NCBI GenBank assembly: GCA_951406725.2
Contig: OX597835.1
Coordinates: 50,716,001-50,780,000 of the forward strand
Length of the DNA: 64,000 nucleotides
Source: Octopus vulgaris
Lineage: Eukaryota
Direction of reading: 5' to 3'
Part shown: one piece after another, positions 1 through 64,000 of the stretch
How the letters are laid out: every line of letters begins with the position of its first letter
Numbering within the stretch: position 1 is the first letter of the stretch
The notes under the pieces: generated by a model
What the model was told of the DNA's origin: nothing
The model's database searches: none
Seen by the model: the letters and a program-made list of their open reading frames with translations, nothing else
Position numbers and translations under genes: made by a program

Positions 1-121
1 TACAATTTCATGGGGGTAAAAATTTCATGCAACATGGCATACTCTGAAAACCACATCATTGTAACTAATAAGCCAAGGCGATGGGTCAGAGCCAATACAC
101 ATTTCAATATGCATACACCTT

Positions 122-395
122 TCAATCCAATATTTCTTTGCAGAAGATATTCTTTGTGTAAGTTCTCCCTTTTCTTTTCCCTTGTTTGTCAGTGTTGATA
201 ATTTTAACTCTCACATCAGATAATTTGCGAGCCTTTGAGAATGCAACATATAGCTGATCATGGCCAAATACAGGTTCAGGCAAGAACAGCTCCACTTATC
301 AAATGTCTGCCCTTGTGATTTATTGATAGTCATTGCTTATGACAGGCGAACAGGAAACTGGTTTCTTTTTAAAGTGAATGACAAGTTTGGGATGT
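122..395 (-). pseudogene. Helitron Rep/Hel PIF1-like helicase C-terminal remnant
   Basis: Manual minus-strand translation gives FTLKRNQFPVRLS*AMTINKSQGQTFDK(fs)LFLPEPVFGHDQLYVAFSKAR...TKNIFCKEILD*. This matches helicase motifs V/VI and the typical C-terminus of Helitron RepHel, with a stop and a frameshift. Confidence 0.85.
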
Positions 396-1800
396 GCATG
401 GATTAAATGATATAAAAAACTTCAATTAAAGAATAAATTACTTTTCACTATGCACTCACCATCATCGCTGCCACCACCACCACCACCACCACCTCTCTCT
501 CTCCCTGCCTCTCTTTAATCACACCATCAGAACATCACCCCTCTGCTAAAATTATATTCCTAACTCTCCTCTATATCACTATCTTCAACTAACATTTTTA
601 ACCACATAATAAATATTAGGTTCCCCCTACTACATAATTTGGATGCTTCTCTCTCCATCTTTTCTCTTTCCCTCTTTCTGCTTCACTCTATGCCTTATCC
701 TCTTTCCTGCTTTTTTCTTTCTTCCTCTTTTTCACTAATCATGTGACAGTGTTACCAATGGGCTAGGTAATGTAATGACAAGCAGAACTATTATAAGATA
801 GTTTCAAATTTTGACAATTAAGAACCAGTCAAGTACTAGGTTCAGTAAACTCCACCTCCTAAAATTGTTGGTCTTGTGCCAAAATTTAAAACATTAGTAA
901 TAGTATTATATCCTTTCTCAGAATTAAAAATAAAACAAAAAGTATACAAATGAAATTTTGTTATCCATACTCCATGACTCACTTCACCTCCTCCCCTCCC
1001 CCAGCCATCACCAAAGAAAAAGAAAGTGGCTCACAGTCATTTATATAAAGCTGAGATATCCAAATACCAAGGACTATAAGAACTTTCACTAGTCCAACTC
1101 CATAATGTTATATTATTTACTTAATCATCATTATTGTTACAATTACTTGGAAAAATAGGAACACCTTAATATATGTATGTGTGTGTACACAAAGGCTTAT
1201 AAAAGAATTAAAACTGGAAGTCCTGAGATGAGTATCTATATTCAACACCCTCAAACATTAAGTAGTTACTTTTCAGAAGTCTCGTGTGTGTAAGTGGGGG
1301 GAGGTCTATTTATGTTATATCTGCTACACATCTTATTTTTACATAGAAATGTCTTAAGTCCGTGAAAAAAAATCTACAAATTAGGGTGGTATTGTTGAAT
1401 AATGCTGACTGATTGCTACTGTGTGGCTCCAATGCAGCACCTGCCATCTCAATTAATTGTGCTCACAATCTGTTAGCATTGCGTATACAGTGTTTATCAT
1501 AGTATGGACATCTAAGTACGACAAGTATAATCAAAACAATAACAATGGAAATAAAAACATGATGATAGAAGTGAAAGATTTTTCTTCCAAGATAACAGTT
1601 ACAGTAGGAAAGCACTTAAGCTAAACTGTTGCCTAGGAAGTAAAAATGAGAAACTATGCTAAGAAGTATGGCAATGAAGTGGAAGAGGGGATTCTGGAGG
1701 GCCAGGACAGCAAAAATATAAGAATGAAGAAAACATAAATAATAGTTACAGACTGCTTAACCCTTCTGTTACCATATTTCTATCAAAATACACCAGGTTT

Positions 1801-2000
1801 CATCATCGTCATCTAGCATCCATTTTCTATGCTGGCATGGGTTCGACAGTTTGACAGGAGCTGCCAGCCACAGAGGTGCACCAGGCTCCAATTGTCTGAT
1901 TGGGAGGATTTCTATGGTTGGATGCCCTCCCTAACATCAATCACTTTACAGTGTACTGGATGTCACATAAGTGACATGGGTACCACTTATGTGGCACCAG
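1801..2000 (-). mobile_element. RTE-LINE 3' terminal fragment with (GAT)n tail
   Basis: catcatcgtcatc...ttctatgctggcatgggtt...ggatgccctccctaac matches the 3' ends of the RTE copies at 39195 and 54867; a similar stub lies at about 17575-17675. Confidence 0.7.
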
Positions 2001-2274
2001 CATGGCTGCTTTTTACCCACAAACTTGCAATACAAGTAGGTATCACTATGAATTTTTGATAATATTTAAGTGTAATTTCTACTGTACTTTTTCTTGGAGA
2101 ACATCTTGGAGAAATATTTTAATACCTCATTTGTGAAATTTGGATGAATATTTTAGGAAATATGACAATTTGAATGATCAGTGAAACAGTTGAATTTTGC
2201 ATAATTTGTGTAAATGGGTAAGTAGCTATATTGTAATATCATATCTTTGAAACTGAGGTGATAATCAACTTCAA

Positions 2275-2845
2275 ATTACACAAATTGCATCTTATAGAGT
2301 TCCTACCTACGCCTTTTCTACAGATCGAGCAGGACCATCTACCTGAAGGCGTTTTGGATTTATCTACCTTCCTACTTATTAGGACTTTGGTTTTAGCTAG
2401 GTTGACTCTAAGTCCCTTCGATTCTAATCCTTGCTTCCACGTCTGAAACCTAACCTCCAGTTCTGATAGTGACTCAGCAATTAGAGCAAGGTCATCAGCA
2501 TAGAGGAGCTCCCAGAGGCATCCTGTCTTGAATTCCTCTGTTATTGCCTGGAGGACTATGATAAATAGGAGGGGGCTGAGGACTGAGCCTTGGTGGACCC
2601 CAACCTCTACCCGGAATTCTTCACTGTACTCGTTGCCAACCCTCACCTTACTAGCAGCGTCCCTGTACATGGCTCGTACAGCTCTCACTAACCATTCATC
2701 TATCCCTAGTTTCCTCATTGACCACCAGATAAGGGATCGGGGGACCCTGTCATAGGCTTTCTCCAAGTCAACGAAAGCCAGGTACAGAGTTTTATCTTTG
2801 GCTAGGTATTTCCCCTGCAGCTGTCTCACCAGAAATATGGCATTC
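2275..2845 (-). mobile_element. RTE-clade LINE reverse transcriptase fragment
   Basis: ORF 2239..2847 has AFVDLEKAYD, GVHQGSVLSP, LLYADDL and the start of a Cys-rich finger; it belongs to the same family as 40136..41380. Confidence 0.92.
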
Positions 2846-3387
2846 ACTCATGTAAATACCCAGGTCACGCACTGATTGTGCCTCTGGGATTGCAATTCCT
2901 CCGGGTCCAGTGTATTCATTGGGTATTGCATTTAGTTTTGCATGCTGATAGCATAAAGCTTGAAACTTTTCAGCATTGAACTGCATGCTATTCTTTTCAG
3001 CCCACTTGTATATTTTGTCCAGCTCACATTGCAGGCGTTTAGTGTCCTCAGGGTTCTGTATTGCCTGTGAAACTTTTGTATCATCTGCATAACTTGTGAT
3101 CGTGGCTCTCTGGGTGGCTGAGGGCATGTCTGAGAGGGCCATTATGAACAGTAGTGGTCCCAAAACAGTTCCCTGCGGAACACCGCTCACTATTTGCGTG
3201 TTAATGGAAGTGGCCCCATTGGCTACTACCACCTGACTTCTATCTTTCAGAAAGTCATGAAGCCATTCTCCCAGTTTTCCAACTATGTTGAGATCACGCA
3301 GTTTGTGACATATCATCCCATGATCGACTTTATCAAAGGCCTTTGCAAAGTCGAGATATATCACTTCCACATTTGAGTGGTTGAGCA
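2846..3387 (-). mobile_element. CR1-like LINE reverse transcriptase fragment
   Basis: [23 protein letters not shown] and SYADDTK at the end of ORF 2792..5263; near-identical to about 9904-10437 on the plus strand. Confidence 0.92.
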
Positions 3388-3484
3388 TATATATATATAT
3401 ACATATACATACATACATATATATACATATACATACATATATATACATATACATACATACATATATATACATACATACATACAT

Positions 3485-3517
<33 letters not shown>

Positions 3518-3533
3518 CATACATACATACATA

Positions 3534-3565
<32 letters not shown>

Positions 3566-4500
3566 CATACATACATACATACATATATATACATACATAC
3601 ATACATATACATATACATACATACATACATACATATATATACATATACATACATATATATATATACATATATATATATACATATACATACATATATATAT
3701 ACATATACATACATACATATATATACATATACATACATACATATTTATACATATACATACATATATATATATACATATATATACATACATACATATATAT
3801 ACATATACATACATACATACATATATATACATATACATACATACATATATATACATATACATACATACATATATATACATATACATACATACATATATAT
3901 ACATATACATACATATACATACATATATATACATATACATACATATATATACATATACATACATATATATACATATACATACATATACATACATATATAT
4001 ACATATACATACATATACATACATATACATACATACATATATATATATATACATATACATACATACATATATATATATATACATATACATACATATATAT
4101 ACATATACATACATATATACACATATACATACATATATATATATACATATACACATATACATACATATATATATATACATATACACATATACATACATAT
4201 ATATATATACATATACACATATACATACATATATATATATACATATACACATATACATACATATATATATATACATATACACATATACATACATATATAT
4301 ATATACATATACACATATACATACATATATATATATACATATACACATATACATACATATATATATACATATACACATATACATACATATATATATATAC
4401 ATATACATATATATATACATATACATACATATATATATATACATATACATACATATATATATATACATATACATACATATATATATATACATATACATAC

Positions 4501-4555
<55 letters not shown>

Positions 4556-5268
4556 CATACATATATATATATACATATACATACATATATATATATACAT
4601 ATACATACATATATATATATATACATACATATATATATATATACATATACATACATATATATATATACATATACATACATATATATATATATACATATAC
4701 ATACATATATATATATATACATATACATACATATATATATATATACATATACATACATATATATATATATACATATACATACATATATATATATACATAT
4801 ACATACATATATATATACATATACATACATACATATACATACATATATGTATATATACATATATACATACATATATATACATATACATACATATACATAT
4901 ACATATATATACATATATATACATATACATATATATACATACATACATATATATACATACATATACATACATATATATACATACATATACATATATATAC
5001 CATATACATACATATACATATACATACATATACATACATATACATACATATACATATATATACATATACATACATATACATACATATACATATACATATA
5101 TATACATATATATATACATATATACATATATATATATACATATATATATATACATATATATATACATATATATATATACATATATATATATACATATATA
5201 TATATACATATATATATATAAATATATATATACATATATATATATACATATATATATATACATATATA
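3388..5268. repeat. Compound (TA)n/(TACA)n microsatellite, about 1.9 kb
   Basis: Visible directly; it produces stop-free Y/I/H/T and M/Y/V/C pseudo-ORFs. Confidence 0.99.
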
Positions 5269-5966
5269 TCCTTAAATCCTTAAAAATGTTTTAGCCCGAA
5301 GGCCGTGGCCATGCTGGGGCACCACCGCTGAATGAGCTACACTAGTTTGTGAATCCACCTCTGATACGTGGCACTTGATCAACAAGGGAGTTCGATGCTG
5401 CTGCCCGCATCCGTGTCTCCTGTCGTGAGGTAGGTTCATCTGGGACTCCCAACAAGAAGAGATCCAGTTTAGTTTTAAAGAAACCCACATCCACACCATG
5501 TAAGTCTCTCAGGCATTTAGGGAGGATGTTAAAGAGCTGTGGTCCTCTGAAACCCAAGCTGTTGCAGTATCTGGACCTGTATTTTGATGGTGATGTTGGA
5601 ATCCTTGGCACCACGCAGCGGCGCCCGTTCTGCGGTTGGATTAACTTTGAATGCCAAAGTTTGGGACAAGACCCTCCAGGATTTTCCAGATGTATATCAC
5701 TGCATATCTCTCCCGCCTCCGCTCCAGGGAGAAGAGGTTTAATACCTTCAGTCTTTCCCAGTAGCTGACATTTTGCATTGAGACGATTTTCTTTGTGTAG
5801 CTTCTCTGAGTTGCTTCGAGTTCTGCTGTTTGTTTTATATTGTGTGGTGACCAAAGTTTGGAGCAGTAGTCCAAGCGGCTGAGGACAAATGTTTTCCATA
5901 GGACCATCAGTGTCTCCTTCTCTCTTGTTCTGAAAGTTCGGAGAATCCATCCAGCTAGCCGTCTGC
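5269..5966 (-). mobile_element. CR1-like LINE 3' end (5'-truncated, related subfamily)
   Basis: [35 protein letters not shown]...SLERRRERY...[14 protein letters not shown] is homologous to 10480-11100; the 3' UTR motif GGTGCCCCAGCATGGCCAC and a short tandem tail are present. Confidence 0.9.
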
Positions 5967-6459
5967 ATATATATACATATATATACATATATATACACAT
6001 ATATATATACATATATACACATATATATATACATATATACACATATATATATACATATATACACATATATATATACATATATACACATATATATATACAT
6101 ATATACACATATATATATACATATATACACATATATATATACATATATATACATATATATATACATATATATATACATATATATACACATATATATACAC
6201 ATATATATACACATATATATATACATATATATATACACATATATATATACATATATATATACACATATATATATACATATATATATACATATATATACAC
6301 ATATATATACAAATATATACACATATATACACATATATACACATATATATATACATATATACATATATATACATATATATACATATATATATACATATAC
6401 ACATATATATACATATACACATATATACATATATATATACATGTATATACATATATATA
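5967..6459. repeat. (TA)n/(CATATA)n microsatellite
   Basis: Visible directly. Confidence 0.99.
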
Positions 6460-7747
6460 CGAGGGGCGTTCAATAAGTAATGCCCCTGACCCACTTCCCA
6501 TAGCAGTAGAGCAACGAAACTTGGCACAGTTATTAGTCTTTTTCTACATAGGAACCACCCAGAGTTACGCATTTCTCCCATCGTTTGATGCGGCTCTGGA
6601 GACCGTTTTTGTAGAAGAACCCAGCTTGGTCCTCCAACCTCAACATGACTTCAGAAATCAAGGCTGCATCATCTGGGAAACGCTTTCCTTTCAAAAACAA
6701 CTTCATGATTGGGAAGAGGTGAAAATCAGAGGGTGCAAGGTCAGGAAAGTAGGGGGGATGGGGAGGAGTTCATAGCCATACGCCTGTGCTTCTAATCTGG
6801 CGACAAGCGAGTTGTGGACCGGAGCGTTGTCCTGCAGGAGGAGGATGCCTTTGCTGATCTTGCCCCGCCTCTTGATTTTGATAACTTCTCTTAATTTCCT
6901 CAAAAGTGAAGCATAATAGGCTCCTGAAATTGCGGTACCCTTTGCCAGGAAATCTGTCATCACTACTCCGTCCTGGTCCCAGAAGACTGTGAGCATGACC
7001 TTGCCAGCGGAGGGCTGCACCCTTGCCTTCTTTGGAGGGGGTGAGTCACGGTGCTTCCACTACATTGACTGGGCTTTGGTCTCTGGATCATCGTGATGGA
7101 CCCAGGTTTCATCCTGTGTAATCAGTCTTTTGAAAAATTTTGACTCATCTTGGCACATCTCCAAATTCACCCTCGAGCACTCGACGCGTTCTTGCTTCTG
7201 GAAAGGCATGAGCAACCTAGGAATCCATCTGGCAGACACCTTTTGCATATGCAAATGGTCATGAATGATAGTTTCCACAGACCAGGTACTAATCTTGACC
7301 TCATGGGCTATTTGGCGAATAATTATGCGTCGATCTTCCAAAATGGCAGCCTCAACTTGACGGACAGATGCCTCATCAATGGCAGAAGGGGGCGACCAGA
7401 TCTGGGAGCTGTTTCTACAGAGTTCCGACCATGTTTGAATTCACGATGCCAGCGTTTTACAAGGTCATATGATGGGGCATTATCAACATAAGTTACTTTT
7501 ATTTCATCAAAAATCTCCTGTGGTGTGCGTCCTTTCAAATACAAAAACCGGATCACTGCTCGACACTCAACAGGCTCCATTTCACACTTGACTCGGTTCA
7601 AACACCTGTAAATCAAAAACCACAATTAATTCAGAGCTGTAATTTGCCACTTACTCTATAGAGATATAAATGATTACACATGCAAAATTTCAGCTAGATC
7701 AAACAACTGCAAGTGGGTCAGAGACATTACTTATTGAACGTCCCTCG
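6460..7747 (-). mobile_element. Full-length mariner transposon (probably irritans subfamily), 1288 bp
   Basis: TIRs CGAGGGGCGTTCAATAAGTAATGCCCCTGACCCACTT / AAGTGGGTCAGAGACATTACTTATTGAACGTCCCTCG, each flanked by TA; the length is typical for mariner. Confidence 0.95.
6535..7580 (-). pseudogene. Mariner transposase, frameshifted
   Basis: Pieces MEPVECRAVIRFLYLKG, ARWIPRLL, ITQDETWV, LLQDNAPVH and a frameshifted PDLAPSDF motif are spread over ORFs 7323..7625, 7060..7341 and 6703..7020. Confidence 0.92.
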
Positions 7748-7778
7748 TATATATATATATATATATATATATACATAC

Positions 7779-7811
<33 letters not shown>

Positions 7812-9080
7812 CATACATATATACATATATACATATATGTACGTATATATATATACATATATGTACGTATATATATATACATATATGTACGTATATATAT
7901 ATACATATATGTACGTATATATATATACATATATGTACATATATATATATACATATATGTACATATATATATACATATATGTACATATATATATACATAT
8001 ATGTACATATATATATACATATATGTACATATATATATACATATATGTACATATATATATAACATATATGTACATATATATATACATATATGTACATATA
8101 TATATACATATATGTACATATATATATATATGTACATATATGTACATATATATACATATATGTACATATATATATACATATATGTACATATATATATACA
8201 TATATGTACATATATATACATATATGTACATATATATACATATATGTACATATATATATACATATATGTACATATATATATACATATATGTACATATATA
8301 TATACATATATGTACATATATATATACATATATGTACATATATATATACATATATGTACATATATATATACATATATGTACATATATATATACATATATG
8401 TACATATATATACATATATGTACATATATATACATATATGTACATATATATACATATATGTACATATATATACATATATATACATATATGTACATATATA
8501 TACATATATGTACATATATGTACATATATGTACATATATATACATATATATACATATATATACATATATATACATATATATATACACATATATACACATA
8601 TATACATATATGTACATATATATACACATATATACATATATGTACATATATATACATATATATACATATATATATACACATATATACACATATATACACA
8701 TATATATACACATATATACATATATATATACATATATATACACATATATATACATATATATACACATATATATACACATATATATACACATATATATACA
8801 CATATATACATATGTATACATATATATACATATATATACATATATATACACATATATACACATATATATACATATATATACACATATATATACACACATA
8901 TATACACACATATACACATATATACACACATATATATACACATATATACACACATATATACACATACATATATACACATATATATATACATATATACACA
9001 CATATATATACACATACATATACATATATATACATATATATACACATATATACACATATATACATATATATATACATATA
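7748..9080. repeat. Compound TA microsatellite with a roughly 22-bp higher-order unit (ACATATATGTACATATATATAT)
   Basis: Visible directly. Confidence 0.98.
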
Positions 9081-9121
9081 TATTCTTGATAAGTCATACA
9101 ATGACGAAAACCGGTTGAATA
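9081..9121 (+). ncRNA. Minimal type I hammerhead ribozyme-like motif (Penelope type), variant core
   Basis: TATTC-TTGATAA-GTCAT(aca)ATGAC-GAAAA-CCGG-TT-GAATA gives stem I TATTC/GAATA, stem II GTCAT/ATGAC and a palindromic stem III. The core has U3/A8 instead of C3/G8, plus one extra A. Confidence 0.55.
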
Positions 9122-9302
9122 AATATATATTTATATATTTTATCAATTTCTCATTTTATTAAAATTTTCTTTCATTTGAGCATTCTGCATTTTTAAAAAA
9201 TTTTTTCCTTATATATATATATATACATATATACATATATATACATATATATACATATATACATATACATATATATATATGTACATATATATATATATAT
9301 AT

Positions 9303-11183
9303 GCACTGTAGGATAGGGCCACTCGTTGAAAAGGATGGCACACTCACAGGAAAACCAATGAGGGTAAGTGAAATACTGAATGAGCAATTCAAGAGTGTTT
9401 TCACTCCACCCCTTGGGCATTTCCAAATCACCAATCCAACTGACTTCTTTACCACTGCAGATATAAAATCAGAGGTGGCGACGATAGACTACATCGATGT
9501 AAAGGAAGACGATGTAATAAAGGCTATAGATGAAATGAAAACAGACTCAGCTACTGGCCCCGATGGATTCCCGGCAATCCTCCTAAAAGTATGTAAGAGA
9601 GTCCTAGCAAGACCACTGCAGTTCCTCTTTCAGAGCTTCCTTGCAGCTGGCAAACTTCCAAGAAAACTGAAGGAAGGTAAAAATGCCCTATTCATAAAGG
9701 AGGTAGCAGAGCGGAGGCCAAGAACTACAGACCTATCTCTCTGACCTCACACATCAGCAAGGTCATGGAACGAATAGTCAGAAGGAAACTGATCACCTTC
9801 CTTGAAGAAAATGACTTGCTGCCCGACACCCAACATGGTTTCCGACCAGGGAGAAGCTGTTTAACTCAGCTCCTACAACACTATGACTGGGTGCTGAAAC
9901 GACTGCTCAACCACTCAAATGTTGAAGTGATATATCTCGACTTTGCAAAGGCCTTTGATAAAGTCAATCATGGAATGATATGTCACAAACTGCGTGATCT
10001 CAACATAGTTGGAAAACTGGGAGAATGGCTTCATGACTTTCTGAAAGATAGAAGTCAGGTGGTAGTAGCCACTTCCATTAACACGCAAATAGTGAGCGGT
10101 GTTCCGCAGGGCACTGTCTTGGGACCACTACTGTTCATAATGGCCCTCTCAGACATGCCCTCAGCCACGCAGAGAGCCACGATCACAAGTTATGCAGATG
10201 ATACAAAAGTTTCACAGGCAATACAGAACCCTGAGGACATTAAACGCCTGCAATGTGAGCTGGACAAAATATACAAGTGGGCTGAAAAGAATAGCATGCA
10301 GTTCAATGCTGAAAAGTTTCAAGCTTTATACTATCAGCATGCAAAACCAAATGCAATACCCAATGAATACACTGGACCCGGAGGAATTGCAATCCCAGAG
10401 ACACAATCAGTGCGTGACCTGGGTATTTACATGAGTGATGACGCAACCGTTCATGTACATGTTGCTAAATTGGCAATGAAATGTAGATGACTGGCCGGAT
10501 GGATTCTCAGAACCTTTAGAACAAGAGAGCAAGAAACCATGATGGTCCTCTGGAGGACACTTGTCCTAAGCCACTTTGACTATTGCTCTCAGTTATGGTC
10601 ACCATCCAGTGTCAAGTTGATCACAGAACCTGAGGCGATCCAACGTAGCTACACGAAGAAGATAGCCTCTATGCAGAATATAAGCTACTGGGAAAGACTC
10701 AAGAGACTAAAACTATATTCCTTGGAGCGTAGGTGGGAAAGATATGCCATAATATACATCTGGAAGATCCTGGAGGGACTTGTCCCAAACTTTGGCATCG
10801 AGAGTTACACAAATGCCAGAACTGGGCACCACAGCGTGGTGCCTAGGACTCCAAAGTTGCCATCAAGATGTAGGACAAGATACTGTGATAGCCTGGGCTT
10901 CCGAGGCCCACAGCTCTTCAATATCCTCCTGAAGAACCTAAGAGACCTGCATGGGGTGGACGCAGATGTCTTTAAAATGAAACTGGATCTCTTCCTGTCA
11001 GGTATCCCAGATGAACCAACTTCACGGCAGGAGGTGCAGATGATGGCAGCTGCATCGAACTCTCTCATGCACCAAATGGCAGTTGCTAAAAAGCTTTCGT
11101 GAAGTAAAACTGAGTAGCAACACCAAATGGCGGTGCCCCAGCATGGCCACAGCTCATGAGCTGAAACTGGAATCAATCAATCA
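9303..11183 (+). mobile_element. CR1-like LINE, 5'-truncated ORF2 with frameshift and stop, (AATC)n tail
   Basis: ORFs 9301..9744, 9765..10490 and 10539..11102 give [32 protein letters not shown] and DLGI; it ends ggaatcaatcaatc and is flanked by TA repeats. Confidence 0.93.
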
Positions 11184-11212
11184 TATGCGTATATATATAT
11201 ATATATATATGC

Positions 11213-11287
<75 letters not shown>

Positions 11288-11296
11288 TATATATAT

Positions 11297-11627
11297 GGCT
11301 CAGTGGTTAGAGCGTCGAGCTTACGATCGTGAGGTTGTGAGCTCGAATCCCGGACCGGGCTGCGTGTTGTGTTCTTGAGCAAGGCACTTTATTTCACGTT
11401 GCTCCAGTTCACTCAGCTGTAGAATTGAGTTGCGACGTCACAGGTGCCAAGCTGTATCGGGCCCTTTGCCTTTCCCTTGGATAACACTGGTGGCGTGGAG
11501 AGGGGAGGCTGGTATGCATGGGCGACTGCTAGCCTTCCATAAACAACCTTGCCCGGACTTGTGTCTAGGAGGGTAACTTTCTAGGTGCAATCCCATGGTC
11601 ATTCATGACCGAAGGGGGTCTTTACCC

Positions 11628-11632
<5 letters not shown>
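11297..11632 (+). mobile_element. tRNA-derived SINE
   Basis: A box TGGCTCAGTGG and B box GCTCGAATCC, then a central domain TTCTTGAGCAAGGCACTT...CTCCAGTTCACTCAGCTGTA resembling the Meta/MESC SINE domain; CpGs are intact and it is inserted in (TA)n. Confidence 0.85.
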
Positions 11633-11672
<40 letters not shown>

Positions 11673-12213
11673 GTATATATATGTGTATATATATGTATAT
11701 ATATGTGTGTACATATATATATATATGTATATATATGTATATATATGTGTATATATGTGTTTATATATGTATATATATATATAATGCTTTTATAATTCTA
11801 TTTTAGATTTAACTGTTTTTTGTTTTCTTTTCGTTCTTTGTAAATGTTATATTCATATTGTACTAGCTGAACTCGTCAAAACTTCATAGAAAACAAAAAA
11901 TGTAAGCATCTGTAAACAGTGTCTTCGTTTAATAAGTATCAAATATCTATGTGTAAGTGAGACCCTGGGAAATTTTATAAAATACAGAAAACATAAGTAT
12001 CTTTAAAAGTAACATCCAATTACAGTGTAGAAAAGTAATATCCAATATTGGCCGAGGACACAGTATAAAGAATATGGTAATTAATTATATTGTACAAAAG
12101 TAAAAGTAACTGCCAATATTTGCTGTGGTTATGTATCTGTCCACTCTGAAAATACTAATAAACATTGAAAAGCACAAAACAAACACCACCTTCCTTTCAG
12201 TCACCAATCAGTT

Positions 12214-12246
<33 letters not shown>

Positions 12247-14144
12247 CTCTTTCTCTTCGTCTTTGTCCCTCTTCTTTCTTACTCTGCTACTCACTTCAAC
12301 TATACCTCCTCTGCTTAACATTCTTTATTTCTCTTTCTTCTTTCTACCTCTCCCTTCAACTGTAGCAAAGTACCATCCACAGCCCTTTGCTGAGAGAGAG
12401 ACAGAGAGTGTGTTAGAGAGAGAGAGACAAACAGAATAACTGTCAGACAGATAAGCAACATTTCTTTTTGCAATTTCCATATTTTCAACAGTTTTATCAT
12501 ATATTGTTGAAAACAAAAAGTTTTCCAGCATTTCCTGTATGAGAATGGGTTCCATTCTCTTTCACTATTATTCCCTATCCACTTCCTTCCTTCACTCAAT
12601 CTATCTCTTTAAATCTCTCTCGTTTCCTCCTCCTTCCCCTCTCCTTTATGTTTCCTTGCTTGTTCTCTCAGCGCTATCAATCTCCTGTCTCTCTCACTCC
12701 CTCCGCTTTGTCTCTCACTTCAACTATACTTCCTCTGCTTCTGTCCCTCCCCTCTCTCCCGCTTTGCCACTCACTTCAAGTAAACCTCCTCTGCTTAATG
12801 TTTTACTTCTCATTTTCTTTGTACCTCTCTCTTCAACCTCTTTACCTCTTCCTTAAGTGTGACACACACCACAGGTATGTACAAAAACAAAAAAAATTAG
12901 CATATTAATTTTACCTTTTATTGAAGCAGAATTTTTTTTTTTTTTAAATATCTTTTAGATTGCTTTCCTACGGAAAGCGTACTTTCCTACGGAAAAATTT
13001 CCTATGCAGCGAACTTTCCTACAGCCCAAAATCCTGAGGCAAAAATATTTGCAGCAAACTTTCCAGATATGCTGTCATGATATGTAACTGTCGGATTTTA
13101 ATGAAAACTACATGAGAAGAAAATTCACATCCAAAACTTTCAAATGATATATAATTTTCCATTGAAACGATTTATTTTGACATGAAAATGATAAAGCAAA
13201 CAATGTGTTTTTTCATGTTCAAACTGTGCTTGTCTCCATTGTACAGCGCTCTAATGGCCACAGTTTCACTTAGCTTTTCAATTATTTTTTTTAAATAATG
13301 AATTTATTTTGATAAGTATCATTACGAATATGGTGCTTGAAACAAATTAACATGAAATTTTGATGGGAGGTTTCAATTTAGATCTCTTAGAACCAGAGAC
13401 AGTCTCAGACAGGTTGGTCACAAAACAGTTAAAAAAGGGTAAATGTAACTGCTGATGTCCATCCCTATATTCATTTAAAAAATTGGGCAACAATGAAAGC
13501 AGACAAATAGGGAAATGTGTTTTTGCAAAAGAAACAGTTGAAAATTTTCCAAATCAAAAAACAGAAATGAATGATAGAAGGGATTAAAGATTTCTTCCTT
13601 ACATTAGAGTACTTCCTCGTTTCCTTTAAAATGAATGTAAATAAGGTTAGTATGATACTCATCCTATCATGTATTTCAGGACAGGCTAACTGATGCAATA
13701 TCATGCTATATTGTGTCATATAAGTTGAGAGTGAATGAAGTCAAGGGATTGGAATATAACGGAAAAAAAAAAAAAATGAATTCAGGGTTTTACAAGAACA
13801 GAAAGTTGATGTTAGCAGTTCATTAAAAAGGCAAAATTTACCAATGCCTACAAAAACATTCATTATAAAGACAAAATATTAGAATTTTATTAAGCTTTAA
13901 AGTTTCTAGCATTTTTGTTTTGTTACTGAACAGATATTTTTATAAACTTTCTATTGCCTTCCTTTTATTTTTTTTATATATGAGCAACAGAACTGGTTGC
14001 TTTTTTTCTCTTCTAAATTGCTTTCTATGATATTTTCATTCTAAATGCCTATTCTTATCTGCTTTCCTGTTTTCTGTTGAACTATAATCATAACTTGCTG
14101 TGTGTGAAATGCTTTATGCAATAGCTAAAGTGCTTTTGTCATAT

Positions 14145-14382
14145 CTATTTCTTTATTGCCCACAGGGAGGCTAAACATAGAGGGGACAAACAAGGACAGA
14201 CAAAGAGATTAAGTTGATTACATCGGCCCCAGTGTTTAACTGGTACTTATTTAATTGACCCCGAAAGGATGAAAGGCAAAGTCGACCCGATGGAATTTGA
14301 ACTCAGAATGTAATGGCAGATGAAATATTGCTAAGCATTTTGCCTGGCATGCTAACAATTCTGCCAGCTCACCACCCTTTAA
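14145..14382 (-). mobile_element. tRNA-derived SINE (Deu/Nin-like core)
   Basis: B box GTTCAAATTC and core TTGCCTTTCATCCTTTCGGGGTC; flanked by the direct repeat TTTTGTCATAT (14134-14144 and 14383-14393); same family as 29130 and 41363. Confidence 0.88.
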
Positions 14383-17300
14383 TTTTGTCATATTATTGAA
14401 TTTATTTATATTTTCATAGTAAATGATTGCTCTTCTTGTATATATTTGTGAGTTAAACTTTATATTTTTCTATTTATTATTAAAAAAAGATTTTTGTTAC
14501 ATGTTTTGCAAGTTTTTGTTTGTATGTCTTTTCCTGTTATACTGTAGCTACATGTATCAATAAACATTACATACTTAAATGCACTAAGAATTCTTTTTTT
14601 ATATTCTCTGCTGAAATCACAAGGAGTGAAGAGTTTTACATGCTTGTGGGCCTTATATGCCATCAAATACAAGTAAATGATATCAAAACAATAGGTTTTA
14701 ATTTATCAATATTAATGTATGAATGAGCACTTATTTATGCATAGGTTTGCATGTGCATGAATGTGTTGTGGTAATATGGTTGGGACAGAGTGCATGTGTA
14801 CAGTGGTGGTGTGGTGTTGTGAAGGAGCTGATAGCTGAAAGTAGCAAAGAAAACCTCTATCATACACCATACTATCAAATTAGATCTAGGAAATTTAGTT
14901 TCTCCATCTTATATTAATGAAGAAAGTGAGATGTTAGAGAAAGATAAATGATGCTTGCAATATTGTTACTCACACATTTATATGACGGTCACAAAAAAAA
15001 AAACCGAAAAACAAAAGAAATCCCTGCTTTAGAACTATTTTCAGATTCCTTTGAGGATAACAACTGGAATTCAACAGCACTAGTATATTATAGAATCCAC
15101 TAAAGTAGTTTCTTTCTTCTGCTAGCTGGAATCAATTAATAAATTTTAAGGGTGTGGTTTACATAGTCAACAAATCTGAGATTCCATGATTATCTAGTTC
15201 ATTTGAGTAACAGGCAAAGCTATTCCAAATCCTTAAATCTCCCCCCCTCTCTCTCTCTCCACAAGCAGACAAGAGACTTTACAATGATTATCAAAGAAAA
15301 ACTACAGCAGCAGTTGAAATTCCAAGAAGCAAGCCATATACTTCAAATGAGCCACATAAAATAAATTGCTGTCATAATTACTGATCACAGTAAAAGACAA
15401 ACTTCAGCAAGTTTTAATATTTTGTATTTAATAACCATTAAAAAAAAAATTAATATCTTTTACTTCAGTTTTGATACTGACTTCCTGCTGAGACTGCTTT
15501 AGATTGATTCTGTGACAACACACCACTTACAAAGTGTTCATTTTTAAATGAAAAATCTTCCATTGTAATTTTATGTAAAAACATTTTTACAAAGTTCTGT
15601 TCAAAATACTAACATTGTAACAATTTGTTGTTAGTTTAATTAGTTTACTAAATCCCAAATTACTTTTAAAATCATTCAATTCATAGCAATAATGTATTTC
15701 TTTAAAAATAGTGTCATGAATGAGTTAAACACTTAACTTAAATCAAAATACAAAAATATTTTCAAGTCTACAAATTCAAAATTTAATCATATTTCTAGTG
15801 TAAGACATTGACATTGCACTTTGGAAGTAATCGAGAGTTTGGTGGGATATACAAAAATAACTTTACAATTCCTTATTAACCTTTTGTTTGGAATGTATCT
15901 AAAGATTTTTGCATTAAAATATTGTGGAAAGTCTAATTTAAGCCTTCTGTTACATGAAGAATTTATTAAGAATAACTGTCATTATTAAGCTGTTATTTGG
16001 AACATAAATTAACATCAAATATTGATGGAAGGTTTTTTTTTTTAGATCACTTTATCACAGAACAAGGGGTAGTCTTGGACAGGACAGTATTAAAAAGGTT
16101 AAACACGTAAACTTTAAAACAAGAAATAGGGACCTCAGATAGGTTGGTACTTAAGAGTTATACAAATATTACAGAAAGTTTAGTAGTCATTTCTTAAAAA
16201 TTTTTATTCAAATAAACAAGCTAAATATTTCTTAATGGCAACAAATAGAGACAATAAATCACATTTATTGATTACATCATTAGATAACATTAACACATGA
16301 TTATTACACTAATGCCAAAGCTAAGAAAGTAGATGAATGACAGTTTACATTGAAAGAAGCTAAGTATGACTAATAGCAGTAATATCATGCCAGCCTGCAA
16401 AAGCAGCTAACATCCTTAATAGACAAACATTAAGTGGCAGTGTTATACTTAAAATAGGCCAAGGAATAAGAAGTCTAAGAATAAATATATTAGAAATGGT
16501 AAAGTAAAATTTTACATAAGCAACAGCTTTCTTTTTGTTGTTGTTTTCCTATTGCTCACATCTGCAATATCAAAATAGACTGCAGTGTACTGGATCTGAT
16601 CCCAGTTTTCAAAGTGCTAACTGGTGGAAGGGAGATACCACTTCATATAGAAGGGAAGTCAATCTAACACAGATTTGCCAAAGTAAAGAATTTGAGTGCA
16701 GTGCTGAAAATTAGTACAATGCTGGTCACTAACATTGACTGTACCACACTGTACCTAGAGAGGAACTATGTCTCATGGTAGGGCATATCGACAGCTAGAT
16801 GGACTGAACTGTGCAGTATATCAATTTTAGCGTACCAGAGCTATCTGCACTGTGTTACAATACTTTAGTATTGTAACACAGTTACAAAATTGAGACAAAC
16901 CAGATCATAATTTCACAAATATTTGGCTGCAGTAAAATATATTGGAGACCTGATAACAACTAGACATGTGACTGATGAGCCATGATTCAATATTAAACTG
17001 CCAAAAAATTTAATGTACCACAAAACATTTTTTAAAGCAGCTTGTCACTAATGTGAAACATTTAGTAAGTTCTGTAGTACTTGAACCATCTACCCTTCTG
17101 TTGGTAAGTTGCCCCTCATCCCACTTAATGATCCTACCAGCTGTATGTTTCCAGAAACAAAAGAAAATACATAAAAAAAGATGGTGGGTGGGAATGTAAA
17201 ATAAATGAAGGAATCAATGACAACCTAAAAAAAAAACAGAAAGAGATTAATTTGAATTTCAGTTTCGACTTGGGTTGTGGTTGTTCTGTTTAAACAAGAT

Positions 17301-17877
17301 AGCTGCCACAATAAACACAAAGTTCAATAGTTTAAAAGGTCAATTATCAGTAAAATCCTAACAAAGTCATTTATAATTAACTCACCAACTAAAAACTTAT
17401 GGTTAACTTCGTTAATTACGTAAATTGAAGAGAACAATACAGATATTTGTTTGTAGAATTTTAATCCTTGAAGAATAGAAATATTTTCAAATATGAAGAA
17501 TTATTAACAATAGTTTATGGAAGTCTCTATACCAGTGCTAGCCAACATTATTTGTCATGGAACCCTGATATCATTATCATCCCTGTTTAATGTCCATTTT
17601 CCATGCTAGCATGGGTTGGATGGTTCGACAGGAGTTGGCCAGCCAGAGAGCTGTCCAGACTCCAGTTGTCTGTTTTGACATGTCACTGGCATGGGATTTA
17701 CATGACTTTTTAAAAGATTGTGGAACCCATGCCTATACATTATATACAGCCCCTACTCCTCATCCACAAACTTAAATAAAACATTAAACGAGTCAAAAAC
17801 TGCTTTAGTGAGAGAATTAAAAATAATAAGCTTTTATAATATGAATAATAGCTTATAAGAATAAATTGTTAAAATTC

Positions 17878-18280
17878 TAATTTTGGCACAAGGCCAGCAA
17901 TTTTCAGGAGAGTGGGAAGTACCAGGGCTCAACTGGTACTTTATTTCACAACCCTGAAAAAATGAAAGTTAAAGTTCCCTTTGGCAAAATTTGAACTCAG
18001 AATCTAAAAACCCAAAAGAAATGCCACTTGGCATTTTGTCTGATATGCTAATGATTCAGCCAGTTCACAGCCATAATAATAATAATAATAATAGTTTCAA
18101 ATTTTAGAATAAAGCCAGCAGCTTTGAGAGAAGTGGGATTAGTAGATGCCATTGATTCTAGCACTTGACTGGTGCTTTATTTTACTGAGCCTGGAGAGAT
18201 GAAAAGCAAAGTTGACTCCAGTAGAATTTAAATTCAGATGGTAACAAGTCAGAAGAAATATCGCTAGGCATTTTGTCTGC
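17878..18280 (-). mobile_element. Two tandem degenerate SINE copies of the same head family
   Basis: Each has an aatttgaactcaga-like B-box complement and a tggtactt(t)att-like core; they are separated by (AAT)n. Confidence 0.7.
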
Positions 18281-18284
18281 TGAA

Positions 18285-18860
18285 AAATAATAACGAAGGT
18301 CACTCCCATTGATTTTGATGTACGAGTGTATGAAGGAAAGGATTAAAAAATAGAAACAAAAAAAGGTTAAAAATACAAGAAGCTGCATCCATTTGCAATG
18401 GATACATGAATGTAATTTGAATCCAGGTATGGATTTTGCAGTGAACTCACAATGGGGACAATGATAACTTCCATTTTGCCAGGGATTGGACAAATGTATC
18501 TGTTGGCTGCAGGATGTAATTCTTTGATTGTTCTGTTTCTTCAACTCAAATTGTTTCAAATGAATCATGAAATATTACGCCATTCAGATAAATCTAAGCA
18601 ATAACTTTGCCAAGATGTTAAATTAAGCTGTGGAGATTTTACTGATTATTTCAACATATCCTTATACAAAGGGAAGAGCCTTTCTTTGCTGCAGACTCCT
18701 ACTTGTTGGTCATACAAAAGAATTTTCAGAATGCGATCATTTTGCATTTGAACAACATGTCCTGCCCAACTGCACAGAATTCTCAGCTGCATGCTTTTGA
18801 TATCAGAGCTATCACATTTTTCTAAACTTTTGACATTTGATATCTAATCTTGCCATTTGT
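18285..18860 (-). mobile_element. Old RTE/BovB-like LINE 3' fragment with C-terminal C2H2 finger
   Basis: Minus translation gives WAGHVVQMQNDRILKILLY...YKDML, then YHCPHCEFTAKSIPGFKLHSCIH. Confidence 0.75.
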
Positions 18861-18916
18861 TAGTTTCTATCTATCTTCCTATTATTATGAACTTGTATTT
18901 TCTGCCTCTATTCTTT

Positions 18917-19135
18917 TGACTCTTAGCATTTAAACTGACCATATCCAGCCAAAATATTCTATCTGCTTTATGTCCAAATTGACCAGATCTTACCCTTATA
19001 CCTATTCTACAATGCTATTCTAAATCATATTCACATCATGAAAATCTTGAAGCCACAAAATTATGCATGATTAATTTAAAACAATGTGAATAAATAAGCA
19101 TTGCATTTGACGATAATTTGAATGCTAAAGGGTTA
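18917..19135. mobile_element. Degenerate piggyBac-like MITE
   Basis: Imperfect terminal inverted repeats ctcttagcatttaaac / atttgaatgctaaaggg with TTAA-like flanks (ttga/ttag). Confidence 0.5.
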
Positions 19136-19480
19136 GATTCACCTTCCACTACTAGCATATCACTACTTCCTATTAAAGTAATATCTCATTCTAGAATAGA
19201 TCACAACTATAATGTTGGCTCCCGGTAGTCAGCAGGGAAATGAATTGTCTGCACACTTATTCTTGAAACAGCTCTAAGACACTATCTATACATTTCTTTT
19301 TCCTGCCTTGTTATCTCATCTTGAATTCTACCTATGATGGCCAGCTTTACCCATTAATTTGAATTTGTATAACTATTTTAGGAGTATTCTCCTAAAATCC
19401 TCATCATTTAAACGGACGCTAAATGATGATGATTTTAGGAGAATACTGGCATTTACCATAATCATTCCTCAATTGATCTT

Positions 19481-19549
19481 TTATTGTGCCGACAGCACAT
19501 GTGAAAGGTTTTCAGGTGTCTTTATGTCTGTTGTAGGGAATCCATGCTT
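19481..19549 (-). other. Candidate exon of a minus-strand transcript (KHGFPTTDIKTPENLSHVLSAQ* in phase 0)
   Basis: Strong acceptor TTTTTCTTTTTCTTCTCTAACAG| and a possible donor ATG|GTAAAT near 19456; no homology recognised. Confidence 0.3.
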
Positions 19550-21507
19550 CTGTTAGAGAAGAAAAAGAAAAACAACTCAAAAGTGAAACCTCATATATCT
19601 CCAAAAACTAAAGTACAACTTCAAATGACAAATTCCTCTCCTTCCTGTACCATACACACTTATCCAAAATTGACAAAGTGGATTGATAGAAACTTGTTGG
19701 ATGGCTTGTACCTATAATTAAAAAAGTCAGCCTTGTCTAAGACTGTCACACTGATTCTGCTTGATAATTTCATTAAGAGAAACATGTGGGCCAGTGGAAT
19801 ACTCAGCCACATCCATACTAAGTCAATGATCAGGTAGTTCAGTTGATCAAAACAAGATCGTCAAAATTAGCAGAAATGCATCTACTTATACAACACACTT
19901 TAAGTCACAAGCCAATGGGGGAACTTTTATATAGTCACTCCATCTGCTAGAAATAGCAACCAAATCTACCTAAAATATCATCTCAAGAAAGTCAAAGACA
20001 TATTAGATAATGTAGTCCTAGTTAACCTAAAAAAAAGATGGAATGATGTTGGCTGGTGTTCATTACAGATTTACTTGATTAGAGTTGACCTAACAACATT
20101 TGTATTTTTAGCAGGACTTGAACTCACCACATGGTGGATTATCAAGCCACAGCTTGATCAGATGTGCAACCAAGTTATTGTCCAGTCAGTGGTTGATGTT
20201 CACATGACAGCTTCTTTAAAGTGTTATAGAAGGTCCACTGAACATAGTCAATAAATAGAGACCTTTTCAGTGCCAACTCCAGTATGTCCTTGGTCACAGT
20301 ATGAAATACACACTCTTAGTCATCCTAACATACTTAACCAATATGCAATTGTGGAAGATAATGAAGCAGTGCATGTATATTCATTCCTTGTGTTTAATCC
20401 AGTCCCAGTGGTAAATTTTGATATCCAGTTATTTTGCATATTGCATTAGATTTCTTTCATCATGCTGATGCTACATGTATATATTTTTAATGCATGACCA
20501 ACATCGTATGACCTGAGCAGCAACAATAAACCAGGTTTAACTGTTTGCCTTCTGCAAATTAACCAATAACTCATTCCAACAACACTGCTACAATAAATCC
20601 AAGCAACAGATTCATTTATAATATTTTCATTGTAAATCACTGCACTTCTCATTGGTTTCCCCTCATATTTTCCCCCCTCTACTGGCAGCTTGAAAAACCT
20701 TTTCTTTTATAGTTAAACTTCCTTTCATTTTCTCTTGTAAATGACATTATTATTATCAAGATTTTTCCTGCTGCTTTGTTGTATGTTTTATAAGTTTTTG
20801 TTTGCTTTGTCAGCCTTAACTCTAATCCTTCTTAAATTAATTCTTAGCCATTCTGAACTTCAAATAACAAAAACAATGTTTGTTTGTTTGTTTTTTTTTC
20901 TTATGTAATCATATGAAGTTGCTTGGTGAGCCCTAAGTTAACATTTAGAGAAAAAAAATTAGATTAACTCCTGACATTTTATGAAATCTCATTTCAACAA
21001 TAAACAAATAAAATATAAATTTAAATTTCAGACCTAGGTAAGTGGTTGAGTATTCCATTCCACATTCATGTAAGTTCAATCTTATTGCAAGTATATTGTC
21101 CAAATGTCTACTACCTAACCCTCAGGTCAACTTAAGGTGAAACATGAGGGACATGGAAGCCTGTCTTATGCAGAGAGACAGACAAACAAATAAATAAATA
21201 GACAGATCTATGCATGCATGCATACACACACACACATATACATACATATATGTATGCATAAATACATGCAGGCCAGGAAAGGATGGCAAAATTGGTAGAG
21301 CATCAAGCACAAAATATTTCTGATATTCATATTTACTTAGATCCCTTTATGTTCAGGTTGACTTACTCTCAGAAAGGATCAACAAAATTAGATTGAGAAA
21401 AAATGTTAAGGTCGAAATAATGAATTGAAACTCTTAAAAGTGTGACCCCAGCATGGCCACTGTCTAACAACAGAAATCAGTCAGAAAGAATGTGGTTATT
21501 TTCAGAC

Positions 21508-21590
21508 TCAATTACACAGGACTTGAATTTTTTTGTTTGATACACCAATTTGGTGTATCAAACAAAAAAATTCAAGTCCTGTGTAATTGA
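21508..21590. repeat. Perfect inverted repeat, 41-bp arms, 1-nt spacer
   Basis: TCAATTACACAGGACTTGAATTTTTTTGTTTGATACACCAA-T-TTGGTGTATCAAACAAAAAAATTCAAGTCCTGTGTAATTGA. Confidence 0.95.
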
Positions 21591-23384
21591 TGATGATGAT
21601 ACTTGTTAAATGATGATGATGATACTTGTCATATACGTTGGTTTTGTTTCTCACTTTAAAGGTAAATGATTCTGATGGAAGCAAACACGATATTGAATAC
21701 TTCTCCATCGTACATCTATGACCCCCATTTCTTTTTTTTAAAGTAAAGATAAATACTTTTTAATTGTGATAATGAAACAAGGGGTTTAGTCCTTGCTGCC
21801 AAAATTAATTTCTCTTGCAAAAGAGAGGGTGGCATTTTTTTCTGTTTCTCAATATTTGATTAGAAGAGAGAATATGTTGCTACCAAAAACGTTAAAACTT
21901 TACTAACTTCGTCAATCTGTCTCTGAACCAGGATTTTAATTTCATTTGATAGACACTTTGCTATCATTTACAGGAGAATTACAAACATGGCATATGAAGA
22001 TAACTTATTTTAAAAGAATTTGTACGAGTACATTTCCAGAAATGTTTTCCTTGCACACTAATCCCCACCTCCACACACCTGCCCGTATATGCATGTGGAT
22101 ACACATGGACGAAGTCCCATTTTGGAAGTATGTTTAAGTTTTTATTATTTTGGAATGAAGAACACAAACATAAGTGCTGAACCAGTGACTAAACTTGGGG
22201 ATTAATCCAATGAATTGACAGCAAGGTATGTAAGAAGTACTTTTCTGAAACAAAATTTTTGTGTATGGTCCTGTCATGCGTGCATTCACACCAACACTTT
22301 CACACAAAGGTTGGTTGCTGAAAAACATAATTGTGACTGGATAAAAAATTTGGGAAATATTTACAATAACACTATATTCACTAAATACTAATCCTAACTG
22401 TAACCCTATACCATAAATTCACTTACAGCAGGGCCAGTGCTAAGCTCCTGCAACCCCTGCAGTCACAGGGGTCCTCCATGAAGAACTAGAATTACTATAA
22501 TGTAAAACTTAAAATTTGATGTTACACACAACATATGTAATTTTCAGAAGAAAAAAAACAGTAAGGTTTCTAAATAACGAAAGGTCTTCATATGGACACA
22601 TGCCCAGTGAAAACTTATTACATTGATTAAGTCATTCATTCATTCAGTCCTTTAAGCAATATACACTGTAGGATATCTTTCAATTTATACGATAAACTTT
22701 GTAAATTTTAAAGTTCAATATTCCAGTAACATAAGTTAGAGATATGGACAGGAGTTATTCAAATAATTATTCACAGAATGGACTAAATAAAATTAGCTAG
22801 AGTACGCTTAAATATTTCATATTTAAATCCAAAGTGACTATTTCTACTTGGATAGGGATTATAAAATGTTATATCTTGATAAATTTCCAACACATATTTT
22901 GGATATTTTTGAGACAGTTCACCTTTTTAACACTTGATATTTCACATTTAAAGATGATGTATTTATTCTTGGATATAGCTCAAGAACTACACCCCACCTC
23001 AAGAACTACAGCCCCCTTCTATACCCTTCTCAGCTATACCACTGGGTAAAGAGGAAGGGAGGGTTGAGAAACCTCTCCCCTACCATTCCAATCTCCCCCT
23101 CTCTCGAGCATCTCCCTTAACCCTCTTATTACTCAACCTCCATAAAGGTCACACATGTACATATTAGACATTGGAAAGGGTTAGATGCAATGTCATGCAC
23201 CCTACACGAGCCAAGCTAACTTAATTTCTCTTGCAAAAGAGAGGGTGGCATTTTCTCTCTTTTTCAACATTTAATTAGAAGAGGGAATATGTTGTTACCA
23301 AAAATGTTATTGAACCAGGGTTTTCATTTCATTTGATATACACTTTGCTATCATTTATATGGAGAATTGCAACAATAACACAAG

Positions 23385-24197
23385 CTACCCTGTGGTGAGA
23401 TGGTACCAACTGTCAATGATCTTAAAATGTGTGTTTCCAAAAACTGTACAAAACTTTAGCAACAGTTAATGACTACGTGAGCGAGCCATCTTAGCCCCAC
23501 ATAATGATGCTGTCAACAAAATCAATTGGGATCTCTTGCAGCTGTTACCAGGATAAGAACAATCTTTCAAATTCATCGATACTGTAGTTTTTCCAGCTGA
23601 CTTCCTGAACTCTCTACAGCCAACTGGGATGCACCACACAACACTTAAAAAGGGGGGCCCCTATCATGCTGCTCAGGAACTTGGATCCACCTCGCCTGTG
23701 CAATGGCACCAGTCTGGTGGTGAAAGCAATGCAACCCCATGTCCTAGAAACAGCAATTATCACCGGAAAATCTAAGGGTGAGGATGTCTTCATTCCACGG
23801 ATCCCGTTAATCCCATCTGACCTCCCCTGGATTTAAACAACTCCAGTTTCCAATGAAACTAAGTTTTGCTGTCAATAAACAAATCTCAAGGACATTCTCT
23901 CAAGGTTCTTGGATTTATAATTGCCCATAAGAGAAGCAATGTTATGTAGGATATTCCAAGTTGGAAATCCTAGTTTTGGGACTTTTTATTTATACCCCAA
24001 TTAAAGGACACACTGAAAACATTGTATATTTAGAAGCCCTACAAAATTAAACTGTGACTGATTTCAAGATTTGTTTTAATAACTTTGTTTATACTCATGT
24101 TATCTGATAGAGTTTTCCTGAAAATATTTTTTTTGTTTTCAGAATAAATATATTTATTTTCTTCAACATTCTTCCAAGCAACACTGAATACTTAGCT

Positions 24198-24199
<2 letters not shown>
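23385..24199 (+). mobile_element. Degenerate autonomous Helitron 3' part (helicase remnant plus CTAG terminus)
   Basis: LRERAILAPHNDAVNKIN...PIMLLRNLDPPRLCNGTSLVVK...GEDVFIPRIPLIPSDLP...QFPMKLSFA..INKSQG...TENIVYLEAL with stops and frameshifts; it ends ccaagcaacactga...CTAG|T at 24196-24199. Confidence 0.88.
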
Positions 24200-24267
<68 letters not shown>

Positions 24268-24429
24268 TACATATATATATAAAGTTAGTTGAAATATGTT
24301 TTTTACGTATTTCAACTGCTAAAAGGCAAATACACTGCAGTTACCATGTAGAAAAATCTCTCTTATGGTAAAAAGATGTGAAAACACCCAGTTCGTTCAG
24401 TGTCACCATCATATATATATATATATATA

Positions 24430-24609
24430 ATAATGATATTAGGGAATAAATCCAAACATACAGGGAAAAATTAAATTAGAGATAAAACCACTATTAGGCA
24501 AATCAAACAGTGAAAAACATAAGCCAATACATAAAATTAATTTTAAAATATAAAAGTAAAAATAAAAAATTATTTAAATAATTAAACTTATAAATTTTAT
24601 ATATATATA

Positions 24610-24658
<49 letters not shown>

Positions 24659-25293
24659 ATTTTTATATTTATATATTATTTTATTAATTAATTAATTAAT
24701 TAATTTTTTTTATTAAATATCAAAAGTATTAAAAGTTTAATAAAAGATAAAGAGTAAAACACTACGATCGTTTCATGGCTGTACCAATTCGAATAACAAT
24801 AATTTAAATTCAATTAATAATTTGAGTTATGGTTACAGTTAATCTTCAGGTTAATTGAAATATTTTATAAATAAACAGAAATATTTAAACAATATTTTTA
24901 AGATATAAATAATATAATAATTTTACTTATAATAAACTATCATCAAACTAGAAACTTAAAACTTAACAATTATGATTATATCAAAATCGATTATAATGTT
25001 AAATATTAATTTTAATTTATAAGGTAAGAAATCCACCAATAATCTAATATCGGTAATAGTCTATATCTAATTACATAAATATTTTTTTTAAAAAAATTAC
25101 TATTATATATAAATTATCATTGAAAATATATAAATGTATATAAATATTATAATTAAGATCTAAAATAATCTCTATAAATAAATATATATGCACATATAAT
25201 AAAGACCTAATAAATTAATTTTTCATATTTAAAGATGAAATAGCTAATTTCACTGTTTGATTTGCCTAATAGTGGTTTTATCTCTAATTTAAT
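24430..25293. mobile_element. AT-rich Penelope-like remnant with inverted ends in (TA)n
   Basis: A 46-bp inverted repeat (24470-24515 / 25248-25293) encloses a hammerhead-like motif; both sides are TA microsatellite. Confidence 0.55.
24757..24855 (-). ncRNA. Hammerhead ribozyme-like motif with long stem II
   Basis: The minus strand reads CTGAAGA-[TTAACTGTAACCA...TGGTACAGCCAT]-GAA-ACGATCGT-A, giving a canonical core, palindromic stem III and a GUA cleavage triplet. Stem I and the base of stem II are weak. Confidence 0.5.
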
Positions 25294-27966
25294 ATAATAT
25301 ATATATATATATATATATATAAAATGATGAATGAGAGAGGGGTTACAGAGAAACAGGGATGTTAGGAACTGGACTACTGACAAGCAAATAAAGAATTCAA
25401 ATCTTAGTTTTGTTTTTTTTTGTATGTGCTCCTGATCAAGACATTACTATATAAGTGTCTCATTCCAGTTTGTCTGAATTACAAAAACAGGTTCCACTCC
25501 TACCGCACTTTGGATTGCTAGTAAGGTAAAAAAAAAATAATAATAAATAAATAAAAGACAAATACAAAATTCAGCCACAAAAGTAAGTGCTCCCAACAAC
25601 AACAAATAAAAAAAGACAAAGCAAAAAAAAAGATCCATTTGATACAACCACGGAAAAACACACAGACACACACACAATGAGGTTTCAGTGGGAATAAAAT
25701 CACTTTAGCTCTACAGAAAATGCCAAGTAAAATAATAAATAAAATACTAACAGTGATAATGAGCAAGCGTAGTTAGTTATTTGGGCAACACGTTCCTTAC
25801 TTGTTTTAGTTGAGAATTAAGTTTCAACAGAGTTCAGTCAGCAATATTAGACTTGCTAACAAGATTACATGCATAATAAACAATAGATATACAAAGCGAG
25901 AAAGAAGGAAATCAATGCATTAAATAGAAAATTACTTGCTATTTAGACAGGAGATAAAGAGGCAAGCTTTTAATTAGTGGAAGCAAATAAAATACAGCTT
26001 TCCTTCAAGATATATCCATCCACACACCTAAACCTCACAATTACTTGTGTTAAAGAAAATGCAAAAGATACTTAAAAATAAAACCACAAGTACATACTTA
26101 GTGTGGCTTAATTGTATGGAGTAGATATACACTAAGAAATGAATTCTCTACAGTCCATATCAATTCATAATAAAGAATTAATTCCCTATAGTCCATAGAT
26201 ATTACTTAATGCATACTCCCTCGTGTCAACACAGATATAAATATTGACACACACACACATTTGTCCTCTCTGATATAACATCTCCATGTGTTTCATCTGT
26301 TGTCTTCTTTGTATCCAAAATAATTGCATAATTATGAGGGCCACGGCAAAGCTATTGTTGTTTAGGTCTCAAGTCAGCTCTGACTCCACGATCTCCTTAA
26401 GAAAAAGTATTTCAGTAATGACCATCACATCTTACTTTCAGGCATAATGCATTTAGGACCAAATTATCCAATGTCCTTTTGTAAGAAGTTAGGGTGTGAT
26501 TTGAGGAAAGTCGGGCAGCTATCCTTAGTGGGTTGATTGACCAAGCAGAGGCCTTCCTATGAGGACTGACTTCATCATGGTTGGAGCATGTCCTGACAAG
26601 ACTACATAAATATGACAACTATGTATTGATAAGCATTGGATAATTGACACAGAACTTTAGATTTTGGAGGAGAATATTTTTTTATATCAACTGCATAGCA
26701 GAACTATGAGAGTTATATATTTTAGCAACAAAGAACATTGTAGCTAGGGACAGGACATGTCAAACTCTTCAGCTATTAGTTCAGCTCCATATTGAACTGG
26801 CTAGCTACAACTACATAAAGCTAAGCCTAACAATAGTCCATAGATTACAATTATGCAATCAGTAACAGAAACATCCCACTCAGATTTGTTTGATTTAAAT
26901 GAACCACCGCGTAGCACTTTGGGCAGGTGTCTTCCACTATAGCCCCGAGTCGACCGAAGCTTTGTGATTGAACTCGGTAGGTGGAAGTTACTGCCGTGTG
27001 TGTTTATGTGCTCAGTGCCTCTCCGAAAGAGAGAGAGGGAACTAATGTCACAAAGAAAGTACTCAGTACACAGTGTAAAGTGTCTAGCATTAGGAAGGGT
27101 ATCCAGCCTCAGCAACCATGCCAGAGCAGACACTGAAATCTGACCCACAGTTCTGTGGGTCAGTGAATCCTGTCAAATGTAAACACCTCCAACATGAGAC
27201 ATAATAAACAACAGGCTCCGTGATTGAGGAGTTTGCTTTGCAACCACTCAGTTTCAGGTTCAGTCTCATTGCATGGCATCTGGAGTGAGTGTCTTCTATT
27301 ATTGCTTCAGGGCAACCAATGCATTGAATAGATTTGGTAGAAAGAAACTGAGAAAAGCATGTCATACATGTATAAACACATGTATGTGTAGGTATAAGAG
27401 AGTGTGAGTGTGTGTGTGTCTCTTTATCTTGGCACTGAGTGATAGGTGCAAACAATTGTCATACAAGCAGTTTCATTTGTTTCCAATCTTCCATGAAAGC
27501 ATATTTGGTCACGGGGAAATATTACTTTACTTAGAAAATCAAGGGCTGACAACAGGATGGGCATCTAACGGAAGAAAGTCCACTTCAATGAATTCTATCT
27601 GGCCCATGCAAGAATAGAAAAGTAGACAATAAAATGATGATGATGATGATGATTAGAATAATTTGAGACAGAAAAAAGTAACAGATTCATTATTATCTCT
27701 CAAACAACATATCTATCACTGTGGTGTAATTAGTAATGTAGTCATTGGCAAAATGAGAGATACTTGGTTCTAGATCCATGATGCTCTTTTCAGAACAGCC
27801 TTGACTGACTTGATCTATAACCAAAAATGTTCAATGACTACATTATCTAATATGTACTTTAAAAAAAGAAAATGGACAGCAAAGTGTAATTTGAAGCAAA
27901 TTTAATTCTAGTAGTTTATTCCATATAACAAGTGCTAATTCTTACTTTTAAACACACTAACTGAGT

Positions 27967-28243
27967 GGTTGCCAAACTTTTCGGGCTGCCATCCTCTTGG
28001 GACCCAGGTCACATTCCTAGCCTCCCCCTCACTCACCACTACGAAGAGAGACCACTTTCTGCAGCAAATTCAAAAAACCTGTATTTCACAAATGAAACTT
28101 AACCCAATTAGCCCCTTATTTTGTTACTTTTACATCTATTGCTCCCTTTTGGCCATCCCATTATCAGCTCACTTTTCTTCAACGCCCCTTGGATCTTTCC
28201 ACTGCCCTCAAGGGGGCAGTACCACCCACTTAGGGAACCAATG
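27967..28243. mobile_element. Possible hAT-type MITE
   Basis: The ends agtggttgccaaac... / ...cttagggaaccaatg resemble CAGTGGTTCCCAA-type hAT TIRs; degenerate. Confidence 0.4.
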
Positions 28244-28829
28244 TTCTACCCAATACTTTATTTGAAAGGGAATCAACCTCTTCTTTACAATCCTTCGCCT
28301 GATAATGAAATTCACATTAACTGCTGAACTCTGCTCCTTAAAATTAATGCAAATTGGACATTTGGTTTTACAACTGCCAATATAATTAAGTTATTACACA
28401 TTATCACAGCATGTTGTTATTGCAGTTTGGACATGTCATTATTACATATTATGATGACAACATGCCAAGGCAGCAGGATATCTCAGCTGACATAGTATGT
28501 TACCAGTTGTTACACATTGCCTCCGATGTCACAACCTGTTACCACTGCTGTTGTAGCAAGTTGTTACTGTTATTACATCTTGCTATTTTATTATTATTAT
28601 TACAGACTCCTATTATATGTTATGATCATTATTCTACCATTACTCTGAATTATTCTTGCCATTGTAGTTGTTTCTGTATCAACTATCATCATCATTGTCG
28701 TTTCAGACATAACAACTGCTGTTTCTGCTTTTATATTTCAACTTCAACAGCAAATCAACTTCCTATTACATTTGCAGATAATGACAAATATTAATTGAAT
28801 GTAAAACTCTCATGAACATTCAAAATTAC

Positions 28830-28892
28830 CTTTTATTATATAAAAAAAAAAAGGGCCACGTTAGGCAATGTTGAAATGTGCTCCTCTTCAAC
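28830..28892 (-). other. Candidate 63-nt internal exon
   Basis: Acceptor ATTTCTTTCCTTACAG|G and donor AAG|GTAATT; no convincing protein similarity. Confidence 0.3.
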
Positions 28893-29129
28893 CTGTAAGG
28901 AAAGAAATATCCAACCTAATCTTAACAAATGTTGAAAAGGATGAAAAGTAAAAAGTAACATTTTCTGAACTTGGCCAGTTTTTTGTATTTTGTACCACTG
29001 TCATAAAGACATCGATAGCTGGGAGGAAAAAAAAAACTGTATGTACCTAAGTGCTTGTAAACAAATTTATATGGCATCTTGATTTTGGGGGGGCAGTGTG
29101 GCAGGGGAGCATTTCATATAACGCATACT

Positions 29130-29362
29130 AAGGCAGCAAGATAGTAGAATCGTTAGCATGCTGGGCGAAATGCTTAGCAGTATTTTGTCAGCCATTACGT
29201 TCTGAGTTCAAATTCTGCCAAGGTCAACCTTGCCTTTCATTCTTTCGGGGTCGATAAATTAAGTACCAGTTATGCACTGAGGTCGATGTAATCGACTTAA
29301 TTCCTTTGTCTGTCCTTGTTTGTCCCCTCTATGTTTAGCTCCTTGTGGGCAATAAAGAAATA
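29130..29362 (+). mobile_element. tRNA-derived SINE (Deu/Nin-like core)
   Basis: Collinear with the reverse complements of 14145-14382 and 41363-41590; it ends gtgggcaataaagaaata, and a second partial copy follows at about 29380-29560. Confidence 0.88.
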
Positions 29363-29883
29363 AGAATCCTTACTACATTAGGCAAAATACTTAGCGTTTC
29401 TTCTAGGTCTTTATATTCTGAGTTCAAATTTCACGAAGACAGACTTTATTTTTTGCCCTTCCATGGGGGTCAATAGTACTAGCTGAGCACTGGAGTCTAT
29501 ATAATCAACTTGCCTCCACCCACACACCCTCAAAACTTGTACCAAAATTAGAAGCCATATTATAACATATCTCACACAGTATATGGCATGTTCAACAGAG
29601 TTTTCAAAAAGCTAAAAAAGTATTTCTTTTTGCTGGTTTGGTTCTAGGGCCACCCTCACTGAAGCAGATCTGTGAAGGGTCATTTTTTTACAATGACTAG
29701 CCCCTCTTTTATTCAGAACTTCATCAACATCCAATATGTTGTCCCTCTTCGAAGGTTGTAAGATGTGATTTGAGGGAAGACTGACTGTTATTTCTAGTTT
29801 TCAAATGACAACATAGAAATTTTTGTGTTGGCTCAACATTTTTTGAATGTCCACTTTTCTATGGATTGGATAGAATTTGTTAA

Positions 29884-30949
29884 CCCTTTCGTTACTATAT
29901 TTCTGACCAAAATACACCCCTTATGTGTTTCAATTAATTTCTAACATAATCATAAATTTAGTCTGGCTTCATTAAACAACTATAACTTTTTTATTTATCA
30001 ATATATTAACGTGAATTTTGGAAGATAATTTAATGAAATGTTCTCAACCAATTCTATACTATAATTTTGTCACAAACTGACTCTAATTGCAGGTAGATAC
30101 AGGTAAATTCAACAAAATATAAAATTATTAAAATTTTGTTCAAACATCGCTATAGAAAATGGGTTATTAGCTAATATTCAATTGGGTATACAACAAAATT
30201 TTACGATAGAATTTGTTATTCTGGGTAACTTTCTGATACCCATAATAATATTTATGGCAAAATAGTCTTAATTTCATTTAAGGTTATGGGAAACCACTAA
30301 CTATCCTTTCTTTCGTTTTGTTTACATTTAGCGTAACAGTTCATTTCTGCCGTAATGATTTCAAATAGGCTCATTCGAAAAAGTAAAAAGAAATAGTCTA
30401 AGGCTTTACTCTTCTGGGAAAGTCTGTGGCTTGGTCCAGTTTCTTCAGAAAAATCACCGAAAGAAACAGTTTTTTAATTTTCACTCCATTCAGGTGCCAA
30501 TTCATTTTCTTTATCGCTGTTGGAGCTCTCGGATTCACTGTTTTCACTTTCGGAAAATGAAACATCAGATTCATTATCAAATACCACGTGCTTTTTTTTT
30601 TCAGTCATAGAGTTAGATTTATGAAGGTCTTCAGTAGAAAATCCTTCGAATTCTGACTCGCTGCTTGATATAATGAAATTCGTATCCATTTTTTATCAGA
30701 ATTACAAATTTTGAAAACACAATAGGAACAAATTTCGGAAAAAAATCTCCCAAAATTCACGGAATTAAAATTACACTTCGATTTTTGTACAAAACTGTAG
30801 CTGAACTGTTTACAAAGTATAATACGTGTTTTCACGAATGTACTAAAGAAATTTGCTCTGATATTCTCATTTAAATATGAATAGGTAAATACGGGCGGGT
30901 TTGGTCACATTAACCAAAATTTTTTTCGGGCGGTTTAGTAACGAAAGGG
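29884..30949 (-). mobile_element. Internally deleted piggyBac transposon
   Basis: TTAA target duplications at 29880-29883 and 30950-30953 and 14-bp TIRs CCCTTTCGTTACTA/TAGTAACGAAAGGG. The minus strand encodes an acidic N-terminus (ORF 30474..30689), then ALDYFFLLF...IITAEMNCYAK...WFPITLNEIK..INIIMGI, typical of piggyBac transposase. Confidence 0.9.
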
Positions 30950-33900
30950 TTAAGGCAGAATTTCTATGGTCAGATGCCCTTCCTGTCACTGACCTTGTTT
31001 CCAAGGAAGGTAATGTTTCCCCATTGCCAGATAAATTTTTGCAGAATATTAGAATGACACTGACAGTAACACCCATTTACAACTACTGTATGATGTCAAA
31101 ACAAGGAGGTACAAACAAACATACATGATGGGCTTCTTTCATTTTCTGGCTACCAAATCTACCCACAAGACTTTGATCAGGCTGGGGCCAAAGTAAAAGA
31201 TACTTGTGCCAAAAAGTAGAAGCAATGGTTGTACATATGAATGAAATAAGTTGGTTGGTCTCAAATCATTTGACTACCACTGCTGAAACAAAGTATATAT
31301 ATACTTATTTCAGCAAAAACTAAAATCTAGATACAAAAGAAAGTTAATTTAAATAAAGTAACAGCACCTGTGTGGAAACACCCAATTGAAAATGGCACTC
31401 AACAACCTCTTTCTAAGAAATGCATAGGATTTCTAAGAAAATTGTAAAATATTTATACATACATATATAAAGATATTTCTAGAAAGAAATGTGTAAGAAA
31501 GAATTCCATGACACATAAAGAAACACTTTAAAACCTTGTTGGTTTACATGTACATAGAGACATTTTATAACCTGGTTGGATTATATCCAAGTATATACAC
31601 CCAATCAGAGTGTATATAAAATTTGTTGGCTTAAAGAACAGTAAAAAAAAAAAAAAGGTCAAGACTTTTTATGTTTCATTGAGTGTAACTAACTCATTGT
31701 AATATATTTGTTCTGACATTTGTAAAGCATACATATAAGTTACATAAGTTTTATAATGAAAATAACATCTAGAATTTGAGTCACCCTTTTTTGTTTGTTT
31801 TTGTTGTTGTTTTCTTTTTTTACCTTTCAAGTTATGGTTGCGGTTAACAAAACCATCCTTGGTTTTGTTAGCCACTGTTTTAAAGGGAATCAGAACTTTG
31901 CATTGAAGCTCCATGTTAATTTATATTCCAAACACCAGCTACAAATTCATTATTTTCAAAATTGAAACAACAGCACTATATATTTCATCATAAATGTAGT
32001 AACTAAAGAGACTTTCTAGAAATACTTCTTTTTAAAAATTTCATTATCCAGAATTCAAGGGGAAAAAATGAGCAGTCTGTAAGTAAATATATATCTAGCA
32101 TCATTATGTGAGAAATCAAGTCATCACATTTTATGCAAGAGTTCCGAGGAGTGCTTGGAGTAATAGAATACAACAGAAGCTGACTTCTATAACAATTTAT
32201 CTTAAAAGTAGTGCATGAGCATAAAAATAACATATCCCATAAATCAAAAGCACTATAAAAAGTGCAAAAAAAATAAATACAAGATTGTCACTCATGTGCA
32301 AGTATGACCAGACACTTGTACCATGCTTTTGCTTATTGTTTTACTGCGCAGAAATAGACATTCTGTTCGTCGTTCTAACTTTGGCTCAATAAAACATGCA
32401 GAAGGTGATAGATGGAAGGAGACAGCAGTGCACCAACTGTCAGATGGTACTCATTCACAGCTGGTTAGATTGGAGCAATTAACTTCCCTTAACAAAAGGG
32501 AATGCTAAAGGCAAAATTGCTAATTCGATAAGCTGTTGTAGTACCAACTAACAGATCTTGACATCAAATTCAAAGCATGCATTTGTTAAGAATTTACACA
32601 TGAAATCACATTCTTCATACTTTAAATCACATGATTATTTTGAGATGTTACAAGTAACAGATTGACATTCTATGTGCAAAGAGATTTCTCTCGTCATTAA
32701 TACCATAAAACTCAATAGGAAGAAGCACTGGCCTTCACAAATATCACATACAAAAGGCATTTAAAGAGTTACATTTTGTATTTGAAAAAAAAGGAGTAGC
32801 CCCAGATTGTAACAGTTCTTGGTAGATTTGAGAAATGCTTCAGACAAGGTGCAAGAGAGGATGGAAAGGGGCAGGTTACTAAATTTTACTTCTGTCCACA
32901 TCTAAGAGAGAGAATAGCTTACATGTTTTGGAGGTCAACTTTATTCTCTTACAGACAGAGAAATAGGACTTTGAGGAGCATATTTAAAAGCCAATAGTGT
33001 TAATGGTTATGTCAGGTTAGAAGTATGAAAGAAGAAAATGCGCAGTACAATAGCTGTAGAATAATAATAATCGCTACATTAATGTCATTAGTGAGATGCA
33101 AAGAGGGACCAGAAACAATGCAAACAAATTAAAGTACGAGGAGAAAATGTTTTTGAGGTGACATTTTGTAACAATTTTTTATCAAGAGTTTACATAATAA
33201 CATTATTTATTCTCCCTCAACCACCACCATGGAGAAAAAGAAAAAAAGTTTCCTACTCTTTCACACTTACTTTACGCATGTGAAAAGGTCAGATATATTT
33301 CTAGTGGGTTTCATCAAAAGCAGTTAACAGAGACATGCAAAATAAAGAAAAAGAGAGTGCCAATGAATTATGGAGCTAATGACTAGTGATTGTTTTTACA
33401 ACATTTTCAGGATGGGGAGGGGTCTTTATATTAGAGAACTATTGCAAAAGATGAGCCTTGGCAAAGTTGTCTTTTTAAAACCCTGAATTATCACACAGTT
33501 CTTTCAAAAGAACAGTCCACTTCAAATACAAATCTGGTGAATCTAAGGAATTTAATAATATTTTTGTTTGTTTTTTTCTTTAGTGCCAGAAAAAGTAAGG
33601 AAATATTAACTATAATGCACAAGAATGGTAGTTGTATGATTAAGAAGCTTGGATTGCAACTATGTGTTACCTTAGATGAGTGTCTTCTACTACAACTTCA
33701 TGTTGATCAAAATCTTGAGAGATCATTTGTTTTCTGTACATTTTCCATTGCTAGCATGGGTTAAATGAATATATTTTTATGAAAGCATTGTTATTCAGCA
33801 TTCCCTTAACTCATTTTTTTCAAGTGGTTATCTTCTTTCACATGTCACCAAAAGGTGCAAAACAAGCAGATGATTTGTTGACAGAAGTGACAACACCAAA

Positions 33901-35151
33901 GTCCAAGACTTCCATAGAGTGCAAATGTAAATGCACACATCTGGATAAAGAGCATATCTATCCTAGGTAATTGGAACAAAAGGATCCAGTAGCTATTCTC
34001 CACAACAAAAAGCCCCAACAGGTATATTGTTATTCAACCTAATAGAAATAACAGCCAAACTGCCTGCCTTATTGCCATAAATAAAATTTTTAAAAAAGGT
34101 TACAGTGGACAATGCAGTCAGTCACCAACATGCAGAAAGATGGCCACAAAAGCAAAAAGAAAAACTCTTATCACAGAAAGCTTGACTAGGGCTGCTAGGA
34201 AGCTAACTTCTCCTCCTTCCCATAGTTCTCAAAATGACAAATACCAGACCCTTCTCCTCTCTCACAAAAAAACTGAAATTATTTTACTCTCCACTTATGT
34301 ATGAAGAACTTTAGTAAAATAAGTGCCATTAGTAAACTGGTGTTTGGAACATAAATGAACATGAAATTTTGATGGAAGCTTTTAATTTTATAGAATCAGG
34401 ACAAATCTCAAGCAGGTTAGTATCAAAAGGCTTAAAATTTTAAAACTATCTTAAATTTAAGAAACAGTAATTTGTCCACCCACACAGCCCCTGCCCCATA
34501 AGAACCTATGGAAAAACTCTAGGCTAGACAAGAACTAAAAAAAAAACTGAAAATAACAACAGTAGAGTCATGAAGCTATGACTCACGAGTCAGTAATGAT
34601 TCATCTAGTTTTTATCTAAATAGCTGATATACCATTTTATATCAGTGTGTTTACTAAAGGACTTCGGAACCATGCTAAAATAAAATTATATATATTTATA
34701 CACACACACACTGGTATGCAGATAGGCCAATCTCTTGTGCTTCACAAGACTATCAACCACGCTTCTACCCTGACCCTTCTCTTTCTACCATTATCAGTTA
34801 GAACAAAGTCCTTTAAGCCTACATTCTCTATATCTATATGTACAGCTATACAGTTTAGAACAGCTTCTCAAGCAAATGAGAAAAGCCTAATGAATCAGGA
34901 GAGCCTCTACATGGTCACTTACCCTGTTAAAAACAGTAACAAAATATTTTTCTCATGCCACACCCTACTGCCTTAAAAGAAGGACACAACAGATTAGTGT
35001 TTCTCAGTGTGGCTTCTGAAGAATATTACAGTTCCAAGAAAAAAAAGAATTTCTGGAGTTTCACAAAAACTATGTTGATAAAAATTTTAATCATTTCTTT
35101 TATAAAACTAATACTACTCCCATTTTAAAAATATTGAATTATATGAAGATC

Positions 35152-35845
35152 TGGGATGATGTGGTGAAGCACAACCTTCAAACATTGGGCCTCACAGAAG
35201 CGATGACAAGTGACTGAGACCTTTGGCGATATGCTGTGCTTGAGAAGACCCAGCAAGTCAAGTGAGACTGTAACCATGGCCTATGCCAGTGCAACATAAC
35301 CAGCCCATTTAAGAGTACCCTCCAATCATTGGGCAATAAACTGCGCATGCAAAGACCTGTTGAGGCAAGTGAAGTCATTGTTGTAGTTGATAACAGTACT
35401 GCCTGATTGGCACCCATGCTGGTGGCACATAAAAGGCACCATTCACGTGTGGTCGATGCCAGTGCTGCTTGACTGGTCTCATGCTGGTGGCACATAAAAC
35501 GCATCATTCAAGTGTGGTCGATGCCAGTGCTGGCTGACTGGCTCCATGTTGGTAGTACGTAAAAAGCACCATTCGAGTGTGGACATTGCCAGTGCCACCT
35601 GACAGGCTCCTGTGCTAGTGACATGTAAAAAGCACCATTCAAGCATGGTCAATGCCAGTACTGCCTGACTGGCCTGCGTTCCAGTGGTATGTAAAACATT
35701 CCTAAGGAGTGGTTGGCATTAGGAAGGGCATCCAGCTGTAGAAACTTTGCCAGATCAGATTGGAGCCTGGTGCAGCCTTCTGGATTACCAGCTCTCAAAC
35801 TTTCTGATCCATGGAAAGTGGATGTTAAACAATGACGATGATGAC
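35152..35845 (+). mobile_element. RTE-LINE 3' end with roughly 60-bp tandem repeats in the 3' UTR
   Basis: Reverse-complement homologue of 39195-39880 and 54867-55570; it ends gttaaacaatgacgatgatgac. Confidence 0.85.
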
Positions 35846-36154
35846 AATGGGTAGTGGAGTTAAGAATACGTTCTAAAAAAAAATTATTTGTCTTTTCAAA
35901 ATGGAAGGTTTTGTTTTTATGAAAAACCCCAGTTAAAAAGCTTAAAATTACACACTAAGCTTTTATTTATAGATTCTTAAAAATATTTTGGTTTCGTCTG
36001 AAGAATGGTGCCAGTGACCATTGTAAGTCTTCTAAGACCAAATTAAAATTTTAAAAAGAAAAACAAAGAACAATATTACTTGAAATCAAGTTAATTTCTT
36101 TCTCTTGTTTAAGAAAAATGTTGATTTAGCACCAAATTCTGTTTATCATTATTT

Positions 36155-36472
36155 TTTCTCTTTTACTTGTTTCAGTCATTAGACTGCAGAAATACTGGAG
36201 CACCGCCTCGATGAATTTTTAGTTGAATGTATCAATCCTAGTACTTATTTTTTAAAAACCTAGTACTTATTCTCTCAGTGTCTATTGCTGGACTGCTAGA
36301 TTATGGGGATATAAACACACTAGAACTAGTTGTCACGCACTGGTGGGGGACAGACAGACACAAAGACATATAGATAAATACAAATGGCTTCTTTCAGTTT
36401 CCATCAACCAAATCCACCCACAAGGCTTTGGTCAGCCCAAGGCTATAGTAGAAGACACTTGCTTAAGGTGCC
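36155..36472 (-). mobile_element. SINE with CR1-like 3' tail
   Basis: Matches 43735-44090; the tail GGCGGTGCTCCAG is shared with the CR1 3' UTR. Confidence 0.75.
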
Positions 36473-37729
36473 AAGGGAGAAACATAACTATATGTAAACA
36501 GTCTCTACAAGCAAACATGTATGGGCTTCTTTGTTGGTTTGCGGCTGTCCTGAGCAGGTACAGCTCACTGAAGTATGTAGTGAATGCGTGTGTGCATGAA
36601 CTGACTTTCATTAGTTTGCAGAGTGGAATTCAAATACTATTAGTGTACGAGAAGGCAACAGAAAGCTTCCTGCAATACACCTTCTTTCTCTGTGGTGTTT
36701 TGATCACCCAAAGGAGTCACAGTTGCAATTACACAACTCTATCATTCCTACTTTGAAATTGAAAATAAAAGATTAAAAAAGAATGTAGAAAACTAATTTT
36801 AGTTATCTTTTCATAAGATCTGTCTAGACTCAGTGTAAAATGACTTGTAAATGAAATATTTCACTTAATAATAATAATGACATACTATGTAAAGAACAGA
36901 AGCAGTACTTCAGAGAAGGAGAGGTTAAGTAATGCATTTTGAGGGAAAGAAAAAATATGACAAAGGTAGGAGTGGGGAAGACTGTCATTTTTGGATCCTG
37001 GGATGACAGTTTTTGTTGAGAAGAATAAAATAAAATAAATAAAAGCAGTGATTTTCAGAGACAGCTCTGAACAATACTAGCTTCATTGTGAAAATATAAT
37101 AGGTTTTTCAAGTGTAATAGGATATAAAGAGTAAAAATAAATAAATAAAAGAAAAGATTTGTTTTCTTTATTTTGTTATAACTCTAAATTTAAATACATT
37201 CATATTATAGTATTTTTTTTTTTTTTTGTTATATACAAGATTTAAAATACTGACTCAATTTCAATTTAAGCACATCAAAAAGCATTTTTCTAACAGCAAG
37301 TTCAACCAAAGTTTGAAACCTGAATGCTAACTTCACTAATCACTTTTCAACCTAGCAATGGGCTACAACTTTTAGCATAGGTGCTTTTGCTTTTTGCTTT
37401 TTCTTGCATGGCAATATTTCCTTTTTTTTATAGAGTCTGTTAATCAAAACTTTATTGGGCCTCCTATGAGTACCTAGATCAACTGTGTCAGTTATTGAGG
37501 CAATGATAAAAAGCAATCACAGATAAAAGCCTCAACAGGCTTTTCTAGAAAACAATCCACAAAGGTGATTCTCAGAAAAGTGTAGCTCAACCTCAGTATC
37601 AAGTAACTAATTTACATACACTTACTCAACACTGCTATAAATACATCAACTCACCTCACACAGACCCCTACACATCTCTATACACTGAAAAACTGTCCCA
37701 ATGACATGTTAATATATCTATTCTCACTA

Positions 37730-37935
37730 AGGTGGTGAGCTGGCAGAACTGTTAGCATGCCTGGCAAAATGTTTAGCAACATTTCATCTGTCTTTATGTT
37801 CTGAGTTCAAATTCTACTGAGGTTTTCTTTGCCTTTCAGGGTCAATAACATAAGTAACAGTGTAACACTGGGGTTGATGTCACTGACTTACCCCTCCTTC
37901 GAAATTGCTGGCCTTGTGCCATAATTTGAAATCAA
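37730..37935 (+). mobile_element. tRNA-derived SINE (alternative 3' end)
   Basis: Head ggtggtgagctggcagaa...ctgagttcaaattc as in 29130; tail gctggccttgtgcc as in 17878. Confidence 0.8.
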
Positions 37936-39134
37936 TATATCTAATTCCACTAAAAATTTAATTCAAGTATTCTTATATATGCATTACTGAATGTATACGT
38001 ATATACACTGTATACTTTCATTTATTAAAAGACATTTTAACTGCTCATCTCTGAATATATCCTCAGGATATTGTCTGAGTTGGTAGCGACCCAATAATTC
38101 TTGTATGCATTAACAAGCAAAAGATATTCTTATAACCTAAAAAAGCTCATCGTTTAACAAAACATCAAATACATTTATAGAACCTAACATATACAATATA
38201 TAAAGAAATATTTTCATCTGAACATATGGAAAGAACATTCAAAATTCATTGATGCTATGTAGTCGTCCAAGATGCATTATTGTCACTTTTGCATCTTGGA
38301 TGGCATAGCAGTATGTTGGCCTTTTGTGTCCACTATCATTTTCTTATATTAGAAACTCATTTCAAAGATAAAAAAAAAATTAAAGTTACAACCCATATGA
38401 GAACAAAATGCATAAATTTAGAAAAGAAAAGATATGAAATGAAATAAATTTGTGTCTGTAAACTCAAGATACACACATACTATAGATTTACAAACTGACA
38501 GTAATTGAAAGGTTATTCAATCATGTAATCACATTTTTTTTTTTTGAACAGTTGGTAGGCACTGACTGGGTGTTTCAGTCAAACATGTCAGGTACCAAGT
38601 GGATAAAAGAAAGTTATAACTGAATAGATCGACCACAGAAAACGAGATGGTAAAAGCTGTATACACACACAATATTAAGAAAGAAAAAACTAAGAAGATG
38701 GAGAAGGGGAAAATGAATATTATATGCAATGGAGCATACTACTTTAATTCCTCTCCAGTCTACACATGACCTCTGCAGTCATGGTTCATGTCTCACTACC
38801 ATGTAATATAGCAGTTCTCGCACAGGCATCAAAGAATTTTGACGGAAGTGGCAAAATTTCAAATGATGGGTTGTGTTAAACACAGCGCCAACTGCTACAA
38901 AGGAGAGTATATCCAATGAGAGCTTTACGGTGCGTTCAAAAACCACATAACCCCCACCTCCAATTTTCCATGACAGGCTAGGGCCTGAAATACTCCAAAT
39001 GGACGCATAGCATGTTGCTTAGTTGAATTAGCCCAGTATTTACTCCACAAATACTTTGTTATCAATGCTGCACTTACCCATATTATCTGTTTCAACATAA
39101 CTGTAATATATTATATACAAACTATGCCATTTTA

Positions 39135-39164
39135 CGCCTAAGCAATGCCAGGTACCTCTGCTAG
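39135..39164 (+). mobile_element. Helitron 3' terminus (body probably extends upstream)
   Basis: cctaagcaatgccaggtacctctgCTAG|T is a CpG-decayed version of the hairpin-CTAG end seen at 52642-52669. Confidence 0.6.
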
Positions 39165-39194
39165 TACATTTTATTTATATATATATATATATAT

Positions 39195-42000
39195 GTCCGT
39201 TTTCCATGCTGGCATGGGTTGGACAATTTGACTGAGGACTGGTGAACCAGATGGCTGCACCAGTCTCCAATCTGATCTGGCAGAGTTTCTACAGCTGGAT
39301 GCCCTTCCTAACACCAACCACTTTGAAAATGTAGCAGGTGCTTTTACGTGCCACTGGCATGAGGGCCAGTCAGGCAGTACTGGCAACGGCCATGCTCAAA
39401 TGGTGTTTTTTACGTGCTACCTGCACAGGAGCCAGTCCAACAGCATTGGCAAAGACCTCACTCAAATGCTTTTTCACGTGCCACCGGCACAAGTGCCAGT
39501 ACAGCAATGCTGGTAATGCTCATGTTCGAATGGTGCTTTTTACGTACCACCAGCACAGAAGCCAGTCAGCTGCTCTGGCAATGATCATGCTCGGATGGTG
39601 CTCTTAGCGCTCCACTAGCACAGATGCTAGTCATCAAATTTGATTTCGATTTCACTTGCCTCAACAGGTCTTCATAAGCAGAGTTTAGTGTCCAATGAAG
39701 GAAAGGTATGTATAAGTGGGCTGGTTACAGTTCTGGCATAGACCACGAGGTTATGGTCTCACTTGGCTTGCTGGGTCTTCTCAAGCACAGCATATTTTCA
39801 AAGGTCCCAGTCACTACTCATTGCCTCGGTGAGACCTAATGTTCGAAGGTCGTGCATCACCACCTCATCCCAGGTCTTCGTGGGTCTACCTCTTCCACAG
39901 GTTCTCTCAGCGGCTCGGGTGGCACTTTTTCATACAGCTATCCTCATTCATTCGCACCACATGACCATACCAGCGCAGTCGTCTCTCTTGCACACCACAT
40001 CTGATGCTTCCTAGGTTCAACTTTTCTGTCAAGGTACTTAACACTCTGTCCAGTATGCACACTAACATTATACATACATCGGAGCATACTGACTTCATTC
40101 CTTGCAAGCTTACGCATGTCCTCAGCAGTCACAGCCTATGTTTCACTGCCATGTAGCATAGCTGTTCGTACACAAGCGTCATACAGTCTGCCTTTTACTC
40201 TGAGCGAGAGGCCCTTTGTCACCAGAAGAGGTAAGAGCTCTTTGAACTTTGCCCAAGCTATTCTTATTCTAGCAGCTACACTTTCAGCGCACCCCACTCC
40301 GCTACTGACTTGGTCCCCTAGGTAACGAAAGCTATCAACTACTTCTAGTTTTTCTCCCTGGAATGTAGCGGAAGATGATCTCTGCGCATTTTCAGTGTTT
40401 ATTGCTCCTGAGCATCTGCCACATACAAAAACTATCTTCCCCGTTAGCCTCCCTTTGATATTGCTGCACCTCTTATGTGTCAATAGATTACACTGGATAC
40501 ATCTTATGAAGTTTCTACTTATGCCTTTTCTACAGATCGAGCAGGGCCATCTACCTGAAGGGATTTGTGGTTTGGCTGCCTTCCTACTTATTAGGACTTT
40601 GGTTTTAGCTAGTTTAACTCTAAGGCCCTTCGATTCTAATCCTTGCTTCCATGTCTGAAACTTCTCTAGTTCTGACAGTGACTCAGCAATTAGAGCAAGG
40701 TCGTCAGCATAAAGGAGCTCCCAGGGGCATTCTGTTATTGCCTGGAGGACTATGATAAATAGGAAGGGGCTGAGGACTGAACCTTGGTGGACCCCTACCT
40801 CTACCTGGAATTCTTCACTGTACTCATTGCCAACCTTCACCTTACTGACAGCATCCCTGTACATGGCTTGCACAGCTCTCACTAACCATTCTTCTATCCT
40901 TAGTTTCCTCATTGACCACCAGATAAAGGATTGGGGGACCCTGTCAAAAGCTTTCTCCATGTCAAAGAAAGCCAAGTACAGAGGTTTATCTTTGGCCAGG
41001 TGTTTCTCCTGCAGCTGTCTTACCAGAAATATAGCATCAGTGGTGCTTTTCCCTGGCACAAAACCAAACTGCATCTCCTCTAAACTGACTCTCTCCCTAA
41101 TTAGTTGGGCTATGACCCTCTCCGTTACCTTCATTACCTGATCCAATAACTTGATACCTCTGTAATTATTTGTATCTAAAGCGTCATCTTTATCTTTGTA
41201 GCAGTTGACTATTATGCTGCTACACCAAACATTGGGTATGACTCCTTCGTGTATCACCTGGTTAACTATATGGGTGACTAAGCTATAGCCGACACCGCCA
41301 GATATTTTGAGCATCTCTGCAGTGAATCCTGTTGGGCCGGGGGCTTTTCCTGTCTTCATACCTATTTCTTTATTACCCACAAGGGGCTAAATATAGAGGG
41401 GACAAACAAGGACAGACATAGGTATTAAGTCGATTATATCGACCCCAGTGCGTAACTGGTACTTAATTTATCGACCCCAAAAGGATGAAAGGCAAAGTCG
41501 AGCTCGGCGGAATTTGAACTCAACGTAACGACAGACGAAATATGGCTACGCATTTAGCCCGGCATGCTAACGTTTCTGCCAGCTTGCCACCTTCATACCC
41601 TTAATTACTTTATCCACCAAGGTACTGTCAACTCGGATAGCTGGTCCCTCTCTTGGGTCGACATTCGGCAGACTCCCTTTCTCCCATTCATTTTCTTTAT
41701 TCAGCAACCTTTCATAGTGGCGTCTCCAAACCTCTCTCTTTGCAGCCTCGTTTAGTGCAAGTGAACAATCATCTATGAGGACACATTTCTCTCCTACAAC
41801 ATCACGATTCTCATTCACACACTGTCTTGCAACATGAAATATCTCAAGTCTTTGGTCCTCGCAGCACAGAACATTGGCAAATTGTTTTCTTATCTGCTTC
41901 CCCTCTGGCTAAATAAACCTGTCTCCTAGCTTTCCTTCAGGCAGTCTGATACAATTCCCTGCTACCACCATTCTTCCAGTCCTTCTAAGCCTGTTTCTTT
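39195..42000 (-). mobile_element. RTE-clade LINE, 5'-truncated, interrupted by a SINE
   Basis: ORF 40136..41380 has KAPGP, NYRGIKLL, QFGFVPG, YADDL, FRYLG and LRWYGHV, followed by a repeat-bearing 3' UTR. Confidence 0.93.
41363..41590 (-). mobile_element. Young SINE nested in the RTE LINE
   Basis: TSD CTTCATACC at 41354-41362 and 41591-41599; the empty site is seen in the paralogue near 56620; CpGs are retained. Confidence 0.93.
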
Positions 42001-42002
42001 AT

Positions 42003-42700
42003 TGCATACCACATCTGATGCTTCTTAAGTTCAACTTTTCTCTCAGGGCACTTACACACTGTCGTGTATGCACACTGACATTACACATCCAGCGGAGCAT
42101 ACTGGCTTCATTCCTTGTAAGCTTACGCATGTCCTCAGCAGTCATGGCCTATGTTTCGCTGCCATGTAACATAGCTGTCCGCACACATGCATCATAGTCT
42201 ACCTTTTACTCTGAGCAAGAGGCCTTTGTTGCCAGCAGAAGTAGGAGCTCTCTGACCTTTGCCCAGGCTATCCTTATTCTAGCAGCTACAGTTTCAGAGC
42301 ATCCACCCTCGCTACTGACTTGGTCACCTAGGTAATGGAAGCTATCAACTATTTCTAGTTTTTCTCCCTGGAATGTGACAGAAGCTGTTCTCTGCACGTT
42401 TTCAGTGTTTATTGCTCCTGAGCATTTGCCACACACAAAAACTATCTTCCTAGTTAGCCTTCCTTTGATATTGCTGCACCTCTTATGTGTCCATAGCTTA
42501 CACTGGGTACACCTTATGGAGTTTCTACCTACGCCTTTTCTACAGATCAAGCAGGGCCAACTACCTGAAGGGATTTGTGGTTTGTCTGCCTTCCTACTTA
42601 TTAAGACTTTGGTTTTTGCCAGGTTGACTCTAAGGCCCTTTGATTCTAATCCTTGCTTCCACACTGAATCTTCTCTAGTTCTGATAGTGACTCAGCAATT
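42003..42700 (-). mobile_element. Second RTE-LINE ORF2 fragment
   Basis: ORF 42206..42664 repeats the PHD/thumb region and shares diagnostic residues (GSWPCLIC, SSEGGCSE) with the 55.8-56.3 kb copy. Confidence 0.9.
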
Positions 42701-42759
42701 ATGTATATATATATATATGTATGTGTATATGTATGTATATACATGTGTGTGTGTGTATA

Positions 42760-43135
42760 TGTTTGTTTGTACCCCCATCATCACTCGACAACTGATGTTG
42801 CTGTGTTTATGCACCATAACAAACCGAAAAAATAAGTACTTGGCTTACAAAGAAAAAGTGCTGTGGTCGATTTCTTCATCTAAAGGCAGTGCTCTAGCAT
42901 GGCCACAGTCACATGACCAAAACCGGTAAAACAAAAAGTATGTCTGATTTTGCCCCCCCCCCCTCCCCCCGCCCTCCATCGCTTGACAACCAATGTTGGT
43001 GTGTTTACGGTTCGGCAAAAGAGACCAATAGAATAAGTGCTAGGCTTACGAAGAATAAGGCCTGAGTTCGATTTGTTCGACTAAAGGCGGTGCTCCAGCA
43101 TGGCCACAGTAAAATGACAAACAATTAAAAGAGAA
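42760..43135 (+). mobile_element. Two tandem SINE 3' halves with CR1-like tail
   Basis: gacaac.gatgttg...aataagtact/gct.ggcttac...taaaggc.gtgctc.agcatggccacag occurs twice. Confidence 0.8.
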
Positions 43136-43521
43136 TATATATACATGTCAAAATAGTATTATGTCAACAGGTTGATCGAACACAGGAGATATATGTTTAC
43201 ATTATGAGAATTTGTATATTTCAACAGATATGAAATTGTTGGGGTTTTTTTTTGGTTTTTTTACAGAGGTATTCAAGATGGATAAAGCTATAAAAAGCCT
43301 TGAATGGGAAAAAGTCTTGCCGTGGGATACCCTACATCTGTGAACATGACGAATGTACTAACTATAATGAAGAGTAGCCATTGATTTTCTCCATTCGGAG
43401 AGAACCCAATATTCTCCACTCTTATTTATAGCTTTTAGTACATTTTATATACTTACATACACAAACTGCTTTACATGTACTAACAGTAGGTGTAAACAAT
43501 TCACACGCAAGAAGCACTAAG

Positions 43522-43558
<37 letters not shown>

Positions 43559-43734
43559 ATTTTTACCTTTACATAGTGTTAAGCACTCTTACTTCCTCAA
43601 AGGGAAGTTTTATAATACAAAAAGGTACAAAATGTCAACGTCCATCATCATATAGATCTTGTTTCCTAATAATAATTGCACAAGAACTACCAATTCCACC
43701 TCCCTTCAAACCCGATACTTCACTGCTATATTCT

Positions 43735-43881
43735 TTTTATTCTTTTACTATTTCAGTCATTTGACTGCGGCCATACTGGAACACTTCCTTTACAAAGAAT
43801 AACTCCTTTAGGACTTATTCTTTGTAAGCCTAGTACTAGTGCTAAGTTACGGGGACGTCAACACACCAGGAAACACAAATA

Positions 43882-43920
<39 letters not shown>

Positions 43921-44400
43921 TTATTATATATACACACACACACACACGATGGGCTTCTTTCAGTTTCCGCCTACCAAATCCAATCACAAGGCTTTGATCG
44001 ACCTGAGGCTATAGTAGACGACACTTACCCAAGGTGCTATGCAGTGGGACTGAACCTGGTACCATGTAATTGGGAGGCAAGTTTCTTAAAACATACAAAA
44101 AATTATGTAATCTATCTATAAAGACACGCACACAATATTATATACGTGAGCGAAAGCAGCTTTATAGGTGCAGGTGTGGCAAGAAGCTTGTTTCCCAACC
44201 ACATGTACCTGGGTTCAGTCCCACTGCGTGGTACTTTGGGTAGGTGTCTTCAAAGTCTTTTGAGTAGATTTGGTAGACGTAAACTGAAAGAAGCCCGTCG
44301 TACAGATTTATGTGTGTGTGTGTGTGTGTCCCATCCATATTTGTGTGTGTGTGTATTTACATCCCATAACTGAATAAGTACTAGACTTACAAAGAATACA
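43735..44400. mobile_element. Head-to-head pair of tRNA-derived SINEs (43735-44090 minus; 44165-44400 plus)
   Basis: B-box-like GGTTCAGTCCCACTGC and gatttggtag.cg.aaactgaaagaagccc occur in both orientations. Further copies lie near 26.9, 27.2, 31.1 and 33.6 kb. Confidence 0.8.
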
Positions 44401-44435
44401 CACATACACACACATATATATATTAGGAAGATGTA

Positions 44436-44518
<83 letters not shown>

Positions 44519-45483
44519 TAGGAAGATGTATGTGTATATATACACACACACACATATATATATAATTATACACGCAGATGGAGCAAGCCTGGAGCAAGTT
44601 GCATATAGTCTAGCAAAGAACTCCTGTAAAAGTTCCGGTCTCCACCAAATGGTGGGGGGAGTGGCGGTGCCGGAGCTAACTTGTGACAGTTGAACTATTC
44701 AGTATATCAGTGTTGGCTCTCCACAAGCAAGCAAACTCTCTACAATGGTCTGATTATCAGACGTGTAACAGCCGTTACTCCAGTACCCTTATAATATAAC
44801 CTGACTGACTGCCTGATGTGACAACTGGAACCAACCTACACACATTAAGATGATTTATAGTTGATTATTGTAGTTTAGCTCAAAGTCTACCTTGATTGAA
44901 CTGAAAAATGATCAAAAGCGTTCCAGCCGTGACCATGACCATCTAATTTTTTTTTTTTTTTTTTTTTTCAGGGATAGCGTATCCAAGACTACTCAATGTA
45001 GTTCTGACATGTTTAAGACGGCGATTTAGTTGTCACTTCTTGAAGGTCGTGCAACCACTTAAAGAATACTCGATGAAAGCACAGCCTAATAGGACTTTAT
45101 ACACCCTGAGTGTAAAAAAAAAAGACAAATGGTTCTGAGTGGAATGCTTTTAACCATAGGCCTGCATGATCAAGGATTTCCTAACGTTAAACAACGACGA
45201 GTGTTTGGGCACGGTATCAATTTAGCATATTTGTAATAATAATCGTGATTAGGTGTTGAAGATTAAGAAAACTCAATCTGTTCTACAGAAAAACCATTCT
45301 CGAGGGAGAAGAGGAACTTGAAACATGGGTGGATAAAAGATTGAGATACTGATTAAAGAATTCAAGACATCTCTTCAAAAACTGTTTTTTCAAGTTCCAG
45401 GCCCCGAACATAAAAGTAGCACAGAGAACTTAGCTCACAAAATAATGAAGGGGTTCTCGTAAATATTAGGATGTTAATATACG

Positions 45484-45563
<80 letters not shown>

Positions 45564-46789
45564 TTAACAACTGCTAAAGTGATCCTATGCAAAAATAGCA
45601 GCCAAATTTCTTTCAATTCACACCCTACTATCTTAAAAATAGAAACACATTTTGGATGATATGTAGAAAATACGAGACGATCATGGTTGGAAAGTCTTTC
45701 ATAGCATGCCTCTTTTTTTCAGAGACAATCAATGGAAATTAACAATCGCAACAAAACCTATAACGGGGTAGAAAAAGGGGTAAAAAAGCAACAAAAAAAA
45801 AACACAGATCAGAGGACAAATCCGTAGACGTGTCTTAGACGAAGCTTTCTGTCGTTAACTCAGAAATAACAGAGAAGTACATAAATCACACAACACACAA
45901 GAACTTCATTGAATTTTCTGAAACAAACAAATATACCTAATCATGTTTTATAAGTAAAACATATGTTATTGTATAAACTAGACATTTAACAAGGATATTG
46001 TTTGATACAATTTAGTAGTGTTGCCATCACAAATAGCTTTTAAAAGAAGTTTAGGAAAATTTTTACTCTACACTCGTCTAATGAGACGATTTAAATAGTA
46101 AAAATTTACCGAGAAAAGGGTACGGAATGGAAGTTGAGGTAAAATTGAAAAAAAAATTTGGGACAAAAAAATTCTTTCACAGAAGGAAACAACCACCCAA
46201 TTCCTTGTCCTTTTCCTGTTCCATGAGGCAGTGATAGTTATTCCGAAAGTCCGTCGATCAATTTATAGAGGGATGGAACAATAAAAATTTACCAGAAGTA
46301 AGCTATAGGATTCTTCATTTTTCCAATAAAAATAAAGATAAAATTCAAATGTTCCTCATAAATAAAAGTACTGTAATCTTGTATTTGTAGTTTATTTGAA
46401 ACCTTATGGAAATTCAAATTCACTAAACCATATGTTGGGTCTTTTCAACGTTTAACTGTATATTTATTGTCATTTGCTAAAGTTTTAAAAAAGTTAAGAA
46501 AAATCTGAAGAATTAAAAAGAAGGAAATTGCTTTAACAAACAGTTAAAACAACCACTTGTAACGAACCAACGTGGAAGTCGCTGCGCTGTCTCTCGATTT
46601 ACTAGATATAGCAGCTAAATCTACTAACATCTTTACAGAAAAAGGTGGGGAAAGAAAAGATATGTATTGTAGTTTTAGATTAAAACTTAAAAAACGAGTG
46701 ACGCTCCGAACGTTTTGCTTACAGACCCAGTTCAACCAGGGCTGACCTGGGGCTAAACAGAATTGCAAACAACTACTTGTATAAATTAG

Positions 46790-47638
46790 TATTGGGTGGG
46801 TGTGTTGATATTGTGTAGCCCGAGGTCTCCAATAAAGCAGAAATATGATCAGACATTCCAGCCGTGACCATCCAGTGCCTTTGTATATTTAAGACTGTCC
46901 AAGGTGTTCTTTCGTTTCAGACTGTAAAGCGTGACTGGAGGAAGATTTGGCTGCTATCACTAGCAGGCAGTCCGACAGTATAGCGGTTCGGTTGTTGGTG
47001 TGTGTATAGAGAGATAGTATAATCAGATTAAAAATCAGTTTCCTCAGTAAGCCGTTTCTTCTGCAAAAATGTAACAGAGTAAAGTGAAATAATGAGTTAA
47101 ATGGGTTTCGAAACCGAGTCACTATCTCCACTTTCGTGGGAACTTAAACATTTTTTCCCCATGGTGTGGACCAATTTTTCTCTGCTTTCTTTTATCGGAA
47201 TGTTTTCAACCTTTAATATCTCTTCGCCATCACTAAAGTGAAAACGGTGATTCGGTTTCGAACACCAATTAAGTATCTTTTTACAGTAGAAACGAATGTC
47301 ACCAACACCTATCGCTTCGATCATATATAAACAGGTACCCCAATATGTATCTATCTACCCAAAGTAGGGGCTGATCAGAAAATATAATAGAAATTTCATG
47401 TTTTATATATATAGAAAAAAACCACCTTTTATCAATTCAAAATGAACAATTAAATTACACTATCTGTTAGTGATAGCAGCCAAATCTTCCTCCAGTCACG
47501 CTTTACAGTCTGAAACGAAAGAACACCTTGGACAGTCTTAAATATACAAAGGCACTGGATGGTCACGGCTGGAATGTCTGACCATATTTCTGCTTTATTG
47601 GAGACCTCGGGCTACACAATATCAACACACACCCAATA
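46790..47638. repeat. Near-perfect inverted duplication, about 175-bp arms (46790-46966 / 47464-47638)
   Basis: The arms are reverse complements with only about three differences, separated by a spacer of about 500 bp. Confidence 0.93.
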
Positions 47639-47983
47639 TATATATATATATATATACTAAGCAATAAAGGGTTTGGCAACGAATTGCCTTACCACATATA
47701 TTATATTATATTATATTATATTATATTTACATGTCACGCAAACGTGAACTGGAAAAGAAAGACATGTTTTTCATTTCAATAAGTAAATACCACCCAACCT
47801 TTTTTTTTTTTTTTTTTCATTGTTGTCATATTGAAGGGGTGGTCACGGAAGAAACGCAGAAAATATTTGTACAGACTTTCTGGACGACGACGGACCGAGT
47901 CAGACTTTCACGCACTTTGCTCCTCGCACAACAACAAACAAGAAATAAAAATATTTTGTTTTTTGAAAAGGTCTTCTTCTTAC

Positions 47984-48520
47984 CTTAATCTGGAACCCAT
48001 CTCGGTAATTTATCGCTTGAAATAATAAAAGCAGCCACTCAAGACGGTGGCAATTCATTTAACGACCCATCCCTGATCGAAACATGAATAACAAAACCAC
48101 CATCTTGTAAATGGGAATCACACTGACACGAGACCGAATGAGATTTCAACTTATTTTTACAATTGCTTAGATTTTCTTCATCTTTTTTCTTTTTCTTTTA
48201 TTAATTTCTTTTACCAAACTAAATTTCAAAAACTCCTTTCATAAATAAAATTAAATACTAAAAAAAAAAATTGATTAATTAGTTAAATGTTTGTAAATTT
48301 TTTTGCTTGTTTTTCCTTTTATGCTCTTTAAATTTACAGAAATGACTTGACTGCAGGCGGCTGGTGTCGGGGGTTGACGTAAGGCGTTGTTTCTGAAACT
48401 GCTCCCTCGTCGATACAAAGTGGTTGTTCCTGTTATGCCATGTCATAACAAGGCAATTGACTACTGTATTATCAAGTTTGGTGCGTCACGACGCGGTTTC
48501 GATTTTTCCCAGTAGAAACT
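47984..48520 (-). promoter_or_regulatory. Candidate promoter and first exon of a minus-strand gene
   Basis: Consensus donor AAG|GTAAGA at 47984/47983 in unique CpG-retaining sequence, with CRE/AP-1-like TGACGTAA (about 48376) and TGCGTCA (about 48482). Possible starts are MGSRL or MNCHRLEW. Confidence 0.4.
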
Positions 48521-48949
48521 AGTTTTTTTCTTCTGTTATAACTTTAATTCCATCATCATCTTGGATGCATTATAGGAATATTGACATCCTTTCGTCGGGC
48601 ATGATCGTGGGATTCTAGCCCAAGCTTGTATGAATGACTGTGGCCATAACTGTTTGTGAAATGATTACAGGGTGGTTATTCTTGGAAATGTAGACAACGT
48701 TTATTAATTAGAAAAAATACATTCTTCAATAGCAGCCACTTTCAATTGGATAAAGACCTACAATTGTTATGATGGTGGCCACTCTATGTTCCATTAAAAG
48801 TTTTAGTGTATGAGCAATAGATTTTCTATCTGCAACATCTGACAGTGTTGGGAGTACAAAATAATGGTTACAATTTGCAATAATTTAGTGAAAAGGAATA
48901 TATTTTACAAAAGAAGAAGAAAAAAATCAATGCAACACTGAGTGTCTCA

Positions 48950-50550
48950 ATTGGTCACACACAACAAGGTTCAATGAAACTTAATGAAGCAAACCAACAA
49001 GTTCAAGACATTCCCATGGGCAATGACAAGGCTAAGGTGTTAGAATAGCCGAGCACCCTCACAGGCATCACCTGACACTCAGTAAGGTAAACTGCAAACC
49101 ATGATAAGAACTTTGCCACTAGCAGTCCAGTGCCGCCAAATGTCAATGGCTACAAGAGATAGTTCCCTAACAGGTCCCAATACTTCAGGATTTTGTTCCA
49201 TTTGGCTATAGAAGCAGTGACCCTCCCATTTACTGCAGCATCCAGAATATGGGAGGGAGTAAAAGAGTCACAGACTGTGGCATCTTCCAGATGAGGCACC
49301 TACCTCTTACAACAGAGGATAAGACCATAGCATCTTCCCATCATTTCTGGATAATCCTGCTGGCTCCAGAACCGAGGGTATATCAACTCAAGCCAGGGCC
49401 CACTTAATGATTAAGTTTAGCTCAGTGTGATGAGTGAAATGACCAGCATTTAAGTGGCAAGACAGACCATGAAAACTTGTGGAGTCGAGGGGGCCTACTA
49501 TAGTGACATCTCAGTCCCCTCCAGACATCAGCTCCTACTTTGAGTGCAATGGAGATGCAGAGCTCATCTAGACTGAGAAGACCTGCAATGTTGCAGAACA
49601 TCAATCAAGTTACCTGAAAATTTTGCACTAGCAGAAAGTATGCAACACCTTGAAAAATTATCAGATTGGTCAAAGAGAATTGAGAGTGACACCTCAACAC
49701 AGACTGTCCCATACCTTCTGCTTCCATCTATCCTCAACTGTAACAGGAACTGATGAACCCAGCTCTCTCCACTGTAACAGAGCTTCATCCATCTCCCTGT
49801 TGGAACTAGTCCATGTTGGAGAGAATGTTGCCTACTAAAGAGGAGCAACCTGGATAAGCCCCGAAGGTTGACAGGAAAATCCTCAACAGTGATCTGGACA
49901 TCAGAGCAAGGTTCTTCCCAACTAAGTATGCTGGAGCTGAAGTGGCATTAGTTGCATGTTCAGTTTGAAAAATTTTTGGCTTGAACCTTTGTAATGCTGA
50001 CACAGCTCCTGTAGTAACTTAGACTACACTAGTGGTATTTGATGGTCTTCAAACAGCGACTTGTACAGTGCCAAGCATACAACTTGGAGGAGAATTGGCA
50101 GCATTAGAATTAGAATTCAGATGGGGTGGTGAGATTGGCACTGGAGGTTGAGGGGAGAGCTAGGTGAACAGCATTAACTCTGGTGGTGGATTGCAGGAGG
50201 TGATTAACAGGAGTGGTGGAGTGAATAAGGGAGGGGAGGTTAGCAATGGCAGTACAAGGGGGAACTGGATGAAGAACATTAATACTGGTGGTGGAGTTCA
50301 GCTGATGGGCAGGAAGCAATAGCAGCAAGATGGCTGTTACAGGAGTTATGGAGTGAATAAAGGGAATGAGCCTGACAAATTCCAGTTGAATCTGATGTTA
50401 GAAAGAGTAGGGGAGAGATAGGGGAATACAAATTAACTCCTGTAGAATGTGACAAAGGAGGTGAGGAGTAGGAGGACAATGGCTGGTCGGATGTAACAAA
50501 ATTATTTAACCTTGCTTGTCTCTTGGTTACTTGCCACATGACCCAACACT
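48950..50550 (-). mobile_element. Possible highly degenerate non-LTR element 5' region (ORF1/endonuclease-like)
   Basis: More balanced composition than the flanks; MFCNIAGLLS.LDEL...DV..G.TE resembles the N-terminus of an APE endonuclease, preceded by an S/T/P-rich repeated peptide. Confidence 0.3.
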
Positions 50551-50727
50551 TTTCTATTTTATTTCAATTCATTGTATTTTTCCTCCTCTTCAACAGACCA
50601 CCTATGTCAAAATCCAACCAGGCCATCATGTAACAGAAGTGCAATAACAGAAAAGTGGGGGCATTAAAACACCAAAAAGGAAAGCGAAACTGAAGAATTT
50701 TGAGATGTACCAAAATGAAACAACAAA

Positions 50728-51200
50728 TCTCTTATTATAAAAGGCAGATTTTATCTGCCTCCCTTTGGGAGTTATAGAAATCTACAATATAGGATTTCTT
50801 CAATTACAATTTACCTAGCATTTTTAAGAGTACAATGCATCGCGTCATGCCAGGTCCAGTTTTTAAAATTTAAACTCCAATTAAGCAAAATTTACAGAAA
50901 ACTCGCATTCTGGTGTGTGTGTCAAATGCTTTTCTTAGTCTGGTTTACACCACACGCAAACGCACACACACAGTGGGCAACGAATAAAATGAAAGTAATT
51001 CACTTACTGTAGTGAGTGATTCTTTCACTCTGCCTCCCACTTCCTCTTTCCACACATAGACACGCAAATATAACAATAAAATTGTAAGCTAACGTGCGTG
51101 TGTGTGAGTGTGTGTGTGTGTGTGCGCGTGTGTGTGTGTGTGAGGGTGCGTGTGTGTGTGTGTGCGTGAGTGTGTGACAGGAAAGTTTTTTACGACGAAT
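50728..51200 (+). mobile_element. Helitron-like 5' portion
   Basis: A|TCTCTTATTATAAAAGGCAG start resembles the 5' ends at 52275 and 54337, with a subterminal hairpin AGGCAGAT-ttt-ATCTGCCT; no 3' end was found. Confidence 0.5.
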
Positions 51201-51205
51201 ATAAG

Positions 51206-51470
51206 ATAAGACAGTAAGGTGTGATTTGAGGGAGATTTGGCTGCTATTTCTACCATGTCTAGCTGCCATGTAGGGGTCTCCCTCATAGGCTCATACATAC
51301 ATATATACATAGATAAGACAGTAAGGTGTGATTTGGGGGAAATTTGGCTGCTATTTCTACCAGGTCTAGCTACCATGTAGAGGTCCCCCTCATTGGCTCA
51401 TATATATATACATACATAAGACAGTAAGGTGTGATTTGAGGGAGATTTGGCTGCTGTTTCTACCAGGTCT
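51206..51470 (+). repeat. Three tandem copies (about 105 bp) of a dispersed repeat
   Basis: ataagacagtaaggtgtgatttg.ggga.atttggctgct.tttctacca occurs three times; the same family is dispersed near 19.9, 26.5, 29.7, 34.0, 45.6 and 46.9 kb. Confidence 0.9.
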
Positions 51471-51839
51471 GTTAGGCCTTCTCATGTAAACTCAAGCTTT
51501 CTCATGCCTTGAACATAAGACCAAAGCAGAGAATGTATTCTTTTATTCTTCTGCTTTTTCCAGCCATTGGTCTGTGGCCATGCTGGGGCAATGCCTTGAA
51601 GAATTGTAGTTTAATGAATCAACTCCAGTTTTATTTTTGTAAGCATTGTACTTATTCTATCTGTTTCCTTTGTCAAACCACTAGGTGACAGGGATGTAAA
51701 CAAACCAACATTCGTTGTCAAGCAGTGGTGGAGGACAATCACAAGCACAGACACGCACACACACACACACATACATGCATACACATATACACACATACAT
51801 ACATACATACATATATATATATATGTGTGTATATATATA

Positions 51840-52098
51840 TTGCAGCGTGGAAGGTGTTTGTAAGCCATTTAAGAAACACACAAAAACCGTTACATTCACT
51901 TCAACATTTAAATTTAATTTGCCAAAATATTTTCGTCGATTTGAGACCGCGACCTGTTCACTGACAAAAATATCGTGCTAACAGGTCGCGGTCTCAAAGC
52001 GACGAAAATATTTTGACAAATTAAATTTAAATGTTGAAGTGAATCTAACGGTTTTTGTGTGTTTCTTAAATGGCTTATAAACACCTTCAACGCTGCAA
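51840..52098. repeat. Foldback element, about 119-bp inverted arms with 21-nt loop
   Basis: 51840-51958 is the reverse complement of 51980-52098 with about six mismatches; it is flanked by TA microsatellite. Confidence 0.92.
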
Positions 52099-52176
52099 CT
52101 GTTTTCGTTCCAGCACACGATCTCAGATCAAGTCACTTGCTATGCAAGTACATCTCTGTAACTATATATATATATT

Positions 52177-52207
<31 letters not shown>

Positions 52208-52274
52208 ATATTGGTAAAAACAGTAAGATAACAAAAGAAAGAAAGAGACCTCAATATTATGTAAATAGAGGAAA

Positions 52275-52669
52275 TCTTTATATATAAAAGTGAGGTTGTG
52301 TGTCTGTCTCCTACGATTTAGATTCCTAACTACTCCCACATTTTGCGGTGCAGTTTAACCAAAACCGGGTATCTTATAGTCGTGATTCATATCGAGACCG
52401 TCTGGGTATTAGCGCGCGTCTACGATGAGTCTACGATTTAAAAAAAAATTTACCATCAATTTTTCCCATTTTTAATCCATTTTTGACATATATAAGGGAA
52501 GTAACTCTCTAAAATTTATTATTAAATCTCAGAACGTAAAAAGCTACAGTAACACCCCTCCCCCTTTGTGGTTAGCCATATTGAGATGGCTATTATACTT
52601 TACATCTCTAAAAATGCTTATATAATTATTTCCCTTACAAACCCGAGCAACGCCGGGCGATACTGCTAG
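52275..52669 (+). mobile_element. Complete non-autonomous Helitron
   Basis: A|TC start, hairpin CCCGAGC-AAC-GCCGGG, CTAG|T end and no TSD. Confidence 0.9.
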
Positions 52670-53044
52670 TAAATGAATAAACAAAAAGTGAAAAAAAAAG
52701 GCAAAAACAAAAAAGAAATTACAAAAAATAAACAAAAATTACAAAATATGAAGGCAATGTATAAACACTATGATTTGTGTGTTTAAAAATAAAAACCAAC
52801 ATTCATAAGCATTACATCAGTGACTTTTTCCCTTTCTACAACTTTTGACATGCACTTTCATCCTCAAAGGGAAACCTGAACCATATCCAGGGTTATACAA
52901 ATTCTCAGATCCTAGTGTTATATTCTGTTATTGGCACAATTGTAAAGAAACAATTGCACAAGTGTAGAGGGACAACCATGACTGTTATGTCATTGCTTCG
53001 TTGTTTAGAAGAGAAAGGTTGCAATGATGAGTCATTTGTGGCAT

Positions 53045-53233
53045 TCAGTGGGAAAATGAGAAATGTGAAGGGCTGCTGATTGTGGAAATTAAAGGGTCAT
53101 TAATTGGGCCAGGATTGAGGAGTGACTGTGGCTGCTGGTCACTTTGTTGATGTTGCTGCTGTTGTTGCTGTGGCAGTTCCCATTCTTGTTGTTGAAGGGT
53201 TCTACAGTTTTGTTATATTGACTTGTTTTGCTT
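53045..53233 (-). other. Candidate terminal exon or exon remnant with polyQ-like tract
   Basis: Acceptor TTTTTTTTCTTTTATTCTTAAATGAACAG|. Phase 0 reads KQNKSI*QNCRTLQQQEWELPQQQQQQHQQSDQQPQS...SH*, and another phase reads SKTSQYNK...LAQLMTL*. Confidence 0.3.
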
Positions 53234-53861
53234 CTGTTCATTTAAGAATAAAAGAAAAAAAATTCAAGGTTTTGTAATGTTTTCATCCTCTTAACACACA
53301 TAATAATAATGTTAAGGCTATTCCCACTGAAACAGACAATTACAAATTCCAATATGTTGGCAATGGATAGTTTCAATTGGCTAACTTAAGTCTAGAGAAA
53401 ATGCATGTGATTTTTGTCCTCAGCATATACATAAAATTTTAAAACATCCATGTGGTCGAAAAAATGTTTTTTAATATGCCAAGATGTGCATAGGTTTGAT
53501 TGGAGATGTGGGGGCTATAATGGTATTTTAAGCCCTAAGATATTAAAAAAAAAATAACAATGGGACATTCACATTGCTCCATTAGAGAATAGTGAAGACA
53601 TAATATGGAACACAATTCTTTTATTTCTCTGAGATAGGGACCTTGTGGGCATATTCAAAGGCCCATTGCAAATTCACATCTGATAACTTTTTTTATTTTT
53701 ATAAATATTTGGAAAATTTAATTTCAACAAAACATTAATTGAACAAATCTCAGGAGAAAACAAGTGGATAAGTGCACAAAAGTAATTGTTTTTACCCCAA
53801 AAATGTAATTTACATTATCAAAACACATAAGGAGAGAAAGCCAAGGTACATGAAATGTACT

Positions 53862-53985
53862 TCCTATTCCTTTTCTACATTCTTTTCTACATTAATTTCC
53901 TGTGTAATCCTAATCTATACCCTCTTATTCTTTTTCTACATTCTTTTCTACATTAATTTCTTGTGTAATCCTAATCTATACCCTC
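53862..53985 (+). repeat. Tandem duplication of about 61 bp
   Basis: ttttctacattcttttctacattaatttc.tgtgtaatcctaatctataccctc occurs twice. Confidence 0.9.
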
Positions 53986-54336
53986 TGAAAATTATTGGTA
54001 GAAAATTTAATCAAAACCATTTTCCTGTAAGTTATTAGGAAGTAAATTTAGTCAAGTACATATCTGTAATTATACCATCTTATAGAGCTGAGGTGAGGAA
54101 GCTTTGGCACTTGTTTGTGTAAGCATGGCATTTTCTTTTTCATACTACAAAAAACTAAGTTTATAGAGTTTAATGTTTCAAACATAAGAGATTCATAATC
54201 TGCAAGAAAAAAATTATTGAAGAACTTTTGATTTAGGGACAAAATGTTCCAGATTGAAATGAAACTTGGAATGTACAAAGATAAATTTGGATATCCTGAA
54301 TAATGAAAGGGAAAAATAATGCTTAAGCAAAGATTA

Positions 54337-54680
54337 TCTCTATATATATAAATGGCAAAATGTCTGTGTGTGTGTCCTTTATACAAATCCACAATTTTTC
54401 AGTTAGAGGGCTCGCACTTTCTATGGTCATTCAAAACCGTCCAAGGGTGGTCATGCACATCATTACATTTCCCCAGTAACCCCACAAAGCCATTAAAAAA
54501 TCAATAGAAGTGACTTTTTGTGAATTTTATATCCAAACCCAATCAAAATGCCCGAAACTTGATACGCCAATTGAATGCCAGCTAGTTGTATGTGATTGGG
54601 CAGAGATTTGGACAGTACTCGATTGTGTGTATAAGCATGCACTAGCATTATGACCCAGCAACGCTGGGTCACAGTGCTAG
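54337..54680 (+). mobile_element. Complete non-autonomous Helitron
   Basis: A|TCTCTATATATATAAATGGCA start, perfect hairpin TGACCCAGC-AAC-GCTGGGTCA and CTAG|T end. Confidence 0.92.
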
Positions 54681-54866
54681 TTATTATTAATTTCTCAACA
54701 GCATTATTTGTTAAGGTTGCATAGTTGAAAATAAAACATTTCTAATTCAATCTCTAAAAAAAGTGATACATGCTAAAGTCATTTCAAATTGACAATTCAA
54801 TTCAAATGGTATCAGAAAGTTTTCAGAATAGAAAATCATAAATAGGAACATGTGCTTATCAAATCT

Positions 54867-57800
54867 CATCATCATCATCATCATCGTTTAACATCCGCTT
54901 TCCATGCTGGCATGGGTTGGACGGTTTGACTGAGGACTGGTGAGCCAGATGGCTGCACTAGGCTCCAAAGTGATCTGGCAGAGTTTCTACAGCTGGATAC
55001 CCTTCCTAATGTCAACCACTCCGAGAGTGTAGTGGGTGCTTTTACATGCCACCAGCATGAGGGCCAGTCAGGCAGTACTGGCAACAACCATGCTCAAATG
55101 TTGTTTTTTATGTGCCACCTGCACAGGAGCCAGTCCAGTGGCACTGGCAACGACCTCACTCAAATGTTGTTTTTCACATGCCACCAGCACAAGTGCCAGT
55201 AAGGCGATGCTGGTTACGATCACACTAGAATAGTAATTTTTATGTGCCACCAGCACGGGAGTCAGTCAGGGACCCTGGCAATGATCACATTTGGATGGTG
55301 CTTTTAATGTTCCACTGGCAATGGCATTCAGGAAGTGCTATCATCGGCCACATCAGCAAAATTTAATTTCACTTGCCTCAACAGGTCTTCGCAAGCAATG
55401 CATAAGTAGGCTGGTTATGTGACACTGGTATAGGCCACAGGTTGTGGTTTCACTTGGCTTGCCAGGTCTTCTTAAGCACAGCATATTTCCAAAGGTCCTG
55501 GTCACTACTCATTGCCTCGGTGAGGCCCAACGTTCAAAGGTTGTGCTTCACCACCCTATCCCAGGTCTTCCTGGGTCTACCCCTTCCACAGATTCCCTCA
55601 ACTGCTAGGGTGTGACACTTTTTCACACAGCTGTCCTCATCCATTCGCACAACATGTCCATACCAGTGCAGTTGTCTCTCTTGCACACCACATCTGATGC
55701 TTCTTAGGTCCAACTTTTTCTCTCAAGGAGCTTATGCATATTGACATTACACATCCATTGGCTTCATTCCTTGCATGCTTACGCATGTCCTCAGCAGTCA
55801 CAGCCCATGTTTCACTGCTATGTAGCACGGCTGTTCGTACAGCATACCTTTTACTCTGAGCAAGAGGCCTTTTGTTGCCAGCAGAGGTAGGAGCTCTCTG
55901 ACCTTTGCCCAGGCTATTCTTATTCTAGCAGCTACACTTTCAGAGCATCCACCCTCGCTACTGACTTGGTCACCTAGGTAACGGAAGTCATCAACTATTA
56001 GTTTTTCCCCTGGAATGTGACTGAAGCTGTTCTCTGCAAATTTCCAGTGTTTATTGCTCCTGAGCATCTGCCACATGCAAAAACAATCTTCCCAGTTAAT
56101 ATTTCTGCACCTCTTATGTGTCCATAGCTTACACTGGGTACACCTTATGGAGTTTCTACCTACGCCTTTTCTACAGATCAAGCAGGGCCAACTACCTGAA
56201 GGGATTTGTGGTTTGTCTGCCTTCCTACTTATTAAGACTTTGGTTTTAGCTAGGTTGATTCTAAGGCCCTTACCAGAAATATAGCATCTTACCAAAAATA
56301 TAGCATCAGTGGTGCTTTTCCATGGCACAAACCCAAACTGCATCTCGTCTAGACTGACCCTCTCCCTAATTAGTTGGGCTACAACCCTCTCCATGACCTT
56401 CATTACTTGATCCAACAACTTGATACCTCTGTAATTGTTTGTATCTAAAGTGTCACCTTTACCTTTGTAGCAGTTGACTATAGTGCAACTTACACCAGTC
56501 ATTGTGTATGACTCCTTCATGTAACACCTGGTTGACTATATGAGTGACTAAGCTATAGCCAACACTGCCAGATATTTTGAGCATCACTGTGGTGATTCCT
56601 GATGGGCCGGGGCTTTTCCTGTCTTCATACCCTTAATTGCTTTATCTACTAAGGTACTGTCAATTCGGATAGCTGGTCCCTCTGTTGTGTCGGCATTCAG
56701 CAAGCTCTCCCAGTCATTCTCTTTATTCAGCAACCTTTCATAGTGGTGTCTCCAAACCTCTCTCTTTGTAGAATCATTTAATGCACGTGAACCATCATCC
56801 ACGTGAAAACATTTGCCTCCTATGACATCATGATTTTCTCTCACACACTGTCTCACAGCACGAAATACCTCAAGTTTTTGGTTTTTATGGCACAGAACAT
56901 TGGCAAATTTTTTCTTATCTGCTTCCCTGCTGGCTAAATAAACCTGTCTCCTAGCTTCCCTTTTGACAGTCAGATATGATTCCCTGCTACCACCGTTCTT
57001 CCAGTCCTTCCAAGCCTGTCTCTTTTCTCTAATAGCCCTGTCAACAACATTATTCCACCACCATATTACGTTGGGTCTAGAGGAGACTTTGTACAATCCA
57101 CAGATCTGGTCAGTGGCCCTCAACAGGTTGTCTCATAGAAACCTCCAGTTGTCTTCCACATCATGTAATGTTATATACCCCTCTATTTCATCAAAAGCTT
57201 TGAGTAAAATGTCTCTAAATCTCTGTCCATTCACAGGATCATTAAGCTTCCAGACTCTTCATCTTCATGCTGGTTGTCTTCTGGGCGACCATTTAGTTCT
57301 GATCCTGAAGTCGCTAACTACTAGTCTATGTGGGGTACATTCTTTGCCTTGGAAGGTTTTGGCATTTATAAGTAGCCATCTTTCCCTTTTCCTGGTGAGG
57401 ATGTAGTCAATCTGACTAGTGTGTCTAGGTGACTGCTAGGTTTCCTGAAGTTAGTATTGCAAACCATAAGATCATTTGCATCGCAGAACTCCAGCAGCCT
57501 GGTTCCCTCTTCATTGCAGGAACCAAAACCATAGCTTCCATGTATGCCATGGAAGCTCTCTGCTTGTTGTCCATTGTCCATTGAAATCACCAGCCACAAA
57601 GAGAATATCCCTGTCATTTGTCGACAAGGTAGTTAGTAAGAGGGTGTCATAAAATCAGTTTTCTGTCCATCAGGTAGCTCCAGCTGAGGAGCATAGGCCA
57701 AGATAATGGTTGCTAACCCATGGTGAGGCACTAATCTAATCTTAAGTATTCTATTGCAGACTCTGACTACCTTGATTACCTTATCAATCCATTTCTCTGC

Positions 57801-57980
57801 AAGAAGTATACCCACGCACCCGACCCCATCAGTGTTCCCTGCCTAGAAGATCTTGTATCTATGTTCTTTGCCTGTGAGGAACCGAGCAGGGCTTCATCTC
57901 CACCTTACTCCTTGGATACAGCACAAATCTACACATCTCTGTTCAAGCATCTCAACAATCTCACCAGACCTACCTTTCAG
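54867..57980 (-). mobile_element. Near full-length degenerate RTE-clade LINE (APE endonuclease to (GAT)n tail), RT core deleted
   Basis: LKGRSGEIVEMLEQRCVDLCCIQGVRW, AYAPQ, YGFGSCNEEGTRLLEFC, WWWNNVV, NYRGIKLL, the PHD finger, UTR repeats and the tail are present; the YADD region is missing. Confidence 0.92.
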
Positions 57981-57996
57981 CTAGCTTTATTGTTGA

Positions 57997-59144
57997 CTAG
58001 CAGGATAGCCCGGCGTTGCCCAGGTATGTAAGAGCCCCTAGTAGGCAACGACTAATCCCAATCTAGTCCTTTCCCTCTAGGGAACGAAGGTGCATGTGTA
58101 GGTTGCAATGTCTTCTCTTCACTCCCAAATAACTATCAAACAGCTATCGATAATTCAATCCAACCAATTCCTACCAGGAAGAAATAACATTCGAGACTTT
58201 ACCCCCAACTTCTGCTAATAGCTGCTGCAGCCGCAAGTTATTCGAATACTTTTTTTGTTTAAACTTTCTTTATAACTACCACCCCAAAAGTTTTACTTTA
58301 AATTTTTGATGTACCCTAAGGGTCCTCGGACGCTACTTGCAAACTCTTGGTTTATTATAAACCGCTTTTGTCGTGTGCACCAAAATACCTTTTTCATTCG
58401 TTTGTTCAGTTTGGTCACTTTTGACTTTTTTGTTGTTGTCACTCACATTGCTGCCCGCTTTTTTGCCGTTTTTGTACATTTTTATACATTTTGAGATACT
58501 TACCCCACGTGTTCCGAGAGTTAAAAAGGTTGAGTTGCCTCCCCTAGACAGTCTGTGGTTTGTGTTTAATACACAAATCGGTTTGCTATGTGTGCCACAT
58601 ATGATTTAATTAACCGAATTTTTCCAGTAATAAAGTATCCTATTGCAATAAAAAGGGCCATATAGCTCCTTGGAGCAGACATGATGCTCGCTGTGAATTT
58701 AAAAAAAAATTCCTGCCAATTTGTGAAAGGTATTGTCGAAAATATATCATCTTGAATTCGAACGCGATTTCCCAAAATGGCATGATTTTATCGATTTTTT
58801 CTGATGGTAAGGTATTGCATGGAAAACTAACGTCAGAATTAAGTTTCTTAGGGTAACATTAAGCTTCACCATGAGTTTGGTGAAAATCGATTGCAAGTTG
58901 CGAAAACTACAACAGAAAATGTGTTGCATATAAAAAGTTTAGATTCTCGACCCCATGTCAAATTTATCGATTTTTTTCAGAACTGGGGGAACTTTTCAAA
59001 ATTTTCGCTGCGTTAGTTTTGAGTTATGACATTGGGCTATGTGTGTGTCAAGTTTCATCAGAATCGGTTGAAAGCCGTAGTCAGGGTGAGGGTACAACCT
59101 GACAGACACACAGACAGACAAACTGCCATTTATATAGAGAGAGA
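57997..59144 (-). mobile_element. Complete non-autonomous Helitron, about 1.15 kb
   Basis: The minus strand starts A|TCTCTCTCTATATAAATGGCAG and ends CCTGGGC-AAC-GCCGGG...CTAG|T. Confidence 0.88.
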
Positions 59145-59367
59145 TTATTCGGTCACTCCCAATCTAGAGTCTATAATCGCTTCGATGAACAGGAATAAAA
59201 TAAGGTACCGTAATGATAGAAATGATGACAGAAGTTTTAATGGAAAATTCATTAATGACATAGGAGATAGTAGTAATAGAAATAGTGCACCTTGTGAAAT
59301 CGATTATGAAAGAGGTATAAGAATGACTAATAACACAAATGATAATATGGATAATAATAATAATAAT

Positions 59368-59640
59368 AATAGGTATTAACACTTTAGCCGTCCCAGTTAT
59401 AAGTTACAGCTACAATATCCTTAACTGGACACTAAATGAACTGACCAAAATAGATAGGAAAACAAGAAAAATAATGACAGGATCTAGGATGCATCACCCA
59501 AAATCTGACATAGAAAGGCTATATATACAACGTATAGAAAGTGGTAGAGGCCTTATACAGCTGGAAAACTACTATAAAATAACCACCATAGGACAGCAAA
59601 AATATCTACTTCAGAAGGAAGGAAAACTGATACAAATAGT
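59368..59640 (+). mobile_element. Dong/R4-clade non-LTR retrotransposon fragment (post-RT thumb region)
   Basis: GINTLAVPVISYSYNILNWTLNELTKIDRKTRKIM...HHPKSDIERLYIQRIESGRGL is characteristic of R4/Dong; the 5' junction is in a (TAA)n run. Confidence 0.85.
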
Positions 59641-62600
59641 CTGACGTCTCAAGCATCTTACCGAACGATACCGGAGACATCCACTTGCCAACTGCTAGCC
59701 GTCAAAATAGTCTGGACCCCCTTGAGGTGCGACGGTCACCTAGAGCGTGACTATCCAGCGTGGGCCGACCCGTAAGCTCACGGGTCTGTTTCCGTTAACT
59801 TAGGGATCGGACCACGTCGTTGTATTTACCAGGTGTATATCGCCACAGACTCAGGGCGACTGACGGGTTCGGTCGCGGGTACATCCACGTGTACGTGGGC
59901 GATACCGCTAGCTTCGATTCGTTCTTTCTATATCGGGCACGGTAGCGCGGCGGAGCTCCGGTCGACTGGCGCAGGGCTGCCGCCATCGGTTCCTACCTAT
60001 ATTAGCCGCAGTTGTTATCTTTCGAGAATTTACGCTAAGGAACACGTCGATAGATAACAACTGCGGCTAGTATAGGTAGTGGCCGTCAGAGGTGGAGTTG
60101 CGCCATGCTTTCCCTGTTTCGGTTCGTTCTTTCGATATCGGGCAGGGTAGGGCGGCGGAGCAACGGGCGACCGGCGCAGGTATGCCGCTGGCGAGCCCGC
60201 GGCGCGTAGTCGAACAGGGAAAGGATGGCGCAACCCAACTACTGGCGGCCCATACCTATCCTAGCCGCAGTTATCTTTCGACGTTTTCCTTAGCGTAAAT
60301 TCCCTTGTATCTCGTGACAGCCTTCCGGCATCGGTCGCGGGTACGTCTACGTGTACGTGGGTTATACCGCGAGCTTAGATTCGTTCTTTCGATATCGAGC
60401 ATGGTAGTGCAGCGCGTAGTCGAACAGGGAAAACGAGGTGGCGTTAAAGCGGCGGCCACCCGCCGGGCTCACGGCGTCTCAGGCTGACGTCTCAGACATC
60501 ATGCCGAACGATCCCGGAGACATTCACCTGCAGACTGCTAGCACTCAATATAATCTGGAACCCCTTGGGGTGCGACGGCCACGTAGAGCGTGACTATCCA
60601 GCCGGGGCCGACCCACAAGGTTAAGGGTCTGATTTTTTTAACTTACGGGTCGGACCGCGTCACTGTATTTACCCGGTGCATATCGCCAAAGACTCCCGGT
60701 GACTGACGGCATCGGGAATTTGTGGGACGGACCACGTCACTGTATATTTCGATACCGGGCACGGTAACGCGGCGGAGCAACGGTCGACCGGTGCAGACCT
60801 GCAGCTGGCGGCCCCGCGGCGCGTCGTCGAACAGGGAAAGAAAGGTGGCGTTAAAGCGGCGGTCATTCGTCGGGCTCACGGTGTCTCAGACATCATGCCG
60901 AACGATCCCGGAGACATTCACCTGCAGACTGCTAGCCCTCAATATAGTCTGGAACCCCTTGGGGTGCGACGGTCACCTAGAGCGTTACTATCCAGCCGGG
61001 GCAGACCCACAAGCTTAAGGGTCTGATTTTTTTACCTTATGGGTCGGACCACGTCGCTGTATTTACCCGTTGCATACATGGCTACTGATGGCATCGGGAA
61101 TTTACGGGATAGACCATGTCACTGAATCGACCGCATGTACCTTTCGATATTAAGCACGGTACGTGGGCGATACCTCGAGCTTCGATTCGTTCTTACTAGG
61201 TCGGGCACAGTAACGCAGCGAAGCTCCAGGCGACTCCGCAAACCCTGCCGCTGTCGGTCCCTACCTATACTAGCCAGTTGTTATCTTTTGGGAATATTCG
61301 GGAGGGAGCACGTCGCTGTATTGACCGCGTGTATTTCGTGACAGAGATCCGGCATCGTTAGCGGCTACGCCCCGCGGACGTGGGCGATACCGCGAGCTTA
61401 AGTTCGTTCTTTCGATATCGGGAACGGTAGCAAGGCGGAGCAACGGGCGACTGGTGCAGGGCTGCCGCTGGCGACCACGCGACGCGTAGTCGAACGGTGA
61501 AATCAAGGCGGCGTGAAGGTGGCGGCGACCCGACGGGCTGACGGCGTCTTAGGCTGACGTCTCAGCTATTTTGCCGAACGATCCCGGAGACATCAACCTT
61601 CCGACTGCTAGGCCTCAATATAGTCTGGACCCCCTTTGGGTGTGACGGTCACCTAGAGCGTGACTGTCCAGCCTGGGCCGACCCGTCAGCTAACGGGTCT
61701 GTTTCCGTTAACTTTCGGGTCGGACCACGTGCATATCGCCACAGACTCTCGGCGACTGACGGGATCGGTCGCGGCTACGTACACGTGTGCATGGGCGGTA
61801 CTGCTAGCTTCGATTTGTTCTAACTAGATAATGCACGCTAGCGAGGCGGTGCTCCGGGCGACTGGGGCAGGTCTGCCGCTGGCAGCGCCTACCTATACCA
61901 GCCGCAGTAGTCATCTTTCATGAATTTACGGGACCGACCACGTCGCTGTATCGACTGCGTGTATTTCATGACAGAGATCCGGCATCGGTCGCGGGTACGT
62001 CCAAGTGTACGTGGGCGATACCGCTAGCTTAGGTTCGGTCTTTCGATATCGGGCAGGGTTGCGCGGCGGAGCAACGGGCGACCGGCGCAGGCCTGGCGCT
62101 GGTTGCGCAGGCCTGGCGCTGGCGGTGCAGGCGGCACGTAGTCGAAAGGTGAAAGCAAGATGGCGTGAAGGCGGCGGCCACATTACTGGCTGACGGCGTC
62201 TTAGGCTGACGTGTCAGGCATCTTGACTCTCTACCTGCCGACCGACCGGCCGAACTCGTGTTGGATATCGAGAACTCGGCTCAGAACTCGCCCCAGAACT
62301 CGCCGCTTCGTGCCTCGTCGATAACACTGATAACACACGGATACACTCAATCGTTGTCTTCGTCGATAACGTCGTATACTACTCAGACTCTCTAACTTCC
62401 GAACGACCGGCCGCACTCGTGCTCGATACCGCTCCCGACGGTATCCAGCTCACGTTCCCTGTTACTGGGTGAACAATCCAACGCTTTGCGAATTCTGCTT
62501 CGCAATGATAAGAAGAGCCGACAACGTAGGATCAAAAAGCGACATCAAGAGGCGGGCAAAGGCGGACATCAAGAGGCGGGCGAAGGCGGATGTGAAGATG

Positions 62601-64000
62601 CGGTGAAGGCGAGCGTCAAAAGGCGGGCGAACGCTGCGTCTGAAAGGCAGGCGGTGTGGCGGCGGAAATTCGAGGACGCGCCAGCCGCGTAGAGTCGATC
62701 TTGCACCGGCAAACGGGGAGCTAACCGTTGGCAGAAATGGGCGACGAGAAAATCCCTTTCAGACGGTCACCTATGCCGATCAGCCACAACCCTACATAGA
62801 AGTCTGGACCCCCTTGGGGTGCGACGGCCACCTAGAGCGTGACTATCCAGCGGTGGCCGACCCACAAGCTTACGGGTCTGATTTTTTTAACTTACGGGTC
62901 GGACCACGTTGCTGTATTTACCCGGTGCATATCGCGTAGTCAAACAGCGAAACAAGGCGGCGTGAAGGCGGCGGCCACCCGCGGGCTGACGGCATCTTAG
63001 GCCGACGTGTCAGGCACCTTGTCAAACGATGCCGGAGACATCCACCTGCTGACTGCTAGCCCTTAATATAGTCTATACCCCCTTGGGATGAGACGGCCAC
63101 CTCGAGCATGAATATCCGGCGTGCGCCGACCCGTAAGCTCACGGGTCTGTTTCCGTTAAGTCACAGGTCGGACCACGTCATTGTATTTACCCGGTGCATA
63201 TCGCCACAGACTCCCGGCGACTGATTGTATCGGTCGCGGCTTACGTCCACGTGTGCGTGTGCGATACTGCTAGCTTCGATTCGTACTTACTAGATCATGC
63301 ACGGTAGCGCAGAGGAGCGCCAGGCGACTTGCGCAGGCCAGCCGCTGGCAGCACCTACCTATACTAGCCCCAGTTGTCATCATTCAGGAATTTACGTGAA
63401 GGAACACGTCGCTGTATTGACCGCGTGTATCTCGTGACAGCCTTCTGACATCGGTCGCGGCTACGTCCAAGTGTACGTGGGCGATCACGCGAGCATAGGT
63501 TCGTTCTTTTGATATCCGGCACGATAGCGCGGCGGAACAACGGGCGACCGAAGCAGGTCTGTCGCTGGCGGCGCTGCGGCGATTAGTCGAAACGTGAAAG
63601 CAAGATGGCGTGAAGGCGATGGCCACACGCCGGGCTCATGGCGTCTTAGGCTGACGTGTAAGGCATCTTGACGAACGATGCCGGAGACATCCACCAGCCA
63701 AATTCTAGCCCTCAATATAGTTCGGACCCCCTTGGGGTGCGACGGTCAACTAGAGCGTGACTATCCAGCGTGGGCCGACCCGTAAACTCACGGGTTGGTT
63801 TCCGTTAACTTACGGGTCGGTCCACGTCGTTGTATTTACCCGGTGCATATCGCCACAGACTCCAGGCGACTGAAGGGATCGGTCGCGGCTACGTCCATGT
63901 GTACGTTTGTGATACCGCAAGCTTCGATTCGGTTTTACTAGATCGGGCAAGGTAGCGCGGAGGAGTTCCGGGCGACTGGCGCAGGCCTGGCGCAAACGTC
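59641..64000. repeat. GC/CpG-rich complex tandem repeat (unit about 650-680 bp, rearranged), running off the window end
   Basis: The core AGTCTGGACCCCCTTGGGGTGCGACGGTCACCTAGAGCGTGACTATCCAGC recurs at about 59709, 60553, 60946, 61622, 62801, 63070 and 63719. Confidence 0.95.
62432..62546 (-). pseudogene. Degenerate 28S rRNA fragment (domain V, peptidyl-transferase centre)
   Basis: The minus strand reads GTCGCTTTTTGATCCT.CG.TGTCGGCTCTTC.TATCATTGCGAAGCAGAATTCGC.AAGCGTTGGATTGTTCACCCA.TAA.AGGGAACGTGAGCTGG, the conserved eukaryotic LSU rRNA sequence with several substitutions and a small deletion. Confidence 0.93.

What the first reader, a model, noticed from the sequence alone, without database searches (positions are those of the whole stretch)
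62432..62546. Isolated 28S rRNA peptidyl-transferase-centre fragment inside the array
Seen: 115 bp of LSU rRNA domain V (about H89-H93, including the A-loop region) on the minus strand, with substitutions at normally invariant positions and no other recognisable rRNA nearby. It joins a 24-bp repeat through the shared word GACATC. Inference: either the array is rDNA-associated, or the fragment was captured by a retroelement or repeat. Plus-strand transcription would yield RNA antisense to the catalytic core of the ribosome.
Basis: partly seen in the sequence, partly recalled or inferred. Interest (0 to 1): 0.7.

Follow-up and report, generated by a model that had tools for sequence, protein, structure and literature searches.

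The report
Decayed ribosomal DNA scrap in repeat
A broken 115-letter piece of a ribosomal RNA gene sits inside a GC-rich repeat array that is likely a stray, decaying copy of the spacer between ribosomal genes in what is probably an octopus genome, an ordinary kind of genomic debris.

Summary
The fragment is real. Rfam LSU_rRNA_eukarya scores it at 95.3 bits (E 9e-24), minus strand; 94 of 102 core letters match the consensus, six changes fall on conserved positions, and there is a 4-letter gap. At the one site shown, high-depth contigs carry the canonical base, so this is a decayed copy. It is not isolated among unique DNA: both flanks belong to a very abundant CpG-rich repeat family found in three DNA runs of two organisms, and the listed loose ends show forms of both flanks without 28S. 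Best reading (0.62): a displaced, twice-deleted rDNA unit inside an array derived from the rDNA spacer. On the minus strand it reads: units with a weak start-site-like motif, a segment found in deep contigs of a presumed RNA run, sense 28S, spacer-like subrepeats. Both joints look like DNA repair: a 6-letter shared word on one side, a 10/11 fold-back stem on the other. No A-tail, target-site duplication or R2 site was found. Physical linkage to 18S/28S genes is not shown. Nothing supports antisense transcription. A known kind of debris; low interest.

The parts
62432..62546 (-). Decayed 28S rRNA piece, domain V (peptidyl-transferase loop through the A-loop helix; helix names recalled), model about 2859-2977
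   Evidence: Rfam 95.3 bits; high-depth contigs carry the consensus base at 62511 in X1, X2 and X6 (table 3)
62421..62449 (.). Fold-back stem at the left junction: arms 62421-62431 and 62439-62449, 10 of 11 paired, 7-letter loop; the gap and one change of the 28S tail lie in the right arm
   Evidence: I7; the only 10/11 stem with a loop of 3-12 letters in the 4.4-kb array, P 0.002 in 20,000 shuffles of a 60-letter window
62541..62546 (+). Six-letter word shared by the 28S end and the 24-bp repeat (microhomology, inferred)
   Evidence: sequence; an X21 contig has non-28S sequence in front of this word (table 7)
62541..62631 (+). 24-bp repeat, 3.8 copies, related to the tail of the array unit
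   Evidence: local score 41 against unit 63538-63635, reached by 0 of 300 shuffles
62632..62800 (.). Segment found once in the window but abundant in contigs; contiguous with the array block 62801-62935; external-transcribed-spacer-like by inference
   Evidence: X21 record 21 (depth 1040) covers 62643-62835; X1 record 7, X2 record 11 and X6 record 27 cover 62685-62935 (table 8); not rRNA
62225..62431 (.). Two 46-bp direct repeats 161 apart with three 12-mers between; spacer-subrepeat-like by inference
   Evidence: D2, D5; deep contigs over 62283-62356 in X1, X2 and X6 (table 2); not rRNA
59637..64000 (.). Array of about 650-680-bp units with internal modules, deletions and one inverted block; GC 58%, CpG o/e 1.27; runs off the window end
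   Evidence: a shared 135-bp block is 74-93% identical among 7 copies
63355..63363 (-). TATAGGTAG, a weak look-alike of an arthropod Pol I start-site consensus (copy 1)
61889..61897 (-). same motif (copy 2)
61261..61269 (-). same motif (copy 3)
59993..60001 (-). same motif (copy 4)
60026..60302 (.). Inverted (fold-back) block of array sequence, holding the only plus-strand copy of the motif (60071-60079)
   Evidence: self-inverted BLAST hits 59993-60079 and 60026-60302

Best explanation
The 115-bp stretch is a mutated piece of 28S rDNA, and it is likely the remnant of one displaced ribosomal DNA unit that lost almost all of its gene in two deletions and now decays inside an array likely derived from the rDNA spacer. 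Shown: the piece is 28S, it is mutated at conserved sites, and both flanks belong to an abundant repeat family. Inferred: that family is the intergenic and external transcribed spacer of this animal's rDNA. Read on the minus strand, the locus would be spacer-promoter units, the start of the 5' transcribed spacer (62935-62547), a jump at the word GACATC into 28S domain V, a second jump at a fold-back stem into spacer subrepeats (62431-62225), then units again: the order of an rDNA repeat with its middle cut out. The joints were likely made by microhomology- and hairpin-guided DNA repair or template switching, not by reverse transcription. The piece likely has no function.
For: (1) Host-type but decayed: at 62511 contigs with the consensus base make up 50,391 of 50,706 depth in X1, 13,028 of 13,040 in X2 and 76,099 of 76,149 in X6. 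(2) Both flanks are abundant repeat: 879, 477 and 1,513 contigs were laid on 1.1 kb in X1, X2 and X6, with summed depths up to 1e5-8e5, while listed contigs with 0-2 differences from the window have depth 26-66. (3) In X2, 19 of the 22 listed sites from 62649 to 62889 have depth 9,714-12,342, close to 13,040 at the 28S site 62511; a hint only. (4) Two contigs of X21 (RNA is a guess), depth 1,040 and 1,717, cover 62643-62835 and 62658-62768. (5) GC 58% and CpG o/e 1.27 against 35% and 0.34 in the flank; mussel spacers are CpG islands with subrepeats (PMC6730533, passages). (6) Nested repeats of 12, 24, 161 and about 650-680 bp; stick-insect spacers have 530-bp repeats, each with a spacer promoter (PMC2590618, passages). 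(7) All 5 exact TATAGGTAG matches in 64 kb lie in the array, 4 on the 28S sense strand and 1 in the inverted block. (8) No BLAST hit of the array in the other 59.6 kb. (9) Junction scars (loose ends) resemble SD-MMEJ products (PMC2943611, abstract).
Against: No contig or record links the repeat family to an 18S or 28S gene, and no genome was available. Contig depth is by the tool's own statement no copy number; in X1 and X6 the same 22 sites scatter from 2,361 to 335,303 and from 1,914 to 669,273. The start-site motif is weak: one mismatch only if the hyphen in TA-TATANGRRRR (PMC2048585, passages) is read as one free base, which 6-10% of shuffled units also reach; the strict form needs 2-3 mismatches, and at 3 mismatches 99-100% of shuffles match too. 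The copies are not independent. The putative mussel start site has no match within 3 mismatches. The presumed transcribed-spacer segment folds no better than shuffles (z +0.77). Octopus transposons are also CpG-dense and unmethylated (PMC9476566, passages), so CpG content does not discriminate. No listed contig bridges the left junction.
Confidence: 0.62

Rival explanations
1. The array is a satellite or non-autonomous repeat family unrelated to rDNA. A short patch copied from rDNA or rRNA was pasted into one copy once, during break repair.
For: The piece occurs in 1 of 5 unit intervals; loose ends show both flanks without 28S; the junction scars fit a templated repair patch equally well; linkage to rRNA genes is not shown; the promoter motif is near chance.
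Against: Such patches are rare per kilobase (109 LSU fragments in the human reference; PMC4994717, section 9 part 1), so finding one in a 4.4-kb array favours kinship with rDNA (inference). The X2 depth plateau near the 28S value and the deep contigs in the presumed RNA run would then be coincidences.
Confidence: 0.25
2. The 28S piece is a fixed module of a composite mobile element or higher-order repeat (SINE28-like, or the 28S-like end of an R2-type element) and recurs with the same junctions.
For: X2 record 11 (depth 28) carries 62522-62698 with 2 differences, joined to an inverted, 10%-diverged copy of 62685-62935; X1 record 7 and X6 record 27 align over the same 62685-62935 span with the same 10 gaps. 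A sister copy or allele of the right junction may therefore exist. Some R2 families carry 28S-like sequence in the 3' UTR (PMC5035012, section 14).
Against: Record 11 has only 25 letters on the 28S side, under the tool's 31-letter rule for bridging, a different left neighbour and low depth. No A-tail and no target-site duplication. No R2-site primer match. No coding frame with a Pfam hit next to it (62607-62936).
Confidence: 0.06
3. The left part of the insert is an assembly chimera or a private rearrangement.
For: No run holds half of the 78 sampled words (best 0.42). At 62184 and 62281 every laid contig in X1, X2 and X6 differs from the window. X2 record 11 leaves the window's path at 62522.
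Against: Contigs with 0-1 differences cover 62770-62909 and 62880-63050 (X2 records 13 and 15; X1 record 8). The piece carries point changes and a hairpin-matched edit, which a splice of real rDNA reads would not have. The tool removes human-like contigs, and contigs drop rare variants, so the missing cover proves nothing.
Confidence: 0.05
4. The locus is transcribed from the plus strand into an RNA antisense to the ribosome's catalytic core and has a regulatory role.
For: Only the geometry: the plus strand is complementary to 28S.
Against: Changes fall on conserved positions, as expected of neutral decay. The one promoter-like motif points the other way. The sigma-70 scan does not apply to an animal and was not run; no plus-strand promoter was looked for by other means.
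Confidence: 0.02

Closest known systems
Displaced, degrading rDNA units and rDNA-like fragments outside the arrays (human; PMC5381670, abstract read)
   Same: Degraded rRNA-gene sequence away from any intact gene, here likely together with spacer sequence.
   Different: Here almost all of the gene is missing (115 bp left) and the spacer-like part is tandemly repeated; the spacer identity is inferred.
Spacer-derived satellites (As51 of characiform fishes, PMC13170303, abstract and discussion; PpNATR76 of moss, PMC6302065, one passage)
   Same: A tandem family likely related to rDNA spacer subrepeats, found away from rRNA genes, with relatives in a presumed RNA run.
   Different: The unit is about 650-680 bp with internal modules, and linkage to rDNA was demonstrated in those papers but not here.
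Spacer-promoter repeats of arthropod rDNA (Bag530 of Bacillus stick insects; PMC2590618, passages)
   Same: Sub-kilobase repeat made of related subunits, with a start-site-like motif in most full units.
   Different: The motif match is near chance, the host is likely a mollusc, and this copy is rearranged and lies beside LINE remnants.
SINE28 (mammals; PMC4994717, abstract and section 9 part 1)
   Same: A fragment from about the last 550 nt of the LSU gene, of SINE size.
   Different: No A-rich tail, no target-site duplication, no dispersed copies shown.

Membership tests
rRNA pseudogene fragment | Significant homology to an rRNA gene | tested here: met
   95.3 bits, E 9e-24
rRNA pseudogene fragment | Truncated and changed at conserved positions | tested here: met
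   115 bp of a 3,401-column model; 6 changes at upper-case positions and a 4-letter gap
rRNA pseudogene fragment | Differs from the host's functional copy | tested here: met
   At the one site shown (62511), over 99% of contig depth carries the consensus base in 3 of 3 DNA runs; rows for the other sites were not shown (78 hidden)
rRNA pseudogene fragment | Changes break helices without compensation | tested here: inconclusive
   On Rfam's structure line 23 of 25 pairs hold; 62511 turns C-G into U-G; 62527, 62524, 62465 and 62461 are unpaired positions
rDNA spacer-derived array | Sequence homology to the species' own IGS or ETS, linked to 18S/28S genes | not testable with these tools
   No genome held; metagenome, viral and prokaryote scans gave only 2 chance hits
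rDNA spacer-derived array | Abundant master of rDNA-like copy number | tested here: inconclusive
   Abundance is clear; the X2 plateau is near the 28S value, but X1 and X6 scatter over 100-fold, and contig depth is no copy number
rDNA spacer-derived array | Nested subrepeats, GC- and CpG-rich | tested here: met
rDNA spacer-derived array | Pol I start-site motif on the rRNA sense strand | tested here: inconclusive
   3 one-mismatch hits, all on the minus strand, under a lenient reading; P about 0.04 per unit on that strand; no hit within one mismatch under the strict reading
SINE28 | Derived from about the last 500 nt of LSU | tested here: inconclusive
   Lies about 420-540 columns from the model's end
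SINE28 | 3' A-rich or simple-repeat tail | tested here: not met
   7 A in 40 letters
SINE28 | Target-site duplication | tested here: not met
   No shared 5-mer in the 25-letter flanks for 4 of 4 boundary pairs tried
SINE28 | Pol III transcription | not testable with these tools
   needs inhibitor experiments
R2-type 28S-targeting retrotransposon | 28S sequence of the R2 site at the junction | tested here: not met
   Published primer 28S_R-A (PMC5035012) has no match within 3 mismatches in the window
R2-type 28S-targeting retrotransposon | Adjacent reverse-transcriptase frame | tested here: not met
   The only frame of 100 codons or more touching the insert (62607-62939) has no Pfam hit; the nearest RT remnant ends at about 59636

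The most novel reading that the evidence does not exclude
The array is an ectopic cluster of cephalopod RNA polymerase I promoters, and the twice-deleted unit is a mini rDNA gene shared by at least two related organisms. It would still be read on the sense strand into a short RNA carrying a catalytically dead peptidyl-transferase centre, and it would reveal an arthropod-like start site (TATAGGTAG) in cephalopods.
Probability: 0.08. Interest if true: 0.5.

Novelty: new member of a known kind. Interest (0 to 1): 0.15.

Why it matters
Modest. If the reading holds, the array gives a candidate sequence for a cephalopod rDNA spacer and Pol I start site. Three paper searches listed no paper describing one, though most subscription papers are not in that library. 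It would also be a tidy example of how rDNA debris forms by repair-type deletions. The fragment itself is most likely functionless, and that it comes from the catalytic core needs no special explanation: that is the part of rDNA that stays recognisable after decay.

Tried and rejected
Rfam scans of 6 kb and 64 kb missed the fragment; the miRNA-like hits at 59987-60085 are far below their gathering scores and come from the fold-back inversion. A 20-letter array motif gave 2 metagenome loci, both 23-letter chance matches with no wider similarity, and 0 viral loci; a 26-letter motif gave 0 in prokaryote genomes. Four look-ups of earlier findings returned nothing. Folding 62620-62800 and 62225-62431 gave z +0.77 and +1.80, so no structure signal. 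Not counted as evidence, by the tools' own cautions: four presumed RNA runs of organism A hold 0.00 of the words and eight metatranscriptomes hold 0.04; X21 has no depth at 62394-62504 or 62949-63050 (human-like contigs are removed); the X21/X2 depth ratio has median 0.004 over 8 bins left of the 28S piece and 0.064 over 11 bins right of it, which fits a silent and a transcribed spacer, but contig depth cannot rank parts. A foreign-eukaryote origin was considered; deep contigs of all three DNA runs cover 62468-62504, so a host origin is simpler. A paper search for the 9-letter motif gave one unrelated paper. The search for other 28S target sites gave nothing usable, so elements with other 28S sites were not tested. 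The 46-bp repeat and 62632-62800 show no significant likeness to the unit. The supplementary promoter alignment of PMC2590618 was not opened; it may settle how the consensus should be read.

Full report
Observation. The fragment is there. A scan of 62380-62600 finds the eukaryotic LSU rRNA model on the minus strand at 95.3 bits, E 9e-24, model columns 2853-2984. Reading that alignment, homology runs from 62546 to about 62432. In the ungapped core (62546-62445) 94 of 102 letters equal the consensus, and 6 of the 8 differences fall on conserved (upper-case) positions. The tail has a 4-letter gap. By recalled E. coli numbering, the changes at 62527 and 62524 hit U2500 and A2503 and the gap removes G2583-U2586, which includes U2585; no call checked this numbering. 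On Rfam's structure line 23 of 25 pairs still hold, so the damage is mostly to single-stranded conserved residues. Small scans found no other rRNA at 59600-61000, 62200-62431, 62549-62830 or 62800-64000. The larger scans missed the fragment itself and say little about the rest of the window.

Setting. The window is an AT-rich animal genome with long (AT)n tracts and LINE remnants. A LINE frame at 56587-57132 has as its best of 2 hits a UniRef record labelled Octopus bimaculoides, 74% identical over 48% of the query, so the host is likely an octopus; this is a hint, not an identification. From 59637 to the window end lies an array with GC 58% and CpG o/e 1.27, against 35% and 0.34 at 12300-50000. 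Unit anchors are spaced 843, 394, 676, 1448 and 649 apart; a shared 135-bp block is 74-93% identical among 7 copies; one block is inverted. The 1448 interval holds a 576-bp stretch, 62225-62800: two 46-bp repeats 161 apart with three 12-mers, the 28S piece, 3.8 copies of a 24-mer, and 170 bp found once in the window. The 24-mer is a relative of the unit's own tail (0 of 300 shuffles).

Sequencing runs. Of 24 listed runs none holds half of the 78 words; the best are DNA runs of organism A (0.42, 0.36, 0.26). Four runs were laid on 61950-63050 at 80% likeness: X1 and X2 (organism A, two studies), X6 (organism B) and X21 (organism A, RNA guessed). All are contigs, so depth is no copy number and strand cannot be seen. 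First, the piece is a decayed host-type copy: at 62511 over 99% of depth carries the consensus base in all three DNA runs. Second, the flanks are not unique DNA: 879, 477 and 1,513 contigs were laid, with summed depth up to 1e5-8e5, against 26-66 for listed contigs with 0-2 differences from the window. Many listed differences are carried by nearly all of the depth, which points to one uniform master from which the window's copy has drifted (X21 records 21 and 22: 20 differences in 194 letters, 14 in 111). Third, contigs cross 62800/62801 (X21 record 21; X1 record 7; X2 record 11; X6 record 27), so 62632-62800 belongs with the array block. Fourth, both flanks also exist without 28S: an X21 contig has other sequence before the word at 62541, and six X6 contigs show the end of the 46-mer running into the 12-mers.

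One recurrence hint. X2 record 11 (475 bp, depth 28) carries 62522-62698 with 2 differences, joined to an inverted, diverged copy of 62685-62935. X1 record 7 and X6 record 27 align over that same span with the same 10 gaps. This may be a sister copy or an allele that shares the right junction. It has only 25 letters on the 28S side, under the tool's 31-letter rule, so I do not count it as bridging. No listed contig bridges the left junction, and at 62184 and 62281 all laid contigs differ from the window. The human-like filter, loss of rare variants, an allele and misassembly all remain possible there.

Junctions. On the right, the 28S end and the 24-mer share GACATC. On the left, the last 11 letters of the 46-mer pair with 62439-62449 at 10 of 11 positions around a 7-letter loop. 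This is the only such stem in the array, and 0.2% of 20,000 shuffles of the 60-letter junction window reach it. The 4-letter gap and one change of the 28S tail lie inside the right arm, and they are what make it complementary to the flank. [quoted passage not shown] There is no A-tail, no target-site duplication and no R2-site match.

What the array likely is. I favour the rDNA spacer. It is GC- and CpG-rich with nested subrepeats, as mussel spacers are (PMC6730533, passages). Its master is abundant and uniform; in X2, 19 of 22 listed sites have depth 9,714-12,342, near 13,040 at the 28S site. Deep contigs of it stand in the presumed RNA run (1,040 and 1,717). All 5 exact TATAGGTAG matches in 64 kb are in the array, 4 on the 28S sense strand, and they resemble the arthropod start-site consensus (PMC2590618 and PMC2048585, passages). 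On that strand the order is units, segment seen in X21, 28S, subrepeats, units, which is an rDNA repeat with two large deletions. A 28S patch is also far more likely in rDNA-derived sequence than in an unrelated repeat (inference; 109 LSU fragments in the human reference, PMC4994717).

What counts against it. No record links the master to 18S or 28S. In X1 and X6 the same 22 sites scatter over 100-fold. The motif needs a lenient reading and is reached by 6-10% of shuffled units; the strict form has no hit within one mismatch. The mussel start site is absent. The segment folds no better than shuffles. Octopus transposons are also CpG-dense (PMC9476566, passages). The labels 'transcribed spacer' and 'subrepeat' partly rest on the model they support. 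I put the reading at 0.62, an unrelated satellite with a one-off patch at 0.25, a composite mobile unit at 0.06, misassembly at 0.05 and a functional antisense RNA at 0.02.

Known kinds. Degraded rDNA with spacer outside the arrays is described in human (PMC5381670, abstract). Spacer-derived satellites are described in fishes and moss (PMC13170303, abstract and discussion; PMC6302065, one passage). Mobile elements carrying 28S pieces are reviewed in PMC10946416 (passages) and PMC5035012 (passages and section 14); this locus fails the SINE28 and R2 features that could be tested. Verdict: a real rRNA pseudogene fragment, likely part of rDNA-derived debris; a new member of a known kind, interest 0.15.

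Noticed in passing
window 59352-59636 (+): A truncated non-LTR reverse-transcriptase remnant starts right after a (TAA)n run and is cut where the array begins; 56 homologues, best 75% identical, many with PF00078. The likeness to R4/Dong elements is recalled, not tested.
   Followed up: partly
window 55798-57900 (-): Broken LINE with a weak RT hit and a weak PHD-finger hit (E 5.5e-4, below cut-off) in one frame; best homologue of a second frame is labelled Octopus bimaculoides.
   Followed up: partly
window 59993-60302: Fold-back inversion in the first array unit makes a long near-perfect hairpin that scores against miRNA models (39 bits, gathering 90). A second sign of template switching at this locus.
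   Followed up: partly
X2 record 11; X1 record 7; X6 record 27: An inverted, 10%-diverged copy of 62685-62935 with the same 10 gaps is seen in two organisms; in X2 it joins the last 25 letters of the 28S piece.
   Followed up: partly
window 35394-35673, 39342-39633, 55040-55200: Short tandem runs of a 65-66-bp unit at three places; likely tails of a dispersed SINE (recalled likeness to cephalopod SINEs).
   Followed up: no
window 3386-5269 and 7748-9083: Very long AT-rich microsatellite tracts of 1.9 and 1.3 kb.
   Followed up: no
window 62637-62647 and 62755-62765: Perfect 11-letter inverted repeat 107 letters apart in the segment next to the 24-mers; the segment as a whole folds no better than shuffles.
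   Followed up: partly
window 59709-63853: The 135-bp block falls loosely into two subtypes (60554, 60946 and 62801 at 89-93% to each other; the others mostly 82-91% among themselves), suggesting subrepeats that diverged before this array formed.
   Followed up: partly

What the first reader, a model, noticed from the sequence alone, without database searches (positions are those of the whole stretch)
59641..64000. GC-rich tandem array whose monomer is built almost entirely from hairpins
Seen: an abrupt switch from AT-rich DNA to a CpG-rich array with seven core copies spaced about 844, 393, 676, 1179, 269 and 649 bp apart. Each core folds into a three-way junction (CTGG/CCAG closing ACCCC-ctt-GGGGT and GTCAC-ctagagc-GTGAC). 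A long stem follows (CGTGG-G-CCGACCCGTAAG...CTTACGGGTCGG-A-CCACG), and then further hairpins such as GCGACTGA/TCGGTCGC. Inference: this is far more self-complementarity than an ordinary satellite needs. It could be an rDNA spacer orphon, a centromeric/subtelomeric satellite, or a genomic multimer of a structured (possibly circular, retrozyme-like) RNA. I found no CUGANGA/GAAA hammerhead core in the monomer.
Basis: partly seen in the sequence, partly recalled or inferred. Interest (0 to 1): 0.8.

Follow-up and report, generated by a model that had tools for sequence, protein, structure and literature searches.

The report
Stray decayed rDNA spacer with 28S
This GC-rich repeat array holds a 115-base piece of the 28S ribosomal RNA gene and is likely a rearranged, decaying stray copy of the ribosomal DNA spacer, which makes it ordinary genome debris and not a new hairpin RNA.

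Summary
The array is real: seven cores at the stated spacings, in a ~650 bp monomer whose copies are 72-87% alike, joined to a dead non-LTR retrotransposon piece at 59639/59640. 'Built almost entirely from hairpins' is overstated. Excess folding is confined to a ~110 nt core, and the stems do not covary (1 of 31 pairs). Public contigs show a more GC-rich version, roughly 200-1800 times deeper than single-locus contigs, in three coded organisms. In it the core joins the non-repeat segment next to the 28S piece. On the minus strand the pieces run repeats, core, unique segment, 28S domain V, repeats: the order of an rDNA unit with two large deletions. Best reading (0.7): a rearranged rDNA intergenic-spacer orphon, or the decayed edge of an rDNA cluster, whose monomers are promoter-bearing subrepeats. 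The promoter assignment is inferred. No intact rDNA unit of this organism could be read. No ribozyme was found. Interest is low.

The parts
59378..59639 (+). Fragment of a non-LTR retrotransposon ORF following an (AAT)n tract; left flank of the array. The label R4/Dong-like is recalled, not tested.
   Evidence: 66 of 96 candidate proteins match at E<=1e-5, many with PF00078; 61 contigs in X1 go on with other sequence behind 59639 (table 7)
59640..64000 (.). Degenerate CpG-rich array; runs off the window's right end
60820..61482 (.). Near-full monomer u3 with an internal rearrangement
61483..62132 (.). Full monomer u4 (650 bp)
62933..63583 (.). Full monomer u6 (651 bp); holds an internal duplication (monomer 238-420 against 469-640, 69%)
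63584..64000 (.). Monomer u7, cut by the window end
60026..60302 (.). Locally inverted and duplicated monomer pieces; source of the longest hairpins
   Evidence: (I1-I3)
63720..63828 (-). Structured core, copy 7 (three-way junction, 20-bp near-palindrome, long stem). Other copies start at 59710, 60553, 60947, 61623, 62802, 63071.
63709..63719 (-). TATATTGAGGG motif directly downstream of the core on the minus strand; candidate Pol I spacer-promoter start site (inferred). Also 63060-63070 and 60936-60946; decayed forms at cores 1, 2 and 4.
   Evidence: compared with motifs quoted in PMC2590618
62802..62935 (-). Core 5: its likeness to the other cores stops about 62790 and gives way to the non-repeat segment; candidate gene promoter (inferred). 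Its own start motif is not TATA-like.
   Evidence: contigs bridge the junction: table 8, records 5, 15, 29
62547..62800 (-). Non-repeat GC-rich segment, present in deep contigs, remotely like the monomer's first 135 bp; candidate start of the 5' external transcribed spacer (inferred)
   Evidence: record 29, depth 1039.6; tables 3, 4; 72% over 47 nt, E 0.002; score 39 against 17.1 +/- 5.5, 0 of 500 shuffles; folding z +0.45
62432..62546 (-). 28S rRNA fragment (model positions 2875-2984 by cmscan; the peptidyl-transferase region, from established knowledge), with a 4-base deletion
   Evidence: 93.3 bits, E 9.3e-23; 85-90% to 32 of 32 fetched eukaryotic rDNA contigs
62226..62431 (.). Short repeat of about 160 bp period (two 46-bp copies, 85% alike); candidate second class of spacer subrepeat (inferred)
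   Evidence: joint 62372 to 62237 in X1 (table 5)

Best explanation
The array is a decayed, rearranged run of ~650 bp GC-rich repeats that holds a 28S rRNA fragment, and it is likely a stray copy (orphon) or the decayed edge of the host's 45S rDNA intergenic spacer. Shown: the repeats, the 28S piece on the minus strand, AT-ward decay, and a deep, more GC-rich version elsewhere in which core 5 is joined to the non-repeat segment. Inferred: in the intact unit the monomers are spacer subrepeats, each carrying a duplicated RNA polymerase I promoter (palindromic core, then a TATA-like start motif, reading leftward); core 5 is the gene promoter and 62547-62800 the start of the 5' external transcribed spacer. 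Inferred: a piece of rDNA was copied out, suffered two long deletions (spacer start to 28S domain V; 28S to the next spacer) plus short inversions, was joined to a dead retrotransposon, left concerted evolution and has been decaying since. This copy would be non-functional; its hairpins would be leftovers of a palindromic promoter element plus inversion by-products.
For: (1) 28S fragment inside the array, 93.3 bits, E 9.3e-23. It is the only rRNA-like match in 64 kb when 32 contigs, among them complete 18S, 5.8S and 28S genes, are blasted against the window at E<=1e-3; the array is 6.8% of the window. (2) Single deep contigs against locus-level contigs give ratios of about 346 (X1), 345 (X11), 417 and 1811 (X12) and 208 (X14): rough, but the order expected for rDNA (established knowledge). 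(3) The non-repeat segment is as deep as the repeats and is bridged to core 5 by contigs in three runs (records 5, 15, 29). (4) Differences from window to contigs lean to G/C: 106 to 34 in X14, 190 to 123 in X1, 251 to 191 in X11, 244 to 211 in X12 (table 1, includes 240 bp of flank). Among window copies 158 changes go G/C to A/T and 49 the other way; CpG transitions 47 of 709 against 50 of 1152 (p 0.04). (5) The 28S piece differs from the best intact 28S at 8 substitutions and one 4-base gap in 119 columns, the same order as array against deep contigs (20 of 194, 22 of 136). (6) Minus-strand order of pieces is that of an rDNA unit. (7) Architecture parallels stick-insect Bag530 repeats: tandem ~530 bp units, each with a TATA-GGGG-type motif and a palindrome 88 bp upstream (PMC2590618, passages); here the palindrome centre lies about 67 bp upstream. 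Mussel spacers are 55-56% GC, CpG-island-rich and carry subrepeats (PMC6730533, passages).
Against: No intact rDNA unit of this organism was read, so the repeats were never seen next to 18S or the 28S 3' end, and no listed contig bridges the 28S piece to its neighbours (one search showed only part of its tables). A 28S scrap could be an independent capture (6.8% by position alone, given one scrap). The start motif departs from the published arthropod consensus TATA>TANGRRRR (0 matches at 2 mismatches), the pattern was taken from the window so its 3 hits are not independent, and core 5, the presumed gene promoter, lacks a TATA-like motif. The tool warns that contig depth is no copy number. The core is only slightly better kept than the rest (84% against 80-82%).
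Confidence: 0.7

Rival explanations
1. The repeats are rDNA-derived but lie in a transcribed spacer (5' ETS or ITS) of the intact unit, where the core folds as part of pre-rRNA.
For: The core folds better on the rRNA-sense (minus) strand in 6 of 7 copies by z-score. Stem changes give G-U on the minus strand in 12 cases against 2 on the plus (p 0.013). Repeats inside the ETS are reported for stick insects and a mussel.
Against: With stems chosen strand-neutrally the core gives 8 against 2 (p 0.11), and the other four monomer parts show no such bias. No covariation. Multiples of 650 bp with start-like motifs fit a non-transcribed spacer better (inference).
Confidence: 0.12
2. An independent GC-rich satellite or transposon-internal tandem repeat (possibly once derived from the rDNA spacer) that captured a 28S scrap at this locus.
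For: Many shallow, 10-19% diverged contigs show further decayed copies in each run (table 8). Dispersed spacer sequence giving rise to satellites is described in plants (PMC3563450, passages). The monomer has an old internal duplication, as higher-order satellites do.
Against: It needs a chance 28S capture in the matching orientation and order; a deep non-repeat segment joined to one core is not expected of a plain satellite; no coding sequence was found in the array.
Confidence: 0.13
3. A genomic multimer of a retrozyme-like or viroid-like circular RNA, copied by a retrotransposon's reverse transcriptase.
For: Tandem copies, a structured core, and a neighbouring non-LTR retrotransposon fragment.
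Against: No ribozyme family above chance in Rfam (best Hairpin 13.6 bits against a 65-bit cut-off, E 9.2). No relaxed hammerhead motif on either strand (0 found, 0.79 expected from shuffles). No covariation. Most of the monomer folds like shuffled sequence. It does not explain the 28S piece.
Confidence: 0.03
4. A repeat or origin region of an endogenous DNA virus.
For: Palindromic cores in tandem repeats recall viral homologous-repeat origins (recalled, no call).
Against: No exact match of the core motif in viral contigs; no viral-like ORF in the array; the 28S piece.
Confidence: 0.02

Closest known systems
45S rDNA intergenic-spacer subrepeats with spacer promoters (Bacillus stick-insect Bag530; Drosophila and Daphnia promoter-bearing subrepeats)
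   Same: Head-to-tail repeats of several hundred bases with an internal duplication, a palindrome upstream of a TATA-then-G-rich motif in each unit, and a last copy that gives way to unique sequence (PMC2590618, PMC1215480, PMC3036644; passages).
   Different: No sequence likeness was tested beyond the short motif; the motif misses the published consensus; this copy is decayed, rearranged and joined to a retrotransposon remnant.
rDNA orphons and spacer-derived dispersed repeats (Xenopus and human orphons; Nicotiana, Vicia, Phaseolus spacer-derived satellites)
   Same: rDNA pieces outside a homogeneous array, with partial coding sequence and spacer repeats (PMC3563450, passages and reference list; the cited orphon papers were seen as titles only).
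   Different: Not seen whether this one is dispersed or the edge of a cluster, since the array leaves the window.
Molluscan rDNA spacer (Perna mussels)
   Same: About 55-56% GC, CpG islands over most of the spacer, subrepeats (PMC6730533, passages).
   Different: Mussel subrepeats are 40-131 bp and no inverted repeats were detected there.
Retrozymes (hammerhead-bearing non-autonomous retroelements; features recalled)
   Same: Tandem structured copies beside retroelement sequence.
   Different: No hammerhead or other ribozyme; irregular units; carries 28S sequence.
Mammalian pRNA from the rDNA spacer promoter
   Same: A stem-loop in rRNA-sense RNA covering the promoter region (PMC9575697, passages); the core here lies just upstream of the start-like motif and folds better on that strand.
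   Different: No transcript, no covariation and no protein partner shown here.

Membership tests
rDNA orphon / rDNA-derived remnant | Contains sequence of an rRNA gene or of the rDNA unit | tested here: met
   28S fragment 62432-62546
rDNA orphon / rDNA-derived remnant | Diverged from a homogeneous high-copy parent | tested here: met
   Deep contigs differ by 10-16% and lean to G/C; AT-ward decay among copies
rDNA orphon / rDNA-derived remnant | Lies outside the nucleolar organizer | tested here: inconclusive
   Left flank is 59 kb of AT-rich, retrotransposon-laden DNA without rRNA matches; the right end is outside the window and no genome is held
45S rDNA intergenic-spacer subrepeat | Parent lies between the 28S 3' end and the 18S gene | not testable with these tools
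   No genome held; laid contigs were short pieces, none spanning the stretch
45S rDNA intergenic-spacer subrepeat | Copy number of the order of rDNA | tested here: inconclusive
   Depth ratios 208-1811 fit, but contig depth is a rough measure and 28S depth could not be used as a yardstick because human-like contigs are filtered out
45S rDNA intergenic-spacer subrepeat | Duplicated Pol I promoter in each repeat, same sense as rRNA | tested here: inconclusive
   TATATTRAGGG on the minus strand at 3 cores, decayed at 3 more, absent at core 5; no match to the published consensus at 2 mismatches
Retrozyme / viroid-like RNA | Self-cleaving ribozyme in each unit | tested here: not met
Retrozyme / viroid-like RNA | Stable structure over the whole monomer, kept by compensatory change | tested here: not met
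   1 of 14 non-core tiles at z<=-2; 1 of 31 pairs changed on both sides, 271 of 500 shuffles as high
Retrozyme / viroid-like RNA | Monomer-length circular RNA | not testable with these tools
   Only contigs were available
Centromeric or subtelomeric satellite | Long regular arrays at centromeres or telomeres | not testable with these tools
   No genome or chromatin data; local units are irregular
tRNA-, 5S- or 7SL-derived SINE | Pol III RNA-derived head | tested here: not met
   No tRNA; no Rfam match at gathering score or in a single monomer at E<=10 apart from two chance hits

The most novel reading that the evidence does not exclude
The intact parent is an rDNA spacer in which every repeat carries a promoter-proximal three-way-junction and long-stem module that folds in rRNA-sense spacer transcripts: an invertebrate counterpart of mammalian pRNA, in a lineage (octopus-like by recalled repeat motifs) whose spacer we did not find described. 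The G-U bias of core stem changes towards the minus strand (12 to 2) would be its trace.
Probability: 0.1. Interest if true: 0.55.

Novelty: new member of a known kind. Interest (0 to 1): 0.22.

Why it matters
As it stands, little: rDNA orphons and promoter-bearing spacer subrepeats are known kinds. It offers a handle on this animal's rDNA spacer and likely Pol I promoter, which assemblies often collapse, and a piece shared at 3 differences in 250 bases between organisms A and C (record 12) could serve as a marker. It would matter more if the core proved to be a folded spacer RNA, since structured promoter RNAs are described for mammals in the review read here.

Tried and rejected
Whole-genome analysis: no genome held. 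Rfam over 8 kb and 64 kb missed the 28S piece; only the 651-base scan found it. The three microRNA-precursor hits are far below their cut-offs and sit on the inversion hairpin or a core stem: rejected. Core motif in viral contigs: 0; in prokaryote genomes: 0; in metagenomes: 2, both 21-base chance matches in one unrelated repeat. L003 is a chance match without rRNA. No match in E. coli genomes. Expression: no RNA holder listed; X14 is only guessed to be RNA and its depth profile follows the DNA runs, so it says nothing on expression. Low cover over the 28S piece in X12 and X14 is no finding, since human-like contigs are dropped. ORFs in the array: no Pfam match at cut-off (9 of the listed frames scanned, 6 of them in the array); the one protein hit is an antisense-28S translation. 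The idea that the second TATA-like motif (TATAGGTAG, 4 minus-strand copies) is a paralogue of the first: rejected (1655 and 506 of 2000 shuffles as good). Its likeness to the Drosophila start site is recalled and was not confirmed in print. A recalled ETS processing motif was not confirmed (0 papers). Searches used a wrong register for the long stem and were replaced; the paired/unpaired tallies share that error and were replaced. Strand bias outside the core: none. No divergence gradient towards the window end (87-94% to majority). Earlier scan findings: none.
Full report
Observation. The window is AT-rich, microsatellite- and retrotransposon-laden animal DNA; some dispersed repeats look octopus-like to me, which is recalled and comes from no call. 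At 59640 GC rises from 0.35 to 0.58 and CpG o/e from 0.37 to 1.26. Seven cores lie at the stated spacings. Tiling against one intact copy shows a ~650 bp monomer with an internal 69% duplication, broken by deletions and by an inversion at 60026-60302. Long self-matches among copies are 72-87% alike. The left junction cuts a non-LTR retrotransposon ORF (66 of 96 candidates at E<=1e-5), and 61 contigs of run X1 go on with other sequence there.

Structure. The named stems exist, but excess folding is limited to the ~110 nt core: z <= -3 in 4 of 7 cores on the minus strand, against 1 of 14 non-core tiles at z <= -2 (the sliding scan agrees). Whole monomers score -3.10 and +0.27. One of 31 pairs changes on both sides, as in shuffles (271 of 500 and 259 of 500); RNAalifold's covariation term is unfavourable (+0.29). 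Paired columns vary as much as unpaired ones (31 in 62, 33 in 69). One result points the other way: stem changes give G-U on the minus strand 12 times and on the plus strand twice (p 0.013), with the opposite trend in unpaired columns (Fisher p 0.009). With strand-neutral stems this falls to 8 against 2 (p 0.11) and it is absent in the other four monomer parts, so I treat it as a hint. No ribozyme was found by Rfam or by a relaxed hammerhead search.

The missed part. 62226-62800 is not monomer. A protein search with a frame from it hit one sequence, which proved to share 23 of 30 residues over an antisense reading of 28S. A narrow Rfam scan then gave LSU_rRNA_eukarya at 62427-62530, minus strand, 93.3 bits, E 9.3e-23. 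Thirty-two eukaryotic rDNA contigs fetched from contaminated prokaryote assemblies (six scanned by Rfam, holding complete 18S, 5.8S and 28S genes) all match 62432-62546 or part of it at 85-90% and nothing else in the 64 kb at E<=1e-3.

The parent. Thirteen of 24 listed runs hold part of the stretch. I laid four (80% likeness; long tables were cut by the tool). Besides contigs of this locus (X1 depth 52-54 with 0-1 differences; X11 depth 8.25 with 3 differences) there are single contigs at depth 18323 (X1), 2843 (X11), 4588 and 19923 (X12) and 1040 (X14): about 200-1800 times locus level. The tool warns that depth is no copy number, so only the order of magnitude is used. Differences lean to G/C in all four runs, and among the window's copies 158 changes go to A/T against 49 to G/C (386 G/C and 237 A/T columns). 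The segment 62643-62835, which crosses from the non-repeat part into core 5, is covered by one 194-base contig at depth 1040 in X14 and is bridged by shallow contigs in X1 and X11. So the non-repeat segment belongs with the core in the high-copy parent.

Model. Read on the 28S-sense strand, the pieces run: repeats u7 and u6, core 5, a 250 bp non-repeat segment, 28S domain V, a ~160 bp repeat, then repeats u4 to u1. That is the order of an rDNA unit (spacer, promoter, ETS, 28S, next spacer) with two long deletions. Each core is followed on that strand by TATATTGAGGG or a decayed form, about 67 bp from a 20-bp near-palindrome. Stick-insect spacer repeats are described with a palindrome 88 bp upstream of TATATAGGGGGT and a gene motif TATATTAGAGGGA (PMC2590618, passages; its supplementary alignment is an image I did not see). 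Promoter duplications in spacer subrepeats are general (PMC1215480, PMC3036644; passages), and mussel spacers are CpG-rich at 55-56% GC (PMC6730533, passages). The non-repeat segment is remotely like the monomer's first 135 bp (0 of 500 shuffles; a test made after seeing the match), as expected if spacer promoters duplicate the gene promoter with the ETS start. Against this: the motif misses the published consensus, core 5 itself has no TATA-like motif, no listed contig links the 28S piece to its neighbours, and the parent was never seen beside an rRNA gene. I give the spacer-orphon or cluster-edge reading 0.7, a transcribed-spacer variant 0.12, an independent satellite 0.13, a retrozyme-like RNA 0.03 and a viral repeat 0.02.

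Novelty. Dispersed rDNA pieces and spacer-derived repeats are known (PMC3563450, passages). Searches for octopus with satellite DNA (20 of 24 listed), with rDNA and external transcribed spacer (1 of 1), with 28S and copy number (17 of 19) and with 45S or nucleolar organizer (15 of 34) showed, by their listings only, no description of such a spacer; the library lacks most subscription papers and no eukaryotic sequence database could be searched. The boldest reading left is a pRNA-like structured spacer RNA (PMC9575697, passages), at about 0.1. Verdict: a real feature, a new member of a known kind, interest 0.22.

Noticed in passing
window:58850-59145: Short AT-rich element with an (ACAG)n tract near its end, like non-autonomous Helitron-type elements (label recalled, not tested).
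   Followed up: no
window:35394-35673, 39342-39633, 55040-55200: Three dispersed clusters of a related 65-66 bp tandem unit; looks like an abundant cephalopod SINE-type repeat (recalled).
   Followed up: no
window:2239-2847, 40136-41386, 42206-42691, 55798-57632 (minus); 9163-11102 (plus): Several broken reverse-transcriptase (non-LTR) copies of two families.
   Followed up: partly
window:3386-9302: Very long (AT/AC)-type microsatellite fields, up to 1.9 kb, inserted in retrotransposon remnants, with strong GC skew.
   Followed up: no
L004-L035: Eukaryotic rDNA contaminates many prokaryote assemblies: 32 stretches shown, about 220 estimated by the tool; L022 holds two tandem units with group I introns.
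   Followed up: partly
window:62427-62530: Method note: Rfam scans of 8 kb and 64 kb missed a 93-bit LSU fragment that a 651-base scan found.
   Followed up: yes
window:59924-60173 and 62685-62935: Organism C holds a piece of this locus with 3 differences in 250 bases, and organisms A and C each hold a shallow contig over 62685-62935 with the same counts (27 differences, 10 gaps), suggesting a second shared stray copy (records 12, 5, 15).
   Followed up: no
L001:1192-1212, L002:1159-1179: Two metagenome contigs share one AT-rich repeat with a hairpin that matches the core motif by chance over 21 bases.
   Followed up: partly
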